Below are positions 1 through 64,000 of a DNA stretch of 64,000 nt, one piece after another; the stretch's first letter is position 1; the number at the start of each line of letters is the position of its first letter. Source of the stretch: Desulfuromonadales bacterium. Its GTDB lineage: Bacteria; Desulfobacterota; Desulfuromonadia; Desulfuromonadales; SZUA-540. The stretch is taken from positions 32,001-96,000 of the forward strand of contig JAWSUS010000005.1 in assembly GCA_033549025.1 (NCBI GenBank). The letters are read 5' to 3'. The notes beneath the pieces were generated by a model. That model was not told the origin of the DNA and searched no databases. It saw only the letters and a list, made by a program, of their open reading frames with translations. A program made the position numbers and the translations under genes.

Positions 1-118
1 CCGTCATCTCCAGGGGCAGGCCGTAGGCAAATGCGTCCGGTGCCGGGGCCGCCGCGGCTATGTCGGAAGCGCCGGCCAGAACCAGGGGCAGAATCAATGT
101 GGCCAATAGGATTTTCAT
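1..118 (-). CDS. 5' end of an exported protein, probably DUF3999 family (runs off window)
   Basis: Manual translation MKILLATLILPLVLAGASDIAAAAPAPDAFAYGLPLEMT: signal peptide plus FAYGLPL. ATG at 118 overlaps the DUF2339 stop (ATGA). DUF3999 commonly follows DUF2339. Confidence 0.6.
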   Translation of the reverse strand, partial: MKILLATLILPLVLAGASDIAAAAPAPDAFAYGLPLEMT

Positions 119-2829
119 GAGGCCTCCGAGCCTTCCCGGGCACGCAGGGGCAGAGGTGCCAGATAGCCGATGACCAGGCAGATCACCCCGACGCCGATGA
201 AGGAGACGATGCGTTCGACCGTGCTGGTGTTGGCGAGGTCGACGGCAAAGAGTTTGAGGATGACGACGGCGACCAGGCCGGCCCCCACCAGCCACAACAC
301 GCGCACCTGCCGGCGCGAGGCCCAGAGCATGATCATCAGGGCCGACAGGGTCCAGAAGATGGAGAGGGAGGTCTGCACCAGGTCGGAGGCAGCCATGGCT
401 TGGGAGGAGAAACGCACCCCGCCCCAATGGTGCAGGGTGCGAATGAGCACGGCGTTGAGCCAGAAAAAGATGGTGCCGCCGAACAGCGCCAGCCGGGGAA
501 CGCGCTCGAGACTGAAGGGCTGCTCCCCCAGATGGCGGATGAGCGTGGTGCTCCAGAATCCCATCGCCAAAAAGACAAAAGCCTGGGTCAGGTCGAGAGG
601 GTTGAGCAGGGGAAGGTAAGGGAGCGGCCGCGCCCCGCCCGCATTGATCAGGTTAATCTGGATCGAGCCCACCCACAGAGCGAAGATCACCGGAGTCAAA
701 CCGTAGACCAGGTAGGTCCGCCGGTAGTCCGTGAGGGGCCACACAGCGGCATTCCAGCGGCGGCTCAGGGCCAGAACGAACAGTGCCGGCACAAGGGCGC
801 AGGTGACCAGCGGCCAGATATTGGCGCCGCCGACCAGGTGGTCGGTCCACCAGGCCGCCTCCCAGGTCACCAGGGCGATGAGCAGCAGCAGCGCCCCCAG
901 GTGCAGGGTGGCGAGGTGCCGGGCCAGGCTGCTTTGCCGGTCACGATGGAGCAGGGTATAGAAAACCGCGAAGGCCAGCGGCCAGGCGATCACACCGCCG
1001 TTTGTGAAAGGATGGCGGTTCACGGTCCAGAACGCCTGGGCGAAGCAGAAGATCATGGCCGGCAGCAGCGCCTTGTAGACGTGCTTCATATCCTCCCAGC
1101 GCTGTTTTTCGCCGATGAAAAAGGCGAGGGCGGCGGAGAGAGCGAAGAAGGCCAGGCTGGTTGCCGGCCGGTACGGGGAGTGGACAAAGGTGTCGATCTC
1201 CTGCAGCCCGCCGCCGAACCACCACAGCAGCGCCCAGACCAGGGCGAGGGCGCTTTCCATGCGGGCGGTGGGGACGCTGTCGCGGTAACGGTAGAGAACC
1301 CCGGCGCTGAAGAAGCCGGCGAAGGCCACGGCCAGGCAGCCAAGAAAGGCGCTGTTGACCAGGGGGAGGTTCGGTGGCGGTACGGCGGCCGCCGTCAGGA
1401 AGGCAAAGCCGGCCAGAGGTTGAAGAGCGAGACCGAAGGCGCGGGGCATCCAGCGCCCCTTGCGGAGGGCGAGCCAGACAATGGCCGCCCCTTCAAGGGC
1501 CCAGGCGGCGGAGGTCCAGCGGCCGTCGAGGGCCAGGGGAATGGCGATGGTGCCGAGCACCACGCCCGTCGCCATGAAGGCCTCCACCAGGGTGCGCATG
1601 GCGGGACCGCCGCGGCGGAATAGCGCCCAGGCGGTACCGGTATAGAGCAGTCCCGCCGCCAGGGCTGTCCAGGCCAGGCCGTATTCGTAGGGCTTCACCA
1701 GCACGGCCTGCAGACCGAAGCAGACGATGGGGGTGCCGAACACCAGGGTGCCGTCGACGTACCCCTTGAAATCGAAGGGCTGATTGCGGGCGAAGAGAAT
1801 CCCCAGGGTGAAGTAGAAGAGGAAAAAGAGGATCAGGAAGGGCTCGGTGGTGGCAAATAGTTCGGGACGGTAGTTGCCGTGTCCCCACAGGGCGCCGATG
1901 GCGAAGGTGAAGACGAAGCCGAGCAGATTGAGTTCCCGCCAGGAGCGGTGCCAGGCGGTGTAGAAGATGCCGGCGTTGAGCAGGGCGTAATAGCTGAAGA
2001 GCATAACGTGATTCCCGCCGCCGGTCGAGGTCAGGATCGGCGCCAGAAAGCCGCCGAGGATGCCGATGACGGCGAGGCTGCGGGCGTCCTGCACGATGGC
2101 GAGGGTGGCCGAAAAGATCGACAGGGCGACGAGCAGGGGGAGAACCAGTCCCGCCGGCAGCAGGTGGTAGAGGTGCATCGCCGCGAAGATGGTCAGGTAG
2201 AGGATGCCGATCGCGGCCCCCTGGACGATCAGGGCGTAGGCCGGCTTTCGCGTCCGCAGGCGCCAGCCGAACAGCAGCAGGGCGATGGCACCCAGGCCGA
2301 CCCCCAGCAGACGGATTTCGATGGGAATAATATTGCGCTCGGCCGAGTATTTCAGCAGAAAGGCGACGCCGAAAAACAGCACTACCACCCCGGCTCGTAC
2401 CACCACGTTGCCGCCGGTGAAGTAGGAGACCAGGATGTTCCACAGCTCGATCTGGGGCGCCGGTTTCTGGGCAGGCTTCGGGCTTGGGCGGGGCGCCGCC
2501 GGGCGGGGTGGGGGTGGCGTCGGTTTGGCTGTTGCCGAGGGGGGCGCCGGCAGCGGTTCACTCTCGAACAGAAACTCCTCACTGAGGGCGGGCGACTCGT
2601 CCGGCGCTTCGGCGCGGCGGGGCTCAGTGGCTCCCTTGTCCGACGCTTGCGACTGCAGGGCCTCGTTCAGGCGATATTCCAGGTCGCTCAGACGGGTCTG
2701 CAAATGCTGCAGGCGCACCCACAGCCAGGCTAGGAGGCCGCCGATGAGGGCGCCTAGCAGAAAGCGGTTGTGGGAACTGTAGAGGAAGGCGCCCGCAAGC
2801 ACGCCGATCAGGGTGGCAACGATCTTCAT
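115..2829 (-). CDS. DUF2339 family predicted membrane protein
   Basis: 904 aa, many TM segments, Pro-rich linker, GGNVVVRAGVVVLFFGVAFLLKY and C-terminal VERIVSFIGVG motifs. Confidence 0.85.
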   Translation of the reverse strand: MKIVATLIGVLAGAFLYSSHNRFLLGALIGGLLAWLWVRLQHLQTRLSDLEYRLNEALQSQASDKGATEPRRAEAPDESPALSEEFLFESEPLPAPPSATAKPTPPPPRPAAPRPSPKPAQKPAPQIELWNILVSYFTGGNVVVRAGVVVLFFGVAFLLKYSAERNIIPIEIRLLGVGLGAIALLLFGWRLRTRKPAYALIVQGAAIGILYLTIFAAMHLYHLLPAGLVLPLLVALSIFSATLAIVQDARSLAVIGILGGFLAPILTSTGGGNHVMLFSYYALLNAGIFYTAWHRSWRELNLLGFVFTFAIGALWGHGNYRPELFATTEPFLILFFLFYFTLGILFARNQPFDFKGYVDGTLVFGTPIVCFGLQAVLVKPYEYGLAWTALAAGLLYTGTAWALFRRGGPAMRTLVEAFMATGVVLGTIAIPLALDGRWTSAAWALEGAAIVWLALRKGRWMPRAFGLALQPLAGFAFLTAAAVPPPNLPLVNSAFLGCLAVAFAGFFSAGVLYRYRDSVPTARMESALALVWALLWWFGGGLQEIDTFVHSPYRPATSLAFFALSAALAFFIGEKQRWEDMKHVYKALLPAMIFCFAQAFWTVNRHPFTNGGVIAWPLAFAVFYTLLHRDRQSSLARHLATLHLGALLLLIALVTWEAAWWTDHLVGGANIWPLVTCALVPALFVLALSRRWNAAVWPLTDYRRTYLVYGLTPVIFALWVGSIQINLINAGGARPLPYLPLLNPLDLTQAFVFLAMGFWSTTLIRHLGEQPFSLERVPRLALFGGTIFFWLNAVLIRTLHHWGGVRFSSQAMAASDLVQTSLSIFWTLSALMIMLWASRRQVRVLWLVGAGLVAVVILKLFAVDLANTSTVERIVSFIGVGVICLVIGYLAPLPLRAREGSEAS

Positions 2830-2885
2830 GGTGTCTCCGCAGATGAAGGATGTGTCCGAAGCGATAGCCGGTTCGCCACGTGCAT

Positions 2886-2901
2886 TGCAAAATTGTCACC
2901 A
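2886..2901 (-). promoter_or_regulatory. possible sigma54 -24/-12 element for DUF2339
   Basis: TGGTGACAATTTTGCA on the minus strand (GG-N10-GC spacing), imperfect match. Confidence 0.25.
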
Positions 2902-3020
2902 AGCCGGACCGGTCCTTTCATGTCCCGCAAAAACAGGAGATTAGCCTGTCCTTAGACGTTTTGCTCCTGGGCGGAGTCCGGTATTTGGCGGTCTGACGAC
3001 GCATTTACGAGGCCACCATA

Positions 3021-3051
3021 AAAAAAGCCGACCCCGTGGGGCCGGCTTTTT
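3021..3051 (-). terminator. intrinsic terminator after purB (possibly bidirectional)
   Basis: AAAAAAGCCG..CGGCTTTTT hairpin flanked by A/T tracts. Confidence 0.75.
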
Positions 3052-3068
3052 CGCACCTAGGCGGTGAA

Positions 3069-4544
<1,476 letters not shown>

Positions 4545-4557
4545 TTATAAAAAATGA

Positions 4558-4586
4558 TTGCATTGAGCAGATTGTTTTTCTATTAT
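4558..4586 (+). promoter_or_regulatory. sigma70-like promoter of IclR gene
   Basis: TTGCAT-N17-TATTAT in an AT-rich intergenic region. Confidence 0.55.
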
Positions 4587-4681
4587 TTCGCAACTGTTAT
4601 AAAATTAGATAGTTAAAATTCGACGAATGTAGAACGTTGTAATAAAAATTCGCATATTTGATGTGAGCTTGGGGGCTGGTG

Positions 4682-5431
4682 ATGCGTGTCAGGGGGCGTG
4701 GCGATTACAGCGTGCAGTCTGTGGAGAATGCCTTGATGTTGCTTGAGGCGCTGGGCGAGCAGGATGACGAGGTGACCCTGTCTCAGCTGAGTGAGCGCCT
4801 GGGGATGAACAAGGCGAGTGTCTTTCGTCTGCTGGCGACCTTTGAGAACCGCGGGTATGTCGAGCGTCGGCAGGGGGCGGGGGGGTACGGCCTGGGGCCG
4901 CTGGCCTATGAGGTCGGTCAGAAGCTCCTGTCCCGGATGGATCTGTTGCGCAAGTCGAAGCCCGTTATGGAGGGGCTGGCCCGTGAGTATCGGGAGGCGG
5001 TCTACCTGGTGGTGCGTCGAGGGGAAGAGGCGCTGTTTCTGGATGGCGTCGACAGTTCGCACCAGGTGAAGGTGGTTTCTCTGGTGGGGAAACGGTTCCC
5101 GCTGGATGCCTGCGCGGCGGGCCGGGTATTGCAGGCTTTTGAGGGTGGTGGACCCACTGCGATGGCGGGCTGTCTGGAGGCTGTATTGCTGCCAGCTGAC
5201 GATGCGGCGATTCGCGAGTGCGGGGCCTGCGCCGATCTGCATGGCGTCGGGCTGGGCAGTGCCGCGCTGGCAGTGCCTCTGCTGGCTGGCGGCGGTCGGG
5301 CGATCGGGGCGCTGACCGTGGTGGGGCCCGACTTTCGCCTCGATGCCGACGGCTTGTCGATGCGGTTGCTGGCCGCCCTGTGCGGGGCCGCAGAGGTGGT
5401 CAATTCGCGAATGGGATTTGTTTCCGGTTGA
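4682..5431 (+). CDS. IclR family transcriptional regulator
   Basis: VQSVENALMLLEAL..LSQLSERLGMNKASVFRLLATF HTH and IclR effector-domain features (CAAGRV, LAVPLL). Confidence 0.9.
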   Translation: MRVRGRGDYSVQSVENALMLLEALGEQDDEVTLSQLSERLGMNKASVFRLLATFENRGYVERRQGAGGYGLGPLAYEVGQKLLSRMDLLRKSKPVMEGLAREYREAVYLVVRRGEEALFLDGVDSSHQVKVVSLVGKRFPLDACAAGRVLQAFEGGGPTAMAGCLEAVLLPADDAAIRECGACADLHGVGLGSAALAVPLLAGGGRAIGALTVVGPDFRLDADGLSMRLLAALCGAAEVVNSRMGFVSG

Positions 5432-5557
5432 ATTGTGAAGCATTGGCGGGGACCGTTTTAGGTCGTTAAGTGGCTAAATTGAAATGCTTTTTTAAATTTT
5501 TCCGACGGCAGTCGCGAGGTTGTTTGTAAAAAATTCAAACAGAGTTTTAAATTTTTG

Positions 5558-5585
5558 TTGACATGTGAATTTCTTTGGCGATAAT
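5558..5585 (+). promoter_or_regulatory. sigma70-like promoter for the DUF4212-symporter operon
   Basis: TTGACA-N16-GATAAT. Confidence 0.45.
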
Positions 5586-5852
5586 TGGACGAAAGTCAAT
5601 GAAATAAGGTTTTGTTGAAAATAACAATGTTACTCGTATTTGGTTTACCTCGATTCAATGATGTGGTTAGAAGTGGCTTTCGATGTGGGGTTTCGCGTTC
5701 AATTAAACTACTTTTTTAGCTAGGAGGTGCTCGGGCAAAATAGACGAAACGATTTTTGCCGCTAGAATGAACATTGGGTTTAAAAACGAAAGGGAAGGTT
5801 TCGCATGGTGAAATGGCGGTGAGCCATTTTCCCCAACCAGGAGGAGGTTTTT

Positions 5853-6107
5853 ATGGACAGAAGTGCACAAGCGTATTGGAAGTCAGTTCTAACACTGGTG
5901 GCCCAGATCCTGGTGGTCTGGTTTGTGGTGTCCTACGGGGCGGGCATTATGTTTGCCGATGCCCTCAACAACATCAAGCTGGGTGGCTACCCCCTGGGCT
6001 TCTGGTTCGCTCAGCAGGGGTCGATGTACATCTTCGTGGCTCTTATCTTCATCTATGCGTATCTGATGAATAAGATCGACGAAAAATTTGACGTTCACGA
6101 GCAATAA
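5853..6107 (+). CDS. DUF4212 small membrane subunit of solute:sodium symporter
   Basis: 84 aa, AYW..GYPLGFWFAQQGS motif, AGGAGGAGG RBS, directly upstream of an SSF permease. Confidence 0.9.
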   Translation: MDRSAQAYWKSVLTLVAQILVVWFVVSYGAGIMFADALNNIKLGGYPLGFWFAQQGSMYIFVALIFIYAYLMNKIDEKFDVHEQ

Positions 6108-6120
6108 GGGAGGAGCCCAC

Positions 6121-7932
6121 ATGAGTCTTGCAGCAATCACCTATCTGGTAGTTGGTCTCACTTTTGCTCTGTATATCGGCATCGCCATCTGGGCCCGGGC
6201 CGGGAGCACCAGTGAATTCTATGTCGCCGGCGGCGGCGTTCACCCTGTCCTGAACGGTATGGCTACCGGCGCTGACTGGATGTCGGCCGCCTCGTTCATC
6301 TCCATGGCTGGTCTGATCTCCAACATGGGCTACGGCGGCTCTCTCTTTCTTATGGGCTGGACCGGCGGCTACGTTCTGCTGGCTATGCTGTTGGCCCCCT
6401 ATCTGCGCAAGTTCGGTAAATTTACCGTGCCGCAGTTCGTCGGGGATCGTTTCTATTCCAAGGGGGCGAGCTCGGTGGCGGTCATCTGTCTGCTGACGGC
6501 TTCGCTGACCTACATCATCGGTCAGATGACCGGCGTCGGTGTCGCCTTCTCCCGCTTCCTCGGCGTCTCCAACTCTACCGGTATCTACATCGGTATGGCC
6601 ATCGTCTTCATGTACGCTGTTTTCGGCGGCATGAAGGGCATCACCTACACCCAGGTCGCCCAGTACTGCGTCCTGATTCTGGCTTACACCATTCCGGCCA
6701 TCTTCATCTCCCTGCAGTTGACCGGCAACCCCATCCCCCAGTTGGGCCTCGGCTCCGACATGGTAGGCAGCAGCGTCAGCCTGCTCGAGAAACTCAACCT
6801 CATCGTGACCGATCTCGGTTTCGCCGAATACACGACCTCGGTGCCGGGCAGCAAGCTGAACATGTTCGTCTACACCGTCTCCCTGATGATCGGTACGGCT
6901 GGTCTGCCCCACGTTATCGTGCGCTTCTTCACGGTGCCCAAGGTTAAGGACGCCCGTTACTCGGCTGGTTGGGCTCTGGTCTTCATCGCCATCCTCTACA
7001 CCACGGCGCCTGCCGTGGCCGCCATGGCCAAGATGAACCTGCACGCCACCGTCAACAAGGCCGTCATGTCGGATGGCGACATGTATGCCACGGAAAACAG
7101 CATCGTGTACGACGAGCGTCCGGCCTGGATGCAGCGTTGGGAAGTTACCGGCCTGCTCAAGTTCGAAGACAAGAACGGCGACGGCCGCATCCAGTACTAC
7201 AACGACAAGACCAAGAACCCCGAGGTTCTGGCCAAGGCCCAGGCGGCCGGCTGGCAGGGCAACGAGCTTTCGGTCAACGCCGATATCATGGTTCTGGCCA
7301 ATCCTGAGATCGCCATGCTGCCCAACTGGGTCATCGCCCTGGTTGCTGCCGGTGGTCTGGCCGCCGCTCTCTCCACCGCGGCCGGTCTGCTCCTCGCCAT
7401 CTCCTCGGCAATCTCCCATGACCTGCTCAAGGACATGTGGATGCCCAACATGAGTGAAAAAGGCGAACTGATGGCCGGTAAGATCGCCATGGCTTGCTCC
7501 ATCGTCGTGGCCGGCTACCTCGGTCTCAACCCGCCGGGCTTCGCCGCCGGTACCGTCGCTCTGGCCTTCGGTATCGCCGCCAGCTCCCTCTTCCCCTGTC
7601 TGATGATGGGTATCTTCAACAAGCGCATGAACAAAGAAGGCGCCATCGCCGGTATGCTCGCCGGTCTGCTGATCACCCTCTTCTACGTCTTCGCTCACAA
7701 GGGGATCTTCTTCATCAAGGGCACTGACTATCTCGGCCTGATCGGCGGCGCCAACTCTTTCTTCGGCATCACCCCCGAGGCCTTCGGCGCCATCGGTGCC
7801 CTGATCAACTTCGGTGTGGCTTATTTGGTCAGCAAAGTGACCGCTGCTCCCCCCGAGCACATCCAGCACCTGGTCGAAAGCGTTCGCGTACCTCGCGGCG
7901 CCAAGGCTGTGGATGGCAGCCACGGGCACTAG
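6121..7932 (+). CDS. actP: sodium:solute symporter, ActP-like cation/acetate permease
   Basis: NGMATGADWMSAASFISMAG, GTAGLPHVIVRFFTVP, AAGGLAAALSTAAGLL; substrate inferred from family. Confidence 0.85.
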   Translation: MSLAAITYLVVGLTFALYIGIAIWARAGSTSEFYVAGGGVHPVLNGMATGADWMSAASFISMAGLISNMGYGGSLFLMGWTGGYVLLAMLLAPYLRKFGKFTVPQFVGDRFYSKGASSVAVICLLTASLTYIIGQMTGVGVAFSRFLGVSNSTGIYIGMAIVFMYAVFGGMKGITYTQVAQYCVLILAYTIPAIFISLQLTGNPIPQLGLGSDMVGSSVSLLEKLNLIVTDLGFAEYTTSVPGSKLNMFVYTVSLMIGTAGLPHVIVRFFTVPKVKDARYSAGWALVFIAILYTTAPAVAAMAKMNLHATVNKAVMSDGDMYATENSIVYDERPAWMQRWEVTGLLKFEDKNGDGRIQYYNDKTKNPEVLAKAQAAGWQGNELSVNADIMVLANPEIAMLPNWVIALVAAGGLAAALSTAAGLLLAISSAISHDLLKDMWMPNMSEKGELMAGKIAMACSIVVAGYLGLNPPGFAAGTVALAFGIAASSLFPCLMMGIFNKRMNKEGAIAGMLAGLLITLFYVFAHKGIFFIKGTDYLGLIGGANSFFGITPEAFGAIGALINFGVAYLVSKVTAAPPEHIQHLVESVRVPRGAKAVDGSHGH

Positions 7933-7974
7933 GATTTTTGTCAGACATGTACAGAATGGCAGTTTGATTTTCTT

Positions 7975-8005
7975 ACCCCGCCAGTGCGCTGGCGGGGTTT
8001 TTTTT
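7975..8005 (+). terminator. intrinsic terminator
   Basis: ACCCCGCCAG-tgcg-CTGGCGGGGT followed by a T run. Confidence 0.9.
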
Positions 8006-8099
8006 CAGATTTTTATTGCTTGCGACCTCCATCATCGGGTAAAAATGGGTTCGTTTGAAACGGTGTTTTGGGTTTGTTGAAGATGACGGGAGTCTGATT

Positions 8100-8486
8100 A
8101 TGTTCGGCTACTACTTTAATTTCGTACTGCAATGGGTTTTGTTCCTCGCCCTTTTCCCCATGGCTTTCTTCTGGCTGCGGCGGGCCTGGCGGATATTCGG
8201 CAAGCGTGATTATTCCGAAGTCGCCCTCAGGCGGGGAGAGTCTCCTCCTCATCCCGAAAAATGGGCCACCCTCGTGGGACTGGTCAACCTGGCCGCCGGC
8301 CTGGTAGCCGTCGGAACCACCCTGGGGATTCTGCTCGGACTGGGGGCGCTGCGCGACCCGCAATCGTGGATCGCCGTGGCCGGTTCGACCATCTGGATCA
8401 AGATTTTCCTCGATTTCATCATCAGCCGGCAGGCCCATCCGATGAATCTGGGCCGCAAAAAGAAGAAAGACTCCTCCGCTTCCTGA
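8100..8486 (+). CDS. hypothetical membrane protein (about 3 TM)
   Basis: 128 aa from ATG 8100 with GGGAG RBS, hydrophobic segments, basic C-terminal tail. Confidence 0.7.
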   Translation: MFGYYFNFVLQWVLFLALFPMAFFWLRRAWRIFGKRDYSEVALRRGESPPHPEKWATLVGLVNLAAGLVAVGTTLGILLGLGALRDPQSWIAVAGSTIWIKIFLDFIISRQAHPMNLGRKKKKDSSAS

Positions 8487-8516
8487 TGGCGGAGAGGTTA
8501 GTGTGAAAAGTGAAAG

Positions 8517-8543
8517 AAGCTTCCCGTTCCAGGAGGCTTTTTT
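8517..8543 (+). terminator. possible intrinsic terminator
   Basis: AAGCTTCC..GGAGGCTT followed by Ts. Confidence 0.45.
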
Positions 8544-8593
8544 CGTATGGCGGAACAGCAGAACTAAGCGAGACGGCCAACAGCGGGGTTAGC

Positions 8594-10510
8594 ATGGACT
8601 TGATCAGGACTTTGCAGGATACGGAACCCTTCAGCCAACTTCCGGCTGAAATTCTGGCCGATTTTGAAGAGCAGGCCGTCATCCAGAAATTCCCTCCTCA
8701 CACTCATGTTTTTAACCAGCACGATCCCCCTACCGGCTACCTCTACCTGATCAGCACAGGCCTGGTGGAGATCGTCGCGCTGACACCCGGCGGAGTGGAG
8801 ATGGTCGTCGACTACCGCAAGGAGGGGCAGTTCTTCGGCGCTACCCCTATTTTTACTGGCGAGCGCTATACGGCCGGGGCCCGTACGGTCAAAGCGACGG
8901 AGTGCTACCTGCTGCCACAGGAGCTGCTGACCCGCGCCGCCAAGCACTGCCCCCAGATTACCGAGCATTTCACCCGCACGATCCTCTCCCGGGTACGCAG
9001 CCTCTATTCGGATATGGTCGAAGATCATACCCAAAAGGCGCTGACGCAGATGGAGGCCTACCCCTTCAAGAAGCGCCTCTCCGAGATCATGTCCTCGCCG
9101 GTGGTAACCTGTGCGCCGACGACCTCGGCGCGGGAGGTGGCCCGTTTGATGATCGAACGCGGCATCGGTTCGCTCATCGTTCGCGACGACCAGAAGGCCG
9201 CCGCAGGGATCATCACCGAGCACGACCTGGTACGCAAGGTCATGGCCCGGGAGGGCACCGATTGTGACACCCTGACCGCCGCCGAGGTGATGACCCCCAA
9301 TCCACACACCATGCCCGTAAATGCCTACATGTACGAGGCCACCAGTTTTCTCTTGGGGCATCGCATCAAGCACCTGCCGGTCATCGACCGCGGCGAGGTG
9401 GTGGGTATGGTGACCCTGCGCGACCTCATGAAGTACCGCAGCCAGAAGTCGATGATCCTGGTGGGCAGCGTCAAGGAGGCGCGATCCATCGATGAGCTGG
9501 TGACGGCCCGGGCCAGCGTGGTCAAGGTGGCCAAAGCCCTCATGGGGGAGGCGCGCTCCCATTTCGAGACCATGGAGATCCTCTCCTACATTCACCACTG
9601 CATCATGCGGCGCTGTTTCGATCTCATCCTCGAGGAGATGAAGCAGGAGGGGAAGACGCCGCCCCCCATCCGGTTCTGCCTCATTATCATGGGCAGCGGC
9701 GGCCGCAAGGAGATGCTTCTCAACCCGGACCAGGACAACGGCCTGCTCTACGAGGATTTCCCCGATTCGGAGCTGGAGCGGGTCGAAGCCTTCTTCCAGC
9801 CTTTTTCTGAGCGACTGGTTCAGGCTTTCGAACGCATTGGCTATCCCCTGTGCAACGGCAAGGTCATGGCCAACAACCCCTACTGGCGTGGCAGGCTCAA
9901 GGACTGGCAGGAGCGCATCAACCGCTGGATCACCGTGCCAGAGCCGAAACGGGTCATGTATTCCACCATCTTTCTCGACTTCATGCCTTTGGCCGGTGAC
10001 GCGACCCTCTGCCGGGATCTGCGCAGCATTCTGCATGACGCCTTGCGGCGCCACCCGATCTTCTTCTTCTACCTGCTGGAGAACGATCTGAACCTCAAAT
10101 CCCCTCTCGGCATGCTGGGGCGCTTCGTGGTGGAAAAGAGCGGCGAACACAAAGGTCTTATCTCGCTGAAACAGGCCGGTAGCGTCTTTATCGTCGATTG
10201 CGTGCGCATGTTTCTGCTGGAGAAGGGGGTAGACGCCACCACCACGGTGGAGCGGCTGGATGAGCTGGCCCGGCTGGGCGTGTTCAGTTACGAGACGGCC
10301 GAGCATCTCAAGGCGGCCTTCGAAGCCTTCACCTTTCTGCGCCTGCGCCACGAAATCGCCCTTATCGAGCAGGGAAAAACCCCTTCCCACTACATCGATC
10401 CCTACGCGCTCACCAAAAACGAGCAGGATATCCTGCGCGAGGCTCTGCGGGCCGCCGCCAAGCTGCAGGATTCCACCAAGCGCCACTTTGGGCGGGGCAT
10501 GCGCAGCTGA
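8594..10510 (+). CDS. cNMP-binding + CBS pair + DUF294 nucleotidyltransferase-like signalling protein
   Basis: cNMP domain (GQFFGA), two CBS repeats, GSGGRKEMLLNPDQDNGLL NTase motif, DUF294_C-like end. Confidence 0.9.
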   Translation: MDLIRTLQDTEPFSQLPAEILADFEEQAVIQKFPPHTHVFNQHDPPTGYLYLISTGLVEIVALTPGGVEMVVDYRKEGQFFGATPIFTGERYTAGARTVKATECYLLPQELLTRAAKHCPQITEHFTRTILSRVRSLYSDMVEDHTQKALTQMEAYPFKKRLSEIMSSPVVTCAPTTSAREVARLMIERGIGSLIVRDDQKAAAGIITEHDLVRKVMAREGTDCDTLTAAEVMTPNPHTMPVNAYMYEATSFLLGHRIKHLPVIDRGEVVGMVTLRDLMKYRSQKSMILVGSVKEARSIDELVTARASVVKVAKALMGEARSHFETMEILSYIHHCIMRRCFDLILEEMKQEGKTPPPIRFCLIIMGSGGRKEMLLNPDQDNGLLYEDFPDSELERVEAFFQPFSERLVQAFERIGYPLCNGKVMANNPYWRGRLKDWQERINRWITVPEPKRVMYSTIFLDFMPLAGDATLCRDLRSILHDALRRHPIFFFYLLENDLNLKSPLGMLGRFVVEKSGEHKGLISLKQAGSVFIVDCVRMFLLEKGVDATTTVERLDELARLGVFSYETAEHLKAAFEAFTFLRLRHEIALIEQGKTPSHYIDPYALTKNEQDILREALRAAAKLQDSTKRHFGRGMRS

Positions 10511-10611
10511 CCTGCAGATCCAGCCGGTTTTATCCTTTCCCCTTGCGCCGTCGTCCGGCGGTCACTATATTACCTCTTCACTCACTTTCGCCTGCTTTCA
10601 CGGGAGGTCCT

Positions 10612-11022
10612 ATGCAGATGATAAAAGTATTGTTGTTGATTTTGTTCGCCCTGTTGCCGGCCTGCACCGACAGTGAGCCGAAAACGGAGACGGCGCCGCC
10701 GGCGGTGGCGGCTTCCGGGCAGGCGGCTGAACAGGCCGCGGGTCCTTTTCTGGTCTTTTTTCTCGACCCCAACGGCGGACCCTGTCGCATGCAGAATGAC
10801 ATCCTGAACCGGATGGCGGATGAGCTGGATGGCAAGGCCGAACTTCGCTATGTGCAGACGACGGTGCCGACGGACCTCAACTATTTCTATGCCTACGGTA
10901 TTCGCGGCCTGCCGGCGCTGGTGCTGGTCGATGGCGAGGGGCGCGAAATCAAGCGTCTTCCCCCCGGCGTGCGCAGCGCCGAGGAGATCCGTCAACTGCT
11001 GAAAAGCGCCGCGAACCCGTGA
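10612..11022 (+). CDS. thioredoxin-fold lipoprotein with single-Cys active site
   Basis: Lipobox LLPAC, FFLDPNGGPC, YGIRGLPALVLVD (cis-Pro loop). Confidence 0.75.
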   Translation: MQMIKVLLLILFALLPACTDSEPKTETAPPAVAASGQAAEQAAGPFLVFFLDPNGGPCRMQNDILNRMADELDGKAELRYVQTTVPTDLNYFYAYGIRGLPALVLVDGEGREIKRLPPGVRSAEEIRQLLKSAANP

Positions 11023-11026
11023 GGTC

Positions 11027-11692
11027 ATGATGCCTCTTGATTTATCGCTGTCATCGCTGTTCATGGCTCTGGCCGCCGGTTTTGCCAGCCTGGCTTCCCC
11101 CTGCGTGCTGCCCGTTGTGCCTATCATCGTCACCGGTACGCCCCAGGACCACCGGCTGCGCCCCGTCCTCATCGTTCTCGGGCTGAGTGTCAGCTTTATT
11201 GCCATGGGGGCGGTGAGCTCCCTCTTTGGCGGCGCCGTGGCCGGTTTCATGCCGACGCTGGAAAAGGTGGCGGGGGTGGTGGTCATCTTCTTCGGCGTCC
11301 TCATGCTCTTCGATGTCAATCTCTTCAAGCGACTCACCTTCTTTGCGCGCCTGCCGGCGTCCGGGTCGGGGCGCTGGTCGGGGCTGATCCTCGGACTGAC
11401 GCTGGGACTGGTGTGGATCCCCTGTGTCGGCCCCGTGCTGTCGGGGCTGCTGGCCCTGGTCGCCACGGACGGCCGCCTTTCCGTCGGGCTCCTGCTGCTG
11501 GCCGTCTACTCCCTCGGCTTCGCCATCCCCATGCTGCTGGCCGCCTACGCCAGCCAGTCCGTACGCCAGAAAATACGCGCCGTCAACCGTCACCCTCTGG
11601 CCGTGCGTATGGTCAGCGGCCTGCTGCTCATCGCTTTCGGGGTCTACATCCTGAAGGCGGGGATGCTGAGCATCGGCTTTACCACGGCATGA
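11027..11692 (+). CDS. ccdA: cytochrome c biogenesis CcdA / DsbD-beta family membrane protein
   Basis: SPCVLP and WIPCVGPVL cysteine motifs, about 6 TM. Confidence 0.9.
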   Translation: MMPLDLSLSSLFMALAAGFASLASPCVLPVVPIIVTGTPQDHRLRPVLIVLGLSVSFIAMGAVSSLFGGAVAGFMPTLEKVAGVVVIFFGVLMLFDVNLFKRLTFFARLPASGSGRWSGLILGLTLGLVWIPCVGPVLSGLLALVATDGRLSVGLLLLAVYSLGFAIPMLLAAYASQSVRQKIRAVNRHPLAVRMVSGLLLIAFGVYILKAGMLSIGFTTA

Positions 11693-11723
11693 ACGGCACC
11701 CTGAGGTGCTGCCAGGATACCCC

Positions 11724-13625
11724 ATGAACGTCATCGACATAACCGATCTGCACAAAAGCTATGGTGCCCGCACCGTCCTCGCCGGCATCGGCCTTACCCT
11801 CGGGGAGGAGGAGAAGGTCGGCGTCATCGGCCGTAACGGCTGCGGCAAGTCGACGCTGCTGCGCATCATCGCCGGGCTGGAATCGACCGATGCGGGGCGG
11901 GTCATCCGCAAGCGCGACCTGACCGCCGTCTATCTGCCGCAGGAGCCCGAACTCGATCCCGCTCTGAGCATCCGCCAGACCCTCGACGCCGCCCTCGGCG
12001 AAGCGCGCCGGCGCCTCTCCCGTTTTCAGGCCATCTCCGACGAACTGCACACCGCCCAGGGGCAAGCCGCCGAGCGTCTGCTGCACGAACAGCACGAAGT
12101 CCAGAGCTGGCTCGACCTGCACGGGGCCTGGAATCTCGATCACAAGGTGGCTGACCTGTGCGGCCAGCTCGGTCTGGCCGATCCGCAGCAGCGGGTGGGG
12201 GAACTCTCCGGTGGCGGCGTCAAGCGGGTCGCCCTGGCGGCGGCGCTGCTGCGTGAGCCCGAACTGCTGCTGCTCGACGAGCCTACCAACCATCTGGACG
12301 CCGACACCGTCGCCTGGCTGGAAACGGCTCTGCGCACCTTCGCCGGCGCGGTGATGCTCGTCACCCATGACCGCTATTTCCTCGACCGCGTCGTCAACCG
12401 CATGTTCGAAATCGACCAGGGCGGGCTGACCGCCTTCACCGGCGGGTACAGCGCCTATCTGGAGCAGAAGCAGGAGCTGCTGCTGCGCGAGGAACGCTCG
12501 CAGGACCGCCTGCTCAATCTGCTGCGACGGGAAGAAGCCTGGCTGCGGCGCGGGGCTAAGGCCCGTACCACTAAGCAGAAGGCGCGCATCGACCGGGTCG
12601 AACAGCTGCAGGGGCAGAAAAAGACCGGTTCCGGCCGGGAGATGAAGCTCGAGCTGGAGATGGGGCAGCGCCTCGGCGGCACCATCCTCGAACTGGCCGG
12701 ACTGTCGGTCGAGATGGGCGGCCGCCCCCTCATCCGCGACCTCGACCTCATTATGCGCAAGGGGGAGCGCATCGGCATCCTCGGTCCCAATGGCTGCGGC
12801 AAGACCACCCTGCTGCGCACCGTGCTCGGCGAACTGTCGCCGGCCGCCGGCACCGTTGTTCTCGGCAAGAACACGCGGATCGGCTATCTCGACCAGGCCC
12901 GCAGCGGTCTCGACCCGGAGCAGTTCGTGCACGAGGCGGTGGGGGAGGGGGACTGGGTCACGGTCGCCGGTCACAAGCGCCACAAAATCGGCTATCTGGA
13001 GGATTTTCTTTTTTCCCGCGATGAGCAGCGCAAACGCATCTCCACCCTTTCCGGCGGCGAGAGGGCCCGGCTGCTGCTGGCCAAACTCATGCTCGAGGAA
13101 GCCAACCTCATCATCCTCGACGAGCCGACCAACGACCTCGACATTCCCACCATGCAGGTGCTCGAAGAGGCCTTCAACGCGTATCCCGGCTGCGTGCTGG
13201 TCGTCACCCACGATCGCTGGTTTCTCGACCGCATCGCCACCGGCATCCTCCATTTTGAGCCGGGTGGTCGCGTGCAATTCTCGGAGGGGAACTACGAGGA
13301 TTTCTGCCGGCTGCAGGCCCTGCAGGCCGAGGAGGCAGCGGCGGTGAAAGCGCCCCCCAAGGCCAAAGAGGCGGAAGTCCGGGTGCGCAAGCGGGCCGGG
13401 CTCAGCTACAAGGAACAGCGGGAGCTCGAAGCGGTAGAGGCGGAAATCGCCGAACAGGAAGCCGAAATGGCCGAACTGGAGGCGATGCTCTCCGACCCCG
13501 CCCGCCTGGGCGGCGATAGCGGCCGTCTTGAAGAAACGGCTCGCCAGTTTGCCGTGGCTGAAAGTCGGCTGGAGGAATTGATGGCCCGCTGGGAAGAACT
13601 GGAAGTTAAAAAAGCCGGAGACTGA
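11724..13625 (+). CDS. ABC-F family ATPase (Uup-like)
   Basis: Two NBDs (GRNGCGKS, GPNGCGKT), DEPTNHLD/DEPTNDLD, KARTTKQKARI linker, C-terminal coiled coil. Confidence 0.9.
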   Translation: MNVIDITDLHKSYGARTVLAGIGLTLGEEEKVGVIGRNGCGKSTLLRIIAGLESTDAGRVIRKRDLTAVYLPQEPELDPALSIRQTLDAALGEARRRLSRFQAISDELHTAQGQAAERLLHEQHEVQSWLDLHGAWNLDHKVADLCGQLGLADPQQRVGELSGGGVKRVALAAALLREPELLLLDEPTNHLDADTVAWLETALRTFAGAVMLVTHDRYFLDRVVNRMFEIDQGGLTAFTGGYSAYLEQKQELLLREERSQDRLLNLLRREEAWLRRGAKARTTKQKARIDRVEQLQGQKKTGSGREMKLELEMGQRLGGTILELAGLSVEMGGRPLIRDLDLIMRKGERIGILGPNGCGKTTLLRTVLGELSPAAGTVVLGKNTRIGYLDQARSGLDPEQFVHEAVGEGDWVTVAGHKRHKIGYLEDFLFSRDEQRKRISTLSGGERARLLLAKLMLEEANLIILDEPTNDLDIPTMQVLEEAFNAYPGCVLVVTHDRWFLDRIATGILHFEPGGRVQFSEGNYEDFCRLQALQAEEAAAVKAPPKAKEAEVRVRKRAGLSYKEQRELEAVEAEIAEQEAEMAELEAMLSDPARLGGDSGRLEETARQFAVAESRLEELMARWEELEVKKAGD

Positions 13626-13628
13626 GGC

Positions 13629-14780
13629 TCACACCCGGTTCTGGCGCAGTTCTGCCAGCGAGTAGAAAGTGCCCCGCCAGGTGATGCCGCCCTGCAGCAG
13701 GTTGAGGGAGACGGAGCGCAGCAGGATGTAGGTGAAGAGGGCGGCGGCCAGGGGGTAGCCGGCGGCGTACCAGCGCCTGTAGCCGTGAAAGCGGGCGCCG
13801 TCGATCAGGCTGAAGGTCAGCACCGCGACGATGACCGCGTAGAGCAGGCGGGTCGTTCCTGTCGTCAGCAGAAGGGCGGCGTAGGGCCAGACGCTGACGG
13901 CCAGGTGAAAAAGGGCCCCGGCGATAATCAGTGACAGACGGTAGTCGGTGCCGGCAAAGACGTTCTTCTCCAGCCCGCGGATCACCTCGCCGACGCTGGC
14001 GTACCATTCGACGCTGATGAGGCCGGTGCCATAAGCGATATCCTGTGAAAACCCCCCTTTTTTGATAATCTTGCCCAGCTTGAGGTCGTCGTCCGGGCGC
14101 AGGGCGATGGTGCGGTGGCCGCCAACCTCCCGGTAGACCGTCGTGCGCACCAGGTTGAAGGCGCCGATGCCGATGTGGCAGCGGCTTTTGGGGTCGCGGG
14201 CTTTCCAGGGGCGCACGTACATGCCGAAGATTAAACCAAAAGTGGCGCCGAAAATATTGAGGAAATGGGTGGGCATGTGAGGCACCGGGGTGGCGGCCAG
14301 ATGATCGAGGTTTTCACCCTCAAGGAGGGCGACGGCGCGTGCCAGGGCGCTCGGTTCCATGACCACGTCGGCGTCGGTGAAGAGGATCAACTCGCCGCCG
14401 GCCAGTGCACTGCCGCACCAGAGGGCGTGATTCTTGCCGAGCCAGCCGGCCGGCAGTTCGTCGATGGTGAGCAGGCGCAGGCGCTTCTCGTTGGCGCTGA
14501 GCTCCTGCAGAATGGCGCCGGTGGCGTCTTCTGAGCGGTCGTTGACCACGATTACTTCGTAGTCAGGGTAATCAAGCTGCAGGATTGACTGCAGGGCCTG
14601 GCGAAGGTGGCGCTGTTCGTTGCGGGCGGCAATGACCACCGAGACCTTGGGCGGGTTAACGGACAGCGCCGGTGTCACCTCGCGCAGAAAAGTCAGCCGG
14701 CGGCTGCCGGCATAGGCGATTACCGCCGCCGGGGTGATGATGAGCAGGGTGACGAGCCCCAGCCAGAAGAGAAAATTCAT
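13629..14780 (-). CDS. glycosyltransferase family 2, membrane bound
   Basis: VIAARNE, VNDRSED, GWLGKNHA, FTDAD. Confidence 0.9.
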   Translation of the reverse strand: MNFLFWLGLVTLLIITPAAVIAYAGSRRLTFLREVTPALSVNPPKVSVVIAARNEQRHLRQALQSILQLDYPDYEVIVVNDRSEDATGAILQELSANEKRLRLLTIDELPAGWLGKNHALWCGSALAGGELILFTDADVVMEPSALARAVALLEGENLDHLAATPVPHMPTHFLNIFGATFGLIFGMYVRPWKARDPKSRCHIGIGAFNLVRTTVYREVGGHRTIALRPDDDLKLGKIIKKGGFSQDIAYGTGLISVEWYASVGEVIRGLEKNVFAGTDYRLSLIIAGALFHLAVSVWPYAALLLTTGTTRLLYAVIVAVLTFSLIDGARFHGYRRWYAAGYPLAAALFTYILLRSVSLNLLQGGITWRGTFYSLAELRQNRV

Positions 14781-14855
14781 ATCTACTCCATGGATGCTTC
14801 TGTTACTTTCCTGTCTCCACGGTAGTGCAACGGGCGGCAAAAAGGTAGGGAGAAA

Positions 14856-15590
14856 ATGACGTCGTTAGACGAAAAGATGGCCCGGTGGCCGGCGCTGAAA
14901 GAGGCTGTTGGCGAAGACCATAATCGGCTGGAGCGGGATATCGCCACCTGGTGCGAGGATTATGGCGAGCGCGGTGGGAAGATTCACTGTGGCAGGGGGT
15001 GCCGCAACTGCTGCACGCTTCACGTCGACGTGTCGCTGACCGAAGCCCTGCTGGTCAGCGATGCGCTCAGCGCCGAGCAGGCGGCGGCGGTGGCGTCCAC
15101 CGTGGAGCGAATGACGACGGAACTCGCCGGGGTCGACGATTTCAAAACTTTCCTGCGCCACTATCGGCAACGGGTCGGCGCCTGTCCCTTTCTCGGCGCG
15201 GACGGGGCCTGCACGGTATACGCCGTGCGTCCCTTCGCCTGTCGGGCCCTCCTTTCCACCCGCCCCGCCGACTGGTGCGCCGTCGACTTCGCCGAGCTGA
15301 CGCCGCTGGAACGCACTCTCTTTATGGACAGCCTTGACCGTGCCGTGGTGGCTTTTCCCACCCACTACGTGGAGGCCACTCAGGAACAGGCCCGGGTGCT
15401 GGAAACCACCGCCATTCTGGCCATGCGTGAGACTTTTGGTGTGGCCGTCAGCGGCAATCTGCCCTATCTTGTTCATCTGCAGCGCCAACACGGCCTAGGT
15501 GAGGCGCTGGCGCAGGGGGAGGCCGCGGTACGGGAGCTTCTGCACCGTGACGGCATCGACTCGCCTTTTCTCGTTCATCTCCATCTCTGA
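14856..15590 (+). CDS. YkgJ / CxxCxxCC cysteine-cluster protein
   Basis: CGRGCRNCC, CPFL..CTVYAVRPFACR. Confidence 0.85.
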   Translation: MTSLDEKMARWPALKEAVGEDHNRLERDIATWCEDYGERGGKIHCGRGCRNCCTLHVDVSLTEALLVSDALSAEQAAAVASTVERMTTELAGVDDFKTFLRHYRQRVGACPFLGADGACTVYAVRPFACRALLSTRPADWCAVDFAELTPLERTLFMDSLDRAVVAFPTHYVEATQEQARVLETTAILAMRETFGVAVSGNLPYLVHLQRQHGLGEALAQGEAAVRELLHRDGIDSPFLVHLHL

Positions 15591-15601
15591 ACCCTCAGAC
15601 A

Positions 15602-15638
15602 CACGAAGGGGCGGCCCTTTCGGTGCCGCCCCTTCGTG
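15602..15638. terminator. hairpin between convergent genes
   Basis: CACGAAGGGGCGGC / GCCGCCCCTTCGTG 14-bp inverted repeat. Confidence 0.65.
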
Positions 15639-15665
15639 CTCATGCCTGTCGCGCTTGCCTGTCCG

Positions 15666-16556
15666 TTACTTCAGCCACTCGGCTACTTTTTCCGGATTTT
15701 CATTGATCCAGCGCTTGGCGTTTTCATATGGGTCAGCACCCTCTTCCTCATTCCAGACCATGACCGCGGCCATGTCTTCGGGAGACCAGTTGAATTTATC
15801 CAGGAAAGCATAGACCTCGGGCTGTTCTTCCTGCAGACCCTTGCGCACGATGGTGTGGATGACCTCTTCGCCACCGAAGACGTTTTTAGGGTCTTTCAGA
15901 TATTTGAGGTCCCAGGCCGCGAACTTCCAGTGCGGTGTCCAGCCAGTGACAACGACCCACTGCTCGTTCTTGATGGCGTCGGCCAAAGCCGCGGTCATGG
16001 TGGCGCCGCTCCCTTCGATGAGTTTGAAGTTGTCCAGCCCGTATTCAGTAAGGGCGAGCTCCGTTTTGGACATGAGGCCGGCCCCCGGGTCGATGCCGAT
16101 GATGCGGCCATCGAACTTTTCGGCATTGGCGTTGAGCTCTTCCAGCGAGTCGATGGTCACGTAGGCCGGCACGACCAGGCCGATGCGAGTGCCGACCAGA
16201 TTGGGCCCGAGGTCGACGAGCTTGTCCTTGAGCTCATCGAGGTAGTGGCCATGGGTGGTCGGCAGCCAGGCTGCGACCATGCCGTCGGCGTCGTTGGAGG
16301 CGATGGACTGCCACATGGCAGCAGCGCTGACCGGAATAGTTTTGACCTGGTAGCCCATCTTCTCTTGCAGAACAGCCTTGACCACGTTGGTGCTGGCCAC
16401 TTCCGAAGACCACTCGACGTAAGCCAGTTCAACGGTCTTTTTGGTCGGTGAGTCCTCTTTGGAGGTGGTGTCAGTTTCCTGTTTGGTGCAGGCGAAAAGC
16501 CCGATACTCAACAGGGCCAGCAGAATGACAGGAATACGAATCATGCGTGATGTCAT
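15666..16556 (-). CDS. opuAC: glycine betaine ABC transporter substrate-binding lipoprotein
   Basis: Lipobox LFAC, AWLPTTH, GIDPGAG, GWTPHW. Confidence 0.9.
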   Translation of the reverse strand: MTSRMIRIPVILLALLSIGLFACTKQETDTTSKEDSPTKKTVELAYVEWSSEVASTNVVKAVLQEKMGYQVKTIPVSAAAMWQSIASNDADGMVAAWLPTTHGHYLDELKDKLVDLGPNLVGTRIGLVVPAYVTIDSLEELNANAEKFDGRIIGIDPGAGLMSKTELALTEYGLDNFKLIEGSGATMTAALADAIKNEQWVVVTGWTPHWKFAAWDLKYLKDPKNVFGGEEVIHTIVRKGLQEEQPEVYAFLDKFNWSPEDMAAVMVWNEEEGADPYENAKRWINENPEKVAEWLK

Positions 16557-16575
16557 TTTTATCTCCTTGTTCGTG

Positions 16576-17421
16576 TTAAAGGTTGACGGATTTACGGGTG
16601 GTTATTTTCTGGGTAATACGGTCGAGGATGATGGCGACGATAACCACACCCAGGCCGGCCTCAAAACCCATCCCCGGCTTCAGACGCTGAATCGCCTTCC
16701 AGACTTCCCCACCCAGACCGCCGGCGCCGATCATGGCAGCGATGACGACCATGGACAGGGACAGCATGATGGTCTGGTTGACGCCAGCCATGATGGTCGG
16801 CGTCGCCAGCGGCAGCTGCAGCTTGAATAGCTTCTGACGGCGGGTCGAGCCGAAGGCGTCTGCCGCTTCGATGAGCTCTTCCGGCACCTGCCGGATGCCG
16901 AGGCAGGTCAGGCGGATGGCCGGTGGCATAGCGAAGATGACGGTGGAGAAAATGGCGGAAACAGGCCCCAGGCCGAAAAAGGGAATGGCCGGGATCAGAT
17001 AGACGAAAGCCGGCATGGTCTGCATGAAATCGAGCACGGGCATGGTGACCCGGTTCACCCTGTTGAAAAGAGCGGCCATGATGCCAATGGGAATACCTAT
17101 GGCAACGGCTACGAGGGTGGCGATGAGGACCAGGGCGATAGTGGAAACCGTTGGCTCCCACAAACCCAGGTTCCAGATAAAGAGCAACCCGGCGAGGGCG
17201 AAAATGGCAATGCGCCGTCCACTCAGCCACAGGGCAATGCCGGCGAAGATGAGGATGAGCAGCCAGGGGGGCAAAAAGAGCATGCCCTCGACCAGGGCGT
17301 CGATGCCCGTCTCGGTGAAGCGGGAAAGACCTTTGGTGATAAAGGCGAAATGATGGGTAAAAAAATCGATAAGGGCTTCAATGCCTTTTCCCAGGGGAAA
17401 CTTCGGCAGGGGCATATCCAT
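16576..17421 (-). CDS. opuAB: glycine betaine ABC transporter permease
   Basis: LDFMQTMPAFVYLIP, EAA loop, MIGAGGLG. Confidence 0.93.
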   Translation of the reverse strand: MDMPLPKFPLGKGIEALIDFFTHHFAFITKGLSRFTETGIDALVEGMLFLPPWLLILIFAGIALWLSGRRIAIFALAGLLFIWNLGLWEPTVSTIALVLIATLVAVAIGIPIGIMAALFNRVNRVTMPVLDFMQTMPAFVYLIPAIPFFGLGPVSAIFSTVIFAMPPAIRLTCLGIRQVPEELIEAADAFGSTRRQKLFKLQLPLATPTIMAGVNQTIMLSLSMVVIAAMIGAGGLGGEVWKAIQRLKPGMGFEAGLGVVIVAIILDRITQKITTRKSVNL

Positions 17422-18602
17422 CAGCTGAGCCTCCTTTCTGCCATGGCGGCCAGCAGGGCGCCGCGGACGATGATGCCTTTGAGTTTCTTGTCCTCATCGA
17501 CGACGGCGACGGGAAAGTTTTCGAAAGCGAAGAGTTCCTGCAGGCTGGCGCCAGGGTGAACCTGGGGTACGTCGCGGACAATGGCCGTTTCGATGCTCGG
17601 TTCGTTGTTCTTGGCCAGCTTCGAGGCGTCGTCCGCCGAGAGGATGCCAAGCAGACGGCGCTCCTTGTCCACCACCAGGATGCCGGAGAGACCGACTTCC
17701 TTCATCTTGTGCAGGGCGGTTTTGGGGCCATCCTTGGGGAAGGTGACGGCGGTGGCCTTGTGCATGACCGATTCGGCTGTGAGAATTTTGGAGACGTCGA
17801 CGTCTTCGATAAACTTTTCGACATAGTCATCGGCGGGGTTGGTGAGAATCTCTTCCGGTGTACCGGCCTGCACGACGGCGCCGTCGCGCATGATGATGAT
17901 CTTGTCGCCGAGTTTGAGAGCCTCGTCGAGATCGTGGGTGATAAAGACGATGGTTTTGTTGACCCGGCTCTGCAGAGCCAGTAGTTCGTCCTGCATTTCA
18001 CGGCGAATGAGGGGATCGAGGGCGCTGAAAGCCTCGTCCATCAGCAGAATGTCGGGGTCGAGGGCCAGGGCCCGGGCCAGACCGACGCGCTGCTGCATGC
18101 CGCCGCTGAGTTGAGCGGGATAGGAATCCTCCCAGCCTTTGAGGCCCACCAGTTCGAGAGCCTCCTGCGCTTTGGCCTGCCTTTCGTCAAGAGCGATGCC
18201 CTGAATCTCCAGGCCATACTCGGCATTCTGCAGGACGGTGCGATGGGGGAAGAGAGCAAAGCGCTGGAAGACCATGCCGAATTTCTTCAGGCGTGTCTGG
18301 CGTAGGGCCTCTTCCGACAGGGTCGTAATATCGGTGCCATCGATAAAGACTTTGCCGCCCGTCGGTTCGATGAGGCGGTTGAGGCAGCGGATGAGGGTCG
18401 ACTTGCCGCTGCCGGAAAGTCCCATGACCACCAGGAATTCGCCTTCGTTGATGTCGAAGGAGACCTGGTTAATGCCTACCGCCAGTTTGTGGCGCCGCAG
18501 CAGTTCTTCCTTGCCCATGCCGTCCTGCAGCATTTTGATCCCGGCACGGGGGGCCTTGCCGAAAACCTTGTAAAGATTTTCGACCTTGATCTTTGGTGTC
18601 AT
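17421..18602 (-). CDS. opuAA: glycine betaine ABC transporter ATPase with CBS domains
   Basis: GLSGSGKS, LSGGMQQR, DEAFSALDPLIR, C-terminal CBS pair; start at MTPKIKV. Confidence 0.93.
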   Translation of the reverse strand: MTPKIKVENLYKVFGKAPRAGIKMLQDGMGKEELLRRHKLAVGINQVSFDINEGEFLVVMGLSGSGKSTLIRCLNRLIEPTGGKVFIDGTDITTLSEEALRQTRLKKFGMVFQRFALFPHRTVLQNAEYGLEIQGIALDERQAKAQEALELVGLKGWEDSYPAQLSGGMQQRVGLARALALDPDILLMDEAFSALDPLIRREMQDELLALQSRVNKTIVFITHDLDEALKLGDKIIIMRDGAVVQAGTPEEILTNPADDYVEKFIEDVDVSKILTAESVMHKATAVTFPKDGPKTALHKMKEVGLSGILVVDKERRLLGILSADDASKLAKNNEPSIETAIVRDVPQVHPGASLQELFAFENFPVAVVDEDKKLKGIIVRGALLAAMAERRLS

Positions 18603-18678
18603 AGCGTTCCTGTCTTTTGGTGTAAGGACAATAGAGGTGTCCGTTTTCGCACCGGAGCGCGAAAAACGGACGAGGTTG

Positions 18679-19263
18679 TCAGGAGTTGGCAGGATCCGGC
18701 GGCGACGCAATGGGGCCTGTGGCCAGCAGGGGGGCCGCGTCGATTTTGCGCGCCTCCATCAGGTCCACGACTTTCTCCAGGGACAGGGTGATGGAGACCC
18801 TTTCGAGCTCCGGCAATTCCTTCAGCGCGTCGGCCAGGGATTCCTGCAAAGGGCTGGGCGCCGCGGTAGCCAGGGCCTGCCCGGCCTCCGTGGCCACTAC
18901 CTGCACCTGTCGGCGGTCGCGGCTGCTGCGCTGACGCACGACCAGGCCCTTCTCTTCGAGGCGGTCGACGATGCCGACCACGGTGCTCGGACTGAGGTAG
19001 ATTTTCTGGGCCAGAACCGTCGTAGGCAGAGGACCGTGGTCGATGAGGGCCAGCAGACAGCCGAGTTGGGGGCCGGTGATGTTGTGCTGCTGGATCAGCT
19101 TCTGCGAGTGGATTTCCGTGGCCCGGATAATGCGCCGCAGGGCCTGGAGAATGCGCAGCTCGTAACTGTTCGTAGGGATGCGGGGTGGTTGGTGGCTGTC
19201 GGCCCCTGTGGCGTTGTGGGTTCCGTGGGGCTTCGGTGTCGGTTTTTCAGGTTGAGACGTCAT
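18679..19263 (-). CDS. MarR family regulator (EctR/CosR-like) upstream of the opuA operon
   Basis: LRRIIRA..ITGPQL..LSPSTVVGIVDRLEEKGLV.R.RS.RDRR. Confidence 0.88.
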   Translation of the reverse strand: MTSQPEKPTPKPHGTHNATGADSHQPPRIPTNSYELRILQALRRIIRATEIHSQKLIQQHNITGPQLGCLLALIDHGPLPTTVLAQKIYLSPSTVVGIVDRLEEKGLVVRQRSSRDRRQVQVVATEAGQALATAAPSPLQESLADALKELPELERVSITLSLEKVVDLMEARKIDAAPLLATGPIASPPDPANS

Positions 19264-19288
19264 GTGGTGACCTCTATGGACGAGATGA

Positions 19289-19363
19289 CTTCGAAATACA
19301 TTTCGAAGCAAAAGATTCGTATGCGAATCGTTACAAATAGCACAACCAGCGAAGGGTTGTCAA
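19289..19363 (-). promoter_or_regulatory. promoter and palindromic operator candidates of MarR-opuA
   Basis: TTGACA-N18-TATTTG (minus); palindromes GATTCG-tatg-CGAATC (19314-19329) and CTTCGAAA-taca-TTTCGAAG (19289-19308). Confidence 0.5.
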
Positions 19364-19391
19364 AAACTGCGTTCAGCGGCAGGTCGGAAAC

Positions 19392-19426
19392 AAAAAAGCC
19401 GGTGCGCACAAAGCGTACCGGCTTTT
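19392..19426 (-). terminator. intrinsic terminator after DEAD-box helicase
   Basis: AAAAAAGCCGGTGCGC..GCGTACCGGCTTTT. Confidence 0.75.
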
Positions 19427-19448
19427 GGTCAGGATGACAGCGGTTTTA

Positions 19449-20771
19449 TCAGCGGCTGCGGCGGTGAATCACCACGGGCTCGCTTTTGGCCTTGGCGCCA
19501 AAGGGGCGGCTAGCGCCGCCGGTGCGGCGTTGTTGCGGGCGGCCCTCTTCGATTTTGCCGTAGGAGCGTTGCTGGCGCACGGGTTTGCCGCCTTGGGGTT
19601 TGCGACTGGTGCGGCGCGGCTGCGGGTGGAGGCCGCGGGTCGGTTCCAGGCCGGGGACGACATGCTGGGGCAGCGATTGGCCGATGTAGCGCTCAATGCG
19701 CTGCAGGGCCAGGGCGTCGCTCCCGGAAGCGAAAGAGATGGCCGTTCCGGTGGCGCCGGCGCGCCCGGTGCGGCCGATGCGGTGGACATAGTCCTCGGCG
19801 AACTTGGGCAGATCGAAATTGATGACGTGGCTGATGCCGGTGACGTCGATGCCGCGGGCGGCGACGTCCGTGGCGACCAGCAGCTTGACGCGGCCGTTGC
19901 GCAGATCCCGTACGGTGCGGTTGCGGGCGCCCTGGGTCATGTCGCCGTGCAGGGCGGCGGCGCGATGGCCGCGGGAAGACAGCTCCTGAGCCAGGCGGTC
20001 GGCGTCGCGCTTGGTGGCCGAGAAGATGATGGCCTGGTTCATGCTGCCGTCGGTGACCAGGTGTTCGAGCAGGCGTTGTTTGTGTTCCAGATTGTCGGTC
20101 ACATGAAGGCGCTGCTCGATCTTCAGGCTGGTGGAGCCCTGGGTGGCCAGCGCGATCTTGACCGGGTTCTTCAGCAGGGCCATGGCCAGCTTGGTCATGG
20201 CCTGATCGAGAGTGGCGGTAAAGAGCAGGGTCTGGCGGTCGGCCGGGGTGGCGGCGGTGATTTTTTCCACATCCTGCTGAAAGCCCATGTCGAGCATGCG
20301 GTCGGCCTCGTCAAGGACGAGGATTTCGACGCGCGACAGATCGAGGCTGCCGCGATCGAGGTGGTCGATGAGGCGTCCCGGCGTGGCGACGACCAGGTCG
20401 AGGGGCTGGGACAGGGCCTTGAACTGCTCGCGGTAGGGGCTGCCGCCCAGGATGACGGCGCTGCGAACGCGCAGGTACTTGCCGTAGTTGCGGGTGGCGT
20501 CGGTCACCTGGCTGGCCAGCTCGCGGGTCGGCGTCAGAACCAGAATGCGCGGGGCACCCTTGGGGCCTTTTTTCAGGGTGGCCAGACGTTCAAGGGCCGG
20601 CAGCATAAAGGCGGCGGTCTTGCCGGTGCCCGTCTGGGCGCTGGCGATCAGATCCTTGCCCAGCAGGGCCTCGGGAATCGCCTTGGCCTGAATGGGGGTC
20701 GGGGTGGTGTAGCCGCACTCGAGGACGGCTTTGAGGACGGGGGCAGACAGGTTGAGTTCGGTAAAAGACAT
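19449..20771 (-). CDS. DEAD-box RNA helicase (RhlE-like)
   Basis: Q motif, AQTGTGKT, PTRELA, DEAD, TAT, ARGID, HRIGRTGR. Confidence 0.95.
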   Translation of the reverse strand: MSFTELNLSAPVLKAVLECGYTTPTPIQAKAIPEALLGKDLIASAQTGTGKTAAFMLPALERLATLKKGPKGAPRILVLTPTRELASQVTDATRNYGKYLRVRSAVILGGSPYREQFKALSQPLDLVVATPGRLIDHLDRGSLDLSRVEILVLDEADRMLDMGFQQDVEKITAATPADRQTLLFTATLDQAMTKLAMALLKNPVKIALATQGSTSLKIEQRLHVTDNLEHKQRLLEHLVTDGSMNQAIIFSATKRDADRLAQELSSRGHRAAALHGDMTQGARNRTVRDLRNGRVKLLVATDVAARGIDVTGISHVINFDLPKFAEDYVHRIGRTGRAGATGTAISFASGSDALALQRIERYIGQSLPQHVVPGLEPTRGLHPQPRRTSRKPQGGKPVRQQRSYGKIEEGRPQQRRTGGASRPFGAKAKSEPVVIHRRSR

Positions 20772-21098
20772 GCAGAATCCTTGCTGATTTCGTCAAAGAC
20801 ACACGTCATTGCAGCCGCAAGGCATGAGGCCTTCCTCTAGGCAGACTCGCAAGGACTGGTCGAAGGACGAAACAGTGAATAAAGTTCGGGGTGCGATACC
20901 GCTGGGACAAACGACTGTCTCAAGGGGAACGGCCTTGCACAACACCGTTGGCATGAACGCATCGTCGCCAACCGAAGTGCTGCGCAATATCCAAAGGGAA
21001 TGATTGCAGGGGGGTCAGTGATCGATGGGGCAGAGGAAAAACCGGGCGGGCCGGCGATAGAGGACTTTTCCGCTGGTAGCGTTAACGCTGAATCACGC

Positions 21099-21132
21099 AC
21101 TATAGACACTGTTTGCCTAAAAAGCAAACAGT
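21099..21132 (-). promoter_or_regulatory. sigma70 promoter of the helicase overlapped by a 9-bp inverted repeat
   Basis: TTGCTT-N17-TATAGT (minus); ACTGTTTGC-N7-GCAAACAGT at 21108-21132. Confidence 0.6.
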
Positions 21133-21165
21133 TTTTTCGAGGAAGCTGCCGCCGCAGGCCCCTGG

Positions 21166-22230
21166 TCAGTCGACGGAATCGCCTGGAGCCGCGTTGTTTC
21201 TTTCCAGCAGAGGGCGGAGGTTGCCAAGGTCGACCCGGGGTAGGTCGGCGAGTGAACGCAGTGTGAGGAGAAAATCGGCGTGCTCCGGATGGTCGGCCCG
21301 GTGTACGGCCCGGATCCCAAACTCCTGGCGGCTGAAGGTGCCCCAATTGACTAGTTGGCTGAAATAGGCGGCAGCGCCCAGGGTATGGGCCAATTCGACA
21401 AAGGCCGGCATCTCCCGGTAGTTGTTGGCCTGGACGACAAAGCTGAGGGTGAGGGCGATGGGCAGCCCGGCGATGTAGCGCAGGTTAGTGAGCAGCTGCC
21501 GAAAATCCCCGCCATGGCGGTTGAGGGCATAGGTCGCGACCGTGGCGGCGTCGATGGAGATCTCGGCGGTCTGCACATAGGTATGGATCGGCGCCATTGA
21601 CTCCCACAGGGTTTCGGTCCAGAGCTGGCCGTTGCTGTGCAGGCGGATGTTTTTCAGTCGGGGGAAATCCTTGACATCGAAGTGCTGCAGCAGCCCTCGG
21701 TAGGTCGGGCTGCCGAAGGGGTCGCCGGTGCCGCTGAGAATCAGGGTTTCGGCCGAGGGACCCGCTTCACGGCGGATCTTTTCCGTCAGGGAGGTAACGG
21801 TCTTCAGCGCGGTTCCCCGCGCCAGGTGAAAGTCGCGGCGGCAACTGGCGCAGGCCAGATTGCAGCTGCGGTCGTGGCAGAGGTTGAGGGTCTTGGGGCC
21901 GTAGGCCAGGGTGGTGTCGCCGTTCTGCAGCGCCTTCCGGATGTCCGGATCGGCCACCTGTCCCAGGGGGATGACCGGTGCGGTGGCGCTGGCCAGGCGG
22001 GGACAGCGCTGACGGTTGCAGCCGGAAAAGCTGCCATTGAGGATCGCCTTGCGCACCTGGCGGGCCCGTTCGCCATTCCAGATCTGGTCGAGGGGGGCGT
22101 GCAGCAGGTTGCCGATGGCGGTCTTCAGCCAGGCCGGACAGCACAGAAAGACCTGGCCGTCGGGGTGAATCTCGCACCAGTCGAAGGGTTGGGTGCAGAA
22201 CATCTGGGTGCTGGGAAAGGGGGTGGGCAT
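21166..22230 (-). CDS. radical SAM protein with N-terminal SPASM/twitch-like domain
   Basis: FCTQPF..DGQVFLCC..IGNL..IWNG, then CNLACASC (CxxxCxxC) and GTGDPF. Confidence 0.85.
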   Translation of the reverse strand: MPTPFPSTQMFCTQPFDWCEIHPDGQVFLCCPAWLKTAIGNLLHAPLDQIWNGERARQVRKAILNGSFSGCNRQRCPRLASATAPVIPLGQVADPDIRKALQNGDTTLAYGPKTLNLCHDRSCNLACASCRRDFHLARGTALKTVTSLTEKIRREAGPSAETLILSGTGDPFGSPTYRGLLQHFDVKDFPRLKNIRLHSNGQLWTETLWESMAPIHTYVQTAEISIDAATVATYALNRHGGDFRQLLTNLRYIAGLPIALTLSFVVQANNYREMPAFVELAHTLGAAAYFSQLVNWGTFSRQEFGIRAVHRADHPEHADFLLTLRSLADLPRVDLGNLRPLLERNNAAPGDSVD

Positions 22231-22356
22231 GAGATTTCCTCTGATTTACCTGCTTGGCGGGGACTGTAGCAGAAGGCTGTCGCCGGGGGAAGCCTTTGTC
22301 GAGAAGAAGTTTATATGGATTTTTCTATAAATATCCCTTTTGGGCCCATAAAGCTG

Positions 22357-22420
22357 TTGACAATTTGGTCATAGGGAAAAATAATGTCCAAAGATGTCCA
22401 AATGAAATGACATATGTCAT
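22357..22420 (+). promoter_or_regulatory. sigma70 promoter plus phased direct repeats and palindrome
   Basis: TTGACA-N17-AATAAT; ATGTC at 22384, 22394 and 22414; perfect palindrome ATGACATATGTCAT at 22407-22420. Confidence 0.6.
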
Positions 22421-22431
22421 AGGTGATAAAA

Positions 22432-23109
22432 ATGAACGTTTCTGTTAAAGACGCCGCCAAGTTGCTGTCGGTCTCCGAAAAGACCATCTATCGCTGGATC
22501 AAGCAGGAGATCGTGCCGGCCTACAAGGTCCATGAGAGTTATCGCTTCAATCGGGCCGAGCTGCTGGAATGGGCGACGTCGCGGCGCATGGGCATATCGC
22601 CCGAACTATTGTCCGAGCCGGAAGGCGATGCCCTGCCGCTGCCGCACCTGAGCGAGGCCATCGAGGCCGGGGGAATCTTCTACCGCCTGGAGGGGAAAAG
22701 TCGGGACGAGGTGCTGGCCGATGTGGTGGAACATCTGCGACTGCCCGATGAGGTCGATCGCGATTACCTGTGCCGGGTGCTCATCGCTCGCGAAAAGCTG
22801 GCTTCCACCGGCATTGGCGAAGGGATCGCCCTGCCGCATCCGCGCAATCCGTCGCTGCTGCATGTCACCCGACCGACGGTGACGTTGTGCTTTCTTGAGC
22901 AGCCGGTAGATTTTTACGCCCTCGACGGCATCCCGGTTCAGGTGCTCTTTACGCTCATTGCCCCCACCCTGCGCGCGCATCTGCATCTTCTCTCGCTCCT
23001 TGGTTTTGTCCTGCGCGACCGCAACTTTCGCAAGACCCTGGCGGAACCGGGGAGCCGGGAGGAGATTGGCGCGGCGCTGCGTCGCGCCGAGGATCGCTGC
23101 CAAAAATAG
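22432..23109 (+). CDS. excisionase-type HTH fused to PTS EIIA (Ntr/fructose-type) domain
   Basis: SVKDAAKLLSVSEKTIYRW..YRF N-terminus; REKLASTGIGEGIALPH with the phospho-His. Confidence 0.9.
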   Translation: MNVSVKDAAKLLSVSEKTIYRWIKQEIVPAYKVHESYRFNRAELLEWATSRRMGISPELLSEPEGDALPLPHLSEAIEAGGIFYRLEGKSRDEVLADVVEHLRLPDEVDRDYLCRVLIAREKLASTGIGEGIALPHPRNPSLLHVTRPTVTLCFLEQPVDFYALDGIPVQVLFTLIAPTLRAHLHLLSLLGFVLRDRNFRKTLAEPGSREEIGAALRRAEDRCQK

Positions 23110-23192
23110 AAGAGGCGGGCCGTCAGGGAAAGACCGGCTGGATCGGTTTTTCGCGATGATGGATTTGAATGATTGTCGGAGTTTTCAGCTGC

Positions 23193-23930
23193 ATGCCCTA
23201 TTCGCTTGATCAGACCAAAAAGAATCTCTATCGCGAGCGTCCCTGGGTCTTCGTCTTCGGGGCGTTGCTCGCTTCGGTCGCCGGGTTTGTCAATGTGGTT
23301 CTGCTCGGGATCTATCATGTGCCGGTCAGTCACATGAGCGGCGCCGTCTCACGCCTGGCCATCGATATCACCACCACCAACCGGGGGGATCTGGTCGGCG
23401 CCTTCTCCATCTTTGCCGGGTTTCTGGCCGGCGCGGTATTGAGCGGTTTGATCATTGGCTCCACGCAAGTCCGCCCTGGTCGACGCTACGGCATCACCAT
23501 GATGATAGAGGGGGCTATTATTGGCGCCGCCACCTTTCTGCTCATGGCCCAGCTGTCTATCGGCATCCCCCTGGCGGCCATGGCCTGCGGTCTGCAAAAC
23601 GCCATGGCCAGCAGCTATTATGGGCTGATCATCCGCACCACCCATGTGTCTGGCATGGTGACGGATATCGGAGTCCTGATCGGACAGGGACTGCGTTACC
23701 GGCACCTCGAGTGGTGGAAGCTTTTTCTGCTGACGACTCTGTTGGGAGGTTTTTTCAGCGGTGGCCTCATCGGCGGCCTCGCGTACGCCTGGGTCGGTAT
23801 CCCGGCGCTTTTGCTTGCCGCCGCCGGCTGCGCGAGTGCCGGTCTCGGCTATTTTCTCTGGAGGCGACGTCACCTGGCTGATTTCCAGTTCGACGGTCCG
23901 GATTTTACTTCACCGAAAGAGATGGTATGA
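23193..23930 (+). CDS. YoaK / DUF1275 family membrane protein
   Basis: AGFVN, VSHMSG, GLQNA, RTTHVSG motifs. Confidence 0.85.
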   Translation: MPYSLDQTKKNLYRERPWVFVFGALLASVAGFVNVVLLGIYHVPVSHMSGAVSRLAIDITTTNRGDLVGAFSIFAGFLAGAVLSGLIIGSTQVRPGRRYGITMMIEGAIIGAATFLLMAQLSIGIPLAAMACGLQNAMASSYYGLIIRTTHVSGMVTDIGVLIGQGLRYRHLEWWKLFLLTTLLGGFFSGGLIGGLAYAWVGIPALLLAAAGCASAGLGYFLWRRRHLADFQFDGPDFTSPKEMV

Positions 23931-25924
23931 ACCTGCTACTTTTGGCGCTCCTGATTTTTGTCGCCACGGGCTTCCTCGCTCTGTGCGGTTCCCGCTGGCC
24001 GCGGCTGGCCGCCGTGCTCGGTGCGGCCGGTATGGTGGCGGGCGCTTTAGCGGGACTGCTGGTGGCTCTGTCGGGTCTGCGTGCCAATGAGCCTCAGTCC
24101 TGGACGCTGGCCTGGGGGGTGCCGGGTGGTCACCTGTCCCTCTACCTGGATCCCCTCGCTGCTTTTTTTCTGTTGCCCATGTGCCTGCTGGCTCTGCTCT
24201 GCGCCCTGTACGCACCGGGATATCTGCAGGGACACGCCCACCCGGCTGCTCTGGGTCCGCACTGGTTTTTCCTGAATATGATGGTTGCGGCCATGATTCT
24301 GGTCGTCGTTGCCGCCAATGCGGTGCTCTTCCTCATGGCCTGGGAGGTCATGACGCTGACTTCCTTCTTTCTGGTGGCCTTTGAGCATCGTCAGGCCGAG
24401 GTGAGAGAGGCCGCCTGGCTTTATCTGGTCGTTGCCCATCTGGGACTGGTACTGTTGCTGGCCTTTTTTGTGGGAGCCGGCACCCTTTGCGGCAGTTTCG
24501 ATTTCGCCGCCTTTGGCTGCCTGTCTCAGTTGTCGTCGTTGACCACCGGTCTGCTTTTTGTCGCCGCCCTGGCCGGTTTCGGCGTCAAAGCCGGTCTTTT
24601 CCCCCTGCATGTCTGGCTGCCCGATGCCCATCCCGCCGCTCCCAGCCATGTGTCGGCCCTGATGTCGGGGGTGCTGGTCAAAATCGGAATATACGGCATT
24701 TTGCGGGTCGGCAGCTTTCTGCCGGCAGCGTTGCCGTTGGCCGGCGTTCTGCTCATGGCCCTGGGTGGCGCCGGCGCTCTCTATGGCATTGTCATGGCCA
24801 ATTTTCAGCGGGATATCAAACGGTGTCTGGCCTACTCGACCATTGAGAATGTGGGGATCATCTTTCTCGGCCTGGGCCTGGGCTTTTTCGCGCAGGCCAA
24901 CGGGCATCCCACGCTGGCCCTCTTCGGGTTTGCCGGCGGCCTGCTGCACATCTGGAATCATGCCCTCTTCAAGGGGCTGCTCTTTCTGGGCGCCGGAAGC
25001 GTTCTGCATGCCACGGGAACGCGGGATATGGATCAGCTCGGCGGCTTGCTCAAGCGCATGCCCTGGACGGGCGGCCTCTTGCTCGGCGGCTGTCTGGCCA
25101 TCGCCGCCCTGCCGCCCTTCAACGGCCTGGTGAGTGAATGGCTCATCTACCTGGGGCTGCTGCAGGAGGGCGTGCTGGATGCCGGTTTCAGCGGCCTGCT
25201 CTCCCTGCTGCTGGTCGGTCTGCTCGGCCTGGTCGGCGCCCTGGCCGTGCTGGCCTTTACCCGTCTGGCCGGGATTGTTCTGCTGGGCAGCCCCCGCAGT
25301 CTGCCCGCCGAGCAGGCACGGGAGTCTTCCCTGTCCCTGCTCGGCCCTATGGGAGCGCTGCTGGCCGGCTGTCTGTTTGTCGGCGTGTTCCCTCAGGGCG
25401 CCTTGTCTCTGTTGGCCTTGCCCCTTGAGCAGCTCGTTCCCGGCGGTCAGGCGGCCCTGGCCCCGGTGCTGTTGCGCGTGGGGAAACTGGGTCAGTTCCA
25501 CGGTCTCATCGGGCTCAGCCTTCTGGTTATCGCCGCCCTCCTTCTCTGGCTCCGTCATCACCGGCCTGTCGCTCGTCGCGGGACCTGGAGCTGTGGCTTT
25601 GCCTTTTCCTCTTCCCGCGGCGAGTATACGGGTGAGGGCTATGCCGAGCTGACCCAGAGCCACCTGGTTCCGCACCTTCTCGCTCCGCAGGTAAATCGCC
25701 CGCTGTTGCGAGGGGTTTTTCCAGGGCGCATAGGCCTAAGCCAGCAGTCCCTCGACCCGGTACTGACCCGTCTGTTCCTGCCCGGCATCGCCAGGGTGAC
25801 CCACTGGTGCGTGCGTCTTCGCTGGCTGCAGCAGGGGCGACTGCATGTCTATCTGCTCTATATTTTCATGGCCTGTACCCTGTTGCTGGCCTGGGGTGTC
25901 TGGGCCGGGAGGGGGGTGCCATGA
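23927..25924 (+). CDS. ehrA: Ehr complex antiporter-like subunit (HyfB/NuoL-like), copy 1
   Basis: AWEVM, KAGLFPLHVWLPDAHPAAPSHVSALMSG, LAYSTIEN, NHALFK. Confidence 0.85.
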   Translation: MNLLLLALLIFVATGFLALCGSRWPRLAAVLGAAGMVAGALAGLLVALSGLRANEPQSWTLAWGVPGGHLSLYLDPLAAFFLLPMCLLALLCALYAPGYLQGHAHPAALGPHWFFLNMMVAAMILVVVAANAVLFLMAWEVMTLTSFFLVAFEHRQAEVREAAWLYLVVAHLGLVLLLAFFVGAGTLCGSFDFAAFGCLSQLSSLTTGLLFVAALAGFGVKAGLFPLHVWLPDAHPAAPSHVSALMSGVLVKIGIYGILRVGSFLPAALPLAGVLLMALGGAGALYGIVMANFQRDIKRCLAYSTIENVGIIFLGLGLGFFAQANGHPTLALFGFAGGLLHIWNHALFKGLLFLGAGSVLHATGTRDMDQLGGLLKRMPWTGGLLLGGCLAIAALPPFNGLVSEWLIYLGLLQEGVLDAGFSGLLSLLLVGLLGLVGALAVLAFTRLAGIVLLGSPRSLPAEQARESSLSLLGPMGALLAGCLFVGVFPQGALSLLALPLEQLVPGGQAALAPVLLRVGKLGQFHGLIGLSLLVIAALLLWLRHHRPVARRGTWSCGFAFSSSRGEYTGEGYAELTQSHLVPHLLAPQVNRPLLRGVFPGRIGLSQQSLDPVLTRLFLPGIARVTHWCVRLRWLQQGRLHVYLLYIFMACTLLLAWGVWAGRGVP

Positions 25925-27900
25925 CCATGGGATTATTCCTGACCGGGATCCTGCTGCTGCTCTTTTCCGGGTTTCCCGGCCTGATGGCCCGGCGCCAGGC
26001 CCTTTGGGGAGAGCGCTTGAGCTGCCTGCTGACCCTGCTGGGAACGACCTGCGGTCTGGCCGCCGCAATCATGGCCCTGCTGGCGCCGACCACGAATCGC
26101 CTGCGGCTGCCCTGGGGGGTGCCCGGCGCCGAATTCGTGCTGCAGCTCGATGCCCTTTCCGCCCTGTTTCTCCTGCCGCTCTTTCTGGTGGTCAGTGCCG
26201 GCGCGGTCTATGGGCTCGGCTACTGGCCTCAGCGACGGCATGGGGCCAGCGCCAAAAAATTACGCATTTTCTATGGCCTGATCGCCGGCGCTCTCATGCT
26301 GGTGCTGACGGCGCAAAACGGCTTGCTGTTCCTCTTCGCCTGGGAAGCCATGGCCCTGGCCGGTTTCTTTTTAATTACCACCGAAGATGACAAAGAGGAC
26401 AGCCGGCGGGCCGGTCTGATCTATCTGGCGGCGACCCACACGGGCACCCTGGCCCTCTTTGCCCTCTTCGCCCTGCTGGCGTCCGTGGTGGGCTCCTTCG
26501 CCTTTCCCGCGGCGGCCTCCATCGCCTCTGCCGGTACCGGCACGGCCATCTTTCTGCTCGGTCTCTTAGGCTTCGGCCTGAAGGCCGGCATCATGCCTCT
26601 GCATATCTGGCTGCCGGGCGCTCATGCCGCCGCCCCCAGCCATGCCTCGGCGCTGCTCTCGGGGGTCATGATCAAGACCGGCATTTACGGCCTGGTGCGC
26701 CTGACCTCCTTTTACGCCGACATTCCCCTGAGCTGGGGGGTGGGTCTGCTGGTGCTCGGTGCGCTATCCGGCGTGCTGGGGGTGGCTTTGGCCCTGGCCC
26801 AGCATGACATCAAGCGCCTGCTCGCCTATCACAGCGTCGAGAATATCGGCATCATCGTTATCGGTCTGGCCATCGCCCTGCTTGGCCGCACGTTTGAACA
26901 GCCGGCCATGATCCTGCTGGGGATTTCGGGGGCGCTGCTGCACACGGTCAATCACGGCCTCTTCAAGTCCCTGCTGTTTCTGGCGGCGGGGGCGGTCATC
27001 CACTCCACGGGAACCCGCGAGATGGATCACATGGGGGGGCTGTTCCGGCGTCTGCCCTGGACGGCCGCCTGTTTTCTCGGCGGTGCCGTCGCCATCTGCG
27101 GGCTGCCTCCTCTCAACGGTTTTGTCAGTGAGTGGCTGATTTACCTGGGCGCTTTCGATTCGCTAAAGGGGTCGGGAGCCGTTGGTCCATGGGCCGTATT
27201 GGCCGCCCCGGTTCTGGCTCTCATCGGCGCGCTGGCGGTGGCCTGCTTTGTCAAGGTCTTCGGCGTGGTCTTTTTAGGAGAAGCCCGGTGCCCCGCGGCG
27301 GCCACGGCCAAGCCGGCGGTCTGGTCCATGCGTTTGCCCATGCTCGCTCTGCTGACGGCCTGCGCCTGGATCGGCCTGCTCCCCTGGACCCTCGCCCCCC
27401 TGCTGCAGCGGGCCGCGGCGGTCTGGTCGGCGCAGGTCGCAGGACTGGAGCTGGAGGCGCCGCTGGCGCCGCTCTCCCGCCTCAGCCTGGTGGCTGTATT
27501 GTTGCTGCTGACGCTGGCCGGTTTGTGGCTCTGGCTGCAACGACGCGACCATGCCGGGGCCCCGCGGGTGGCTACCTGGGGATGCGGTTATCAATTCCCG
27601 GCCCCTCGCATGCAGTACAGCGCTTCTTCTTTTGCCGACCTGCTGGTTGGACTCTTCCGGGGTGGGCTGTGGACAAGTCGCCATGAACAGCCACCCAAGG
27701 GCCTTTTTCCGGCAAAAACGGGCTTTTCCAGCCACACGCCCGACGCTGTGCTCGACCGTTTCCTGTTGCCGCTCAGTCAGGGATTGGCCTGGCTTTTCAC
27801 CTTGCTGCGGCGTTTTCTGCAGAACGGCAGACCCGCTTTTTATCTGCTCTATATCGCTTTGACCCTGCTGACCCTGCTTATGGTAATCGCCTGCGGTTGA
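25921..27900 (+). CDS. ehrA: Ehr complex antiporter-like subunit (HyfB/NuoL-like), copy 2
   Basis: Paralog of the previous gene: KAGIMPLHIWLPGAHAAAPSHASALLSG, LAYHSVEN; ATGA overlap at 25921. Confidence 0.85.
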   Translation: MTMGLFLTGILLLLFSGFPGLMARRQALWGERLSCLLTLLGTTCGLAAAIMALLAPTTNRLRLPWGVPGAEFVLQLDALSALFLLPLFLVVSAGAVYGLGYWPQRRHGASAKKLRIFYGLIAGALMLVLTAQNGLLFLFAWEAMALAGFFLITTEDDKEDSRRAGLIYLAATHTGTLALFALFALLASVVGSFAFPAAASIASAGTGTAIFLLGLLGFGLKAGIMPLHIWLPGAHAAAPSHASALLSGVMIKTGIYGLVRLTSFYADIPLSWGVGLLVLGALSGVLGVALALAQHDIKRLLAYHSVENIGIIVIGLAIALLGRTFEQPAMILLGISGALLHTVNHGLFKSLLFLAAGAVIHSTGTREMDHMGGLFRRLPWTAACFLGGAVAICGLPPLNGFVSEWLIYLGAFDSLKGSGAVGPWAVLAAPVLALIGALAVACFVKVFGVVFLGEARCPAAATAKPAVWSMRLPMLALLTACAWIGLLPWTLAPLLQRAAAVWSAQVAGLELEAPLAPLSRLSLVAVLLLLTLAGLWLWLQRRDHAGAPRVATWGCGYQFPAPRMQYSASSFADLLVGLFRGGLWTSRHEQPPKGLFPAKTGFSSHTPDAVLDRFLLPLSQGLAWLFTLLRRFLQNGRPAFYLLYIALTLLTLLMVIACG

Positions 27901-27910
27901 GGAGGCTTCG

Positions 27911-28822
27911 ATGTTTGTCAATGTTCTGGTCCACCTGGTGCTTCTGTTGTTGTTTGCGCCTCTGCTGCAGGGGGTGATCACCCGCACCAAGGCCCTGTTC
28001 GCCGGCCGGCAGGGCGCACCCCTGCTGCAGCCTTACTATGACCTGGCCCGCCTGTGGCGCAAAGGGTTCGTCCTCAGCCACACGACGACCTGGGTCTTTC
28101 TGGCCGGGCCGGTGGTCGGGCTGGCCGTGCCGATACTGGCCGCACTCCTGCTGCCTTTCGGCGCCTTGCCGGCGCCCATCTCTTTTCAGGGGGACTTGAT
28201 CCTCTTTGTCTATCTCTTCGGGCTATCCCGTTTTTTCGTGGCCTCCGCCGCCCTGGATACGGGTTCGAGTTTTGAGGGGATGGGGGCAGCCCGCGAGGTG
28301 ACCTTCTCCTGTCTGGCCGAGCCGACCCTGCTCTTTTCCCTCATCGTCCTGGCCCGCCTGGCCGACGGCCTTTCCCTGGGAACCCTGCTCGGCGCCGGCC
28401 TCGGCTCCTCCTGGAGAGGGGGGGCGGCCTCGCTGGGGCTGATCACTGTCTGCCTCTTTGTCGTGCTGCTGGTGGAAAATTCCCGCATTCCCTTCGACGA
28501 TCCCAATACTCACCTTGAGCTGACGATGATCCACGAGGTCATGGTGCTTGATCACAGCGGCCCGGCCTTCGGCATGGTCCTGTACGGCGCCGCCCTCAAA
28601 CTGATGGTGCTGGGCTCTCTTGTCGTCCGTTTGGCTTTGCCCTTTGAGACGGGCAGCCCGCTGCTGGACGGGGGCGTCTACCTCGGCGGCCTGCTGCTGC
28701 TGGCCGTGCTGATCGGCGTGGTGGAATCGACCATGGCTCGCCTGCGCCTGGTGCGCGTCCCCCAGGTGCTCATCGGCACCATGCTGATTTCGATTTTTGC
28801 CCTGGTGCTGGTGCTGCGTTAG
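27911..28822 (+). CDS. ehrB: Ehr complex HyfC/NuoH-like membrane subunit
   Basis: GRQGAPLLQPYYDL, ENSRIPFDDPNTHLELTMIHE. Confidence 0.88.
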   Translation: MFVNVLVHLVLLLLFAPLLQGVITRTKALFAGRQGAPLLQPYYDLARLWRKGFVLSHTTTWVFLAGPVVGLAVPILAALLLPFGALPAPISFQGDLILFVYLFGLSRFFVASAALDTGSSFEGMGAAREVTFSCLAEPTLLFSLIVLARLADGLSLGTLLGAGLGSSWRGGAASLGLITVCLFVVLLVENSRIPFDDPNTHLELTMIHEVMVLDHSGPAFGMVLYGAALKLMVLGSLVVRLALPFETGSPLLDGGVYLGGLLLLAVLIGVVESTMARLRLVRVPQVLIGTMLISIFALVLVLR

Positions 28823-28834
28823 GAGTTACGACCC

Positions 28835-29473
28835 ATGATTGAATTGAGCAACCTCTGCCTGCTGCTGGTGATCCTCATCAACTTCTTCACTCTGGGCAGC
28901 GCCCGCCTGGTAGCCTGCATCCGGGTTGTGGCTCTGCAGGGCGCCCTCATCGCGCTGCTGCCGTGCCTGGCCCACGGAATTTCCTGGCATACCCTGATGC
29001 TGACGGCGACGGCCTTTCTCCTCAAGGGGGTATTCATCCCCTGGCTGCTGCTACGGGCCATCCGCGAGGTGCGCATCCGTCGCGAGGTCGAGGCGCTTAT
29101 CGGCTTCGTCCCCACCCTGATCATCGGCGCCATGCTCACGGCCGGGGCTTTTATCTTCGCGGATTTTCTGCCGCTGCTGCCGGAGCATCAGGGCGGACTC
29201 TACGTCCCCACCTCCCTGGCCACCCTCTTTGCCGGTTTCATGCTGCTGATGACGCGGCGCAAGGCCATCACCCAGGTGCTCGGCTATCTGATGCTGGAAA
29301 ACGGCATCTTTATTTTCAGCATCCTGCTCAGCGAGGCCATGCCCCTGGTGGTGGAAGCGGGGGTGCTGCTCGATCTGCTCGTCGCGGTTTTTGTCATGGG
29401 GATTGTGATCAACCAGATCAACCGGGAGTTTTCCACCGTGGATACCACCCGGCTTTCCGTCCTGAAGGAATAA
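28835..29473 (+). CDS. ehrC: Ehr complex HyfE-like membrane subunit
   Basis: RRKAITQVLGYLMLENGI, VEAGVLLD. Confidence 0.85.
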   Translation: MIELSNLCLLLVILINFFTLGSARLVACIRVVALQGALIALLPCLAHGISWHTLMLTATAFLLKGVFIPWLLLRAIREVRIRREVEALIGFVPTLIIGAMLTAGAFIFADFLPLLPEHQGGLYVPTSLATLFAGFMLLMTRRKAITQVLGYLMLENGIFIFSILLSEAMPLVVEAGVLLDLLVAVFVMGIVINQINREFSTVDTTRLSVLKE

Positions 29474-29477
29474 CACG

Positions 29478-30902
29478 ATGCTGATGTTGCTGATTTGTTT
29501 CCCCTTGGCCCTGGCCGCCCTGGCGGTGGCGCTGCCCTCCTTCCGGGTGCGGAGCTGGCTGCTGCCGGTCAGCGGTGTCCTGCACTTCGCGCTGGCCGTC
29601 GCCGTGGTCAGTCAAGGGAGCCCCGCCGCAACGCCCTGGCTTGGCCTCGATGCCCTCTCCCAGCTGGTCCTGCTGGCGACCAGTCTGCTCTACCTGGCCT
29701 GTTCCATCTATGCCGTTGCCTATCTCAACCTGCATTCGGAGCGGGGGAACCGCCTGATGGTCGCCTGCCTGCTGATCTTTCTGACGGCCATGACGCTGGC
29801 CATTACGGCGCGTCATCTGGGGCTGCTGTGGGTGGCGGTGGAGACGACGACCATCGCCAGCGCTCCGCTGATCTACTACAATCGTAACCGCCTCTCCATC
29901 GAAGCGACCTGGAAATATCTCATTCTCTGCTCGGTGGGTATCGCTCTGGCCATGGTCGGCATCCTCTTTGTGGCCTATGCGGCCCTCGGCAACGGTGTGC
30001 CGGTCAGCCTGCAGCTCGATGCGCTGCTGGCGGCGGGGCCGACCCTGGCCCGCCCCTGGCTGCATGCCGGTTTCGTCTTTCTGCTGGTCGGCTTCGGCAC
30101 CAAGATGGGGCTGGCGCCGCTGCACAGCTGGAAGCCCGATGCCTACGGCGAGGCGCCGGGTCTGGTCGGCGCTCTGCTGGCCGGCGGTCTGACTTCCGTG
30201 GCCTTTCTCGCCATCCTGCGCGGGGTGCAGCTGATGGGCGCGGCCGGCGATCTGGCCCTGGCCCGACAGATGCTGCTCGGCATGGGCCTGCTTTCGCTGC
30301 TGCTGGCAGCCATCTTCATGGTCCGGCAGGGCGACATCAAACGTCTGCTCGCCTATTCGAGCGTTGAACACATGGGGCTGCTGGCCGTGGGGGTCGGTAT
30401 CGGTGGTCTGGCCACCTTCGGCGCCCTGCTGCATCTGCTCAACAACGCCATGACCAAGGGCTGCCTCTTCCTCTGTGCTGGCAATATCCACCGGGCTTTT
30501 GCCAGCAAGCGCCTGCAGGATGTGCGGGGTGCGCTGTCGGTCTTGCCCGTCTCCAGCGCCCTTTTTCTGGCCGGCTTCCTGGCCATCACCGGCTCACCCC
30601 CCTTCGGCCCTTTCCTCAGCGAGTTCACCATGCTGCGCGGCATGTTCGCCGCTGGCCAGATGTGGGTGGGCGCTGTGGTACTGGTCTTGCTGGCCGTCAT
30701 CTTTATCGGCATGGGGGCTACAGTGCTGGCCGTGACCCAGGGGGAGGCGGAGGTGGAGCAGGTGCATTTCCGGGATCGGCTGCCGTTGGTGGCGCCGCCC
30801 CTCTTTCTGCTGCTGGTCGTGCTGGTGCTGGGGCTCTATCTGCCCGAACCACTGCAGCGCCTGCTGCGGGATGCCGCCGCTCTGCTGGAGGTGAACGCAT
30901 GA
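29478..30902 (+). CDS. ehrD: Ehr complex HyfF-like antiporter subunit
   Basis: EATWKY, GTKMGLAPLHSWKPDAYGEAP, KRLLAYSSVEHMG. Confidence 0.88.
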   Translation: MLMLLICFPLALAALAVALPSFRVRSWLLPVSGVLHFALAVAVVSQGSPAATPWLGLDALSQLVLLATSLLYLACSIYAVAYLNLHSERGNRLMVACLLIFLTAMTLAITARHLGLLWVAVETTTIASAPLIYYNRNRLSIEATWKYLILCSVGIALAMVGILFVAYAALGNGVPVSLQLDALLAAGPTLARPWLHAGFVFLLVGFGTKMGLAPLHSWKPDAYGEAPGLVGALLAGGLTSVAFLAILRGVQLMGAAGDLALARQMLLGMGLLSLLLAAIFMVRQGDIKRLLAYSSVEHMGLLAVGVGIGGLATFGALLHLLNNAMTKGCLFLCAGNIHRAFASKRLQDVRGALSVLPVSSALFLAGFLAITGSPPFGPFLSEFTMLRGMFAAGQMWVGAVVLVLLAVIFIGMGATVLAVTQGEAEVEQVHFRDRLPLVAPPLFLLLVVLVLGLYLPEPLQRLLRDAAALLEVNA

Positions 30903-32410
30903 TGCCCATCGTGAAAAATGGCGGGACCGTGCCGCTTGATGAGATCCCCGTCCTCGACTATGAGGTTTTCGGCCCCCGGTTGAAGGCCGATATGGAACAG
31001 GAGGGGAGGGTGGCCGCCTACTTCGGGCACCTGGCGGCGGAGGGCGAGGTGGAACTCTTTGCCCTGATCGCTCACGACTGGAAGGGGGAGCTGCATTTGC
31101 TGCGGTCACGGGTCGGCAGTCGTTTCCCTTCCCTGACCCCGGAAATTCCCCAGCTGCACCTCTTCGAGCGCGAGCTCGCCGAACAGTTCGGCGTGGTGCC
31201 CGAAGGCCATCCCTGGCTCAAGCCGGTGCGCTTCCATTCATCCTGGGTGCCTGAACGGGATGCCTGGGGCCGGTCGGCTGGGGGGCATCCGGTGCCGGGG
31301 GATATGGAATTCTACCGGGTTGAAGGGGAGGAAGTGCATGAAGTCGCCGTCGGGCCGGTGCATGCCGGGGTGATTGAGCCGGGGCATTTCCGCTTTCAGT
31401 GTCATGGCGAAAAGGTCATGCACCTGGAGATCTCCCTCGGCTTTCAGCATCGGGGACTCGAAGCCCTGCTGCACGGCGGCCCTCACGCCAGCACCCTGCA
31501 CCAGTTGGAGGCGGCGGCCGGAGACACGACCATCGGCCACGCCACCGCGTACTGCCAGGTGCTGGAGGCCTTAAGCGGCTGTGCGGTGCCGCCGAAAGGG
31601 CAGGTGCTGCGGGCGGTGGCGCTGGAGTTGGAGCGTCTGGCCAACCATGTCGGCGACATCGGCGCGCTCGCCGGGGATGTGGGCTTTCTGCCGACGGCCA
31701 GCTTCTGCGGCCGCATTCGCGGCGACTATCTCAACCTGAGCGCCGAACTGTGCGGCAGCCGTTTCGGGCGCGGGATGATTCGTCCCGGCGGGGTTGGTTT
31801 CGACGCCGACCCGGTGCTGGTCGCCCATCTTCTGCAGCGCCTGGCGGTGATCGAGCGCGATACGCGCGGGGCGATCGAACTCTTCTTCGACAGCCCCTCG
31901 GCCCTGGCCCGACTGGAGGGGACGGGGAAGGTCGCCACCGAGGACGCCGAATCCCTCGGTCTGGTCGGCATGGCGGCCAGGGCCTGTGGGTTGGCGGTCG
32001 ACTCCCGCATTCATCATCCGGCCGGGGCCTATGTCGACGACTTTGATCACGTCGTCCTGGAAGAGGGTGGGGATGTTTTCGCCCGGGCCCATGTGCGCCG
32101 ACGGGAGATCTACGATTCCATCAAACAGATCCGTTACTGGCTCAGCCGGCTGCCGGCCGGTGTGGCCCGAGCCGACGTGCCCCCGCTGGCGCCAGACAGT
32201 CTGGCCCTGTCGCTGACGGAGGGGTGGCGCGGCGAAATCGTGCATGTGGCCCTGACCGATGCCGCCGGCCGGTTTTCGCGCTACAAGGTCGTGGATTCCT
32301 CCTTCCGCAACTGGAACGGCCTGGCCATGGCCCTGCGCGAGGAGCAGATATCCGACTTTCCCTTGTGCAACAAGAGTTTCAATCTTTCCTACTGCGGCTT
32401 CGATCTGTAG
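30899..32410 (+). CDS. ehrL: Ehr large subunit (HyfG/NuoCD-like) lacking NiFe CxxC ligands
   Basis: VGPVHAGVIEPGHFRF, ELERLANH; AAGDTTIGH in place of RxCGxCxxxH and DFPLCNKSFNLSYCGFDL in place of DPCxxC. Confidence 0.88.
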   Translation: MMPIVKNGGTVPLDEIPVLDYEVFGPRLKADMEQEGRVAAYFGHLAAEGEVELFALIAHDWKGELHLLRSRVGSRFPSLTPEIPQLHLFERELAEQFGVVPEGHPWLKPVRFHSSWVPERDAWGRSAGGHPVPGDMEFYRVEGEEVHEVAVGPVHAGVIEPGHFRFQCHGEKVMHLEISLGFQHRGLEALLHGGPHASTLHQLEAAAGDTTIGHATAYCQVLEALSGCAVPPKGQVLRAVALELERLANHVGDIGALAGDVGFLPTASFCGRIRGDYLNLSAELCGSRFGRGMIRPGGVGFDADPVLVAHLLQRLAVIERDTRGAIELFFDSPSALARLEGTGKVATEDAESLGLVGMAARACGLAVDSRIHHPAGAYVDDFDHVVLEEGGDVFARAHVRRREIYDSIKQIRYWLSRLPAGVARADVPPLAPDSLALSLTEGWRGEIVHVALTDAAGRFSRYKVVDSSFRNWNGLAMALREEQISDFPLCNKSFNLSYCGFDL

Positions 32411-32430
32411 GCGGGGATGGAGAACGAGCT

Positions 32431-33183
32431 ATGCTGAAGATTATTGCTGAACGCTTTCGTCAGGGCTATCGGACCGGCAAGTACCCCAAGGAAGAGCCGG
32501 TGCTGCCGGAACGTTTTCGTGGGCTGCCCCGTCTGCAGCCGGGGCGCTGCCCCTCCGGCTGTGACGACTGTCTGCGCGGCTGCCCCTACGGCGCCGTGCA
32601 GCGGCAGGAGGGCAAAGTGGCGGTCGATATGGGGCTCTGCCTCTTCTGCGCCGACTGTACGGCCTGTACGCACGGCGCCCTCTCCTTCAGTGGCGATTAT
32701 CGGCTGGCGTCCCGCCGCCGCGACGGACTGGTGGTCGATGCGGACATTTACCCGCTGGCGGAAGCGCTTGACGCCCGCATGAAAAAACTGTTCGGGCGCT
32801 CCCTGAAGCTGCGCCAGGTCTCCGCCGGCGGCTGCAACGCCTGCGAAGCCGACCTCAACGTGCTCGGCACTCTGGTCTTTGACCTGGGCCGTTTCGGCAT
32901 CCAGTTCGTCGCCTCGCCGCGCCATGCCGACGGTATTCTGGTCACCGGGCCGGTCACTGAAAACATGAAGAGCGCCCTGCTCGACACCTACGCCGCCGTA
33001 CCCGAGCCAAAGCTGGTCATCGCCTCCGGCGCCTGCGCCATCGGCGGCGGCCCCTTCCGTGGCAGCCCCGAGTGTCACAACGGCCTCGGTGACCTGCTCC
33101 CCGTCGACCTCTATATCCCCGGCTGTCCGCCGCACCCCTACACGGCGCTGGATGGTCTGCTGCGTCTGCTCGGCCGCCTGTAA
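32431..33183 (+). CDS. ehrS: Ehr small subunit (ferredoxin-like N-terminus + NuoB/HyfI domain)
   Basis: CPSGCDDCLRGCP and CLFCADC, then GGCNACE, GACAIGGG, PGCPP. Confidence 0.88.
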   Translation: MLKIIAERFRQGYRTGKYPKEEPVLPERFRGLPRLQPGRCPSGCDDCLRGCPYGAVQRQEGKVAVDMGLCLFCADCTACTHGALSFSGDYRLASRRRDGLVVDADIYPLAEALDARMKKLFGRSLKLRQVSAGGCNACEADLNVLGTLVFDLGRFGIQFVASPRHADGILVTGPVTENMKSALLDTYAAVPEPKLVIASGACAIGGGPFRGSPECHNGLGDLLPVDLYIPGCPPHPYTALDGLLRLLGRL

Positions 33184-33202
33184 AAGGCGGCCGCTGCCGT
33201 CG

Positions 33203-33454
33203 TCAGAATTCGAGCTCTTCCTGCATGCGCAGGGTGAAGTTCTTGGCCCGCCCTGAGGGCGCGATGATGCCGTAGGCCATGGCCTCCTTGAGTTCCGCCT
33301 CGCTGGCTCCTGCTTCCTTCGCGACCGCGAAGTGCTTTTTCAGTCAGTCGGGGCAGCCGACGGCCACGGCGCAGGCCACCCGGATCAGTTCGCGGTGCTT
33401 GACGTCGATGACTTCTTCGTACTCGTAATCCAGAATTTTTTTACGGACTTTCAT
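33203..33454 (-). CDS. AhpD/CMD-like selenoprotein (CxxU), 83 aa with in-frame TGA
   Basis: MKVRKKILDYEYEEVIDVKHRELIRVACAVAVGCPD-U-LKKHFAVAKEAGASEAELKEAMAYGIIAPSGRAKNFTLRMQEELEF; TGA at 33344-33346; AGGAGG RBS; CMD-like pattern continues across the TGA. Confidence 0.85.
33317..33332 (-). promoter_or_regulatory. bacterial SECIS element
   Basis: CUUCGC-GGUC-GCGAAG hairpin starting 11 nt after the UGA, with GU in the apical loop. Confidence 0.75.
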
Positions 33455-33701
33455 CGTTCCTCCTCGCAAGCTGTTGGTTGCCCCATAGCCCGCGCCGGAC
33501 ACGGGCCAGTCAGGGGAAGGGCGGTGTAGGTTTCTGGCTACTCCCTCGTTTTTCCGCTAATTTCTTGACAGTTTCAAGGGGGCGTTGTAATTAAATCGGG
33601 TTTTCACGGACAGATGCAAGCTTTTTTGTCTGTCCAGACCGCCTTTAACCGCGATGTCCGCCGGCAATGACCTGCGGGGGAGATTTTCGCAAGGAGTGGG
33701 G

Positions 33702-34790
33702 ATGTCGAGTCAATTCGGAACGCTTTTCAGGATCTCAACCTTTGGTGAATCCCACTGCCCGGGAGTAGGGGTGGTGGTGGATGGCTGCCCGCCGAATATG
33801 GCGCTGTGCGAAGCCGATATCCAGGCGCAGCTTGACCGGCGCCGGCCGGGGCAGAGCGCGCTGACAACGCCGCGGGACGAGAAGGATCAGGTCGCCATCC
33901 TCTCCGGCGTCGAGCGGGGGCGCACCCTCGGCACCCCCATCTGCCTGCTGGTGGGCAACAAGGATTTTCGGCCAGGGGATTACACGGAGACGGACGATGT
34001 GCCCCGACCCTCCCATGCCGACTATACCTATCAGATGAAGTACGGTATCCGCGCCGCCAGCGGCGGCGGTCGGGCCAGCGCCCGCGAGAGCATCGGCCGG
34101 GTGGCCGCCGGCGCACTGGCCGAAAAATACCTGCGCGAGACCTACGGCATCGACATTGTGGCCTGGGTCAGCGCTATCGGCAGCGAAGAGGCCCCGGCGG
34201 TGGCTATGGACCGTATCAGCCGTGCCCAGGTCGACAGCTCGGACGTGCGCTGCCCTGACGCGGAGGCCGCCGAACGCATGGAGACAGCCATCCTGTCGGC
34301 GCGGGAGCAGCAGGATTCGATCGGCGGCGTCATCACCTGTGTTTGCCGGCAGGTGCCCGCCGGCCTGGGCGAGCCAATCTTTGACAAGCTCGAAGCGGCT
34401 CTGGCGGCGGCCATGCTCTCCATTCCGGCCAGCAAGGGTTTCGATATCGGCTCCGGTTTCGCCGGAGCCCGTATGCTCGGTTCCCAGCACAACGATCCTT
34501 TTGTGGCCAAGGGGGAGCGCCTCGGCACCCTCACCAACCATAGCGGCGGCGTGCAGGGCGGCATCTCCAACGGCGAACCCATCTATTTCCGCGTGGCCTT
34601 CAAACCGACGGCGACCATCGGCCAGCCCCAGCGTACCGCCGACTTTGCCGGCCGCGAGGTCGAACTCAAGGCCCGCGGCCGCCACGATCCTTGCGTGGTT
34701 CCCCGTGCTGTGCCCATTGTCGAGAGCATGGCGGCCCTGGTCCTCATGGACCTGCTGCTGCAGCAGAAGACGCGTCAGTCCCTGCGATGA
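33702..34790 (+). CDS. aroC: chorismate synthase
   Basis: [39 protein letters not shown]. Confidence 0.97.
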
Positions 34791-34823
34791 CGCCCCTATC
34801 TATATCTGAAACGAGGTCATTCC

Positions 34824-35045
34824 ATGTCCAATCCCGCTGAATTCGTCAAGGCTTGTGTCGACGGCAAGGTCTGGCTCTTTTGCCCCGAGTGCCAAGAATC
34901 CAAGAACTTCAACGATGTCGAACACATCGATTCGGAAGGGCATCCCTCCTACTGGGGGACGGAGCCCTGGTGGCACGACACCCGCATCTTCAAGTGTCGC
35001 GACTGCGAGACGGTACAGCGCTCGACGCTGCACCTGCAGGAGTAA
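34824..35045 (+). CDS. small CxxC..CxxC zinc-ribbon-like hypothetical protein
   Basis: 73 aa, CPEC..CRDC, GAGG RBS. Confidence 0.7.
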   Translation: MSNPAEFVKACVDGKVWLFCPECQESKNFNDVEHIDSEGHPSYWGTEPWWHDTRIFKCRDCETVQRSTLHLQE

Positions 35046-35093
35046 AACAGTCTTGCCAACCTTATATGGGTAAAGCCAGATAGAACCCTGTAC

Positions 35094-35128
35094 AAAAAAA
35101 GCCGCCCGGTGCATCCACGGGCGGCTTT
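35094..35128. terminator. bidirectional intrinsic terminator
   Basis: AAAAAAAGCCGCCCG..CGGGCGGCTTT. Confidence 0.75.
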
Positions 35129-35151
35129 GCTCTTTTTAGGCGGGGGAGACC

Positions 35152-36807
35152 CTAGAGATATTTTTCCCGCAGGGTGGTCTTGCTGATCTTGCCGACGCTG
35201 GTCTTGTCGATGGCGTCGACGAAGCGCACCCGCAGCAGGATAATGGTTTTGGACAGCATCCCCGTTTCGGCGTAGTTGCGGGCATGGGCGACCAGCTCCT
35301 TCTCGGTGGTCTTCCCTTCGGACTCGGGCTTGAGCACGACCAGGGCCAGGGGACGCTCCCCCCACTTGTCGTCGGGCTGGCCGATGACCGCCACCTCGCT
35401 GACGGCGGGGTGGTGGGCGATGATATCCTCGATCTCCAGGGAGGAGATCCACTCGCCCCCGGACTTGATGACGTCCTTGGTGCGGTCGGTGATCTTGAGA
35501 TAGCCGCGGGCGTCGCGCACGGCCACGTCGCCGGTGTGCAGGTAGCCGCCGCGCCAGAGGTGCTCCGAGTTCTTGTGATCCTTGAGGTAGCCCTGCGTCA
35601 GCCAGGGGGCGCGCACGACGATCTCGCCGCCGCTGGCGCTGTCTGCCGGCACGTCCCGCATCTCCTCATCCACCAGACGGATATCCACCAACGGTATGGG
35701 CCGGCCGGTCTTGCAGCGGATTTCCGCCTGCTCTTCGGCGGGGAGTTCGAGCATCTCCGGGGTCAGGTGGGAAATGGTGAGGATGGGGCAGGTCTCCGAC
35801 ATGCCGTAGCCGGTGAAGAGATCGATGCCTCTGGCCATGGCCGCCAGGCAGAGGGACTTGGGCAGGGCGGCGCCGCCGATGATCACCTTCCAGTTCGACA
35901 GGTCGATTTTGTCGATGAGCGGGCTCTTCAGCAGCATGTGCAGGATGGTGGGGACGCAGTGGGAGAAGGTGACCTTTTCTTTGTCGATGAGTTCGAGCAG
36001 ATGATCGGGGACATAGCGTCCGGGGTAGACCTGCTTGACCCCCATGGCCGTGGCGACGTAGGGGAGACCCCAGGCGTGGACGTGAAACATGGGGGTGATG
36101 GGCATGTAGACGTCCTGCTGGTGAAAGCGTCCCTGGCTGGCCGGGGTGCCGACGGCGGCCAGCACGCCAAAGGTGTGCAGGACCAGCTGGCGATGGCTGA
36201 AATAGACCCCCTTGGGCAGGCCGGTGGTGCCCGTGGTGTAGAAAGTGGTGGCACGGGTGTTTTCGTCGAAGTCGGGGAAGTCGTAATGGGTCGGGCAGTC
36301 TTGCAGCAGGCTTTCGTACTCGCCGGCGAATTCGATCTGGGAGGCGGGCGTCTCGGCGCCATCCTGCAGCAGGACGTAGTTTTTCACCGTGTCGATGCGC
36401 CCCTTGATCTGTTCGAGAATGGGCAGGAAGTCGCTGTGGATGAGCAGCACATCGTCTTCGGCATGGTCGATGGTAAAGAGAATCTGGTCCGGCGACAGGC
36501 GGATGTTGACCGTGTGCAGCACGGCACCGATCATCGGCACGGCAAAGAAGCATTCGAGATAGCGATGGCTGTCGTAGTCCATGACCGCCACCGTGTCGCC
36601 GGGCTTGACCCCCAGCTTCTTCAGCGCGTGGGCCAGGCGGCAGATGCGCTGATGCAGGGTGCGGTAGTCGTAGCGCAACAGGTCGCGATAGACGATCTCC
36701 TGCTCGGGATTAGTGACCAGCGGGGTCTGCAGCAGATTCTTGATGAGTAGGGGGTAAGCATAAGCCGATTCAGTGCGGGTGATGACAGAGTCGCTCATGG
36801 CAGACAT
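35152..36807 (-). CDS. medium/long-chain fatty acid--CoA ligase (AlkK/DmdB-like)
   Basis: [43 protein letters not shown]. Confidence 0.9.
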
Positions 36808-36988
36808 TCCTTTCGTCCGTCAGGGTGATTGGTGAGATGGAGGCGCCCATTATGGCGCAAAATAAAGACCAAGGGTAGTCTCTCCTGTCCATTTTGTCGC
36901 CCAGCGGTCTTCTCAGGGCAAAAGCGGGATTTAACACTTCTCAAAAGAGGCCGTTTTAGGGTACTCTTCCTCGGTTGACAGGGAGAGG

Positions 36989-37861
36989 ATGGGGCCGCCT
37001 TTGTATCAGGATTTCATGCAATTTGTCTTTTCCGGGCTGACCAGCGGCGCCATCTATGCGCTTATCGCCCTGGGATTTTCCGTGGTCAACAACACCATGG
37101 GGATCGTCAACTTCGTGCAGGTCGACTTCGTCACTCTGGGGGGGATGCTGATGTTCTCCGCCCTCTTCGCCCTGGGCCTGCCCATGATGCCGGGCCTGCT
37201 GCTGGCCGTGGCCGGGGTGGCGCTGGTCGCCATGCTGGTGGAGCGTTTCGGTCTGCGCCCCTCGCGCTCGGATCACCATCTGGTGCTGATTTTCCTCACC
37301 GTCGGCCTCTCCATCATCCTGCGGGGGGTTATGAAGCTGGTGTGGGGCAAGAATCGCATGGCCCTGCCGCCCCTCTCCCCCGACCGCCCCATCGAGATCC
37401 TGGGGGCCACGGTGCTGCCGCAGGCCTTGTGGATCTTTGGGCTAACCCTCGTGGCCATCGTGCTGCTCAGCTGGTTTTTTTATCGCACCCCCCTGGGGCT
37501 GGCCATGCGGGCCGTCGCTTCCAACCCCACCGCCGCCGAAGTGGTGGGCATCCGCTCCGGTCGGGTGCGGGCCACCAGCTTCGCCCTGGCCGGCGCTCTC
37601 GGTGGTCTGGCCGGGGTATTGGTCACCCCCATTACCACGCTCAATTACGATGTGGGGGTTCTGCTCGGCCTCAAAGGCTTCGCCGCCGCCATTCTCGGCG
37701 GCTTCGGCTCCTTTCCGGGAGCCATTGCCGGCGGTCTGGCCCTGGGGCTGCTCGAGTCCCTCTCCGCCGGTTATCTCTCCAGCGCCTACAAGGACGTGGT
37801 CGCCTTCGTGGTGCTGCTGCTGGTGTTGTTCGTCAGGCCCAAGGGCCTGTTGGGAAAATAA
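36989..37861 (+). CDS. livH: branched-chain amino acid-type ABC permease
   Basis: GAIYALIALGF, GLAMRAVA, KGFAAAILGG, RPKGLLG. Confidence 0.88.
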   Translation: MGPPLYQDFMQFVFSGLTSGAIYALIALGFSVVNNTMGIVNFVQVDFVTLGGMLMFSALFALGLPMMPGLLLAVAGVALVAMLVERFGLRPSRSDHHLVLIFLTVGLSIILRGVMKLVWGKNRMALPPLSPDRPIEILGATVLPQALWIFGLTLVAIVLLSWFFYRTPLGLAMRAVASNPTAAEVVGIRSGRVRATSFALAGALGGLAGVLVTPITTLNYDVGVLLGLKGFAAAILGGFGSFPGAIAGGLALGLLESLSAGYLSSAYKDVVAFVVLLLVLFVRPKGLLGK

Positions 37862-37903
37862 TCTCACCCGGTTTCTGCTGGGGGCATGGAAGGTTTGTGG
37901 ACA

Positions 37904-39727
37904 ATGGAAAAACAGGTTCAACTTCTCATGGGAAACGAGGCCATCGGCCGTGGTCTGCTCGAAGCGGGCTGCCAGGTGGCCGCCGCCTATCCGGGGACGC
38001 CGTCGACGGAGGTGCTGCAGGCGGTCATCGACCGTCAGCACGAGGCGGTGGAGCCCCTGCATATCGAATGGTCCGTCAACGAAAAGATCGCTTTTGAGGT
38101 CGCTCTGGCCGCAAGCTACACCGGCAAGCGGGCGGCGGCGGTCATGAAGCAGGTGGGGCTCAACGTCGCTGCCGACGCCTTCATGCGCACGGCCTATCTC
38201 GGCGTCAAAGGGGGCCTGGTGGCCATTGTGGCGGACGATCCCGGCCCGCACAGTTCCCAGAACGAGCAGGACACCCGCCTCTTCTGCCTGTCGGCGCGGG
38301 TGCCGGTATTCGACCCGTCTACCCCGGCCGAAGCCAAGGCCATGGTGGCCGAGGCTTTCCTCTTGTCCGAGGAGTACGAAGTGCCGGTGGTGCTGCGGCC
38401 GACAACGCGCATCTGTCATTCGCGGCAGAACGTCGCTCTGGCGGAACCTGTCGCCCTGGGCCGCCGGGCCGCCTTTCAGAAGGATCCGGCCCGCTGGGCT
38501 GCCACGCCGGCCTTTTTGCCGGCTCTGCATCGCCAGCTCAATGACAAGCTGGAGCAGATCGCGCGGGAGCCGCGCCTGCAGCCGCACCTGACGGCTGGAG
38601 ACGGCAGTCTGGCGCGCACGGCCCTGGTGGCTTCGGGCATCGTCTACGGCCATCTCGTCGACCTGCTGGAGGAGTTGGGCCTGAGCGGCCGTTACGATCT
38701 CTTCCAGGTGACCATGCCCTATCCGCTGAGCCCGCTCTTTATCGAACAGCTACGCACAGGCTACGACCGGGTTCTGGTGCTGGAGGAGACCTATCCGGTC
38801 ATCGAGATGCAGCTGGCCCATGCCGGCGCGGTCGGTCGCCACAGCGGCGCCATCCCCCGCGAAGGGGAAATGACGCCGGACCTGGTGCATCGCGCCCTGG
38901 CCGACTTCCTCGGCCTGCCGCAGCCGGCGGCCCTGGCCAAGGCGGCGCCCGGCCGGCGGCCCTCCCTCTGTGCCGGCTGCCCGCATCGCACTTCCTTCTA
39001 CGCTATCAAAAAGACCTTCCCCAAGGGCATCTATCCCTCGGATATCGGCTGCTACACCCTCGGCATCAATTTGAAGGCCGTGGATACCGCTCACTGTATG
39101 GGGGCCTGCATCAGCCAGGGGGCCGGCTTCTACCAGGCCTATGCCCAGGATGGGGATTTTCCCACCATCGTGGTGACCATCGGCGATTCGACCTTTTTTC
39201 ATGCCGGTCTGCCGGCCCTGGTCAACGCCGTCATCCAGCAGGCGCGCATCATCGTCGTTATTCTCGACAACGCCACCGCCGCCATGACCGGCGGCCAGCC
39301 CGTTCCGCACCTGGGCTGGGCGGCCGGGGGACGGCCGACCCGGGCGGTGACTATCGAACCGCTGGTGCGGGCGGCAGGGGTGGACTTCCTCGAAGTCTGC
39401 GACCCCTACGACCAGGAACGTCTGGAGAAACTGCTGCGTCAGGCCGATGCGCATATCCGCAGTCCGCAGGGCGGGGTGGCGGTGATCATCTCCCGACACG
39501 GCTGCCTTATGGACAAGGCGGTGCTCAAGGGGCAGGCTCGCTTCGCCGTGACCATCAACGATGCCTGCGTCGGCTGCCGCAAATGTGTCGACCAGTTCGA
39601 GTGCCCGGCCATGTCCATGGATGAGGCTGGGGGCCGCGCCCTTATCGATCAGGATCGCTGCGTCGGCTGCGGCACCTGCATTCCCGTCTGCCCGGTGAAG
39701 GCGATCATCAAGGAGGCCCAGGCATGA
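37904..39727 (+). CDS. iorA: indolepyruvate:ferredoxin oxidoreductase alpha subunit
   Basis: LMGNEAI, YPGTPS, NEKIAFE, CAGCPHR, GDSTFFH (TPP), two C-terminal CxxCxxC clusters. Confidence 0.92.
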   Translation: MEKQVQLLMGNEAIGRGLLEAGCQVAAAYPGTPSTEVLQAVIDRQHEAVEPLHIEWSVNEKIAFEVALAASYTGKRAAAVMKQVGLNVAADAFMRTAYLGVKGGLVAIVADDPGPHSSQNEQDTRLFCLSARVPVFDPSTPAEAKAMVAEAFLLSEEYEVPVVLRPTTRICHSRQNVALAEPVALGRRAAFQKDPARWAATPAFLPALHRQLNDKLEQIAREPRLQPHLTAGDGSLARTALVASGIVYGHLVDLLEELGLSGRYDLFQVTMPYPLSPLFIEQLRTGYDRVLVLEETYPVIEMQLAHAGAVGRHSGAIPREGEMTPDLVHRALADFLGLPQPAALAKAAPGRRPSLCAGCPHRTSFYAIKKTFPKGIYPSDIGCYTLGINLKAVDTAHCMGACISQGAGFYQAYAQDGDFPTIVVTIGDSTFFHAGLPALVNAVIQQARIIVVILDNATAAMTGGQPVPHLGWAAGGRPTRAVTIEPLVRAAGVDFLEVCDPYDQERLEKLLRQADAHIRSPQGGVAVIISRHGCLMDKAVLKGQARFAVTINDACVGCRKCVDQFECPAMSMDEAGGRALIDQDRCVGCGTCIPVCPVKAIIKEAQA

Positions 39728-40227
39728 AGCAGCAGATTGTTGTCAGCGGCATCGGCGGTCAGGGGGTTCTCTTCCTTACCCGCGTTATTGCCCAGGTGGC
39801 CGTCGATCGGGGGCTGCCCGTGCTGACGGCCGAGACCCACGGCATGGCCCAGCGCGGCGGCACCGTGCTGTCCACCATCAAGGTCGGCCCCTTCGCCAGC
39901 CCGTTGATCCGTGCCGGTCAGGCCGATGTCGCCCTGCTGTTGCGGGAAGACAATCTGCCGGTGCATAAACCTCTCCTCAAGGCGGAGGCGGCTTTGTTCA
40001 TCAATGCCGCCGGGGCCGGGGAGGGGCTGCGCCTTGACGCGGACGGCCTGGCGCGGGAGTTGGGCAACGCCGTCCTCTCCAACCTGGTGTTGCTCGGCCT
40101 GGCGGTGCGCCAGGGAATGCTGTTCTGCAGCGCCGCCGAGTGTGAGGCCGCTATCCGCACCCTGGCCCCGCCGCAGTTCGTCGAGCAGAATCTGGCCGCT
40201 TTTCAGCGGGGGCTGAACGCTTCCTAA
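39724..40227 (+). CDS. iorB: indolepyruvate:ferredoxin oxidoreductase beta subunit
   Basis: GIGGQG, ETHGMAQRGG, NLAAF. Confidence 0.9.
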   Translation: MKQQIVVSGIGGQGVLFLTRVIAQVAVDRGLPVLTAETHGMAQRGGTVLSTIKVGPFASPLIRAGQADVALLLREDNLPVHKPLLKAEAALFINAAGAGEGLRLDADGLARELGNAVLSNLVLLGLAVRQGMLFCSAAECEAAIRTLAPPQFVEQNLAAFQRGLNAS

Positions 40228-40236
40228 GGGCAGACC

Positions 40237-41235
40237 ATGACCTTCCGACAGAGACTCGTCTATTTTGTCGTTTTGCACCGTACCGGCCTGTGGGTGGGCG
40301 CCCTGACGCTGGCTCTGGGCCTTTACCCTCTGCTGGAGAAGAATCCCTACACCCTCGGTCTGACCAACCTCATCGCCATCTACGCCATCGTCGTGCTCGG
40401 GCTCAACCTGTTTATCGGCTATGCCGGCCAGATTTCCCTCGGCCATGCCGCCTTTTTCGGTCTCGGCGCTTACGGTTCGGCCATCGGCACCGTCACTTTC
40501 GGGCTGCCAGCCTGGCCCACCCTGGTGGGGGTGGCGGCGCTGGTGGCGCTGGTCGCCCTGCTGGTAGGGGTGCCGGCCCTGCGCCTCTCCGGCCATTACC
40601 TGGCCATGGCCACCCTCGGCTGCAATATCGTCGTGCACACCGTCCTCCTGCAGTGGGACGGGGTCACGGGCGGGCCGAGCGGCTTTCCCGGCGTGGCGCC
40701 GCTGGCCATCGGTCCCCTGGTGTTCGACGACGAGGTGCGTTTCCATTACCTGGTCTGGAGCTTCACCCTGGTCGCCCTGCTGCTGTCCCTCAATCTGGTG
40801 CGCAGCGGGGTCGGCCGAGGGCTGGCCGCCCTGGCCGGCGAAGAGACGGCCGCCGCCGCCCTGGGGGTCGACACCCGTCGCGCCAAGGTCAAGGTCTTCG
40901 TGCTGTCGGCGGTCTTTGCCTCGGTGGCCGGCAGCCTCTTTGCCCACTGCTACGGCTTCGTCAGCCCCGACTCCTTCGGGATCTTCACCTCCACCGACAT
41001 GGTGATCATGGTGGTGGTAGGCGGCATGGGTTCCATCTGGGGCTCCCTTTTCGGGGCCGGCCTCATCACCCTGCTGCCCGAATGGATCGCCGCCCTGGAA
41101 ACCTACAAGGATTTCGTGCACGGGGCCGTACTCATCCTGGTGCTCATGTTCTTCCCCCAGGGTCTGGTCACGGGAGTCATCGACCAGATCCGTGTCCGGC
41201 TGGCTTTGCGGAGGCGTCACGATGCTGCGGCTTGA
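40237..41235 (+). CDS. livM: branched-chain amino acid-type ABC permease
   Basis: GYAGQISLGHAAFFGLGAY, LRLSGHYLAMATL, TGGPSG. Confidence 0.9.
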   Translation: MTFRQRLVYFVVLHRTGLWVGALTLALGLYPLLEKNPYTLGLTNLIAIYAIVVLGLNLFIGYAGQISLGHAAFFGLGAYGSAIGTVTFGLPAWPTLVGVAALVALVALLVGVPALRLSGHYLAMATLGCNIVVHTVLLQWDGVTGGPSGFPGVAPLAIGPLVFDDEVRFHYLVWSFTLVALLLSLNLVRSGVGRGLAALAGEETAAAALGVDTRRAKVKVFVLSAVFASVAGSLFAHCYGFVSPDSFGIFTSTDMVIMVVVGGMGSIWGSLFGAGLITLLPEWIAALETYKDFVHGAVLILVLMFFPQGLVTGVIDQIRVRLALRRRHDAAA

Positions 41236-41986
41236 GGGCGTGAGCAAGCGCTTCGGGGGGCTGCCGGCCCTTGATGATGTCTCCTTCGGGGTCACGGCCG
41301 GACAGGTGACGGCCCTGATCGGGCCCAACGGGGCCGGCAAGAGTACTCTGATCAACGTCATCACCGGCGTGCTGCCGCCGAGCAGCGGCGCCATCGCCTT
41401 CGGCGGTCGGCCTATCGCCGGACTGCCGGCCCACGAGGTGGCCCGCCTCGGCATCGCCCGTACCTTTCAGAATCTCAAGATCTTTCCCCGGCTCTCCGTG
41501 CTCGACAACGTCCTGTGCGGTCTGACCTGCGAAGCCGGGCGTTCCCTGCTCATGGCCATGTTGCGTCTGCCCTATCTGCGCCACCGGGAACGGCGCCTGC
41601 GTCTGCGGGCTCTGGAGGCTCTTGACCGCTTCGCCCTGGCTGATAAAGCGCATTGGCCCGCCGGGGTGCTAGCCTACGGCGACAAGAAGCGGGTGGAACT
41701 GGCGCGGGCCAGCGTCAGCGAGCCGCTGCTGCTGTTGCTGGACGAACCGGTGGCCGGCCTCAATGCTGACGAGACAGCCGCCGTTGCCGAGCAGCTGCGC
41801 CGCCTGCGCCTCGCCGGCCACACCCTGTTGCTGGTGGAGCACGACATGGACCTGGTCATGGGCGTGGCCGACCAGGTGGTGGTGCTCGACAGCGGCCGCT
41901 GTATCGCGCAGGGGACACCGGCGGAGATCCGCCGCAATCCCCTCGTTCTTGAAGCCTATCTGGGGCGCATGGAGGCGACCGCCTGA
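41222..41986 (+). CDS. livG: ABC transporter ATPase
   Basis: GPNGAGKS, ARTFQ, LDEPVAG, EHDM. Confidence 0.9.
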   Translation: MLRLEGVSKRFGGLPALDDVSFGVTAGQVTALIGPNGAGKSTLINVITGVLPPSSGAIAFGGRPIAGLPAHEVARLGIARTFQNLKIFPRLSVLDNVLCGLTCEAGRSLLMAMLRLPYLRHRERRLRLRALEALDRFALADKAHWPAGVLAYGDKKRVELARASVSEPLLLLLDEPVAGLNADETAAVAEQLRRLRLAGHTLLLVEHDMDLVMGVADQVVVLDSGRCIAQGTPAEIRRNPLVLEAYLGRMEATA

Positions 41987-44076
41987 TGCTGACAGTCACC
42001 AACCTCACCGCTCATTACGGGGCCGCCCAGGCCCTCTTCGGCGTCAGCTTCGAGGTGCGTGCCGGCGAGACGGTGGCCCTGGTCGGGGCCAACGGCGCCG
42101 GCAAGAGTACCCTGCTCAAGTGTCTGATGGGACTGGTCAAGCCGACGGCCGGGAGCATCCTTCTCGATGGTCGCGATTTGACCGGCAGCGCTCCGGCCCG
42201 CATGGTCGGGCAGGGACTCGCCCTCTCGCCGGAAGGACGGGAGGTGTTCGCCCAGCTGTCGGTGCACGAAAATCTGCAGCTCGGCGCCCTGGCTCTGCGC
42301 CTGGCCAAGAAGGAGGAGTCGGCGCGCCTGGAGGAAGTCTATGAGCGCTTTCCCAAGCTCCGGCAGCGCCAGACGCAGCTGGCCGGCACCCTCTCCGGCG
42401 GTGAACAGCAGATGCTCGCCATGGGACGGGCTCTTATGGCCAAGCCGCGCCTGCTGCTCCTCGACGAGCCGAGTCTGGGGCTGGCCCCTCTCATCACCGA
42501 CGAGATCTTCGCCATCATTCATCAGCTCGGCCGGGCCGGCACCACCATACTGCTGGTGGAGCAGAACGCCGCCCGCGCCCTTTCCGCCTCCGACAGTGCC
42601 TATCTGCTGGCCAACGGCCGCATCGTCGAGCAGGGGGAAAGCTCCCGTCTTCTCACCGATCCGGCGCTCCGTTCGGCCTTTTTGGGCGCCGCCAGTCAGG
42701 ACAACCCCGCTGCCAGTCGTCTCGGCGCTGCCGGGTTGACCAATATCCGCCTGGAGAAACCCGCTATGCACCAGAAGAATTTCATGCCCGCCTTTGAAAA
42801 CGAAGCCCAGCTCAAGGATCACCAGCTCAAAGGGCTGCAGTGGACCGTGCGCCACGCCTACGAAGGATCGAGCTTTTACCGGCAGCGGCTGGATGAGGCC
42901 GGCGTCAGCCCCGACAGCATCCGCAGCTTGGACGATGTACGCCGCCTCCCCTTTACCACCGCCGACGATCTGCGCGACGGCTATCCCTTCCCCCTGCGCG
43001 CCGTGCCCTTCGAGCAGATTGTGCGCGTGCATGCCAGTTCGGGCACCACGGGCAAGCGCAAGGTGCTCTGTTATACGCAGAAGGATCTCGACGACTGGAC
43101 CGACTTCTTTGCCCGCGCCTACCAGATGGCCGGCGTCACCCCCCTCGATCGCGTGCAGATTGCCGTCGGCTATGGGGTGTGGACGGCCGGCATGGGCTTT
43201 CAGCTCGGCTGCGAAAAGATCGGCGCCCTCGCCGTGCCCGTCGGGCCGGGCAATATCGATCTGCAGATCCAGTTTCTTATCGATTTCCAGTCCACCGTCT
43301 TCTGCTCCACCGCCTCCATGGCCCTGCTGATGGCCGAAGAGATTCACAAGCGGGGGGTGGCCGACAAAATCGCCGTCCGGAAGATCATCTACGGCTCCGA
43401 GCGCTCCAGTCGCTCCATGCGTCAGAAAATCTCCGAGCTCTTTGGTGGGGCCGAACTCTTTGATATTACCGGGCTCACCGAACTCTACGGCCCCGGTACC
43501 GGCATCGAGTGCAGCGAGCACGACTGCATCCACTACTGGGGGGATTACTACCTGCTGGAGATCGTCGATCCCGACACCCTGCAACCCCTCCCTGACGGCG
43601 AGTGGGGGGAAATGGTCCTCACCAGCCTGTGCAAGGAGGCGTCGCCCCTCATCCGCTATCGCACCCGCGACATCACCCGCATTATTCCCGGTGCCTGTAC
43701 CTGCGGTTCGGTGCTCCCCCGTCATTCCCGCATCAAGGGGCGCAGCGATGACACCATCAAGTTTCGCGGCGTCAACATCTATCCGTCGAGCATCGATACC
43801 ATCCTCTCCGCCGTGCCCGGGCTCGGCTCCGAATATCAGATTCATCTGACCCGTGAAGAAGCGTCCGGGCGGGACAGCATGCGCCTGCTTATCGAGCGCG
43901 CCCAGGGGGTCGGCGCCGAGCGCAGCGCTGAACTCATCCACGAGGCCATCCACCAGATCAAGAAGCAGCTCATGGTCTCCGCCGACCTGGAGTTGGTCGA
44001 TTACGGCAGCCTGCCCCGCTCTGAGGGCAAAAGCAAACGCGTCTTTGATACGCGGATTCAGGATGAAATCGTCTGA
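41986..44076 (+). CDS. fusion of LivF ABC ATPase and phenylacetate--CoA ligase (PaaK); possible internal start at 42766
   Basis: aa 1-235 LivF (GANGAGKS, LSGGEQQM, DEPSLGLAP); aa 261-696 PaaK (HASSGTTGK, GLTELYGPG, RYRTRD, GRSDD); no stop between them. Confidence 0.85.
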   Translation: MLTVTNLTAHYGAAQALFGVSFEVRAGETVALVGANGAGKSTLLKCLMGLVKPTAGSILLDGRDLTGSAPARMVGQGLALSPEGREVFAQLSVHENLQLGALALRLAKKEESARLEEVYERFPKLRQRQTQLAGTLSGGEQQMLAMGRALMAKPRLLLLDEPSLGLAPLITDEIFAIIHQLGRAGTTILLVEQNAARALSASDSAYLLANGRIVEQGESSRLLTDPALRSAFLGAASQDNPAASRLGAAGLTNIRLEKPAMHQKNFMPAFENEAQLKDHQLKGLQWTVRHAYEGSSFYRQRLDEAGVSPDSIRSLDDVRRLPFTTADDLRDGYPFPLRAVPFEQIVRVHASSGTTGKRKVLCYTQKDLDDWTDFFARAYQMAGVTPLDRVQIAVGYGVWTAGMGFQLGCEKIGALAVPVGPGNIDLQIQFLIDFQSTVFCSTASMALLMAEEIHKRGVADKIAVRKIIYGSERSSRSMRQKISELFGGAELFDITGLTELYGPGTGIECSEHDCIHYWGDYYLLEIVDPDTLQPLPDGEWGEMVLTSLCKEASPLIRYRTRDITRIIPGACTCGSVLPRHSRIKGRSDDTIKFRGVNIYPSSIDTILSAVPGLGSEYQIHLTREEASGRDSMRLLIERAQGVGAERSAELIHEAIHQIKKQLMVSADLELVDYGSLPRSEGKSKRVFDTRIQDEIV

Positions 44077-44112
44077 ACCGGGTAAGGGGCTTTTTACAGG
44101 AGGAGGTACACT

Positions 44113-45267
44113 ATGAAACGCGTGTTGGGATTTTTCAGTCTGCTGGTGCTGCTGGCCAGTCCGGCGCTGGCCGCAGAGCCGATCACCATCGGCGCTTTCT
44201 TCGATCTGTCCGGGCGGGCGTCCTTTATCGGCACCCCGACCAAGCTGGTGGCCGAAATGGTCGTCGACAAGATCAATCAGGAGGGGGGCATCAACGGCCG
44301 CCCTCTGGCGCTGGAGATCGGCGACACGGAAGCCAATCCCGCCAAGGCGGCCAATATCGCCAAAAAGTTCATCTACAAGGACAAGGTGGCGGCGATTATC
44401 GGTCCCACCCTCACCGATACGGGAATGAACGTCAAAAAGATCGCCCATGACGGCCGCGTGCCTATCGTCATGACGGTCGGCGGCGATCCGGTCATCATGG
44501 GGGGCGACAAGTTCGGCCCCTTCGACTGGATCTTCAAGTCCCCGCAGCGCTCCCGGACCGCCGTCGAACGGCTGCTCGTCTATCTGCAGGAAAAGGGCCT
44601 GACCCGCGTGGCCCTGCTGATCGCCTCCGATGGTTTCGGCAAGGACGGCGCCGGCTGGATGCACCAGCTCGCCGCCCAGTACGGTGTCGAGATCATGCTG
44701 GAAGAGTCTTTCGGCCCCCGCGACACCGATATGACCGCCCAGCTGACCCGGGCCAAGAACGCCAAGCCCCAGGCCATCATCTGCTGGACCACCGGCCCCG
44801 CCGGCGCCATCGTCGCCAAGAACAAAGCGCAACTCGGCATCGACCTGCCCCTGTTCCAGTGTCACGGCCTGCCCGACCCCAAGTACATCGAACTGGCCGG
44901 AGCCGCTGCCGAGGGGGACCGCATGCCGGCCACCAAGCTGATGGTGGTGGATGAGCTCGATGACAGCGATCCGCAGAAAGCGGTCATCCAGGAATTCATC
45001 CGCCTATACAAGGAGAAAGGCTACGACAAACAGTTCCCCATCAACACCCATTCGGGCTACGCCTGGGATGCCATCATGATCCTGGCCAATGCCATGAAGA
45101 AGGTCGGCACCGAGCCGGCAGCGCTTCGCAAAGCCATTGAAGAGACCACAGGCTATGTCGGCGTCTCCGGGATCTACAATCTGACCGCCGAGGATCATAA
45201 CGGCCTCGGCGTTGATTCCATGGTGATGGTCGAGGTCAGAGAGGGTCGCTTCGTCCTGGCTCGCTAG
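44113..45267 (+). CDS. livK: LivK-type periplasmic substrate-binding protein
   Basis: Signal peptide, GGINGR, PBP type 1 pattern, AGGAGGAGG RBS. Confidence 0.85.
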   Translation: MKRVLGFFSLLVLLASPALAAEPITIGAFFDLSGRASFIGTPTKLVAEMVVDKINQEGGINGRPLALEIGDTEANPAKAANIAKKFIYKDKVAAIIGPTLTDTGMNVKKIAHDGRVPIVMTVGGDPVIMGGDKFGPFDWIFKSPQRSRTAVERLLVYLQEKGLTRVALLIASDGFGKDGAGWMHQLAAQYGVEIMLEESFGPRDTDMTAQLTRAKNAKPQAIICWTTGPAGAIVAKNKAQLGIDLPLFQCHGLPDPKYIELAGAAAEGDRMPATKLMVVDELDDSDPQKAVIQEFIRLYKEKGYDKQFPINTHSGYAWDAIMILANAMKKVGTEPAALRKAIEETTGYVGVSGIYNLTAEDHNGLGVDSMVMVEVREGRFVLAR

Positions 45268-45293
45268 ACTGGCTCTCGTTTCAGCTCTTCAGC

Positions 45294-45328
45294 CGGCCCC
45301 GGTCTTTTCGTCCGGGGCCGTATTTTTT
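45294..45328 (+). terminator. terminator of the liv/ior/paaK operon
   Basis: CGGCCCCGG..CCGGGGCCG-TATTTTTT. Confidence 0.8.
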
Positions 45329-45342
45329 GGAGGGGATAAAAT

Positions 45343-45428
45343 AAAAAAGGCGCACCGGCCAGGAGAGAGGCCGATGCGCAAAAGGAAGGAGGGTTGTGTC
45401 GATTGGCCAAGTGTGAACCTGACCAATT
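45343..45428 (-). ncRNA. candidate small regulatory RNA (~86 nt) with anti-SD tracts
   Basis: Own promoter, 10-bp 5' hairpin, CCCUCCUUCCUUUU linker, 11-bp terminator stem plus U6, no ORF. Confidence 0.65.
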
Positions 45429-45434
45429 GGGTAA

Positions 45435-45463
45435 ACAATACCAAGACGATAGGAAAAGGTCAA
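45435..45463 (-). promoter_or_regulatory. sigma70 promoter of the candidate sRNA
   Basis: TTGACC-N17-TATTGT on the minus strand. Confidence 0.65.
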
Positions 45464-45539
45464 TACAAAATTCAGTTTTTTGGTGGGAAAATTTATGCAC
45501 CGGTAGACCGGGGGGGTTGTAGCCTGCGCGTTTACGGGG

Positions 45540-45568
45540 TTGCAGGGGGTGGGGTTTAACGGTAGAAT
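45540..45568 (+). promoter_or_regulatory. sigma70 promoter of serB
   Basis: TTGCAG-N17-TAGAAT. Confidence 0.55.
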
Positions 45569-45610
45569 ACCGGCGTTTTTCAGGACAGATGAAAGGGGTT
45601 GTTTATCATT

Positions 45611-46807
45611 ATGGATCGTAAGATGGTTCTTGTTACCATGACCGGGCCGGACAAGCCGGGCATCGTCGCCGCAGTGACCGGCAATATCGCCGCCGCCGGG
45701 GCGCGCATCCGCGACATCGAGCAGACGGTGACCCATACGCTGCTTTCCTTTTCGGTGCTCATCGATTTTCCCACGGGCGAGAGCGACCAGAAACCCCTGA
45801 TCAAGGATCTCCTTTTCCTGGCCAAGGAGCTTGGGCAGGATCTCGATTTCCAGGTGCTGTCCGAATCGGAGTACCGGCGTAAAACGACCAAGCACGCCTA
45901 TGTGGTGACCATTCTGGGTGGTGAGGTGAGCGCTACCTCGCTGGCGCGGGTGTCGCGCATCCTGGCCGACAACCGGGTCAATATCGAGCGTATCTCCAAG
46001 CTGACGCAGGGACAGCTGCGCTGCGTCGAGTTTCTCATCACCACGCCGCCGGAGCTGGATGTCAAGGCCATGACCCGCAAGCTGCTGCGCGTCGGCGCCA
46101 GCCTCGGCGTCGACATCGCCATGCAGAAGGAGAGCCTCTACCGCCGGGCCAAGCGCCTGGTGGTGATGGACATGGATTCCACTCTCATCCAGATCGAGGT
46201 CATCGACGAGTTGGCCCGCCTGGCCGGAGTCGGGGAGCAGGTGGCGGATATCACCCTGCGAGCCATGAACGGCGAACTTGACTTTCAGGGGGCGCTGCGG
46301 GAGCGGGTGGCCCTACTGCAGGGGCTGTCGGTCGACGCGCTTGAGGAGGTCTACCGCCATATCCCCTTCACGCCCGGGGCCAAGAACCTGGTGCGCATTC
46401 TCAAGCGGCTCGGCTTCCGCACGGCAGTCATCTCGGGTGGCTTCAAGTTTTTCACCGATCGCCTCAAGACCGAACTGGGCCTGGATTACGCCTACGCCAA
46501 CGACCTGGAGATCGCCGACGGCAAGGTGACCGGTGCGGTCAAGGGGGAGATCGTCGACGGGGCCCGCAAGGCCCAGTTGTTGGAGGAAATTGCCTGTCAG
46601 GAAGGGATTACCCTCGACCAGGTGGTGGCCATCGGCGACGGCGCCAACGATCTGCCCATGCTGGGCAAGGCCGGGCTGGGTATCGCTTTCAACGCCAAGG
46701 CCCGGGTGCGGGAGCAGGCCGATTACCATATCAACCAGCAGAGTCTCGACTCCATTCTCTATCTGCTCGGCTTCTCCGAGCGGGAGATGGCCGAGATCGA
46801 CCAATGA
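45611..46807 (+). CDS. serB: phosphoserine phosphatase with ACT domains
   Basis: GPDKPGI ACT, DMDSTL, SGGF, GDGAND. Confidence 0.95.
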   Translation: MDRKMVLVTMTGPDKPGIVAAVTGNIAAAGARIRDIEQTVTHTLLSFSVLIDFPTGESDQKPLIKDLLFLAKELGQDLDFQVLSESEYRRKTTKHAYVVTILGGEVSATSLARVSRILADNRVNIERISKLTQGQLRCVEFLITTPPELDVKAMTRKLLRVGASLGVDIAMQKESLYRRAKRLVVMDMDSTLIQIEVIDELARLAGVGEQVADITLRAMNGELDFQGALRERVALLQGLSVDALEEVYRHIPFTPGAKNLVRILKRLGFRTAVISGGFKFFTDRLKTELGLDYAYANDLEIADGKVTGAVKGEIVDGARKAQLLEEIACQEGITLDQVVAIGDGANDLPMLGKAGLGIAFNAKARVREQADYHINQQSLDSILYLLGFSEREMAEIDQ

Positions 46808-47499
46808 AGCTGCCCCAGCCCCTCCTGGAGGGGCGCCTGCTGCGGCGCTATCAGCGCTTCCTCACCGATGTCGAGCTGGCCGACGGCCGCGTGGTGACGG
46901 CCCACACTCCCAATACCGGTAGCATGAAGCAGTGCGCCGTGCCGGGACACCGCGTGTTGGTCTCCATCTCGGACAACCCGAAGCGAAAACTCCCCTATAC
47001 CCTGGAGCTGATCGAAGTCAACGGCCACTGGGTCGATACCCACACCCACCGCACCAACCGGGTGGTCGAGGAAGGCCTGCGCCAGGGGGCCATTGCTCCG
47101 CTGACGGGCTACCAAGTGAGAGCGGAGTTCCCTTTCGGCGCCAGTCGCCTCGATTTTATGCTGGAAAATGAGCGGGAAAAAGTGCTGGTGGAGGTGAAAA
47201 ACGTGACCCTCTGCTGCGCGCCCACCGTCGCCTGCTTTCCCGACGCCGTGACGACGCGGGGGCAGAAACACCTGCGTGAACTGATGGCGGCCCGCCAGCA
47301 GGGCTATCGCACGGTCATTTTCTTCCTCGTCCAGCGCGGCGAAGCCGAAGCCTTTACCCCCGCCGACGCCATCGATCCTGACTACGGCCGTCTGCTGCGG
47401 CAGGCCGCCGCCTGCGGCGTCGAAGTCATGGCCTATCGCAGCCTGGTGACGCCCACGGAAAACCGTGTCGGCCCGCCTCTTTCCGTCCTCCTCGGGTAA
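46804..47499 (+). CDS. sfsA: DNA/RNA nuclease SfsA
   Basis: RRYQRF, HTPNTGSM, EVKNVT, FPDAVTTRGQKHL. Confidence 0.95.
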   Translation: MKLPQPLLEGRLLRRYQRFLTDVELADGRVVTAHTPNTGSMKQCAVPGHRVLVSISDNPKRKLPYTLELIEVNGHWVDTHTHRTNRVVEEGLRQGAIAPLTGYQVRAEFPFGASRLDFMLENEREKVLVEVKNVTLCCAPTVACFPDAVTTRGQKHLRELMAARQQGYRTVIFFLVQRGEAEAFTPADAIDPDYGRLLRQAAACGVEVMAYRSLVTPTENRVGPPLSVLLG

Positions 47500-47506
47500 A
47501 CCCGCC

Positions 47507-48757
47507 ATGCGCGCCGTCGGCCTGATCACCGAATACAACCCCTTTCACAACGGACACCTCCATCACCTGCGTCAGAGCCTGGCCCTTAGCGGGGCCGAGG
47601 TGGCCGTGGCGGTCATGAGCGGGCATTTCCTCCAGCGAGGCGAGCCGGCCCTGGTGGATAAATGGGTGCGGGCCCAGATGGCTCTGCAGGCGGGTGTCGA
47701 TCTGGTTCTGGAGCTCCCTTTCCCCTGGGCCTGCAACAGCGCTCCGGTTTTCGCCCAGGGCGCCGTTCAGGCTCTGAATGCCCTCGGCGCCGTCGAGGCT
47801 CTCTGTTTTGGCAGCGAGTCGGGGGATGTGCAGGCACTGCAGGAGTGCGCCCGGTGGCTGGAGGCGAACGACGAGGTCGTGGCCCGCCGAACCGGTGCGC
47901 TGTTGCGGCAGGGGTGCAATTACCCGACAGCCCGCGCGCGCCTGGCGCAGGAGCTGGCGCCGGACGCCTCATTTGGTCATCTGCTCGCCTCGCCCAACAA
48001 CATCCTCGGTCTCGAGTATCTCCGGGCCCTGCGCCGAACGGCCAGTACACTGCGCCGCTTGACCATTCCCCGCCTCGGCGCCGGCTATCATGATGAGGAG
48101 GCCGTGGGGGATGTGGCAAGCGCCACGGGCATCCGCCGCAAAATTGCCGCCGGCGAGGACGTTACCCCCTTCATTCCCTTCTCCGCCTTACCCCCCTTGC
48201 AGCAGGCCCTGGCCGAGGGGCGCTGTCTGGATGAGGCGCATCTGCATCGCCTGCTGCTAAGTCGCATCTTCAGGGGGGCGGAATCGCTCCAAGGGATCTA
48301 CCTGGTTGAAGCCGGTATCGAGCCGCGTCTGCTCGAGGCGGCCGAGTGCAGCGACTTCTACGAGGCTCTGGTGGATGCCGTCAAGTCACGGCACCTGACC
48401 CGCACCCGTGTCCAGCGCCTGCTCGCCTATGTGCTCAACGAGGTGCATGCCGATGACATGGCGGCCTTTCTGGCATGCGGGCCGCTCTATCTGCATGTCC
48501 TCGCCTTTACGGCCAAGGGGCGCGCCTTTCTGGCCGCCAGCCGCAAAAAACGGACCTTGCCCCTGATACAGAATTACTCACGGATACAGTCGATACTCAA
48601 ACGGACTTACGGGGCAGGGAACGAGACCCTGCGGCTGGCGCAGCGTCTGCTGGAGCTGGAGGTGCGCGCCGGCCGCAACTACACCCTGCTGCAGCGGCAG
48701 TGGCCCGGCGGGCCCCGCAGCGGCGACTACTATCGGGAAGTCATAAGGGAAAAATAA
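47507..48757 (+). CDS. tmcAL: tRNA(Met) cytidine acetate ligase-like HIGH nucleotidyltransferase (YlbM family)
   Basis: EYNPFHNGH, MSGHFLQRGEPA, FGSESG, PNNILGLEY, SATGIR, TRTRVQR. Confidence 0.85.
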   Translation: MRAVGLITEYNPFHNGHLHHLRQSLALSGAEVAVAVMSGHFLQRGEPALVDKWVRAQMALQAGVDLVLELPFPWACNSAPVFAQGAVQALNALGAVEALCFGSESGDVQALQECARWLEANDEVVARRTGALLRQGCNYPTARARLAQELAPDASFGHLLASPNNILGLEYLRALRRTASTLRRLTIPRLGAGYHDEEAVGDVASATGIRRKIAAGEDVTPFIPFSALPPLQQALAEGRCLDEAHLHRLLLSRIFRGAESLQGIYLVEAGIEPRLLEAAECSDFYEALVDAVKSRHLTRTRVQRLLAYVLNEVHADDMAAFLACGPLYLHVLAFTAKGRAFLAASRKKRTLPLIQNYSRIQSILKRTYGAGNETLRLAQRLLELEVRAGRNYTLLQRQWPGGPRSGDYYREVIREK

Positions 48758-48761
48758 GGGC

Positions 48762-49397
48762 TTAGCCGAGAATCAGGTTGGGCAGCTCGTCGCGGTCATC
48801 CGCCCGCCGGGGGAAATGCTCTTCCAGCAGCTCGGCGCAGCGGGTGATGGCTTCGCAGAGGGCGTCGCACGCCAGCCCCTGGTGAATGCCTTCAGTCACC
48901 GTTTCGACAATCTCCTCCCAGACGTGCAGAGGAACGCGGGCGTTGATGCCACGGTCGGCCAGCACATAGACCCGTCGTTCAAACAGGGAGAGCAGAATGA
49001 GGATGCCGGTGTGGTCGCGGGTGTGGTGCAGCCCCTGCTCGAGGAAGCTGACGATGGCTTTTTCCTCCACCTCGCCGCGGATCTCGGCGGGATGGATAAG
49101 GCAGCGTTTGAGCGTCGGGGTGTGGCGGATGAAGAGTTTGAAGGGGAAGTAGGCGAGGGCGAAGATCGGCAGGAAGACCCAGACGGACGAGCCGCCGAAG
49201 GCCCAGCTTGCCGTCACGCCCGTGGCCAGCGCCAGCAGGACGGCGCCGAGAATCTCGGCGCGGGGGTAGTCGTAGCTGGCGTCGATTACCATGGGGACAA
49301 TCTCGCCGCTGGTGCGTTTCTCGGCCTCGAAGACGGCGGTTTTGAGGCGCTGCCGTTCGTCTTCGCTGAAAAATGTCTGCGCTGTGACTTTCGCCAT
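48762..49397 (-). CDS. TPM domain membrane protein
   Basis: AEKRTSGEIV, TRDHTGILI..ERRV.VLADRGI, DELPN. Confidence 0.85.
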   Translation of the reverse strand: MAKVTAQTFFSEDERQRLKTAVFEAEKRTSGEIVPMVIDASYDYPRAEILGAVLLALATGVTASWAFGGSSVWVFLPIFALAYFPFKLFIRHTPTLKRCLIHPAEIRGEVEEKAIVSFLEQGLHHTRDHTGILILLSLFERRVYVLADRGINARVPLHVWEEIVETVTEGIHQGLACDALCEAITRCAELLEEHFPRRADDRDELPNLILG

Positions 49398-49433
49398 GAC
49401 AGTTCCTGTGCAAGGGTGAAAAGAAGATAGTTC

Positions 49434-50156
49434 TTACCAGCCACCGGAAGCGCCGCCGCCTCCGAATCCGCCCCCGCCGCCGCCGAAACCACCGCCTCCG
49501 CCAAAGCCGCCTCCGCCGAAGGGTGGTCCGCCGATCCATAGACCGCTCCGACGGCTGCTGCGGTGGCTGCGTCCGCCCGTCAGGAACAGTAATCCCGGTC
49601 CCAGAAAGAGCAGCAGGGCCAGCAGGCCGAGTGGATGACGCTCCTTCTGCTGGCGGGATGACCCCGATCCCGTGTACTCTCCCCGCACCGCTTCGGCCAT
49701 GGCGACCAGGCCGGCGGCGATGCCGCCATTGAAATCTCCTTGCCGGAAGCGGGGGGTGATCTCCTGATCGATGATGCGGCCGGCCAGCAGGTCGGTGAGT
49801 CTCCCTTCCAGCCCGTAGCCGACTTCGATGCGAATCTGGCGGTCGTCCCGAGAAACAAGGAGCAGGGCGCCGTTGTCCTTACCTTTCTGCCCGATCCCCC
49901 AGCTCTCCGCCACCTTCAGAGCGGCGACTTCCAGTGGTTCCCCCTCCAGGGAGACGACCGTGAGCAGGACAAGCTGCGTCGAGTCGCTGGCTTCGAAATC
50001 GGTCAAAAAGCGCTCGATTTTCAGCTCCATTTCGGCCGAGAGAAGGCCGGCCAGATCGTTGACATGGCCGCGCAGGGGAGGCACGTCGAGGGCGCTGGCT
50101 GTCAGGGGCAGCAGGATGAGGAGCGCCAGGGCGAGAAAAAAGCGTCGCAGGAGCAT
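49434..50156 (-). CDS. TPM domain protein (YgcG-like) with Gly-rich tail
   Basis: WGIGQKGKDNG, RIEVGYGLEG, GGGGASGGW. Confidence 0.88.
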   Translation of the reverse strand: MLLRRFFLALALLILLPLTASALDVPPLRGHVNDLAGLLSAEMELKIERFLTDFEASDSTQLVLLTVVSLEGEPLEVAALKVAESWGIGQKGKDNGALLLVSRDDRQIRIEVGYGLEGRLTDLLAGRIIDQEITPRFRQGDFNGGIAAGLVAMAEAVRGEYTGSGSSRQQKERHPLGLLALLLFLGPGLLFLTGGRSHRSSRRSGLWIGGPPFGGGGFGGGGGFGGGGGGFGGGGASGGW

Positions 50157-50157
50157 G

Positions 50158-50745
50158 CTAGAAGTTGACCTTGGGAGCCGTAGCCGCGCCGGCCTCCGCC
50201 TTGAAGGGTTCCTTGCGTTCAAGCTTCAGCATGAATTTGTTGGTCAGGTTGTTGGGGAAGGTACGGATCGAACTATTGAAGACCTGCACCGCTTCGTTGT
50301 AGCGCTGGCGGGCGACATTGATGCGGTTCTCGGTGCCTTCGAGCTGGTGCTGAAGGTCGCTGAAATTCTGACTGGCCTTCAGGTCGGGGTAGCGTTCAGC
50401 CACCACCAGCAGGCGGGAGAGGGCGCCGGAAAGTTCTCCCTGGGCCGACTGAAAGCTTTCGAGGGCAACGGGGTTGGACAGATCCTGACCGCTCAGGTTG
50501 ACCTGCCCCACACGGGCCCGGGCTTCGGTAACGGACTGCAGAGTCTCCCGCTCATGACTGGCGTAGGCCTTGACCGTCTCCACCAGGTTGGGAATGAGAT
50601 CGGCGCGACGCTGGTAGGTAGCCTCCACGTCGGCCCAGGCGGCAAAGACCATTTCTTCGTTGCGCTGGATTTCATTGTAGCCGCACCCTGAGAGCAGGGT
50701 CAGGGAAAGCAGAATCAGGGCGATGAGGGAAAAGCGCGTCTTCAT
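50158..50745 (-). CDS. lemA: LemA family protein
   Basis: GCGYN, QRRADLIPNLV, YPDLKA, LEGTENRI. Confidence 0.95.
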   Translation of the reverse strand: MKTRFSLIALILLSLTLLSGCGYNEIQRNEEMVFAAWADVEATYQRRADLIPNLVETVKAYASHERETLQSVTEARARVGQVNLSGQDLSNPVALESFQSAQGELSGALSRLLVVAERYPDLKASQNFSDLQHQLEGTENRINVARQRYNEAVQVFNSSIRTFPNNLTNKFMLKLERKEPFKAEAGAATAPKVNF

Positions 50746-50924
50746 GGCAGAGCTCCTTGTTCAGTTCATGGAAAAGCAAAAAGGAATCTTGAAAATATAG
50801 TCATGCCGATGGCGGATGTAAAGGGAAGATCCTGGGGCGGGCCGCTGTGAACAAAAAAGATGTTGCATTTAATGTCTGAACGCGATTTAAATCTGAACAA
50901 ACACCGACATCGAGAGGACTTGCC

Positions 50925-52001
50925 ATGGCCTGGCCCCTGACCCAAGCTGAAGAACGGTTGACGGAAGATTGTCTGCGAAACCTGCGCGCTCTGCCTGGAT
51001 GCGAAGTGGAACCGGGGTTCAGGCCGGCATTACAGGCCCAGGAGGGTCGCCTGCGGCTTCAAGGCGGCTGGGGGCAGGTCAGCTATCAGGTCATGCCACG
51101 AAGGCGGCTCTCGCCTTTAACCGTCGCTGTTCTTCTCAACCAGGCTCACCTTCAGCCCGCTGAGGCGCCGAGGCTGCTGTTTACCGATTATCTGCCGGAA
51201 ACCCTGGCTCGCGAACTGCGCCAACAGGGGATCGAATATGTCGATGCGGCCGGCAACATGTACCTGTGTCAGCCGCCGCTGCTGATGGAGATTGGCGGTC
51301 GCCGCCGGGTCGCTGAAAAGAAAAGCGGCGGCCGTGCTTTTCAAACCGCCGGGCTCAAACTGATTTCCCTCCTGCTGATGGAGCCGGCCAACCTGCGCCT
51401 GTCCTACCGGGACATGGCCCAGCGGGCCCATGTCGCTCTGGGGACCATCGGGCAGACGCTGGAGCAGCTCGAGTCGCTGGGTTATCTCGGCCGGGAGGCC
51501 GGCGGCAGAAGGTTGCTGCGAGGCGAGGATCTGTTGCAGCGCTGGGAATTCGGCTATAGCGAAAAGCTGCGCCCCCGGCTGCTGCTGCGTCGTTGTCGCC
51601 TGCAGACAGGGGTGACGATCGACGATCTGCCTGATTTGCTGCGGCAAAACGGTTTGCAGGAGCAGGTGCTTATCGGCGGCGAGCTGGGCGCCGCCCTTCT
51701 GCTTGGCGGCTACCGCCCGCAGCGCGCTGCCCTGCATCTGTCCGGCGATGCCCTGCGTCTTCTCATGCAGCTACGCCTGATTCCCGACCCCGACGGGCCC
51801 GTGGATCTGCTGCAATTGTACAGCCATCAGCTGGCCTGGCAGGAGTGGCAGCCCGAAGGGATTTCGCTGATCCATCCTTTGCTGATTCACGCCGAATTGA
51901 TGGCGGCGGCAGACGATAGGGCCCCTCTGGCGGAAAGGATCTGGCGGGATTTTCTGCAGGAAAAATTGGCGGGTGGTGCGCCTGGCGGCGACAGTCAGTG
52001 A
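50925..52001 (+). CDS. type IV TA AbiEi-like (AbiEi_2) antitoxin/regulator, no toxin partner adjacent
   Basis: GIEYVDAAGN, wHTH SYRDMAQRAHVALGTI, GGELGAA, HPLLIHAELM. Confidence 0.7.
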   Translation: MAWPLTQAEERLTEDCLRNLRALPGCEVEPGFRPALQAQEGRLRLQGGWGQVSYQVMPRRRLSPLTVAVLLNQAHLQPAEAPRLLFTDYLPETLARELRQQGIEYVDAAGNMYLCQPPLLMEIGGRRRVAEKKSGGRAFQTAGLKLISLLLMEPANLRLSYRDMAQRAHVALGTIGQTLEQLESLGYLGREAGGRRLLRGEDLLQRWEFGYSEKLRPRLLLRRCRLQTGVTIDDLPDLLRQNGLQEQVLIGGELGAALLLGGYRPQRAALHLSGDALRLLMQLRLIPDPDGPVDLLQLYSHQLAWQEWQPEGISLIHPLLIHAELMAAADDRAPLAERIWRDFLQEKLAGGAPGGDSQ

Positions 52002-53920
52002 ATGCCTTGTGACGTCCTTTCATGGAGCAGGCAGAACCCCGTCTTGCTGACGTTCATGGCGAAAAGTTCACCCATCTCGGCGGCGGTACAGGGAGGCGAG
52101 AAATAAAAGCCCTGCATCTCGTGGCATTGTCGGGCGGTGAGAAATTCCAGTTGCGGCAGATTTTCCACGCCCTCGGCCAGGACGTTGAGCTGCAGGCTGT
52201 GGCTCATGGCGATAATGGCCTCGACGATCGCTCGACTGTCGGCGTCTTCATTGACCGAGTGAATAAACTCCTGGGCGATTTTGATGCGATCAATAGGGAA
52301 GTTCTTCAGGTAGGCCAAGGAGGAATAACCGGTACCGAAGTCGTCAATGGCCAGGTGGATCCCCCGCACCTTGATGTCCGTCAGGGTCATGATGGTCTCG
52401 ACCGTGTTGTCCATGATCAGGCTTTCCGTGAGTTCCAGCTCAAGCCACCGGGGGTCTAGCCCGGTTTCCTCCAGAATGCGATCGAGCAGGTCGATAATGC
52501 CCAGCTGCTTGAACTGACGGGCGGAAAGGTTGACGGCCATTCTGACCGGGGCATAGCCGGCGATCTGCCACTCCCGGGCCTGCCGGCAGGCCGTGCGCAA
52601 AGCCCACTCGCCGATAGGGTTGATCAAGCCAGTCTCTTCGGCAATGGGGATGAATTTCTGTGGTGAAATGAGTCCCTCCTGGGGGTGATTCCACCGCAGC
52701 AGGGATTCGACCCCGATGATCGTTCCCGACTCGATGTCGATCTGTGGCTGATAGGTGAGAAAAAGCTCGCCCCGATCGATGGCCCGCCGCAAGCTGGTCT
52801 CGATGCCCAGCTTCTCCACCACCCGGGTATTCATCTCATCGGAAAAGAACTGATAGTTGTTGCGACCGTGCTCTTTGGCGGCGTACATGGCGATGTCCGC
52901 ATTGCGCAACAGGGTGTCGATATCCTCGCCGTCCAGGGGATAGATGCTGATGCCGATGCTCGCCGTGGTACAGAGTTCGCCGCCCGCCAGTTTTACCGGC
53001 TGGGCCAGGGCTTCAAGAATCCGTTCGGCAAAGGCGGCGCCGTCTTGGTCACCATTGCTGCTGGAGAGCACGATGACGAATTCGTCACCCCCGAGGCGGG
53101 CCACCGTGTCGCCCTGACGCATGCAGTCTCGCAAGCGCTGGGCGATAATTTTAAGAAACTCGTCCCCGACGGCATGACCCAGGGTGTCGTTGATGATCTT
53201 GAAGCGGTCCAGGTCGAGAAAGAGCACCTCGACGCGTACGTTATTGCGGCGGGCGTGAGCTAGCGCCTGCCCAAGGCGGTCATGGAAGAGGGTGCGGTTG
53301 GGCAGCTCGGTGAGCGTATCGTAGTAGGCCAGCTTTTTGACCTCCAGCTCCGCCTGACGATGTTCAGTGACATCGATTGCCACGGCCAGGCTGCGCTCGA
53401 TGCGCCCCTGCGCGTTGCGGTCGCCAATGGCCGAGAGCAGAACCTCGACAATGTCCCCGTTTTTTTTCACAAACTGGTAAGGGATGTATTTGACGGAACC
53501 CGTGCGGAAAAACTTGGGAAAAATGGTCTGCTCGGCCATCTGACGTGAGGTTTGGGTCATGAAATCCGTCAGCTTGTGGCCGAGCACCTCGGACGGTTCA
53601 TAACCCAGGGTTTCCAGCCAGAATTTGCTGACCGTGAGCAGACGGCCGTGGGTGTCGATGGAATGAAGCATGACGGGCGCGTTGTCGTAAAGGCTGCGAT
53701 AGCGCGCCTCGCTTTCCAAGAGAGAGCGGGTGGAGTGTTTCCATTTACGTCGCCAGATGTTCAGGATGAGCCCGCAGCAGCCGCCGAAAAAAATGGGGAC
53801 CAGAAAGCCCTTCGGGTGAAAAGGGATGCCGACGAGCAACTTCTGCACGGCCGAAAAGCTGCTCAACAGCGTGCTGCCCAAAAGGAACCAGGCAGCGTGT
53901 TGGAGAAAGACTTTAATCAT
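51995..53920 (-). CDS. membrane-anchored PAS-GGDEF-EAL diguanylate cyclase/phosphodiesterase
   Basis: 2 TM, PAS, RLGGDEF, ESLLRW, DDFGTGYSSL, AEGVE. Confidence 0.93.
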   Translation of the reverse strand: MIKVFLQHAAWFLLGSTLLSSFSAVQKLLVGIPFHPKGFLVPIFFGGCCGLILNIWRRKWKHSTRSLLESEARYRSLYDNAPVMLHSIDTHGRLLTVSKFWLETLGYEPSEVLGHKLTDFMTQTSRQMAEQTIFPKFFRTGSVKYIPYQFVKKNGDIVEVLLSAIGDRNAQGRIERSLAVAIDVTEHRQAELEVKKLAYYDTLTELPNRTLFHDRLGQALAHARRNNVRVEVLFLDLDRFKIINDTLGHAVGDEFLKIIAQRLRDCMRQGDTVARLGGDEFVIVLSSSNGDQDGAAFAERILEALAQPVKLAGGELCTTASIGISIYPLDGEDIDTLLRNADIAMYAAKEHGRNNYQFFSDEMNTRVVEKLGIETSLRRAIDRGELFLTYQPQIDIESGTIIGVESLLRWNHPQEGLISPQKFIPIAEETGLINPIGEWALRTACRQAREWQIAGYAPVRMAVNLSARQFKQLGIIDLLDRILEETGLDPRWLELELTESLIMDNTVETIMTLTDIKVRGIHLAIDDFGTGYSSLAYLKNFPIDRIKIAQEFIHSVNEDADSRAIVEAIIAMSHSLQLNVLAEGVENLPQLEFLTARQCHEMQGFYFSPPCTAAEMGELFAMNVSKTGFCLLHERTSQGIH

Positions 53921-54170
53921 GGCGGCCTGTCGGGTGAAAGCGTGGGTTCACGAAATCCTTGGATCCGAATCTGCTCGGAATCTTTACAACCTTCCTATGA
54001 TTTTCCCCTAGATGGCCGGGAAGTCAATTCCCGAAGAGGCGATTTCCGCCAGAATGTCATGATCTTGCCGGGCCGCAACCCGCAGGCGCCATCAGGGGCA
54101 AAGGATGGAAGTTTTGCCGAAGCTGTGGTAGCATGATGCCTTACAACGCCCCTGCCAGAAGAGGACAACT

Positions 54171-54485
54171 GTGGATAGACCCCTGTCATCGCCGGGAGTA
54201 AAACCCGCCGCTACCGAGAAGGAAAAGGTCACTTTTCCTCCCCCGTATCGGGTATTGATGCACAACGACGATTACACGACCATGGAATTCGTGGTCGCCG
54301 CCCTCGAAACGGTCTTTCACAAGACTCCCACCGAGGCCAACCGCATCATGCTGCATATTCATCTGAAAGGCGTCGGGGAATGCGGCATCTACCCCTTTGA
54401 AATTGCCGAAACGAAGGTTGCCAGAGTCCATGCCATGGCCAGGAAAGAGGGTTTTCCCTTAAGGTGCAGCCTCGAAAAAGTCTGA
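54171..54485 (+). CDS. clpS: ATP-dependent Clp protease adaptor
   Basis: NDDYTTMEFV, IAETK, FPLRC. Confidence 0.95.
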   Translation: MDRPLSSPGVKPAATEKEKVTFPPPYRVLMHNDDYTTMEFVVAALETVFHKTPTEANRIMLHIHLKGVGECGIYPFEIAETKVARVHAMARKEGFPLRCSLEKV

Positions 54486-54502
54486 AAAAGGACGGAGTTC
54501 CC

Positions 54503-56758
54503 ATGTTCAACCAGGAAGTACAAATCACCTTTTCTCTGGCGGTGCGGGAAGCCCAGCGCCGCCGTCATGAATATCTCACGACGGAACACGTGCTCTACGC
54601 CATTCTCTTCGATGGCGAAGGGCAGGACATCATTCGCAACTGCGGAGGCGATCCCGAAACCCTGCGCGCCATGCTCGAAGATTTCATGACCAACCAGCTG
54701 GAGAGTGTCGCCAGCGAAAGTGAAGAGGTGCCTGAACAGACGGTCGGGCTGCAGAGGGTTCTGCAGAGTACCGTGGTTCATATGCATGCCGCCGGCAAAA
54801 AGCAGATCACCGTCGGGGATGTGCTGGTGGCGATTCTGGAAGAGAAGAACTCTCACGCTTCCCATTTCCTCAAGCTTCAGGGGGTCAGTCGCCTGGATGT
54901 GTTGCACTATATTTCCCACGGGGTCGCCAAGATGCCGTCCCAGCAGGAAGGGGAGGGGGAAGGCTCGCCTGCTCCCGGGCGTGAGGACACGGGAGGCGCC
55001 GGGACCAAGACGGCTCCGGCCAAGGACCCCTTGAAACTCTTTACCGTCAATTTGCTGGAAAAAGCCCGGGCCGGCAAGATCGATCCCCTCATTGGGCGCG
55101 AGGCGGAAATCGAGCGGACACTGCTGGTGCTGTGCCGGCGGCGCAAGAACAACCCCATTTATGTCGGCGAACCGGGGGTCGGCAAGACGGCGCTCGCCGA
55201 AGGACTGGCACTGTCCATGGCGCGGGGCGAGGTGCCGGACATGCTGGCTGATTTTGAGATCTTTTCTCTCGATATGGGGGCGCTGCTGGCCGGCACCAAA
55301 TTCCGCGGAGATTTCGAGGAACGGCTCAAGGCGGTGCTGGCCGCTCTGGCCAAAAAAGGCAAGGCCATTCTCTTTATCGACGAAATCCACACGGTGGTCG
55401 GTGCCGGCGCCACCAGCGGCGGCTCAATGGATGCCTCCAATATTCTCAAGCCGGTGCTGGCCTCTGGTGAGTTGCGCTGCATCGGTTCGACCACCTATGA
55501 GGAATACAAGAATCTTTTTGAGAAAGATCGGGCTTTGTCCCGCCGCTTCCAGAAAATCGATGTTCCCGAGCCGAGCGTCGAGGAGACCCTCGCCATTCTC
55601 CAGGGGCTGAAATCCCACTATGAAGAGCACCACGGCGTCCGCTACAGCGACGAAGCGCTGCGGGCCGCCGCCGAGCTGTCGGCTCGCCATATCAACTTCC
55701 GTCACCTGCCGGACAAGGCCATTGACGTGATGGACGAGGTCGGCGCCTCCTTTCGGCTGCACCCGCGTTCCCGGCAGGAGGTGGGCATCCGGGAAATCGA
55801 AGAGGTGATCGCCCGTATCGCCCGCATTCCGCAGCGTCAGGTCTCGGCCCGCGACCGCCAGCGCCTCAAAACCCTCGCCCGCGATATCAAGGCGCGGGTC
55901 TTCGGGCAGGATTCGGCCATCGATGCCCTGTGCCGCGCCGTGCTGCGCTCCCGGGCCGGCCTGGGTCACCCGGAAAAACCCACCGGGTCCTTTCTGTTCA
56001 CCGGCCCGACCGGAGTGGGCAAGACGGAGGTCGCCAAACAGCTTGCCGCCCAGATGGGGGTGGAGTTCATCCGCTTCGATATGAGTGAATACATGGAGAA
56101 GCATTCGGTGGCACGGCTGATCGGTTCGCCGCCGGGCTACGTCGGTTTTGAACAGGGCGGGCTGCTCACCGACGCCGTTATTCGGCATCCCTATGCGGTC
56201 CTGCTGCTGGACGAGATCGAAAAGGCCCATCCCGATCTTTTCAACATCCTGCTACAGGTCATGGATCACGGTACCCTCACCGATAACAATGGCAAGAAGG
56301 CCGATTTTCGCAACGTTGTTCTCATCATGACCAGCAACGCCGGCGCCCGGGAAATGAGCGCCAACCCCATCGGCTTCAGCAAAACGGCTTCGACGGGAGA
56401 TCCTCGCCACGCCGTGGAACGCACCTTCTCCCCCGAGTTCCGCAATCGTCTCGATGCCATCATCGCTTTCAGCAGCCTCGCCGAGGAGGTGATTGTCCGC
56501 ATCGTCGACAAGTTTTTCCACGAGCTGGCCACACCCCTGCAAGAGAAAGGGGTTGTCCTCAAGGTCTCCCCGGCCGCCCGCCGCTATTTCGCCCAGCGGG
56601 GCTACGACCCGGTCTATGGCGCTCGCCCGCTGGCCCGTCTCATTCAGACGGAAGTCAGCGATGTCATTGCCAGCGAAATCCTCTTCGGACGGCTGAGCAA
56701 GGGCGGGACAGTGCGCCTCGGTCTGCGTCAGGATGCCCTGACTTTTTCCTACGACTGA
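54503..56758 (+). CDS. clpA: ATP-dependent Clp protease ATPase subunit
   Basis: Clp N domain, GEPGVGKT, GPTGVGKT, RFDMSEYME; follows clpS. Confidence 0.96.
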   Translation: MFNQEVQITFSLAVREAQRRRHEYLTTEHVLYAILFDGEGQDIIRNCGGDPETLRAMLEDFMTNQLESVASESEEVPEQTVGLQRVLQSTVVHMHAAGKKQITVGDVLVAILEEKNSHASHFLKLQGVSRLDVLHYISHGVAKMPSQQEGEGEGSPAPGREDTGGAGTKTAPAKDPLKLFTVNLLEKARAGKIDPLIGREAEIERTLLVLCRRRKNNPIYVGEPGVGKTALAEGLALSMARGEVPDMLADFEIFSLDMGALLAGTKFRGDFEERLKAVLAALAKKGKAILFIDEIHTVVGAGATSGGSMDASNILKPVLASGELRCIGSTTYEEYKNLFEKDRALSRRFQKIDVPEPSVEETLAILQGLKSHYEEHHGVRYSDEALRAAAELSARHINFRHLPDKAIDVMDEVGASFRLHPRSRQEVGIREIEEVIARIARIPQRQVSARDRQRLKTLARDIKARVFGQDSAIDALCRAVLRSRAGLGHPEKPTGSFLFTGPTGVGKTEVAKQLAAQMGVEFIRFDMSEYMEKHSVARLIGSPPGYVGFEQGGLLTDAVIRHPYAVLLLDEIEKAHPDLFNILLQVMDHGTLTDNNGKKADFRNVVLIMTSNAGAREMSANPIGFSKTASTGDPRHAVERTFSPEFRNRLDAIIAFSSLAEEVIVRIVDKFFHELATPLQEKGVVLKVSPAARRYFAQRGYDPVYGARPLARLIQTEVSDVIASEILFGRLSKGGTVRLGLRQDALTFSYD

Positions 56759-56779
56759 GGCGTTTCAGGGGAGTCGTCG

Positions 56780-57472
56780 GTGCCTGTATTTCAACTGGCA
56801 GACCAGCTGCTTTTTCCGCCGCCTCATCTGGCCGAGCCTGATGGTCTGCTGGCTGTCGGTGGCGATCTGACCCCGCCGCGTCTCCTGCTGGCCTATTCCT
56901 CCGGCATCTTTCCCTGGTTCAACGAGGGGGATCCCCTGCTCTGGTGGTCGCCCGATCCCCGGTTCATCCTCGAGCCAACCGCCATTCATGTTTCCCGCAG
57001 TCTCGCTAAGGTGATTCGCCGTGGTTCCTTCCAGCTGACGATCGACCGCGCTTTTGCTGAAGTCATGCTGGCCTGCGGGCCAGACCGTCAGGAAGATACG
57101 GGGACCTGGATCACCGACGGAATGCTGGCCGCCTACGGCCGGCTGCACGCGTTGGGTTTCGCGCACTCGGTGGAATGCTGGCAGGGGGATGAACTGGTCG
57201 GCGGTCTGTACGGGGTCTGTCTGGGACGCTGTTTTTTCGGTGAGTCGATGTTTCACCGTCGCAGCAACGCTTCAAAGGCGGCGATGGTTTTTCTGGCCCG
57301 CCGGCTGGCGGCGCACAATTTCGATATGATCGACTGCCAGCTGCCGACCTCTCACCTGGCTTCTCTGGGCGGGCGGGCGATTTCGCGGACCTCGTACCTC
57401 AGCCGCCTGCGTCAGGCGGGGGTGGTCCCGACGGCGACACCTTCGCCGGCTCCTTTCCCAGGCGAGGGGTGA
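56780..57472 (+). CDS. aat: leucyl/phenylalanyl-tRNA--protein transferase
   Basis: GLLAVGGDL, GIFPW, WWSPDPR, FFGESMF. Confidence 0.95.
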   Translation: MPVFQLADQLLFPPPHLAEPDGLLAVGGDLTPPRLLLAYSSGIFPWFNEGDPLLWWSPDPRFILEPTAIHVSRSLAKVIRRGSFQLTIDRAFAEVMLACGPDRQEDTGTWITDGMLAAYGRLHALGFAHSVECWQGDELVGGLYGVCLGRCFFGESMFHRRSNASKAAMVFLARRLAAHNFDMIDCQLPTSHLASLGGRAISRTSYLSRLRQAGVVPTATPSPAPFPGEG

Positions 57473-57490
57473 GGAGGGCGACCAAAGGCC

Positions 57491-58252
57491 TTAATAGGGG
57501 GGATTGGCAGAGCGCCGGCCGGTGGCCACCTGCTGGTTGTGGGCCCTGAGTTCTTCGACGAGTTTCTCGATGTCCTGCGCGCCGAGAAGGTTGTTCTCGA
57601 CGAAGTACTGGCCGAGGCGCTTGTGAAGGTTCTGCTGGTAGCGGAGCAGCGTCTGCACTTGGAAGGGGGTCAGCACGCCGAGCTTGACGGCCCGCTGCCC
57701 GAAACGGCTGCAGGCTCCCCGCGCGGTGAGTACGTGGCGCAGGGAGGCTTCGTCGAGCCAGCCCCAGCGGCGGGCGATTTCGCCAATGGCCGGTCTTTGG
57801 GCGCGCTGCCAGACGAGCGCCGCGATGAGCTGCTGATAGGAGATATAGCCGCGATAGTAGAGGTAGAGGCCAAATTCCAGGTGGCGCTGCGGCAGGTTTC
57901 CGGCATAAAAGGTGCCGGCCGGGGAAGCCGGGGGACGCGTCCTGGCTGGCGAAGCACCCGCTCTGACCCCTGGCCCGGCGCTGCGCAGAGACTGGGTGTG
58001 TCCTTTTTCCCGCTGCTCCAGAAAGGTGTTGATCAGCTTGTAGGCGCTGGTCAGATCCTGAAACAGGATGTTCTGCCGCTTTTTTTCGGTCTCGGTAAAG
58101 CGATCCGGATGGGTCTGCTTGGCTCTGGTGCGGTAGGCTGATTTGGCGCCGCCGGGCTGGAGGTAGAAGAGAAAGTCGCGATTGAGGTGCAGCTCCGGGC
58201 CAAAAAGAATCCGGCAGGCATCAAAAAGGGCGGCTTCGGTCATCTGGACCAT
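57491..58252 (-). CDS. J-domain protein with C-terminal MshEN-like repeats
   Basis: KSAYRTRAKQTHPD J-domain; four 24-aa xxGxxxxxxGxxxxxxLxxxLxxQ-like repeats. Confidence 0.8.
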   Translation of the reverse strand: MVQMTEAALFDACRILFGPELHLNRDFLFYLQPGGAKSAYRTRAKQTHPDRFTETEKKRQNILFQDLTSAYKLINTFLEQREKGHTQSLRSAGPGVRAGASPARTRPPASPAGTFYAGNLPQRHLEFGLYLYYRGYISYQQLIAALVWQRAQRPAIGEIARRWGWLDEASLRHVLTARGACSRFGQRAVKLGVLTPFQVQTLLRYQQNLHKRLGQYFVENNLLGAQDIEKLVEELRAHNQQVATGRRSANPPY

Positions 58253-58561
58253 CTGAGCTCTTCCTCCGGGGTGAGTTGGGCGTCTTGAATGGGCGTACCC
58301 TTCCGGGTTTTTCAGCCTCCCACCTTATTACACCAGATCGCGATTCAGCTCAAGAATCCTTTCCTTCTAAGTGCTCTTCTGGGCTCGGTCAATGTGATTA
58401 AAAATTAGGCAAAAGGCTGTAAAGAGGGGTGCTCGCAGGATTTGCCCGCGCCTCTTTTTGAGTTCCCCACAGGGTTTTCCACGAAACTGTGGATGAGCGC
58501 TGAAAGTGTCGTAGAAACAGCAATCTAGGGGGTTCTTCAGGTGGGGCTTTTTAGGGTTTAT

Positions 58562-59473
58562 TTATCCTGAGCGAGGCTTTTTTTCTTCCGCTTCCACCAG
58601 GAGCCGCCCGCTGAGGTCATCCATGAACTGGCTGGCGACCCGTCCAGAGCGGGCGCCGCGGCGCATCGCCCATTGCAGCGCTTCTTTCTCCAGCCGTTTG
58701 GCCGATATTTTTATCTTTCGGCGGCGGCTCAAGTGACGTACAACGGCCAGGTAGGTCTCCTGGGACATGGGATAAAAACCGAGGGTGATGCCGAAGCGAT
58801 CGGACAGCGAGAGTTTTTCGGCGATGCGCTCCTCGGGGTGGATTTCCGCCTCCGGGCCGTTGTCTTCAAAGCGCTCCGGCATAAGATGGCGCCGGTTGCT
58901 GGTGGCATAGACGAGCACGTTGGCCGGCCGGGCCTCGATGCCGCCTTCGAGCAAGGCCTTGAGCTCCCGGTAGGAGACCTCCGACTCGTCAAAAGACAGG
59001 TCATCGCAGAAAAGGATGAAGCGATAGTTGAGGTCGCGCAGGCGGCTGGTGATGAGAGGGAGCTGGAAGAGGTCCTCCTTCTGCACCTCCACCAGGCGCA
59101 GACCCTGGCTGGAAAACCGGTTGATAAGCCCCTTGACGGCGGAGGACTTGCCGCTGCCCCGCTCGCCCCACAAGAGCACGTTGTTGGCCGGATAGCCCCG
59201 GACGAACTGCAGGGTGTTCTGGTTGAGCCGCTGCAGGGTGGCGTCGATTCCGAGGAGATCCGCATGGTCCGGCGTGTCCGGGAAGAGGACGGGCACCAGC
59301 CATCCGGATGGTCCCTGTTGTTGCCAGCGCAAAGCCAGGGTGTTCTGGAAAACCTCCGCCTCAAGTTCAACCTCGGCCAGTTGGCGCCCCAGATATTCTT
59401 CACCGAGATCCATGAGGGTTTCCACACGTTCGATCAGGTACGCCCAGTCGATATCCAGGTCGGAAAAATTCAT
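58562..59473 (-). CDS. DUF815 family AAA+ ATPase
   Basis: PANNVLLWGERGSGKSS, FCDDLSF, YATSNRRHL, SLSDRFG. Confidence 0.9.
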   Translation of the reverse strand: MNFSDLDIDWAYLIERVETLMDLGEEYLGRQLAEVELEAEVFQNTLALRWQQQGPSGWLVPVLFPDTPDHADLLGIDATLQRLNQNTLQFVRGYPANNVLLWGERGSGKSSAVKGLINRFSSQGLRLVEVQKEDLFQLPLITSRLRDLNYRFILFCDDLSFDESEVSYRELKALLEGGIEARPANVLVYATSNRRHLMPERFEDNGPEAEIHPEERIAEKLSLSDRFGITLGFYPMSQETYLAVVRHLSRRRKIKISAKRLEKEALQWAMRRGARSGRVASQFMDDLSGRLLVEAEEKKPRSG

Positions 59474-59618
59474 CGTACGGTAGCCTCCCGGTTGTTGGTC
59501 TCCATGGTGAAATAGTAGCAGAATTTGTTCGAAGACGCAGGGGGAAAGACATGGGGATTTCTGGTCAAGGCGCCGCCCCTGTGCTAGGATCGGCGCTCTG
59601 AGCGTTATGGGAGGGTCT

Positions 59619-60740
59619 GTGAAAAAACTGGAAGGACAACTTTTTGCGGTGACGGCTCCAGGACTGGAGGCGGTTTGCGCTGCCGAGCTGCACCAGCTCG
59701 GTATGGCCGGAGTCGCCGTGGTGCCGGGCGGAGTGGAGTTCACGGGAGGCCTGGCGGATATCTATCGCGCCAACCTGTGGCTGCGTACGGCCAGTCGCGT
59801 GGTGATCCGTCTCGGAACCTTTTGCAGTCGCGACTTTCCCGACCTGTACAAAAAGGCCCTGCGTTTGCCCTGGGGGCGCTTCATCCGGCGGGAGACCGCT
59901 GTCCGGGTGAAATCGGCGAGCCATCATTCCCGGCTCGTGCACAGCGGGCGTATCGCCGAAACGGTCGCCGCCGCCATCGATCGTGCCCTTGGCCGCCAGT
60001 CGGGGGAAGGGCAGGGCGAAGAGCAACTCATCCTCGTGCGCTTTGACGACGATCAGTGTCAGATTTCGGTCGATACCTCCGGTGAGCTGCTGCACCGCCG
60101 CGGCTATCGCGAAGAGTCGGCCCTGGCCCCTCTACGCGAAACCCTGGCGGCAGGTATCCTGGCGCTGCTGCGTTGGGATGGCCGGGCTCCACTGGTCGAT
60201 CCCATGTGCGGATCGGGCACCTTCGTTATCGAAGGTGCGCTGCTGGCGGCCAACCTGCCCCCGGGAGGGGGACGTCTCTTTGCTTTCATGAACTGGCCCG
60301 GTTTTCGTCCGGGTCTTTGGGAGGCTCTCAAGCTGGAAGCTGCCCGGGCCAGGCGCGAGATTGAGGTGCCTATCTGCGGGGCTGACCGGAATCCGGTGGC
60401 GCTGGCGGCGGCCAGGCGCAACGCCGAGCGCGCGGGAGTCGCCGATCTTGTCCGCCTGGAGGTGGCGGATCTGGCCGAAAGCCGGGCCAGCGCCGTGGCC
60501 GGCACCATTCTGTGCAATCCGCCTTATGGGGAGCGGTTAGGAAAAGGGGAGAATCTGGCCCCTCTCTATCGTCAACTGGGGGATGTTTACGCCCGGCGGT
60601 ATGGCGGCTGGCGGTGCGCTATTCTCTGCCCTGTCTCGCCGCTGGTTGACGCGGTCGGCCTCCCCCTGAAGAAAATTGCCGATCTGGTCAATGGCGGGCT
60701 CTCTGTCGGACTCTTTGTGGGCGACGGAGAGTGTAAGTGA
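59619..60740 (+). CDS. THUMP-domain RNA methyltransferase (RlmL/YpsC-like)
   Basis: LHRRGYR, APLRETLAA, DPMCGSGT, NPPYGERL. Confidence 0.9.
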   Translation: MKKLEGQLFAVTAPGLEAVCAAELHQLGMAGVAVVPGGVEFTGGLADIYRANLWLRTASRVVIRLGTFCSRDFPDLYKKALRLPWGRFIRRETAVRVKSASHHSRLVHSGRIAETVAAAIDRALGRQSGEGQGEEQLILVRFDDDQCQISVDTSGELLHRRGYREESALAPLRETLAAGILALLRWDGRAPLVDPMCGSGTFVIEGALLAANLPPGGGRLFAFMNWPGFRPGLWEALKLEAARARREIEVPICGADRNPVALAAARRNAERAGVADLVRLEVADLAESRASAVAGTILCNPPYGERLGKGENLAPLYRQLGDVYARRYGGWRCAILCPVSPLVDAVGLPLKKIADLVNGGLSVGLFVGDGECK

Positions 60741-60845
60741 GATTTATATTGATTTTTTGCTGATGTTGGTGTACGTTGCCGTCTTATCCTTCGCCAGGGA
60801 GACTTGGCGAAGTGTAAATAGATAAGAAAGCGAGGTGAAGAGTCA

Positions 60846-61040
60846 GTGGAAATCCATGTCGTCGACAACAACGTCGAAAAGGCGATCCGGGTTCTCAAGC
60901 GCAAGCTGCAGCAGGAAGGGTTGTTTCGTGAAATGAAGCAGCGCAAATTCTACGAAAAGCCCAGCGTCAAGCGCAAGCGCAAAGAGAAAGAAGCCCAGCG
61001 CCGGCTGCGTAAAAAAATGCGGCTGATGAAGACGGACTGA
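60846..61040 (+). CDS. rpsU: 30S ribosomal protein S21
   Basis: EKAIRVLKRK..FYEKPSVKRKRK; GTG start with GAGGTG RBS. Confidence 0.97.
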   Translation: MEIHVVDNNVEKAIRVLKRKLQQEGLFREMKQRKFYEKPSVKRKRKEKEAQRRLRKKMRLMKTD

Positions 61041-61064
61041 TCTCTCGCATTGAAGTATCACAGT

Positions 61065-61157
61065 AACGAAGAAGGGCCACCTGCCAAGCAGGTGGCCCTT
61101 CTTCGTTGGGACGTTATATAGCCAGCGGCCGCCTTCAGACTGGAAGGCGGCCGCTGG
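61065..61157. terminator. two tandem hairpins between convergent rpsU and gap
   Basis: 20-bp perfect inverted repeat at 61065-61107 and 15-bp inverted repeat at 61122-61157. Confidence 0.75.
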
Positions 61158-61173
61158 TGTTTTGAGTGATAGA

Positions 61174-62619
61174 TCAGGCCGGCAGGGCCGGCAGTTCGAG
61201 ACCGGCCATCTTTTCGACAATGCGTACCACCTGGGCGCTGTAGCCGAACTCGTTGTCGTACCAGACGTAGAGAACGCAGCGGTTGCCGTCGACGATGGTG
61301 GCCAGCGAGTCGACGATGCCGGCGTGCCGGGAACCAACAAAGTCGCTGGAGACGACCTCGGGTGAATTGGTGTAGTCGATCTGCTGCTGCAGACCGGAGT
61401 TAAGCGAGATATCCCGCAGATAGCTGTTCAGTTCCTGCACGCTGGTCCCTTCGTTCAGGGTCAGGTTGAGTATGGCCAGGGAGACGTTGGGGGTCGGTAC
61501 GCGAATGGCGTTGCCGGTGAGTTTCCCCGTCAGTTCCGGCAGCGCTTTGGCCACCGCCTTGGCGGCCCCCGTCTCGGTGATGACCATGTTGAGCGGGGCG
61601 CTGCGGCCGCGGCGGTTGTTCTTGTGGTAGTTGTCGATCAGGTTCTGGTCATTGGTGTAAGAATGACAGGTCTCCACATGGCCGTGTACGATGCCGAACC
61701 GGTCGTTGACCGCTTTGAGCACGGGAACGATCGCGTTGGTGGTGCAGCTGGCGGCGGAAAAGATTTTTTCGAGGGGGCTGATGAGCTCGTTGTTGACGCC
61801 GTAGACGATGTTGGGGATGTCCCCTTTGCCCGGCGCCGTGAGGATGACGGCAGAGGTTCCTTTGGCCTTGAGATGGCGGCCGAGCCCGTCGCGGTCGCGC
61901 CATTTTCCCGTGTTGTCGATAACGATGGCGTCCTTGATGCCGTACTGGGTGTAGTCGACCTCTTCAGGGGCATCGGCGTAGATAATGCGGATCATGTTGC
62001 CGTTGGCCACAATGGCGTTTTCCTGCTCATCGACCGTGATGGCGCCGCGGAAAAAGCCATGGACGGAGTCCCGGCGCAACAAGCTGGCCCGCTTGATGAG
62101 ATCGTCGGCACTGCCCTTGCGTACAACGGCGGCCCGCAGACGCAGTTTGTCGCCGCCGCCGGTCTTTTCGATCAGAAGCCGGGCGAGCAAGCGGCCGATG
62201 CGGCCAAAGCCGTAAAGGACGATATCCTGGGGTTCCTGGCGCATGGAGCCCTTGCCGGTGTTGACCGAAGTCAGTTCGCGGCGGACGAACTGCTCCACCG
62301 GCTCTCCGGCGGCCTGGGCCTGGTAGCGAACCGTCAGTTTGCCAATATCGATGCGGGCCGGGGCTAGATCCAGCTCGCCGATCACTTTGAGGATGGGGAA
62401 GCTGTCCCTTACCGACAGTTCGTTCTCCAGAATCTGGCGGGCAAAACGATGGGCCTTGAGGATGTCGATGGTGGACGGATTGATCAGCGTCCGCCCGTAG
62501 ACGGAGATGACCACGTTGCGGTCGCGATAGAGTCGGCCGATGATGGGGAGCATCGCCTCGGCGATCTCTTCCCGCTGCTGCCAGTCCTTGAGGTAATCGT
62601 CCTGCTTTGTCGAATTCAT
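61174..62619 (-). CDS. gap: glyceraldehyde-3-phosphate dehydrogenase, long form with N-terminal extension
   Basis: YGFGRIGR, ASCTTN, WYDNEFGY; ~130-aa N-terminal extension. Confidence 0.95.
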   Translation of the reverse strand: MNSTKQDDYLKDWQQREEIAEAMLPIIGRLYRDRNVVISVYGRTLINPSTIDILKAHRFARQILENELSVRDSFPILKVIGELDLAPARIDIGKLTVRYQAQAAGEPVEQFVRRELTSVNTGKGSMRQEPQDIVLYGFGRIGRLLARLLIEKTGGGDKLRLRAAVVRKGSADDLIKRASLLRRDSVHGFFRGAITVDEQENAIVANGNMIRIIYADAPEEVDYTQYGIKDAIVIDNTGKWRDRDGLGRHLKAKGTSAVILTAPGKGDIPNIVYGVNNELISPLEKIFSAASCTTNAIVPVLKAVNDRFGIVHGHVETCHSYTNDQNLIDNYHKNNRRGRSAPLNMVITETGAAKAVAKALPELTGKLTGNAIRVPTPNVSLAILNLTLNEGTSVQELNSYLRDISLNSGLQQQIDYTNSPEVVSSDFVGSRHAGIVDSLATIVDGNRCVLYVWYDNEFGYSAQVVRIVEKMAGLELPALPA

Positions 62620-62685
62620 GGGCGTTTCCTTTTATGGGTTAATGAATCAAGACAGGTGGGATCAGGATAGCTCAAAACCGGGCGT

Positions 62686-62714
62686 ATCCTAAACGAACTT
62701 CCCCCCTTTTTCAA
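62686..62714 (-). promoter_or_regulatory. sigma70-like promoter of gap
   Basis: TTGAAA-N17-TAGGAT on the minus strand. Confidence 0.45.
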
Positions 62715-62844
62715 CCCCCTTGACGGTAAAAATGGCGACTTTGGGCTGGACTTCACAGGGGTGAGCTGATATCTATTATCCGGTTGCATCTGGTAGTAAC
62801 ACTGTGTTTTGAAATAGTCGAAAAAGACAGGGAGGCTGGAAGTC

Positions 62845-63825
62845 ATGGGCAAAAAAGTGCATTTCAGTGAGTTGGGGCTGGTCAATACCCGGGACATGTT
62901 CCAAAAGGCCGTGGGGGGTGGTTACGCCATTCCCGCCTATAACTTTAATAACCTCGAACAGTTGCAGGCCATTGTCATGGCCTGTGCCGAGACGGCTTCA
63001 CCCGTCATCATTCAGGTCAGCAAAGGGGCCCGCAGCTACGCCAACAGCACCATGCTGCGCTATATGGCCCTGGGAGCGGTGGAAATGGTGCGCGAAATGG
63101 GGTCCAATATTCCCATCGCCCTGCACCTGGACCACGGCGACTCCCTGGAGCTGTGTCAGTCCTGTGTCGACTCCGGCTTTTCCTCGGTCATGATCGACGG
63201 TTCCCACCTGCCTTACGAAGAAAACGTAGCGCTGACCCGCCAGGTTGTCGAATATGCCCACGCCCACGACGTGACCGTCGAGGGGGAGCTGGGTGTTCTG
63301 GCCGGCATCGAGGACGAGGTGCAGGCCGATCATTCCACCTACACCAAGCCCGAGGAGGTCGAGGATTTCGTCAAGAAGACGGGAGTCGACTCTCTGGCGA
63401 TCTCCATCGGAACCAGCCATGGCGCCTATAAGTTCAAGCTCAAGGAAGGGGAGCAGGTGCCGCCGCTGCGCTTCGATATCCTCACGGAGATCGAGAAGCG
63501 GATCCCCGGTTTCCCCATCGTGCTGCACGGAGCTTCCAGCGTGGTGCAGGACTATGTCCGCCTGATCAACGCGTACGGCGGCCGCATGGAAGGGGCGGTC
63601 GGTGTGCCCGAGGACCAGCTGCGACAGGCGGCGGCCAGTGCCGTGTGCAAGATCAATATCGACTCCGATGGCCGACTGGCGGTCACCGCCAAGGTTCGCG
63701 AATATCTGGCCAACCATCCCGAGGAGTTCGACCCGCGCAAGTATCTCGGCGAAGCCCGCAAGGAGCTGATCACCCTCATCAAGCACAAGAACGAGACGGT
63801 GCTGGGCAGCGCCGGCAAGGCCTGA
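62845..63825 (+). CDS. fba: class II fructose-1,6-bisphosphate aldolase
   Basis: HLDHG, SVMIDGS, EGELG, GTSHGAYK, VLHGAS. Confidence 0.96.
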   Translation: MGKKVHFSELGLVNTRDMFQKAVGGGYAIPAYNFNNLEQLQAIVMACAETASPVIIQVSKGARSYANSTMLRYMALGAVEMVREMGSNIPIALHLDHGDSLELCQSCVDSGFSSVMIDGSHLPYEENVALTRQVVEYAHAHDVTVEGELGVLAGIEDEVQADHSTYTKPEEVEDFVKKTGVDSLAISIGTSHGAYKFKLKEGEQVPPLRFDILTEIEKRIPGFPIVLHGASSVVQDYVRLINAYGGRMEGAVGVPEDQLRQAAASAVCKINIDSDGRLAVTAKVREYLANHPEEFDPRKYLGEARKELITLIKHKNETVLGSAGKA

Positions 63826-63844
63826 ACGCCCTGAAAAACACCCC

Positions 63845-63882
63845 AATAGAAAAGGCCGCCTCATCGGGCGGCCTTTTCTATT
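63845..63882. terminator. bidirectional intrinsic terminator
   Basis: AATAGAAAAGGCCGCC / GGCGGCCTTTTCTATT 16-bp inverted repeat. Confidence 0.85.
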
Positions 63883-63888
63883 GGCGGG

Positions 63889-64000
63889 TTATTCGGGACG
63901 GTGATGGTTCTGCGGCAGGGCTTTGAACCTCACCTCCAGCGACAGGGTCTGCGTGTCCCGTTCGATGATCAGTGTCGCCAGGTCGCCTTCCTGACGCTGC
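63889..64000 (-). CDS. 3' end of a gene entering from beyond the window (PDZ-like C-terminus)
   Basis: Manual translation QRQEGDLATLIIERDTQTLSLEVRFKALPQNHHRPE-stop, converging on the terminator. Confidence 0.5.
   Translation of the reverse strand, partial: QRQEGDLATLIIERDTQTLSLEVRFKALPQNHHRPE

Follow-up and report, generated by a model that had tools for sequence, protein, structure and literature searches.

An 83-codon gene with an internal TGA that most likely specifies selenocysteine (Sec) within a redox motif lies on the minus strand of the 64,000-nucleotide stretch of Desulfuromonadales DNA analyzed here (hereafter, the window). The gene is real, it had been correctly interpreted from its letters, and its family is already known: the product matches the NCBIfam equivalog model NF041047 (GSU3128 family (seleno)protein) with 160.4 bits against a cut-off of 110, and does so over its full length (residues 1–82 on positions 1–83 of the 84-position profile). 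We consider it probable that this GSU3128 member, with UGA37 recoded through a bacterial SECIS element, is an AhpD-type protein whose likely role in the cytoplasm is to reduce peroxides (as a selenol/thiol peroxidase) or disulfides. The general label "oxidoreductase" is suggested by the motif, and SelB-dependent insertion of Sec at UGA37 is a step that we regard as close to certain. The features of the locus are the following.

33203..33454, minus strand: stand-alone gene for an 83-aa, CMD/AhpD-like member of the GSU3128 (seleno)protein family
33459..33464, minus strand: Shine-Dalgarno-like AGGAGG, 4 nt 5′ of the ATG, called from the sequence
33454, minus strand: start ATG, opening 36 codons that end in AVAVGCPD and run into the TGA
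33389..33391, minus strand: Glu22, predicted relay residue at the position of M. tuberculosis AhpD Glu118, present in 81/81 sequences
33371..33373, minus strand: Cys28, present in 81/81 family sequences and rare in distant CMD proteins
33353..33355, minus strand: Cys34, first residue of CxxU, at the position of AhpD Cys130, 81/81
33344..33346, minus strand: in-frame TGA, predicted Sec37, at the position of AhpD Cys133; TGA in the best 80 of 95 relatives
33317..33332, minus strand: bacterial SECIS hairpin with a 6-bp stem and a GGUC loop (33326–33323), overlapping codons 41–46
33203..33205, minus strand: terminal TGA, a true stop; the stops of relatives vary
33171..33193, no strand assigned: GC-rich 9-bp hairpin directly past the gene; it covers the end of the hydrogenase small-subunit-like gene that converges from the other side

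The ribosome-binding site, the ATG at 33454 and the 36 codons up to the TGA are all present as the sequence-only reading had described them. So is its read-through frame, which 3′ of TGA37 continues as LKKHFAVAKEAGASEAELKEAM... for 46 more codons to the stop at 33205–33203 and completes the 83 residues. GGAG-type sites also precede the start in the displayed relatives. The gene had been described as overlooked by the open reading frame track, and it is indeed absent from that list because neither half attains the 60 residues at which the list begins. It is divergent from aroC (33654 onward) and convergent with a hydrogenase-4-like operon ending at 33183, and is therefore likely transcribed alone. 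A promoter scan returned no sigma-70 promoter, and the GC-rich hairpin past the gene is a possible terminator, with no U-run and no call from the terminator scan. In three of four runs, RNA-library contigs with ≥90% identity span most of the gene; they are compatible with expression but are no proof of it, since contigs carry no information on transcription, its strand or its level. The convergent operon (23927–33183, plus strand) encodes a hydrogenase-4-like membrane complex whose subunits are two tandem HyfB-like ones, one of HyfF-like type, one that fuses the 30- and 49-kDa subunits, and one ferredoxin/20-kDa subunit.

Conservation of the internal TGA supports recoding. A genome scan for relatives yielded 95, of which the best 80 were retained, at 70–86% identity and mostly from Desulfuromonadales and Geobacteraceae. 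Codon 37 is TGA in all 80 of these loci and never TAA or TAG, and their terminal stops are TAG (30), TAA (26) or TGA (23), with one gene cut by a contig end. One internal TGA is likewise found in each of the 150 best class-search matches listed, beside which there are 200 weaker ones. The window gene itself has a single internal TGA, and hence one Sec, in the CxxU motif C34-P-D-U37. The sequence 3′ of TGA37 is conserved, both halves equally so and in one frame. Among 114 distant CMD-family matches, 109 have Cys at position 37, with no Trp among the residues listed for this position, and nearer natural Cys forms occur as well (P0019 with CSEC and P0123 with CPTC). Homologs with Cys or TGA at position 37, and conservation beyond the TGA, were what the selenoprotein reading had led one to expect, and both were found. 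A second Sec at the terminal TGA was also considered and rejected: this codon is a true stop because the stops of relatives vary and the hairpin that follows it has a UUUAC loop without G. In a close relative, one RNA-library contig shows TAA as the corresponding stop.

The hairpin CUUCGC-GGUC-GCGAAG, previously reported to begin 11 nt past the TGA, was recovered at 33332–33317, and its reading as a bacterial SECIS element agrees with all four published criteria for such elements. The consensus stated in PMC13188914 comprises a 3–9 nt loop with G in the first two loop positions, a 4–16 bp stem, a UGA-to-loop distance of 16–37 nt and a minimum free energy (MFE) of ≤ –7.5 kcal/mol. Here, a 4-nt GGUC loop that starts with GG closes a 6-bp stem 17 nt from the UGA, and the MFE is –8.7 kcal/mol for the 18-nt segment and –7.1 for the bare 16-mer. 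The 16-mer is identical across 69 of 81 sequences. The overlapped codons 41–46, which include His41 (the position of AhpD His137), have the six highest values for synonymous identity among the 61 codons scored (on average 0.95 vs 0.49; p = 3e-5, a value that ignores relatedness). Paired cells make up 98.7% of the hairpin alignment vs 35–65% for slid controls. Covariation is slight, with one compensatory cell and an equally high score in 21 of 500 shuffles, and the folding energy is no better than that of shuffles (z = 0.32). Across the genome, 55 of 104,589 TGA triplets have, at the same place, a fully paired 6-bp stem that closes a 4-nt loop; four of the 55 also have a GG/xGT loop, two of them being this gene and a TxxU peroxiredoxin. 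Position and conservation, not folding energy, put the hairpin beyond chance.

Several observations concern the hairpin and its variants. On the plus strand, a T-run comes after the SECIS complement (33317–33332), which is scored there as a terminator that would serve the convergent operon; it is the single terminator-like site and stands at chance level (1 found, 1.3 expected), and the T-run rests on Lys codons that are variable among relatives. A clade of seven loci (L076, L077, L078, L081, L082, L084, L088) keeps TGA37 with an altered SECIS, in which the loop is CCUG or CUUG and the stem is broken in three of the seven; selB is present in all five of the five tested. The Cys form P0019 groups with this clade (SH-aLRT 86, on a long branch) in a quick tree that is built on few columns, is mostly unresolved and leaves out one aberrant locus (L083). 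The clade possibly represents SECIS decay en route to replacement of Sec by Cys. Outside the class, a locus with CRH-TGA (L132, G402:C118:9579-9806) scores 73 bits, below the NF041047 cut-off, and has the same stem at the same spacing as the window gene with a GGGC loop; the SECIS therefore predates the GSU3128 family as modelled.

The machinery that Sec insertion calls for, selA, selB, selC (tRNA-Sec) and selD, was looked for in the genome of the window and found in full. Its selD itself has one TGA; the spacer to the hairpin behind it is the one seen in the window gene, and the loop differs. Together, the kept TGA, the geometry and constraint of the SECIS and the Sec genes support the selenoprotein reading. 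Across the class, the NF041047 cut-off is exceeded in 168 of 301 genomes; a phylum sample of 401 genomes gave 12 over-cut-off matches, all from the same class, and seven weaker TGA-bearing relatives outside it. With selA found in 276 of the 301 class genomes, the gene occurs in 166 of the 276 selA-positive and in 2 of the 25 selA-negative ones; these counts come from kin genomes, so they are not independent, and from a cross-tabulation by eye in which 5 of the 25 selA-negatives were recognized because the list did not include them.

Two draft genomes, G141 (96% complete) and G215 (99%), carry the gene with its TGA and a perfect SECIS (C33:32090-32335, L130, and C21:35871-36116, L129, respectively), and no selA, selB or tRNA-Sec was found in them, the tRNA search having scored 150 of 332–374 candidates. 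G141 also returned no selD; in G215, sequence inspection revealed a selD that contains no TGA and has yedF-like and rhodanese-domain genes next to it (C3:33000-46000, L134). Either Sec decoding was recently lost or the genes are unassembled, two cases that are indistinguishable because both genomes are drafts. The pair counts mildly against a strict co-occurrence of gene and Sec machinery.

That TGA37 might be a true stop, leaving a split gene or a pseudogene, or be read as Trp is exceedingly improbable. The forms in which the family reaches databases would seem to favor it, since 101 of 137 close (≥60% identity) database proteins end at residue 35–39, 16 consist of the C-terminal half alone and 17 have W at position 37, the rest being two other forms and one full-length Cys form; the two genomes without detectable Sec genes point the same way. 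Equal conservation of both halves is at odds with a stop, however, as is a codon that is never TAA or TAG in the best 80 of 95 relatives, and the synonymous constraint falls exactly on the SECIS. A Trp reading is opposed by the Cys of distant homologs, with Trp absent among the residues listed, and by the tRNA set, in which the only UCA anticodon belongs to tRNA-Sec. Trp read-through and a split gene were rejected on this evidence, and faulty gene calling best explains the truncated proteins and those with W.

The proposed AhpD/CMD assignment holds, with 48.5 bits against a cut-off of 23 for Pfam CMD (PF02627) and 35.8 against 27.8 for the AhpD core (TIGR00778). Full-length AhpD (TIGR00777) stays far from its cut-off (14.9 vs 191.95 bits). 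The decarboxylase PcaC shares PF02627 with the window protein and was rejected as its family (TIGR02425, 22.6 vs 155.7 bits); gamma-CMD enzymes are described in PMC3141380 as having no CxxC relay. Traits specific to the GSU3128 family are a short N-terminus, the invariant C28 (81 of 81 family sequences; Cys in 9 of 114 distant CMD matches), an invariant Y61 and a PxGxAKNF tail. The window gene has the CxxU motif, the single Sec and the bacterial class of the family, and nothing substantive differs; what is local is its neighborhood, between aroC and the hydrogenase-4-like operon.

The account of M. tuberculosis AhpD in PMC3141380 assigns its relay to E118, C130, H132, C133 and H137 and notes that the His132 position varies. 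In the window family, E22, C34, U37 and H41 are invariant in 81 of 81 sequences at the spacing of the AhpD relay, and residue 36, which corresponds to His132 of the CxHC motif, is D or T. AhpD, P. aeruginosa PA0269 and the window protein share a two-helix core with E-x11-C-x2-C/U-x3-H at identical spacing. The window protein differs from both in having Sec at the second position and D/T at the His132 position, in being under half their length and in having no linked ahpC. Characterized AhpD-like relatives, PA0269 included, are weak peroxidases according to the same source.

Sequence searches of the PDB retrieved 7Y4R (E 1.8e-9), 3BEY, 1VKE, 1P8C, 5DIK, 2AF7 and 2OUW. The small CMD structures 7Y4R, 3BEY, 1VKE/1P8C and Lpg0406 (5DIK) match over residues 12–79, including CxxC-x3-H, and the window protein departs from such solved proteins in its Sec for Cys, in the extra invariant C28 and in the 11 residues, predicted to form a β-hairpin, that precede the core (37 in 7Y4R). 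An AlphaFold2 model built from a 57-sequence alignment with U entered as C (pLDDT 94.6) has strands at 4–7 and 10–13 and helices at 18–32, 35–47, 52–64 and 71–80; the predicted fold is accordingly a short N-terminal β-hairpin and four helices, with the putative relay residues on the helix hairpin formed by 18–32 and 35–47. The related RclX, modelled as a hexamer in PMC7950407, is reported there to protect against HOCl/HOSCN. Each of the entries 7Y4R, 3BEY, 1VKE and 1P8C contains six chains. By analogy with its solved relatives, the window protein likely oligomerizes.

A catalytic cycle can be proposed by homology. SelB-GTP-Sec-tRNA would bind the GGUC loop of the mRNA, and Sec would be inserted. 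In M. tuberculosis AhpD, the second residue of CxxC is the attacking one. In the window protein, the E22-H41 relay would serve to activate Sec37 for its attack on a peroxide or disulfide; the resulting Sec37 intermediate would be resolved by C34 to a Se-S bond, and a cellular dithiol would re-reduce that bond.

Gene neighborhoods give no clue to the substrate or function. The commonest neighbors in the best 80 of 95 relatives are MATE (26), glnE (15), DUF116 (11), fmt (10) and def (9), and the neighbor clusters are lineage-specific housekeeping genes with no conserved partner gene among them; 69 of the 110 clusters with at least three loci were scanned in Pfam, many of them being spurious frames. 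One of 110 loci, from the same genus, has both neighbors of the window gene; one further locus shares just the hydrogenase gene.

The same selenoprotein could be a dedicated adaptor reductase for one partner instead of a general peroxidase. The partner would be either a peroxiredoxin, on the pattern of AhpC/AhpD, or an ArsM/MduS-type SAM methyltransferase; we judge this unlikely. M. tuberculosis AhpD is described as re-reducing AhpC (PMC3141380), and the genome holds seven AhpC/TSA-family matches (three with TGA) and five biotin/lipoyl-domain matches, none of them linked to the gene. The protein also matches the AhpD portion of selenoprotein methyltransferase fusions (NF041537, E 1.9e-9; NF045649, E 3.5e-8), and the same genome has an MduS gene, likewise unlinked; the fusion matches, however, are limited to the shared CMD core and lie far under the cut-offs. 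The family-specific invariants C28, Y61 and PxGxAKNF suggest a conserved interface, whereas the 69 commonest of the 110 neighbor clusters gave no Pfam match to a peroxiredoxin, lipoyl protein or methyltransferase. A more specific version, which we consider doubtful, would make the family a minimal partner-specific selenol reductase serving a process particular to Desulfuromonadia, with C28, the N-terminal β-hairpin and PxGxAKNF as a three-chalcogen site or docking surface. In the AlphaFold2 model the hairpin replaces the usual N-terminal segment of CMD proteins, and the PxGxAKNF tail is invariant. Such a reductase might, for example, re-reduce Sec-peroxiredoxins or ArsM/MduS-type methyltransferases in trans.

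A protein that is no turnover enzyme, and in which C28, C34, U37 and H41 form a cluster for metal or metalloid binding or for carrying Se or S, is very improbable. The distribution of C28, a Cys in 81 of 81 family members and in 9 of 114 distant CMD matches, would fit such a role, and related domains fused to arsenite methyltransferase exist. The E22-C34-U37-H41 spacing, however, is exactly that of the AhpD relay as given in PMC3141380; C28 lies within the modelled helix 18–32, where it may be structural; and no metal-handling gene is among the common neighbors (69 of 110 clusters scanned).

The genome contains further genes of related types. MduS, a second AhpD-domain selenoprotein (L125, G000:C42:802), scores 474 bits vs 380 on NF045649 and is located at a contig start; it contains CDPU, and a hairpin whose loop is GCAG lies past its TGA. 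An AhpD-like 182-aa open reading frame (L128, G000:C66:410) has CAFU and a hairpin past the TGA; its best match is the YciW-related (seleno)protein model NF053654, at 102.8 bits well under the cut-off of 310, and it therefore possibly belongs to an unmodelled subfamily. In-frame TGA codons are also present in AhpC/TSA-family genes at G000:C2:259867 (FTFVU), C2:19390 (GGWU) and C5:14400 (FTPVU), the first of which has the 11-nt spacer, 6-bp stem and tetraloop geometry of the window gene.

The suspicion that similar small selenoproteins were already catalogued in Geobacter relatives proved right, the family being NF041047. A predicted G. sulfurreducens selenoprotein with carboxymuconolactone decarboxylase as top match was reported in 2005 (PMC1242214), a distant AhpD homolog was tabulated for G. 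sulfurreducens and G. uraniumreducens in 2006 (PMC1794560), and two such genes were counted in Olavius symbionts (PMC1976440). Table 1 of a 2026 review enters NF041047 as a "distant AhpD homolog" with CxxU, "predicted with high confidence", that is, as predicted and not verified (PMC13188914). The available text of PMC1914089 and PMC13510729 holds nothing on the GSU3128 family, and our search of the open-access literature found no experimental study of it. Being catalogued and common in Geobacter-type bacteria, the gene is therefore ordinary; with a curated model and a place in selenoproteome tables since at least 2006, it carries little weight as a discovery. Standard gene callers still break the family, 101 of the 137 close database proteins being cut at the TGA. 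With its wide distribution (168 of 301 class genomes), very small size and near-invariant SECIS, it offers a convenient system in which to study Sec chemistry within the AhpD fold.

Two minor observations concern other sequences. In the Geotalea toluenoxydans locus (L083), CRT-TGA takes the place of CPx-TGA and a frameshift follows AKNFA, probably through sequencing error or decay. Past aroC in the window, a 73-aa open reading frame (34824–35045, plus strand) gave no NCBIfam match and no significant Pfam match; it contains CxxC twice (CPEC and CRDC) and possibly encodes a small zinc-ribbon protein.

Follow-up and report, generated by a model that had tools for sequence, protein, structure and literature searches.

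An 86-nt element on the minus strand of the analyzed window, a 64,000-nt stretch of DNA from a Desulfuromonadales bacterium, is in all likelihood a genuine RNA gene, as its anatomy, conservation and covariation argue. It is very probable that this gene encodes a new trans-acting anti-Shine-Dalgarno (anti-SD) small RNA, one for which we found no description in print within the literature searched. Taken as a whole, the explanation that we favor and regard as likely is that of an independently transcribed, trans-acting anti-SD RNA, one sibling of a large family in metal and sulfur reducers and one that would occlude ribosome-binding sites (RBSs). Throughout, G000 denotes the genome that contains the window, G001, G002 and G003 its genus relatives, C-numbers contigs and L-numbers loci.

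Anatomy and fold of the predicted RNA

The promoter and the predicted RNA comprise the following features.

45435..45463, minus strand: sigma-70-type promoter with -35 TTGACC, 17 nt and an extended -10 TG-N-TATTGT (sequence and conservation)
45343..45428, minus strand: predicted small RNA, 86 nt (fold, conservation)
45402..45427, minus strand: 5' hairpin, 11 bp, G-U pairs included (fold)
45380..45401, minus strand: single-stranded C/U linker, 22 nt, first candidate seed (fold, conservation)
45343..45379, minus strand: intrinsic terminator hairpin with GCGC stem and U tail, a module common to the whole family (fold, covariation)
45361..45368, minus strand: terminator loop UCUCUCCU, second candidate seed (exact complement of AGGAGAGA)

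A preliminary description of this DNA had placed a TTGACC-N17-TATTGT promoter on the minus strand, and we located it there, with the -35 hexamer at 45463-45458, a 17-nt spacer and TATTGT at 45440-45435; in addition, an extended TG precedes the -10 box. Transcription would start at 45428. The first hairpin, previously given as 10 bp, occupies the place assigned to it and has 11 pairs in our fold (45427-45417 with 45412-45402). The tract described as single-stranded and C/U-rich corresponds to the 22-nt linker, for which computed accessibility gives an unpaired probability above 0.9, and the proposed terminator corresponds to an 11-bp stem (45379-45350) that encloses an 8-nt loop and is followed by C-U6 down to 45343.

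The minus strand (86-89 nt) folds at -37.1 kcal/mol (z -7.3), which none of 200 shuffles equals, and the plus strand of the same stretch gives a weaker fold (z -3.0). The combination of promoter and CTCCT occurs once in the window versus 0.03 times expected, the pattern having been drawn after the site was seen. The sequence features broadly expected of an Hfq-type sRNA are present (own promoter, U-tailed intrinsic terminator, no conserved ORF), and hfq is encoded in the same genome (PF17209, 83 bits). The Rfam search that had been suggested as a check matched no family in the window at the gathering cut-off, gave only sub-threshold noise and no credible match around the locus at E up to 10, and matched none of 20 family and look-alike loci on the RNA; a 15-bit suhB match near the locus falls on the opposite strand, at the operon terminator, and not on the RNA.

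The unit is conserved in the genus independently of the convergent operon

The RNA lies between a convergent operon and the divergent serB gene, with these neighboring features.

44113..45267, plus strand: livK-like periplasmic binding protein gene, last gene of the convergent operon (Pfam Peripla_BP_6)
45294..45328, plus strand: terminator of the liv/ior/paaK operon, lying outside the RNA (fold; absent beside the RNA in G002 and G003)
45540..45568, plus strand: serB promoter-like TTGCAG-17-TAGAAT (read from the sequence; missed by the consensus scan)
45611..46807, plus strand: serB, phosphoserine phosphatase, the divergent neighbor in all four genus genomes (TIGR00338)

A DNA search of 40 relatives recovered the entire unit in all three genus relatives, always divergent from serB, so that the conservation upstream of this gene, which had been proposed as a check, is indeed found. 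The segment from -35 to -10 is 83-86% identical in the three, and identity in the 26 nt upstream of the promoter drops to 50% in the most distant relative. The 13 nt at the 3' end of the linker are invariant (identity 1.0) across the four genomes. In G003, three pairs of the terminator stem are changed and the stem is still fully paired. The 5' hairpin persists in G001 and G002, showing loop or G-U changes there, and is reduced to 7 bp in G003, to which its identity is 56%; it shows no significant covariation, four sequences being too few for that. Sequence similar to 45540-45568 also occurs upstream of serB in relatives. Near serB in nine genomes of other genera, we obtained no model match. 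In genome G028 (L273), a different promoter-hairpin-terminator unit is divergent from serB and precedes the gene of a periplasmic binding protein; this unit could represent a riboswitch or a further small RNA.

The link to the liv/ior/paaK operon made in the preliminary description holds for the window, where the operon adjoins the RNA and ends at a separate terminator of its own on the plus strand (about 45294-45328), as had been noted. The operon follows the RNA in G000 and G001, two of the four genus genomes, and the adjacency is incidental, since only one of the three relatives has it. Within the operon, the transporter genes are interleaved with iorAB, and positions 41986-44076 hold a single 696-aa ORF in which a LivF-type ATPase is joined to a phenylacetate-CoA ligase.

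The terminator module belongs to a multicopy family of the Desulfuromonadales

Weak matches in other genera covered the terminator only. R1, a covariance model that spans linker and terminator and was derived from 13 copies, matches 110 of 141 genomes of the order, G000 included (E <=0.01), with up to seven matches per genome and tandem arrays spaced by ~218 nt among them. R2, a broader model of 67 copies, matches two of 101 sister-order genomes and one of 140 other genomes of the phylum, all weakly; therefore, the module is no generic terminator. A pattern scan of all species genomes returned 64 loci, 37 of them labelled Desulfuromonadales or its genera; the other 27 comprise eight labelled delta-proteobacteria or the phylum and 19 with other labels, four of which score above 40 bits with R2. 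Viral contigs gave no pattern matches. One near-identical terminator module, with a sigma-70-like promoter and no Rfam match, lies in Paraburkholderia (L131:1477-1537, 41.7 bits), where it would reflect convergence or transfer.

In an alignment of 61 distinct copies that was fitted to the model, both sides change in eight of the nine stem pairs, which none of 500 shuffles reaches. The loop core CUCC stays constant while the stem pairs covary; the family consensus loop is CCCUCCU, from which the loop of the window RNA, CUCUCCU, differs by one change. Siblings vary in the open linker and the loop flanks, and three kinds of promoter motif are exchanged between them. We take these to be sigma-70-like, often with an ATGACC-N5-GGTAAT palindrome; of a TTTACG-N6-CACGTGG type; and sigma-54-like (TGGCAC-N5-TTGC). 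Of 95 neighbor rows, 55 have a convergent next gene and 40 a co-directional one, with no downstream-gene bias; 97 rows were examined, two had no called gene, and they are not independent, with paralogs, close kin and four atoC-model matches included.

In G000, siblings lie on C13, C16, C8 and probably C17, in addition to a three-copy array on C2. The C2 array (G000:C2:277800-278600, L173), missed by both models, consists of three tandem units ~240 nt apart that have a CACGTGG-type promoter, a common 5' hairpin and the terminator loop GCCUCCCCC; the gene after it is presumably of the HNH/RRXRR type, judging by motif. Sigma-54-like promoters precede the siblings at G000:C16:56050-56116 and C8:112326-112389 and those at L073 and L074, and this branch may be class-wide, because the two weak sister-order matches bear the same promoter type. 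In the tandem arrays L053-L056, the loop UCACCUCCU equals the 16S rRNA 3' tail of G000 (C18).

One sibling class has in its promoters a palindrome, AT(G/T)ACC-N5-GGT(A/C)AT (L058, L063, L064, L085, L121, L126, L137; G000:C15:44916, C2:270690, C12:9874), that often lies just upstream of rubrerythrin. In G000 it also precedes what, from the N-termini, we take to be a cytochrome bd-like operon, a hemerythrin-like gene and a small rubredoxin-like ORF. The palindrome is possibly an oxygen-stress repressor site. We do not claim an operator over the start site of the window RNA (TTACC-N5-GGTCA): the sequence fits the palindrome core, but in the genome it falls outside the best 45 sites, and G003 has lost half of it.

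The literature searched, outside which lay Additional file 1 of PMC2864571 and one G. sulfurreducens transcriptome study (2010), yielded no description of the family, and the six files of the Pelobacter carbinolicus multicopy-sequence supplement (PMC3543383) contain neither CCCTCCTG nor CCTCCTGA. The family is order-wide, lacks a dedicated Rfam model and resembles atoC in its design. Together, the conservation of promoter, linker and terminator, the independence from neighboring genes and the covarying multicopy family support the central proposal of the preliminary description, a stand-alone trans-acting RNA with an exposed anti-SD sequence.

Predicted targets of the linker

Genes (2889) were called with a custom script, the starts depending on a caller that scores SD matches, and duplexes were scored with accessibility for 2877 of them. 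The linker ranked first with a succinyl-CoA:acetate CoA-transferase gene that lies in another part of the genome, over whose SD and AUG it forms a 20-nt duplex (-23.8 kcal/mol). This gene heads an operon that also encodes acyl-CoA dehydrogenases and a fusion of the methylmalonyl-CoA-mutase type. Both G001 and G002 retain the site, and changes in the RNA there keep the pairing as G-U, and the altered linker of G003 still pairs with it (-22.9); the CoA-transferase ortholog was not found in the G003 assembly, which is 78% complete. The energy of this duplex alone is unremarkable: five of 44 CCUCC-keeping shuffles reach the best linker energy, and a CoA-transferase paralog is the top match in two of the 44. 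Linker matches in the 22-gene CoA-transferase operon give p 1e-4 versus all genes with SD strength uncontrolled, and we did not count this as evidence.

The targets named earlier did not stand out among the 2877 genes: livK ranked 702 or 206 with the linker and 768 with the loop, actP 294 or 82 and 988, and DUF4212 131 and 818. The adjacent serB was rejected as a target as well (rank 409-471). One TrkA-family gene, whose open RBS is extremely rich in G (G000:C22:38732-39391), draws most shuffled anti-SD queries and is a standing false positive of target prediction.

The terminator loop matches a tag at the RBSs of TCA genes

The loop UCUCUCCU is the exact complement of AGGAGAGA because one base differs from the family consensus. 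AGGAGAGA is present at the RBS of 31 called genes and of mdh, whose start we corrected by hand (32 of 2889). These include gltA, acnB, icd, mdh, the class I and class II-type fumarases and a second CoA-transferase, that is, seven of 17 TCA cistrons (p ~1e-7 among AGGAG genes, the TCA set having been chosen after the matches were known). The kor, suc and frd genes in this set are assumed to be such from motifs and position. Apart from an overlapping word, AGGAGAGA is the sole enriched one of 64 AGGAGNNN words; it occurs in one of 36 genes of the ribosomal-protein cluster, and the family-consensus loop fits the TCA sites clearly worse. Six more genes with AGGAGAGA belong to peroxide defense (three of the rubrerythrin family, a peroxiredoxin, a thioredoxin-reductase-like protein and a cytochrome c peroxidase).

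Within the order, AGGAGAGA is found at 19 of 23 gltA, 19 of 21 icd and 19 of 20 mdh loci, kin that are not independent, and in the sister order at none of seven, three of six and none of five, respectively. Its flanks and spacing vary, as they would for a seed site. In a search for an order-wide RNA with the exact UCUCUCCU loop, 31 genomes and, by a looser pattern, 10 gave none, bar a sigma-54-type sibling in G026, the sole one located outside the genus. Since AGGAGAGA is conserved beyond the genus, where no other exact-loop RNA was found, another reader, or none, may keep it: outside the genus it may be read by one-mismatch-loop siblings, by an unseen RNA or by a protein, or may just be a favored RBS. 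Moreover, the match of loop and tag may be the chance of a single loop change (about 1 in 9-10 over three variable positions), and eight pairs may not fit into a loop of only 8 nt.

As a reader of AGGAGAGA, a 3' fragment of tRNA-Leu(GAG) was rejected, the T-arm variant being present in only three genus genomes of 24 with a match. In G000, the T-stem of this tRNA (C6:29145-29231) is specific to the genus and contains TCTCTCCT. The small contig C72 carries another, different tRNA-Leu(GAG), which, together with differing 16S ends, hints at contamination in the assembly.

Alternative explanations

We consider it unlikely that the RNA, while real, serves to bind a protein as decoy or scaffold through its conserved GCGCG stem and C/U loop, with AGGAGAGA read by something else. 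Throughout the order, the stem sequence varies unusually little, the tag persists where an exact-match RNA was not found, and the best duplex energy is not exceptional, all of which would suit such a role. However, it is exactly in the open linker and in the flanks of the loop that siblings differ, the behavior of pairing seeds. Sponges of the CsrB/RsmY type carry several GGA motifs in loops; csrA is present, but the 86-nt RNA contains no GGA, and we rejected this variant.

There is only a small chance that the locus is a conserved terminator or a silent remnant from which no stable RNA is made. The region is present in four metatranscriptome runs (X1-X4, three studies) as unstranded contigs of depth 2-9; this depth is flat and low, with no difference between genes, RNA and promoter, a profile that DNA carry-over would give, and the contigs yield no expression evidence. 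The poorly conserved 5' hairpin of G003, without significant covariation in the four sequences, would also fit a remnant. Against this, no upstream gene ends on the minus strand (serB is divergent), the promoter is conserved, the operon has its separate terminator, and the loop sequence is conserved order-wide.

It is very improbable that the RNA acts in cis on the fatty-acid CoA ligase gene downstream, as its leader or attenuator, the role proposed for atoC. This gene directly follows the RNA on the same strand in G002 (272 nt) and G003 (112 nt), and atoC, rated probably cis-regulatory (PMC2864571), is followed by a gene on its own strand in 28 of 30 loci of the sister order. In G000 and G001, however, the ligase gene lies 8.5 kb further on, beyond the opposite-strand operon, and the RNA is still 96-100% identical. 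The predicted structure has no antiterminator fold, and in the family the majority of convergent rows (55/95) and the tandem arrays also speak against a leader.

Least credible of all is a type I antitoxin whose loop covers the SD of a small opposite-strand ORF: the locus had been described as free of ORFs, and a 61-codon ORF with AGGAG ahead of its ATG at 45374 does exist there, in a family with tandem copies, but it is not conserved, since it measures 61, 88, 10 and 36 codons in the four genus genomes, a start codon is present there in only 12 of 65 family copies, with unrelated peptides, and a consensus scan found no plus-strand promoter.

A tentative model for a probable anti-SD small RNA in acetate oxidation

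The RNA probably acts by pairing to RBSs. In the mechanism that we propose, its own promoter would yield an RNA of ~86 nt, with the terminator hairpin and C/U anti-SD loop that are common to the Desulfuromonadales siblings, while promoter and 5' part differ between them. The linker and the terminator loop would pair with the RBSs of distant mRNAs, probably helped by Hfq, and this pairing would block the initiation of translation.

Its main targets, which we name tentatively from the modeled pairings, could be the acetate-oxidizing TCA enzymes, namely citrate synthase, aconitase B, isocitrate and malate dehydrogenase and the fumarases through the loop, and succinyl-CoA:acetate CoA-transferase through the linker; the RNA may then switch down acetate oxidation. 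A broader picture is speculative and, in our view, rather doubtful: the Desulfuromonadales would possess an undescribed post-transcriptional system of sibling sRNAs, in which one anti-SD terminator module, common to all, would be combined with interchangeable promoters and with seeds that read short RBS tags. AGGAGAGA would be the tag of TCA and peroxide-defense genes, the window RNA its reader in the genus and a counterpart of the repressor HgtR, and atoC the oldest sibling and not a cis element.

The literature searched contains no characterized base-pairing small RNA for these electrogenic, acetate-oxidizing bacteria. What is gained here is a defined family, with one to seven model matches in most genomes of the order, and two precise predicted pairings that can be mutated. 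If the TCA link is true, acetate oxidation, the process that determines current output and metal reduction, would be controlled at translation by an RNA that reads an 8-base tag; either way, the order-wide conservation of AGGAGAGA at gltA, icd and mdh needs an explanation. The results also question the cis-regulatory status of the Rfam atoC motif.

Comparison with known systems

The preliminary description had named AbcR and cuckoo RNAs as analogues. By its sequence, the window RNA is a member of neither, nor of atoC, a motif from the same class of bacteria that is the nearest one described and had gone unnamed. The atoC motif (RF01733) comprises eight sequences (Weinberg et al. 2010, PMC2864571). 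It resembles the window RNA in having a -10 box, a short 5' hairpin and a U-tailed terminator hairpin in the same order. The atoC terminator loop is CCCUCCU, as in most siblings, versus CUCUCCU in the window RNA; atoC has a GCCCUAG stem (GCCCU(A/G)G) and UUGCGAG before hairpin 1, whereas the window RNA has a GCGCAUC stem, lacks UUGCGAG and, unlike atoC, carries a long open linker. With a gathering cut-off of 50 bits, the atoC model gave no match at E up to 10 over window positions 45200-45700 and, across the genome, matched other sites only; it matches other members of the family weakly.

G000 has a separate, true atoC (52.1 bits; C9:9782-9873, L143), which has its own promoter and stands back-to-back with a SAM riboswitch; the gene tail-to-tail with it is presumably of the Rrf2 type. 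The model matches 80 of 121 genomes of the class, including 56 of 60 in the sister order. The atoC loci are mostly single-copy, and the homologs in G000 and G027 face convergent genes. An absence of orientation bias is not supported, the next gene being on the same strand in 28 of the 30 sister-order loci; yet 26 of 30 have their own promoter motif, and therefore the cis reading is questioned, not refuted.

Cuckoo (alpha-r14) RNAs of the Alphaproteobacteria have two to four adjacent hairpins, each with CCUCCUCCC, according to PMC4615179. Like these RNAs (CcsR, NfeR1), the window RNA belongs to a multicopy family with tandem paralogs, a C/U anti-SD motif in loops and a proposed RBS pairing. Unlike them, it has a single motif-bearing hairpin, the terminator, lacks CCUCCUCCC, has no Rfam match and comes from a host that is not alphaproteobacterial. 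AbcR1/2 (alpha-r15) represses ABC-transporter mRNAs through anti-SD seeds, and MmgR/SuhB (alpha-r8) are short Hfq-type RNAs with an exposed anti-SD sequence that retune metabolism. AbcR, treated in PMC8844928, is likewise such an RNA. The window RNA differs from both in having no Rfam match on its strand, in belonging to another phylum and in its predicted targets, which are TCA enzymes and not ABC transporters.

The myxobacterial Pxr is likewise a deltaproteobacterial small RNA with paralogs, and its conserved 8-bp terminal stem is needed for accumulation (PMC5684412). It differs in having three stem-loops, a sigma-54 promoter and a host without hfq, and the window RNA has no Pxr match in Rfam. 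Predicted CsrB-like RNAs (PMC11934962) differ from the window RNA in anatomy.

There is a functional likeness to HgtR, whose regulon in Geobacter includes gltA, acnB, icd, ato, fumA and nuoA (PMC2817479) and is nearly the predicted target set of the window RNA. The promoter of the RNA has no conserved HgtR-like site. In G000, HgtR-like GTATAC-A-GTAT sites lie before icd, gltA, nuoA, the second CoA-transferase, ATP synthase genes and a GntR-looking gene (C1:314652, C3:22180, C7:66194, C32:2876, C11:10433, C11:2168, C2:112132, C4:154985), and from these sites the Geobacter regulon seems to be conserved there. Co-regulation of the TCA set is established biology; HgtR exerts it as a DNA-binding repressor, and the window RNA would add a post-transcriptional layer.
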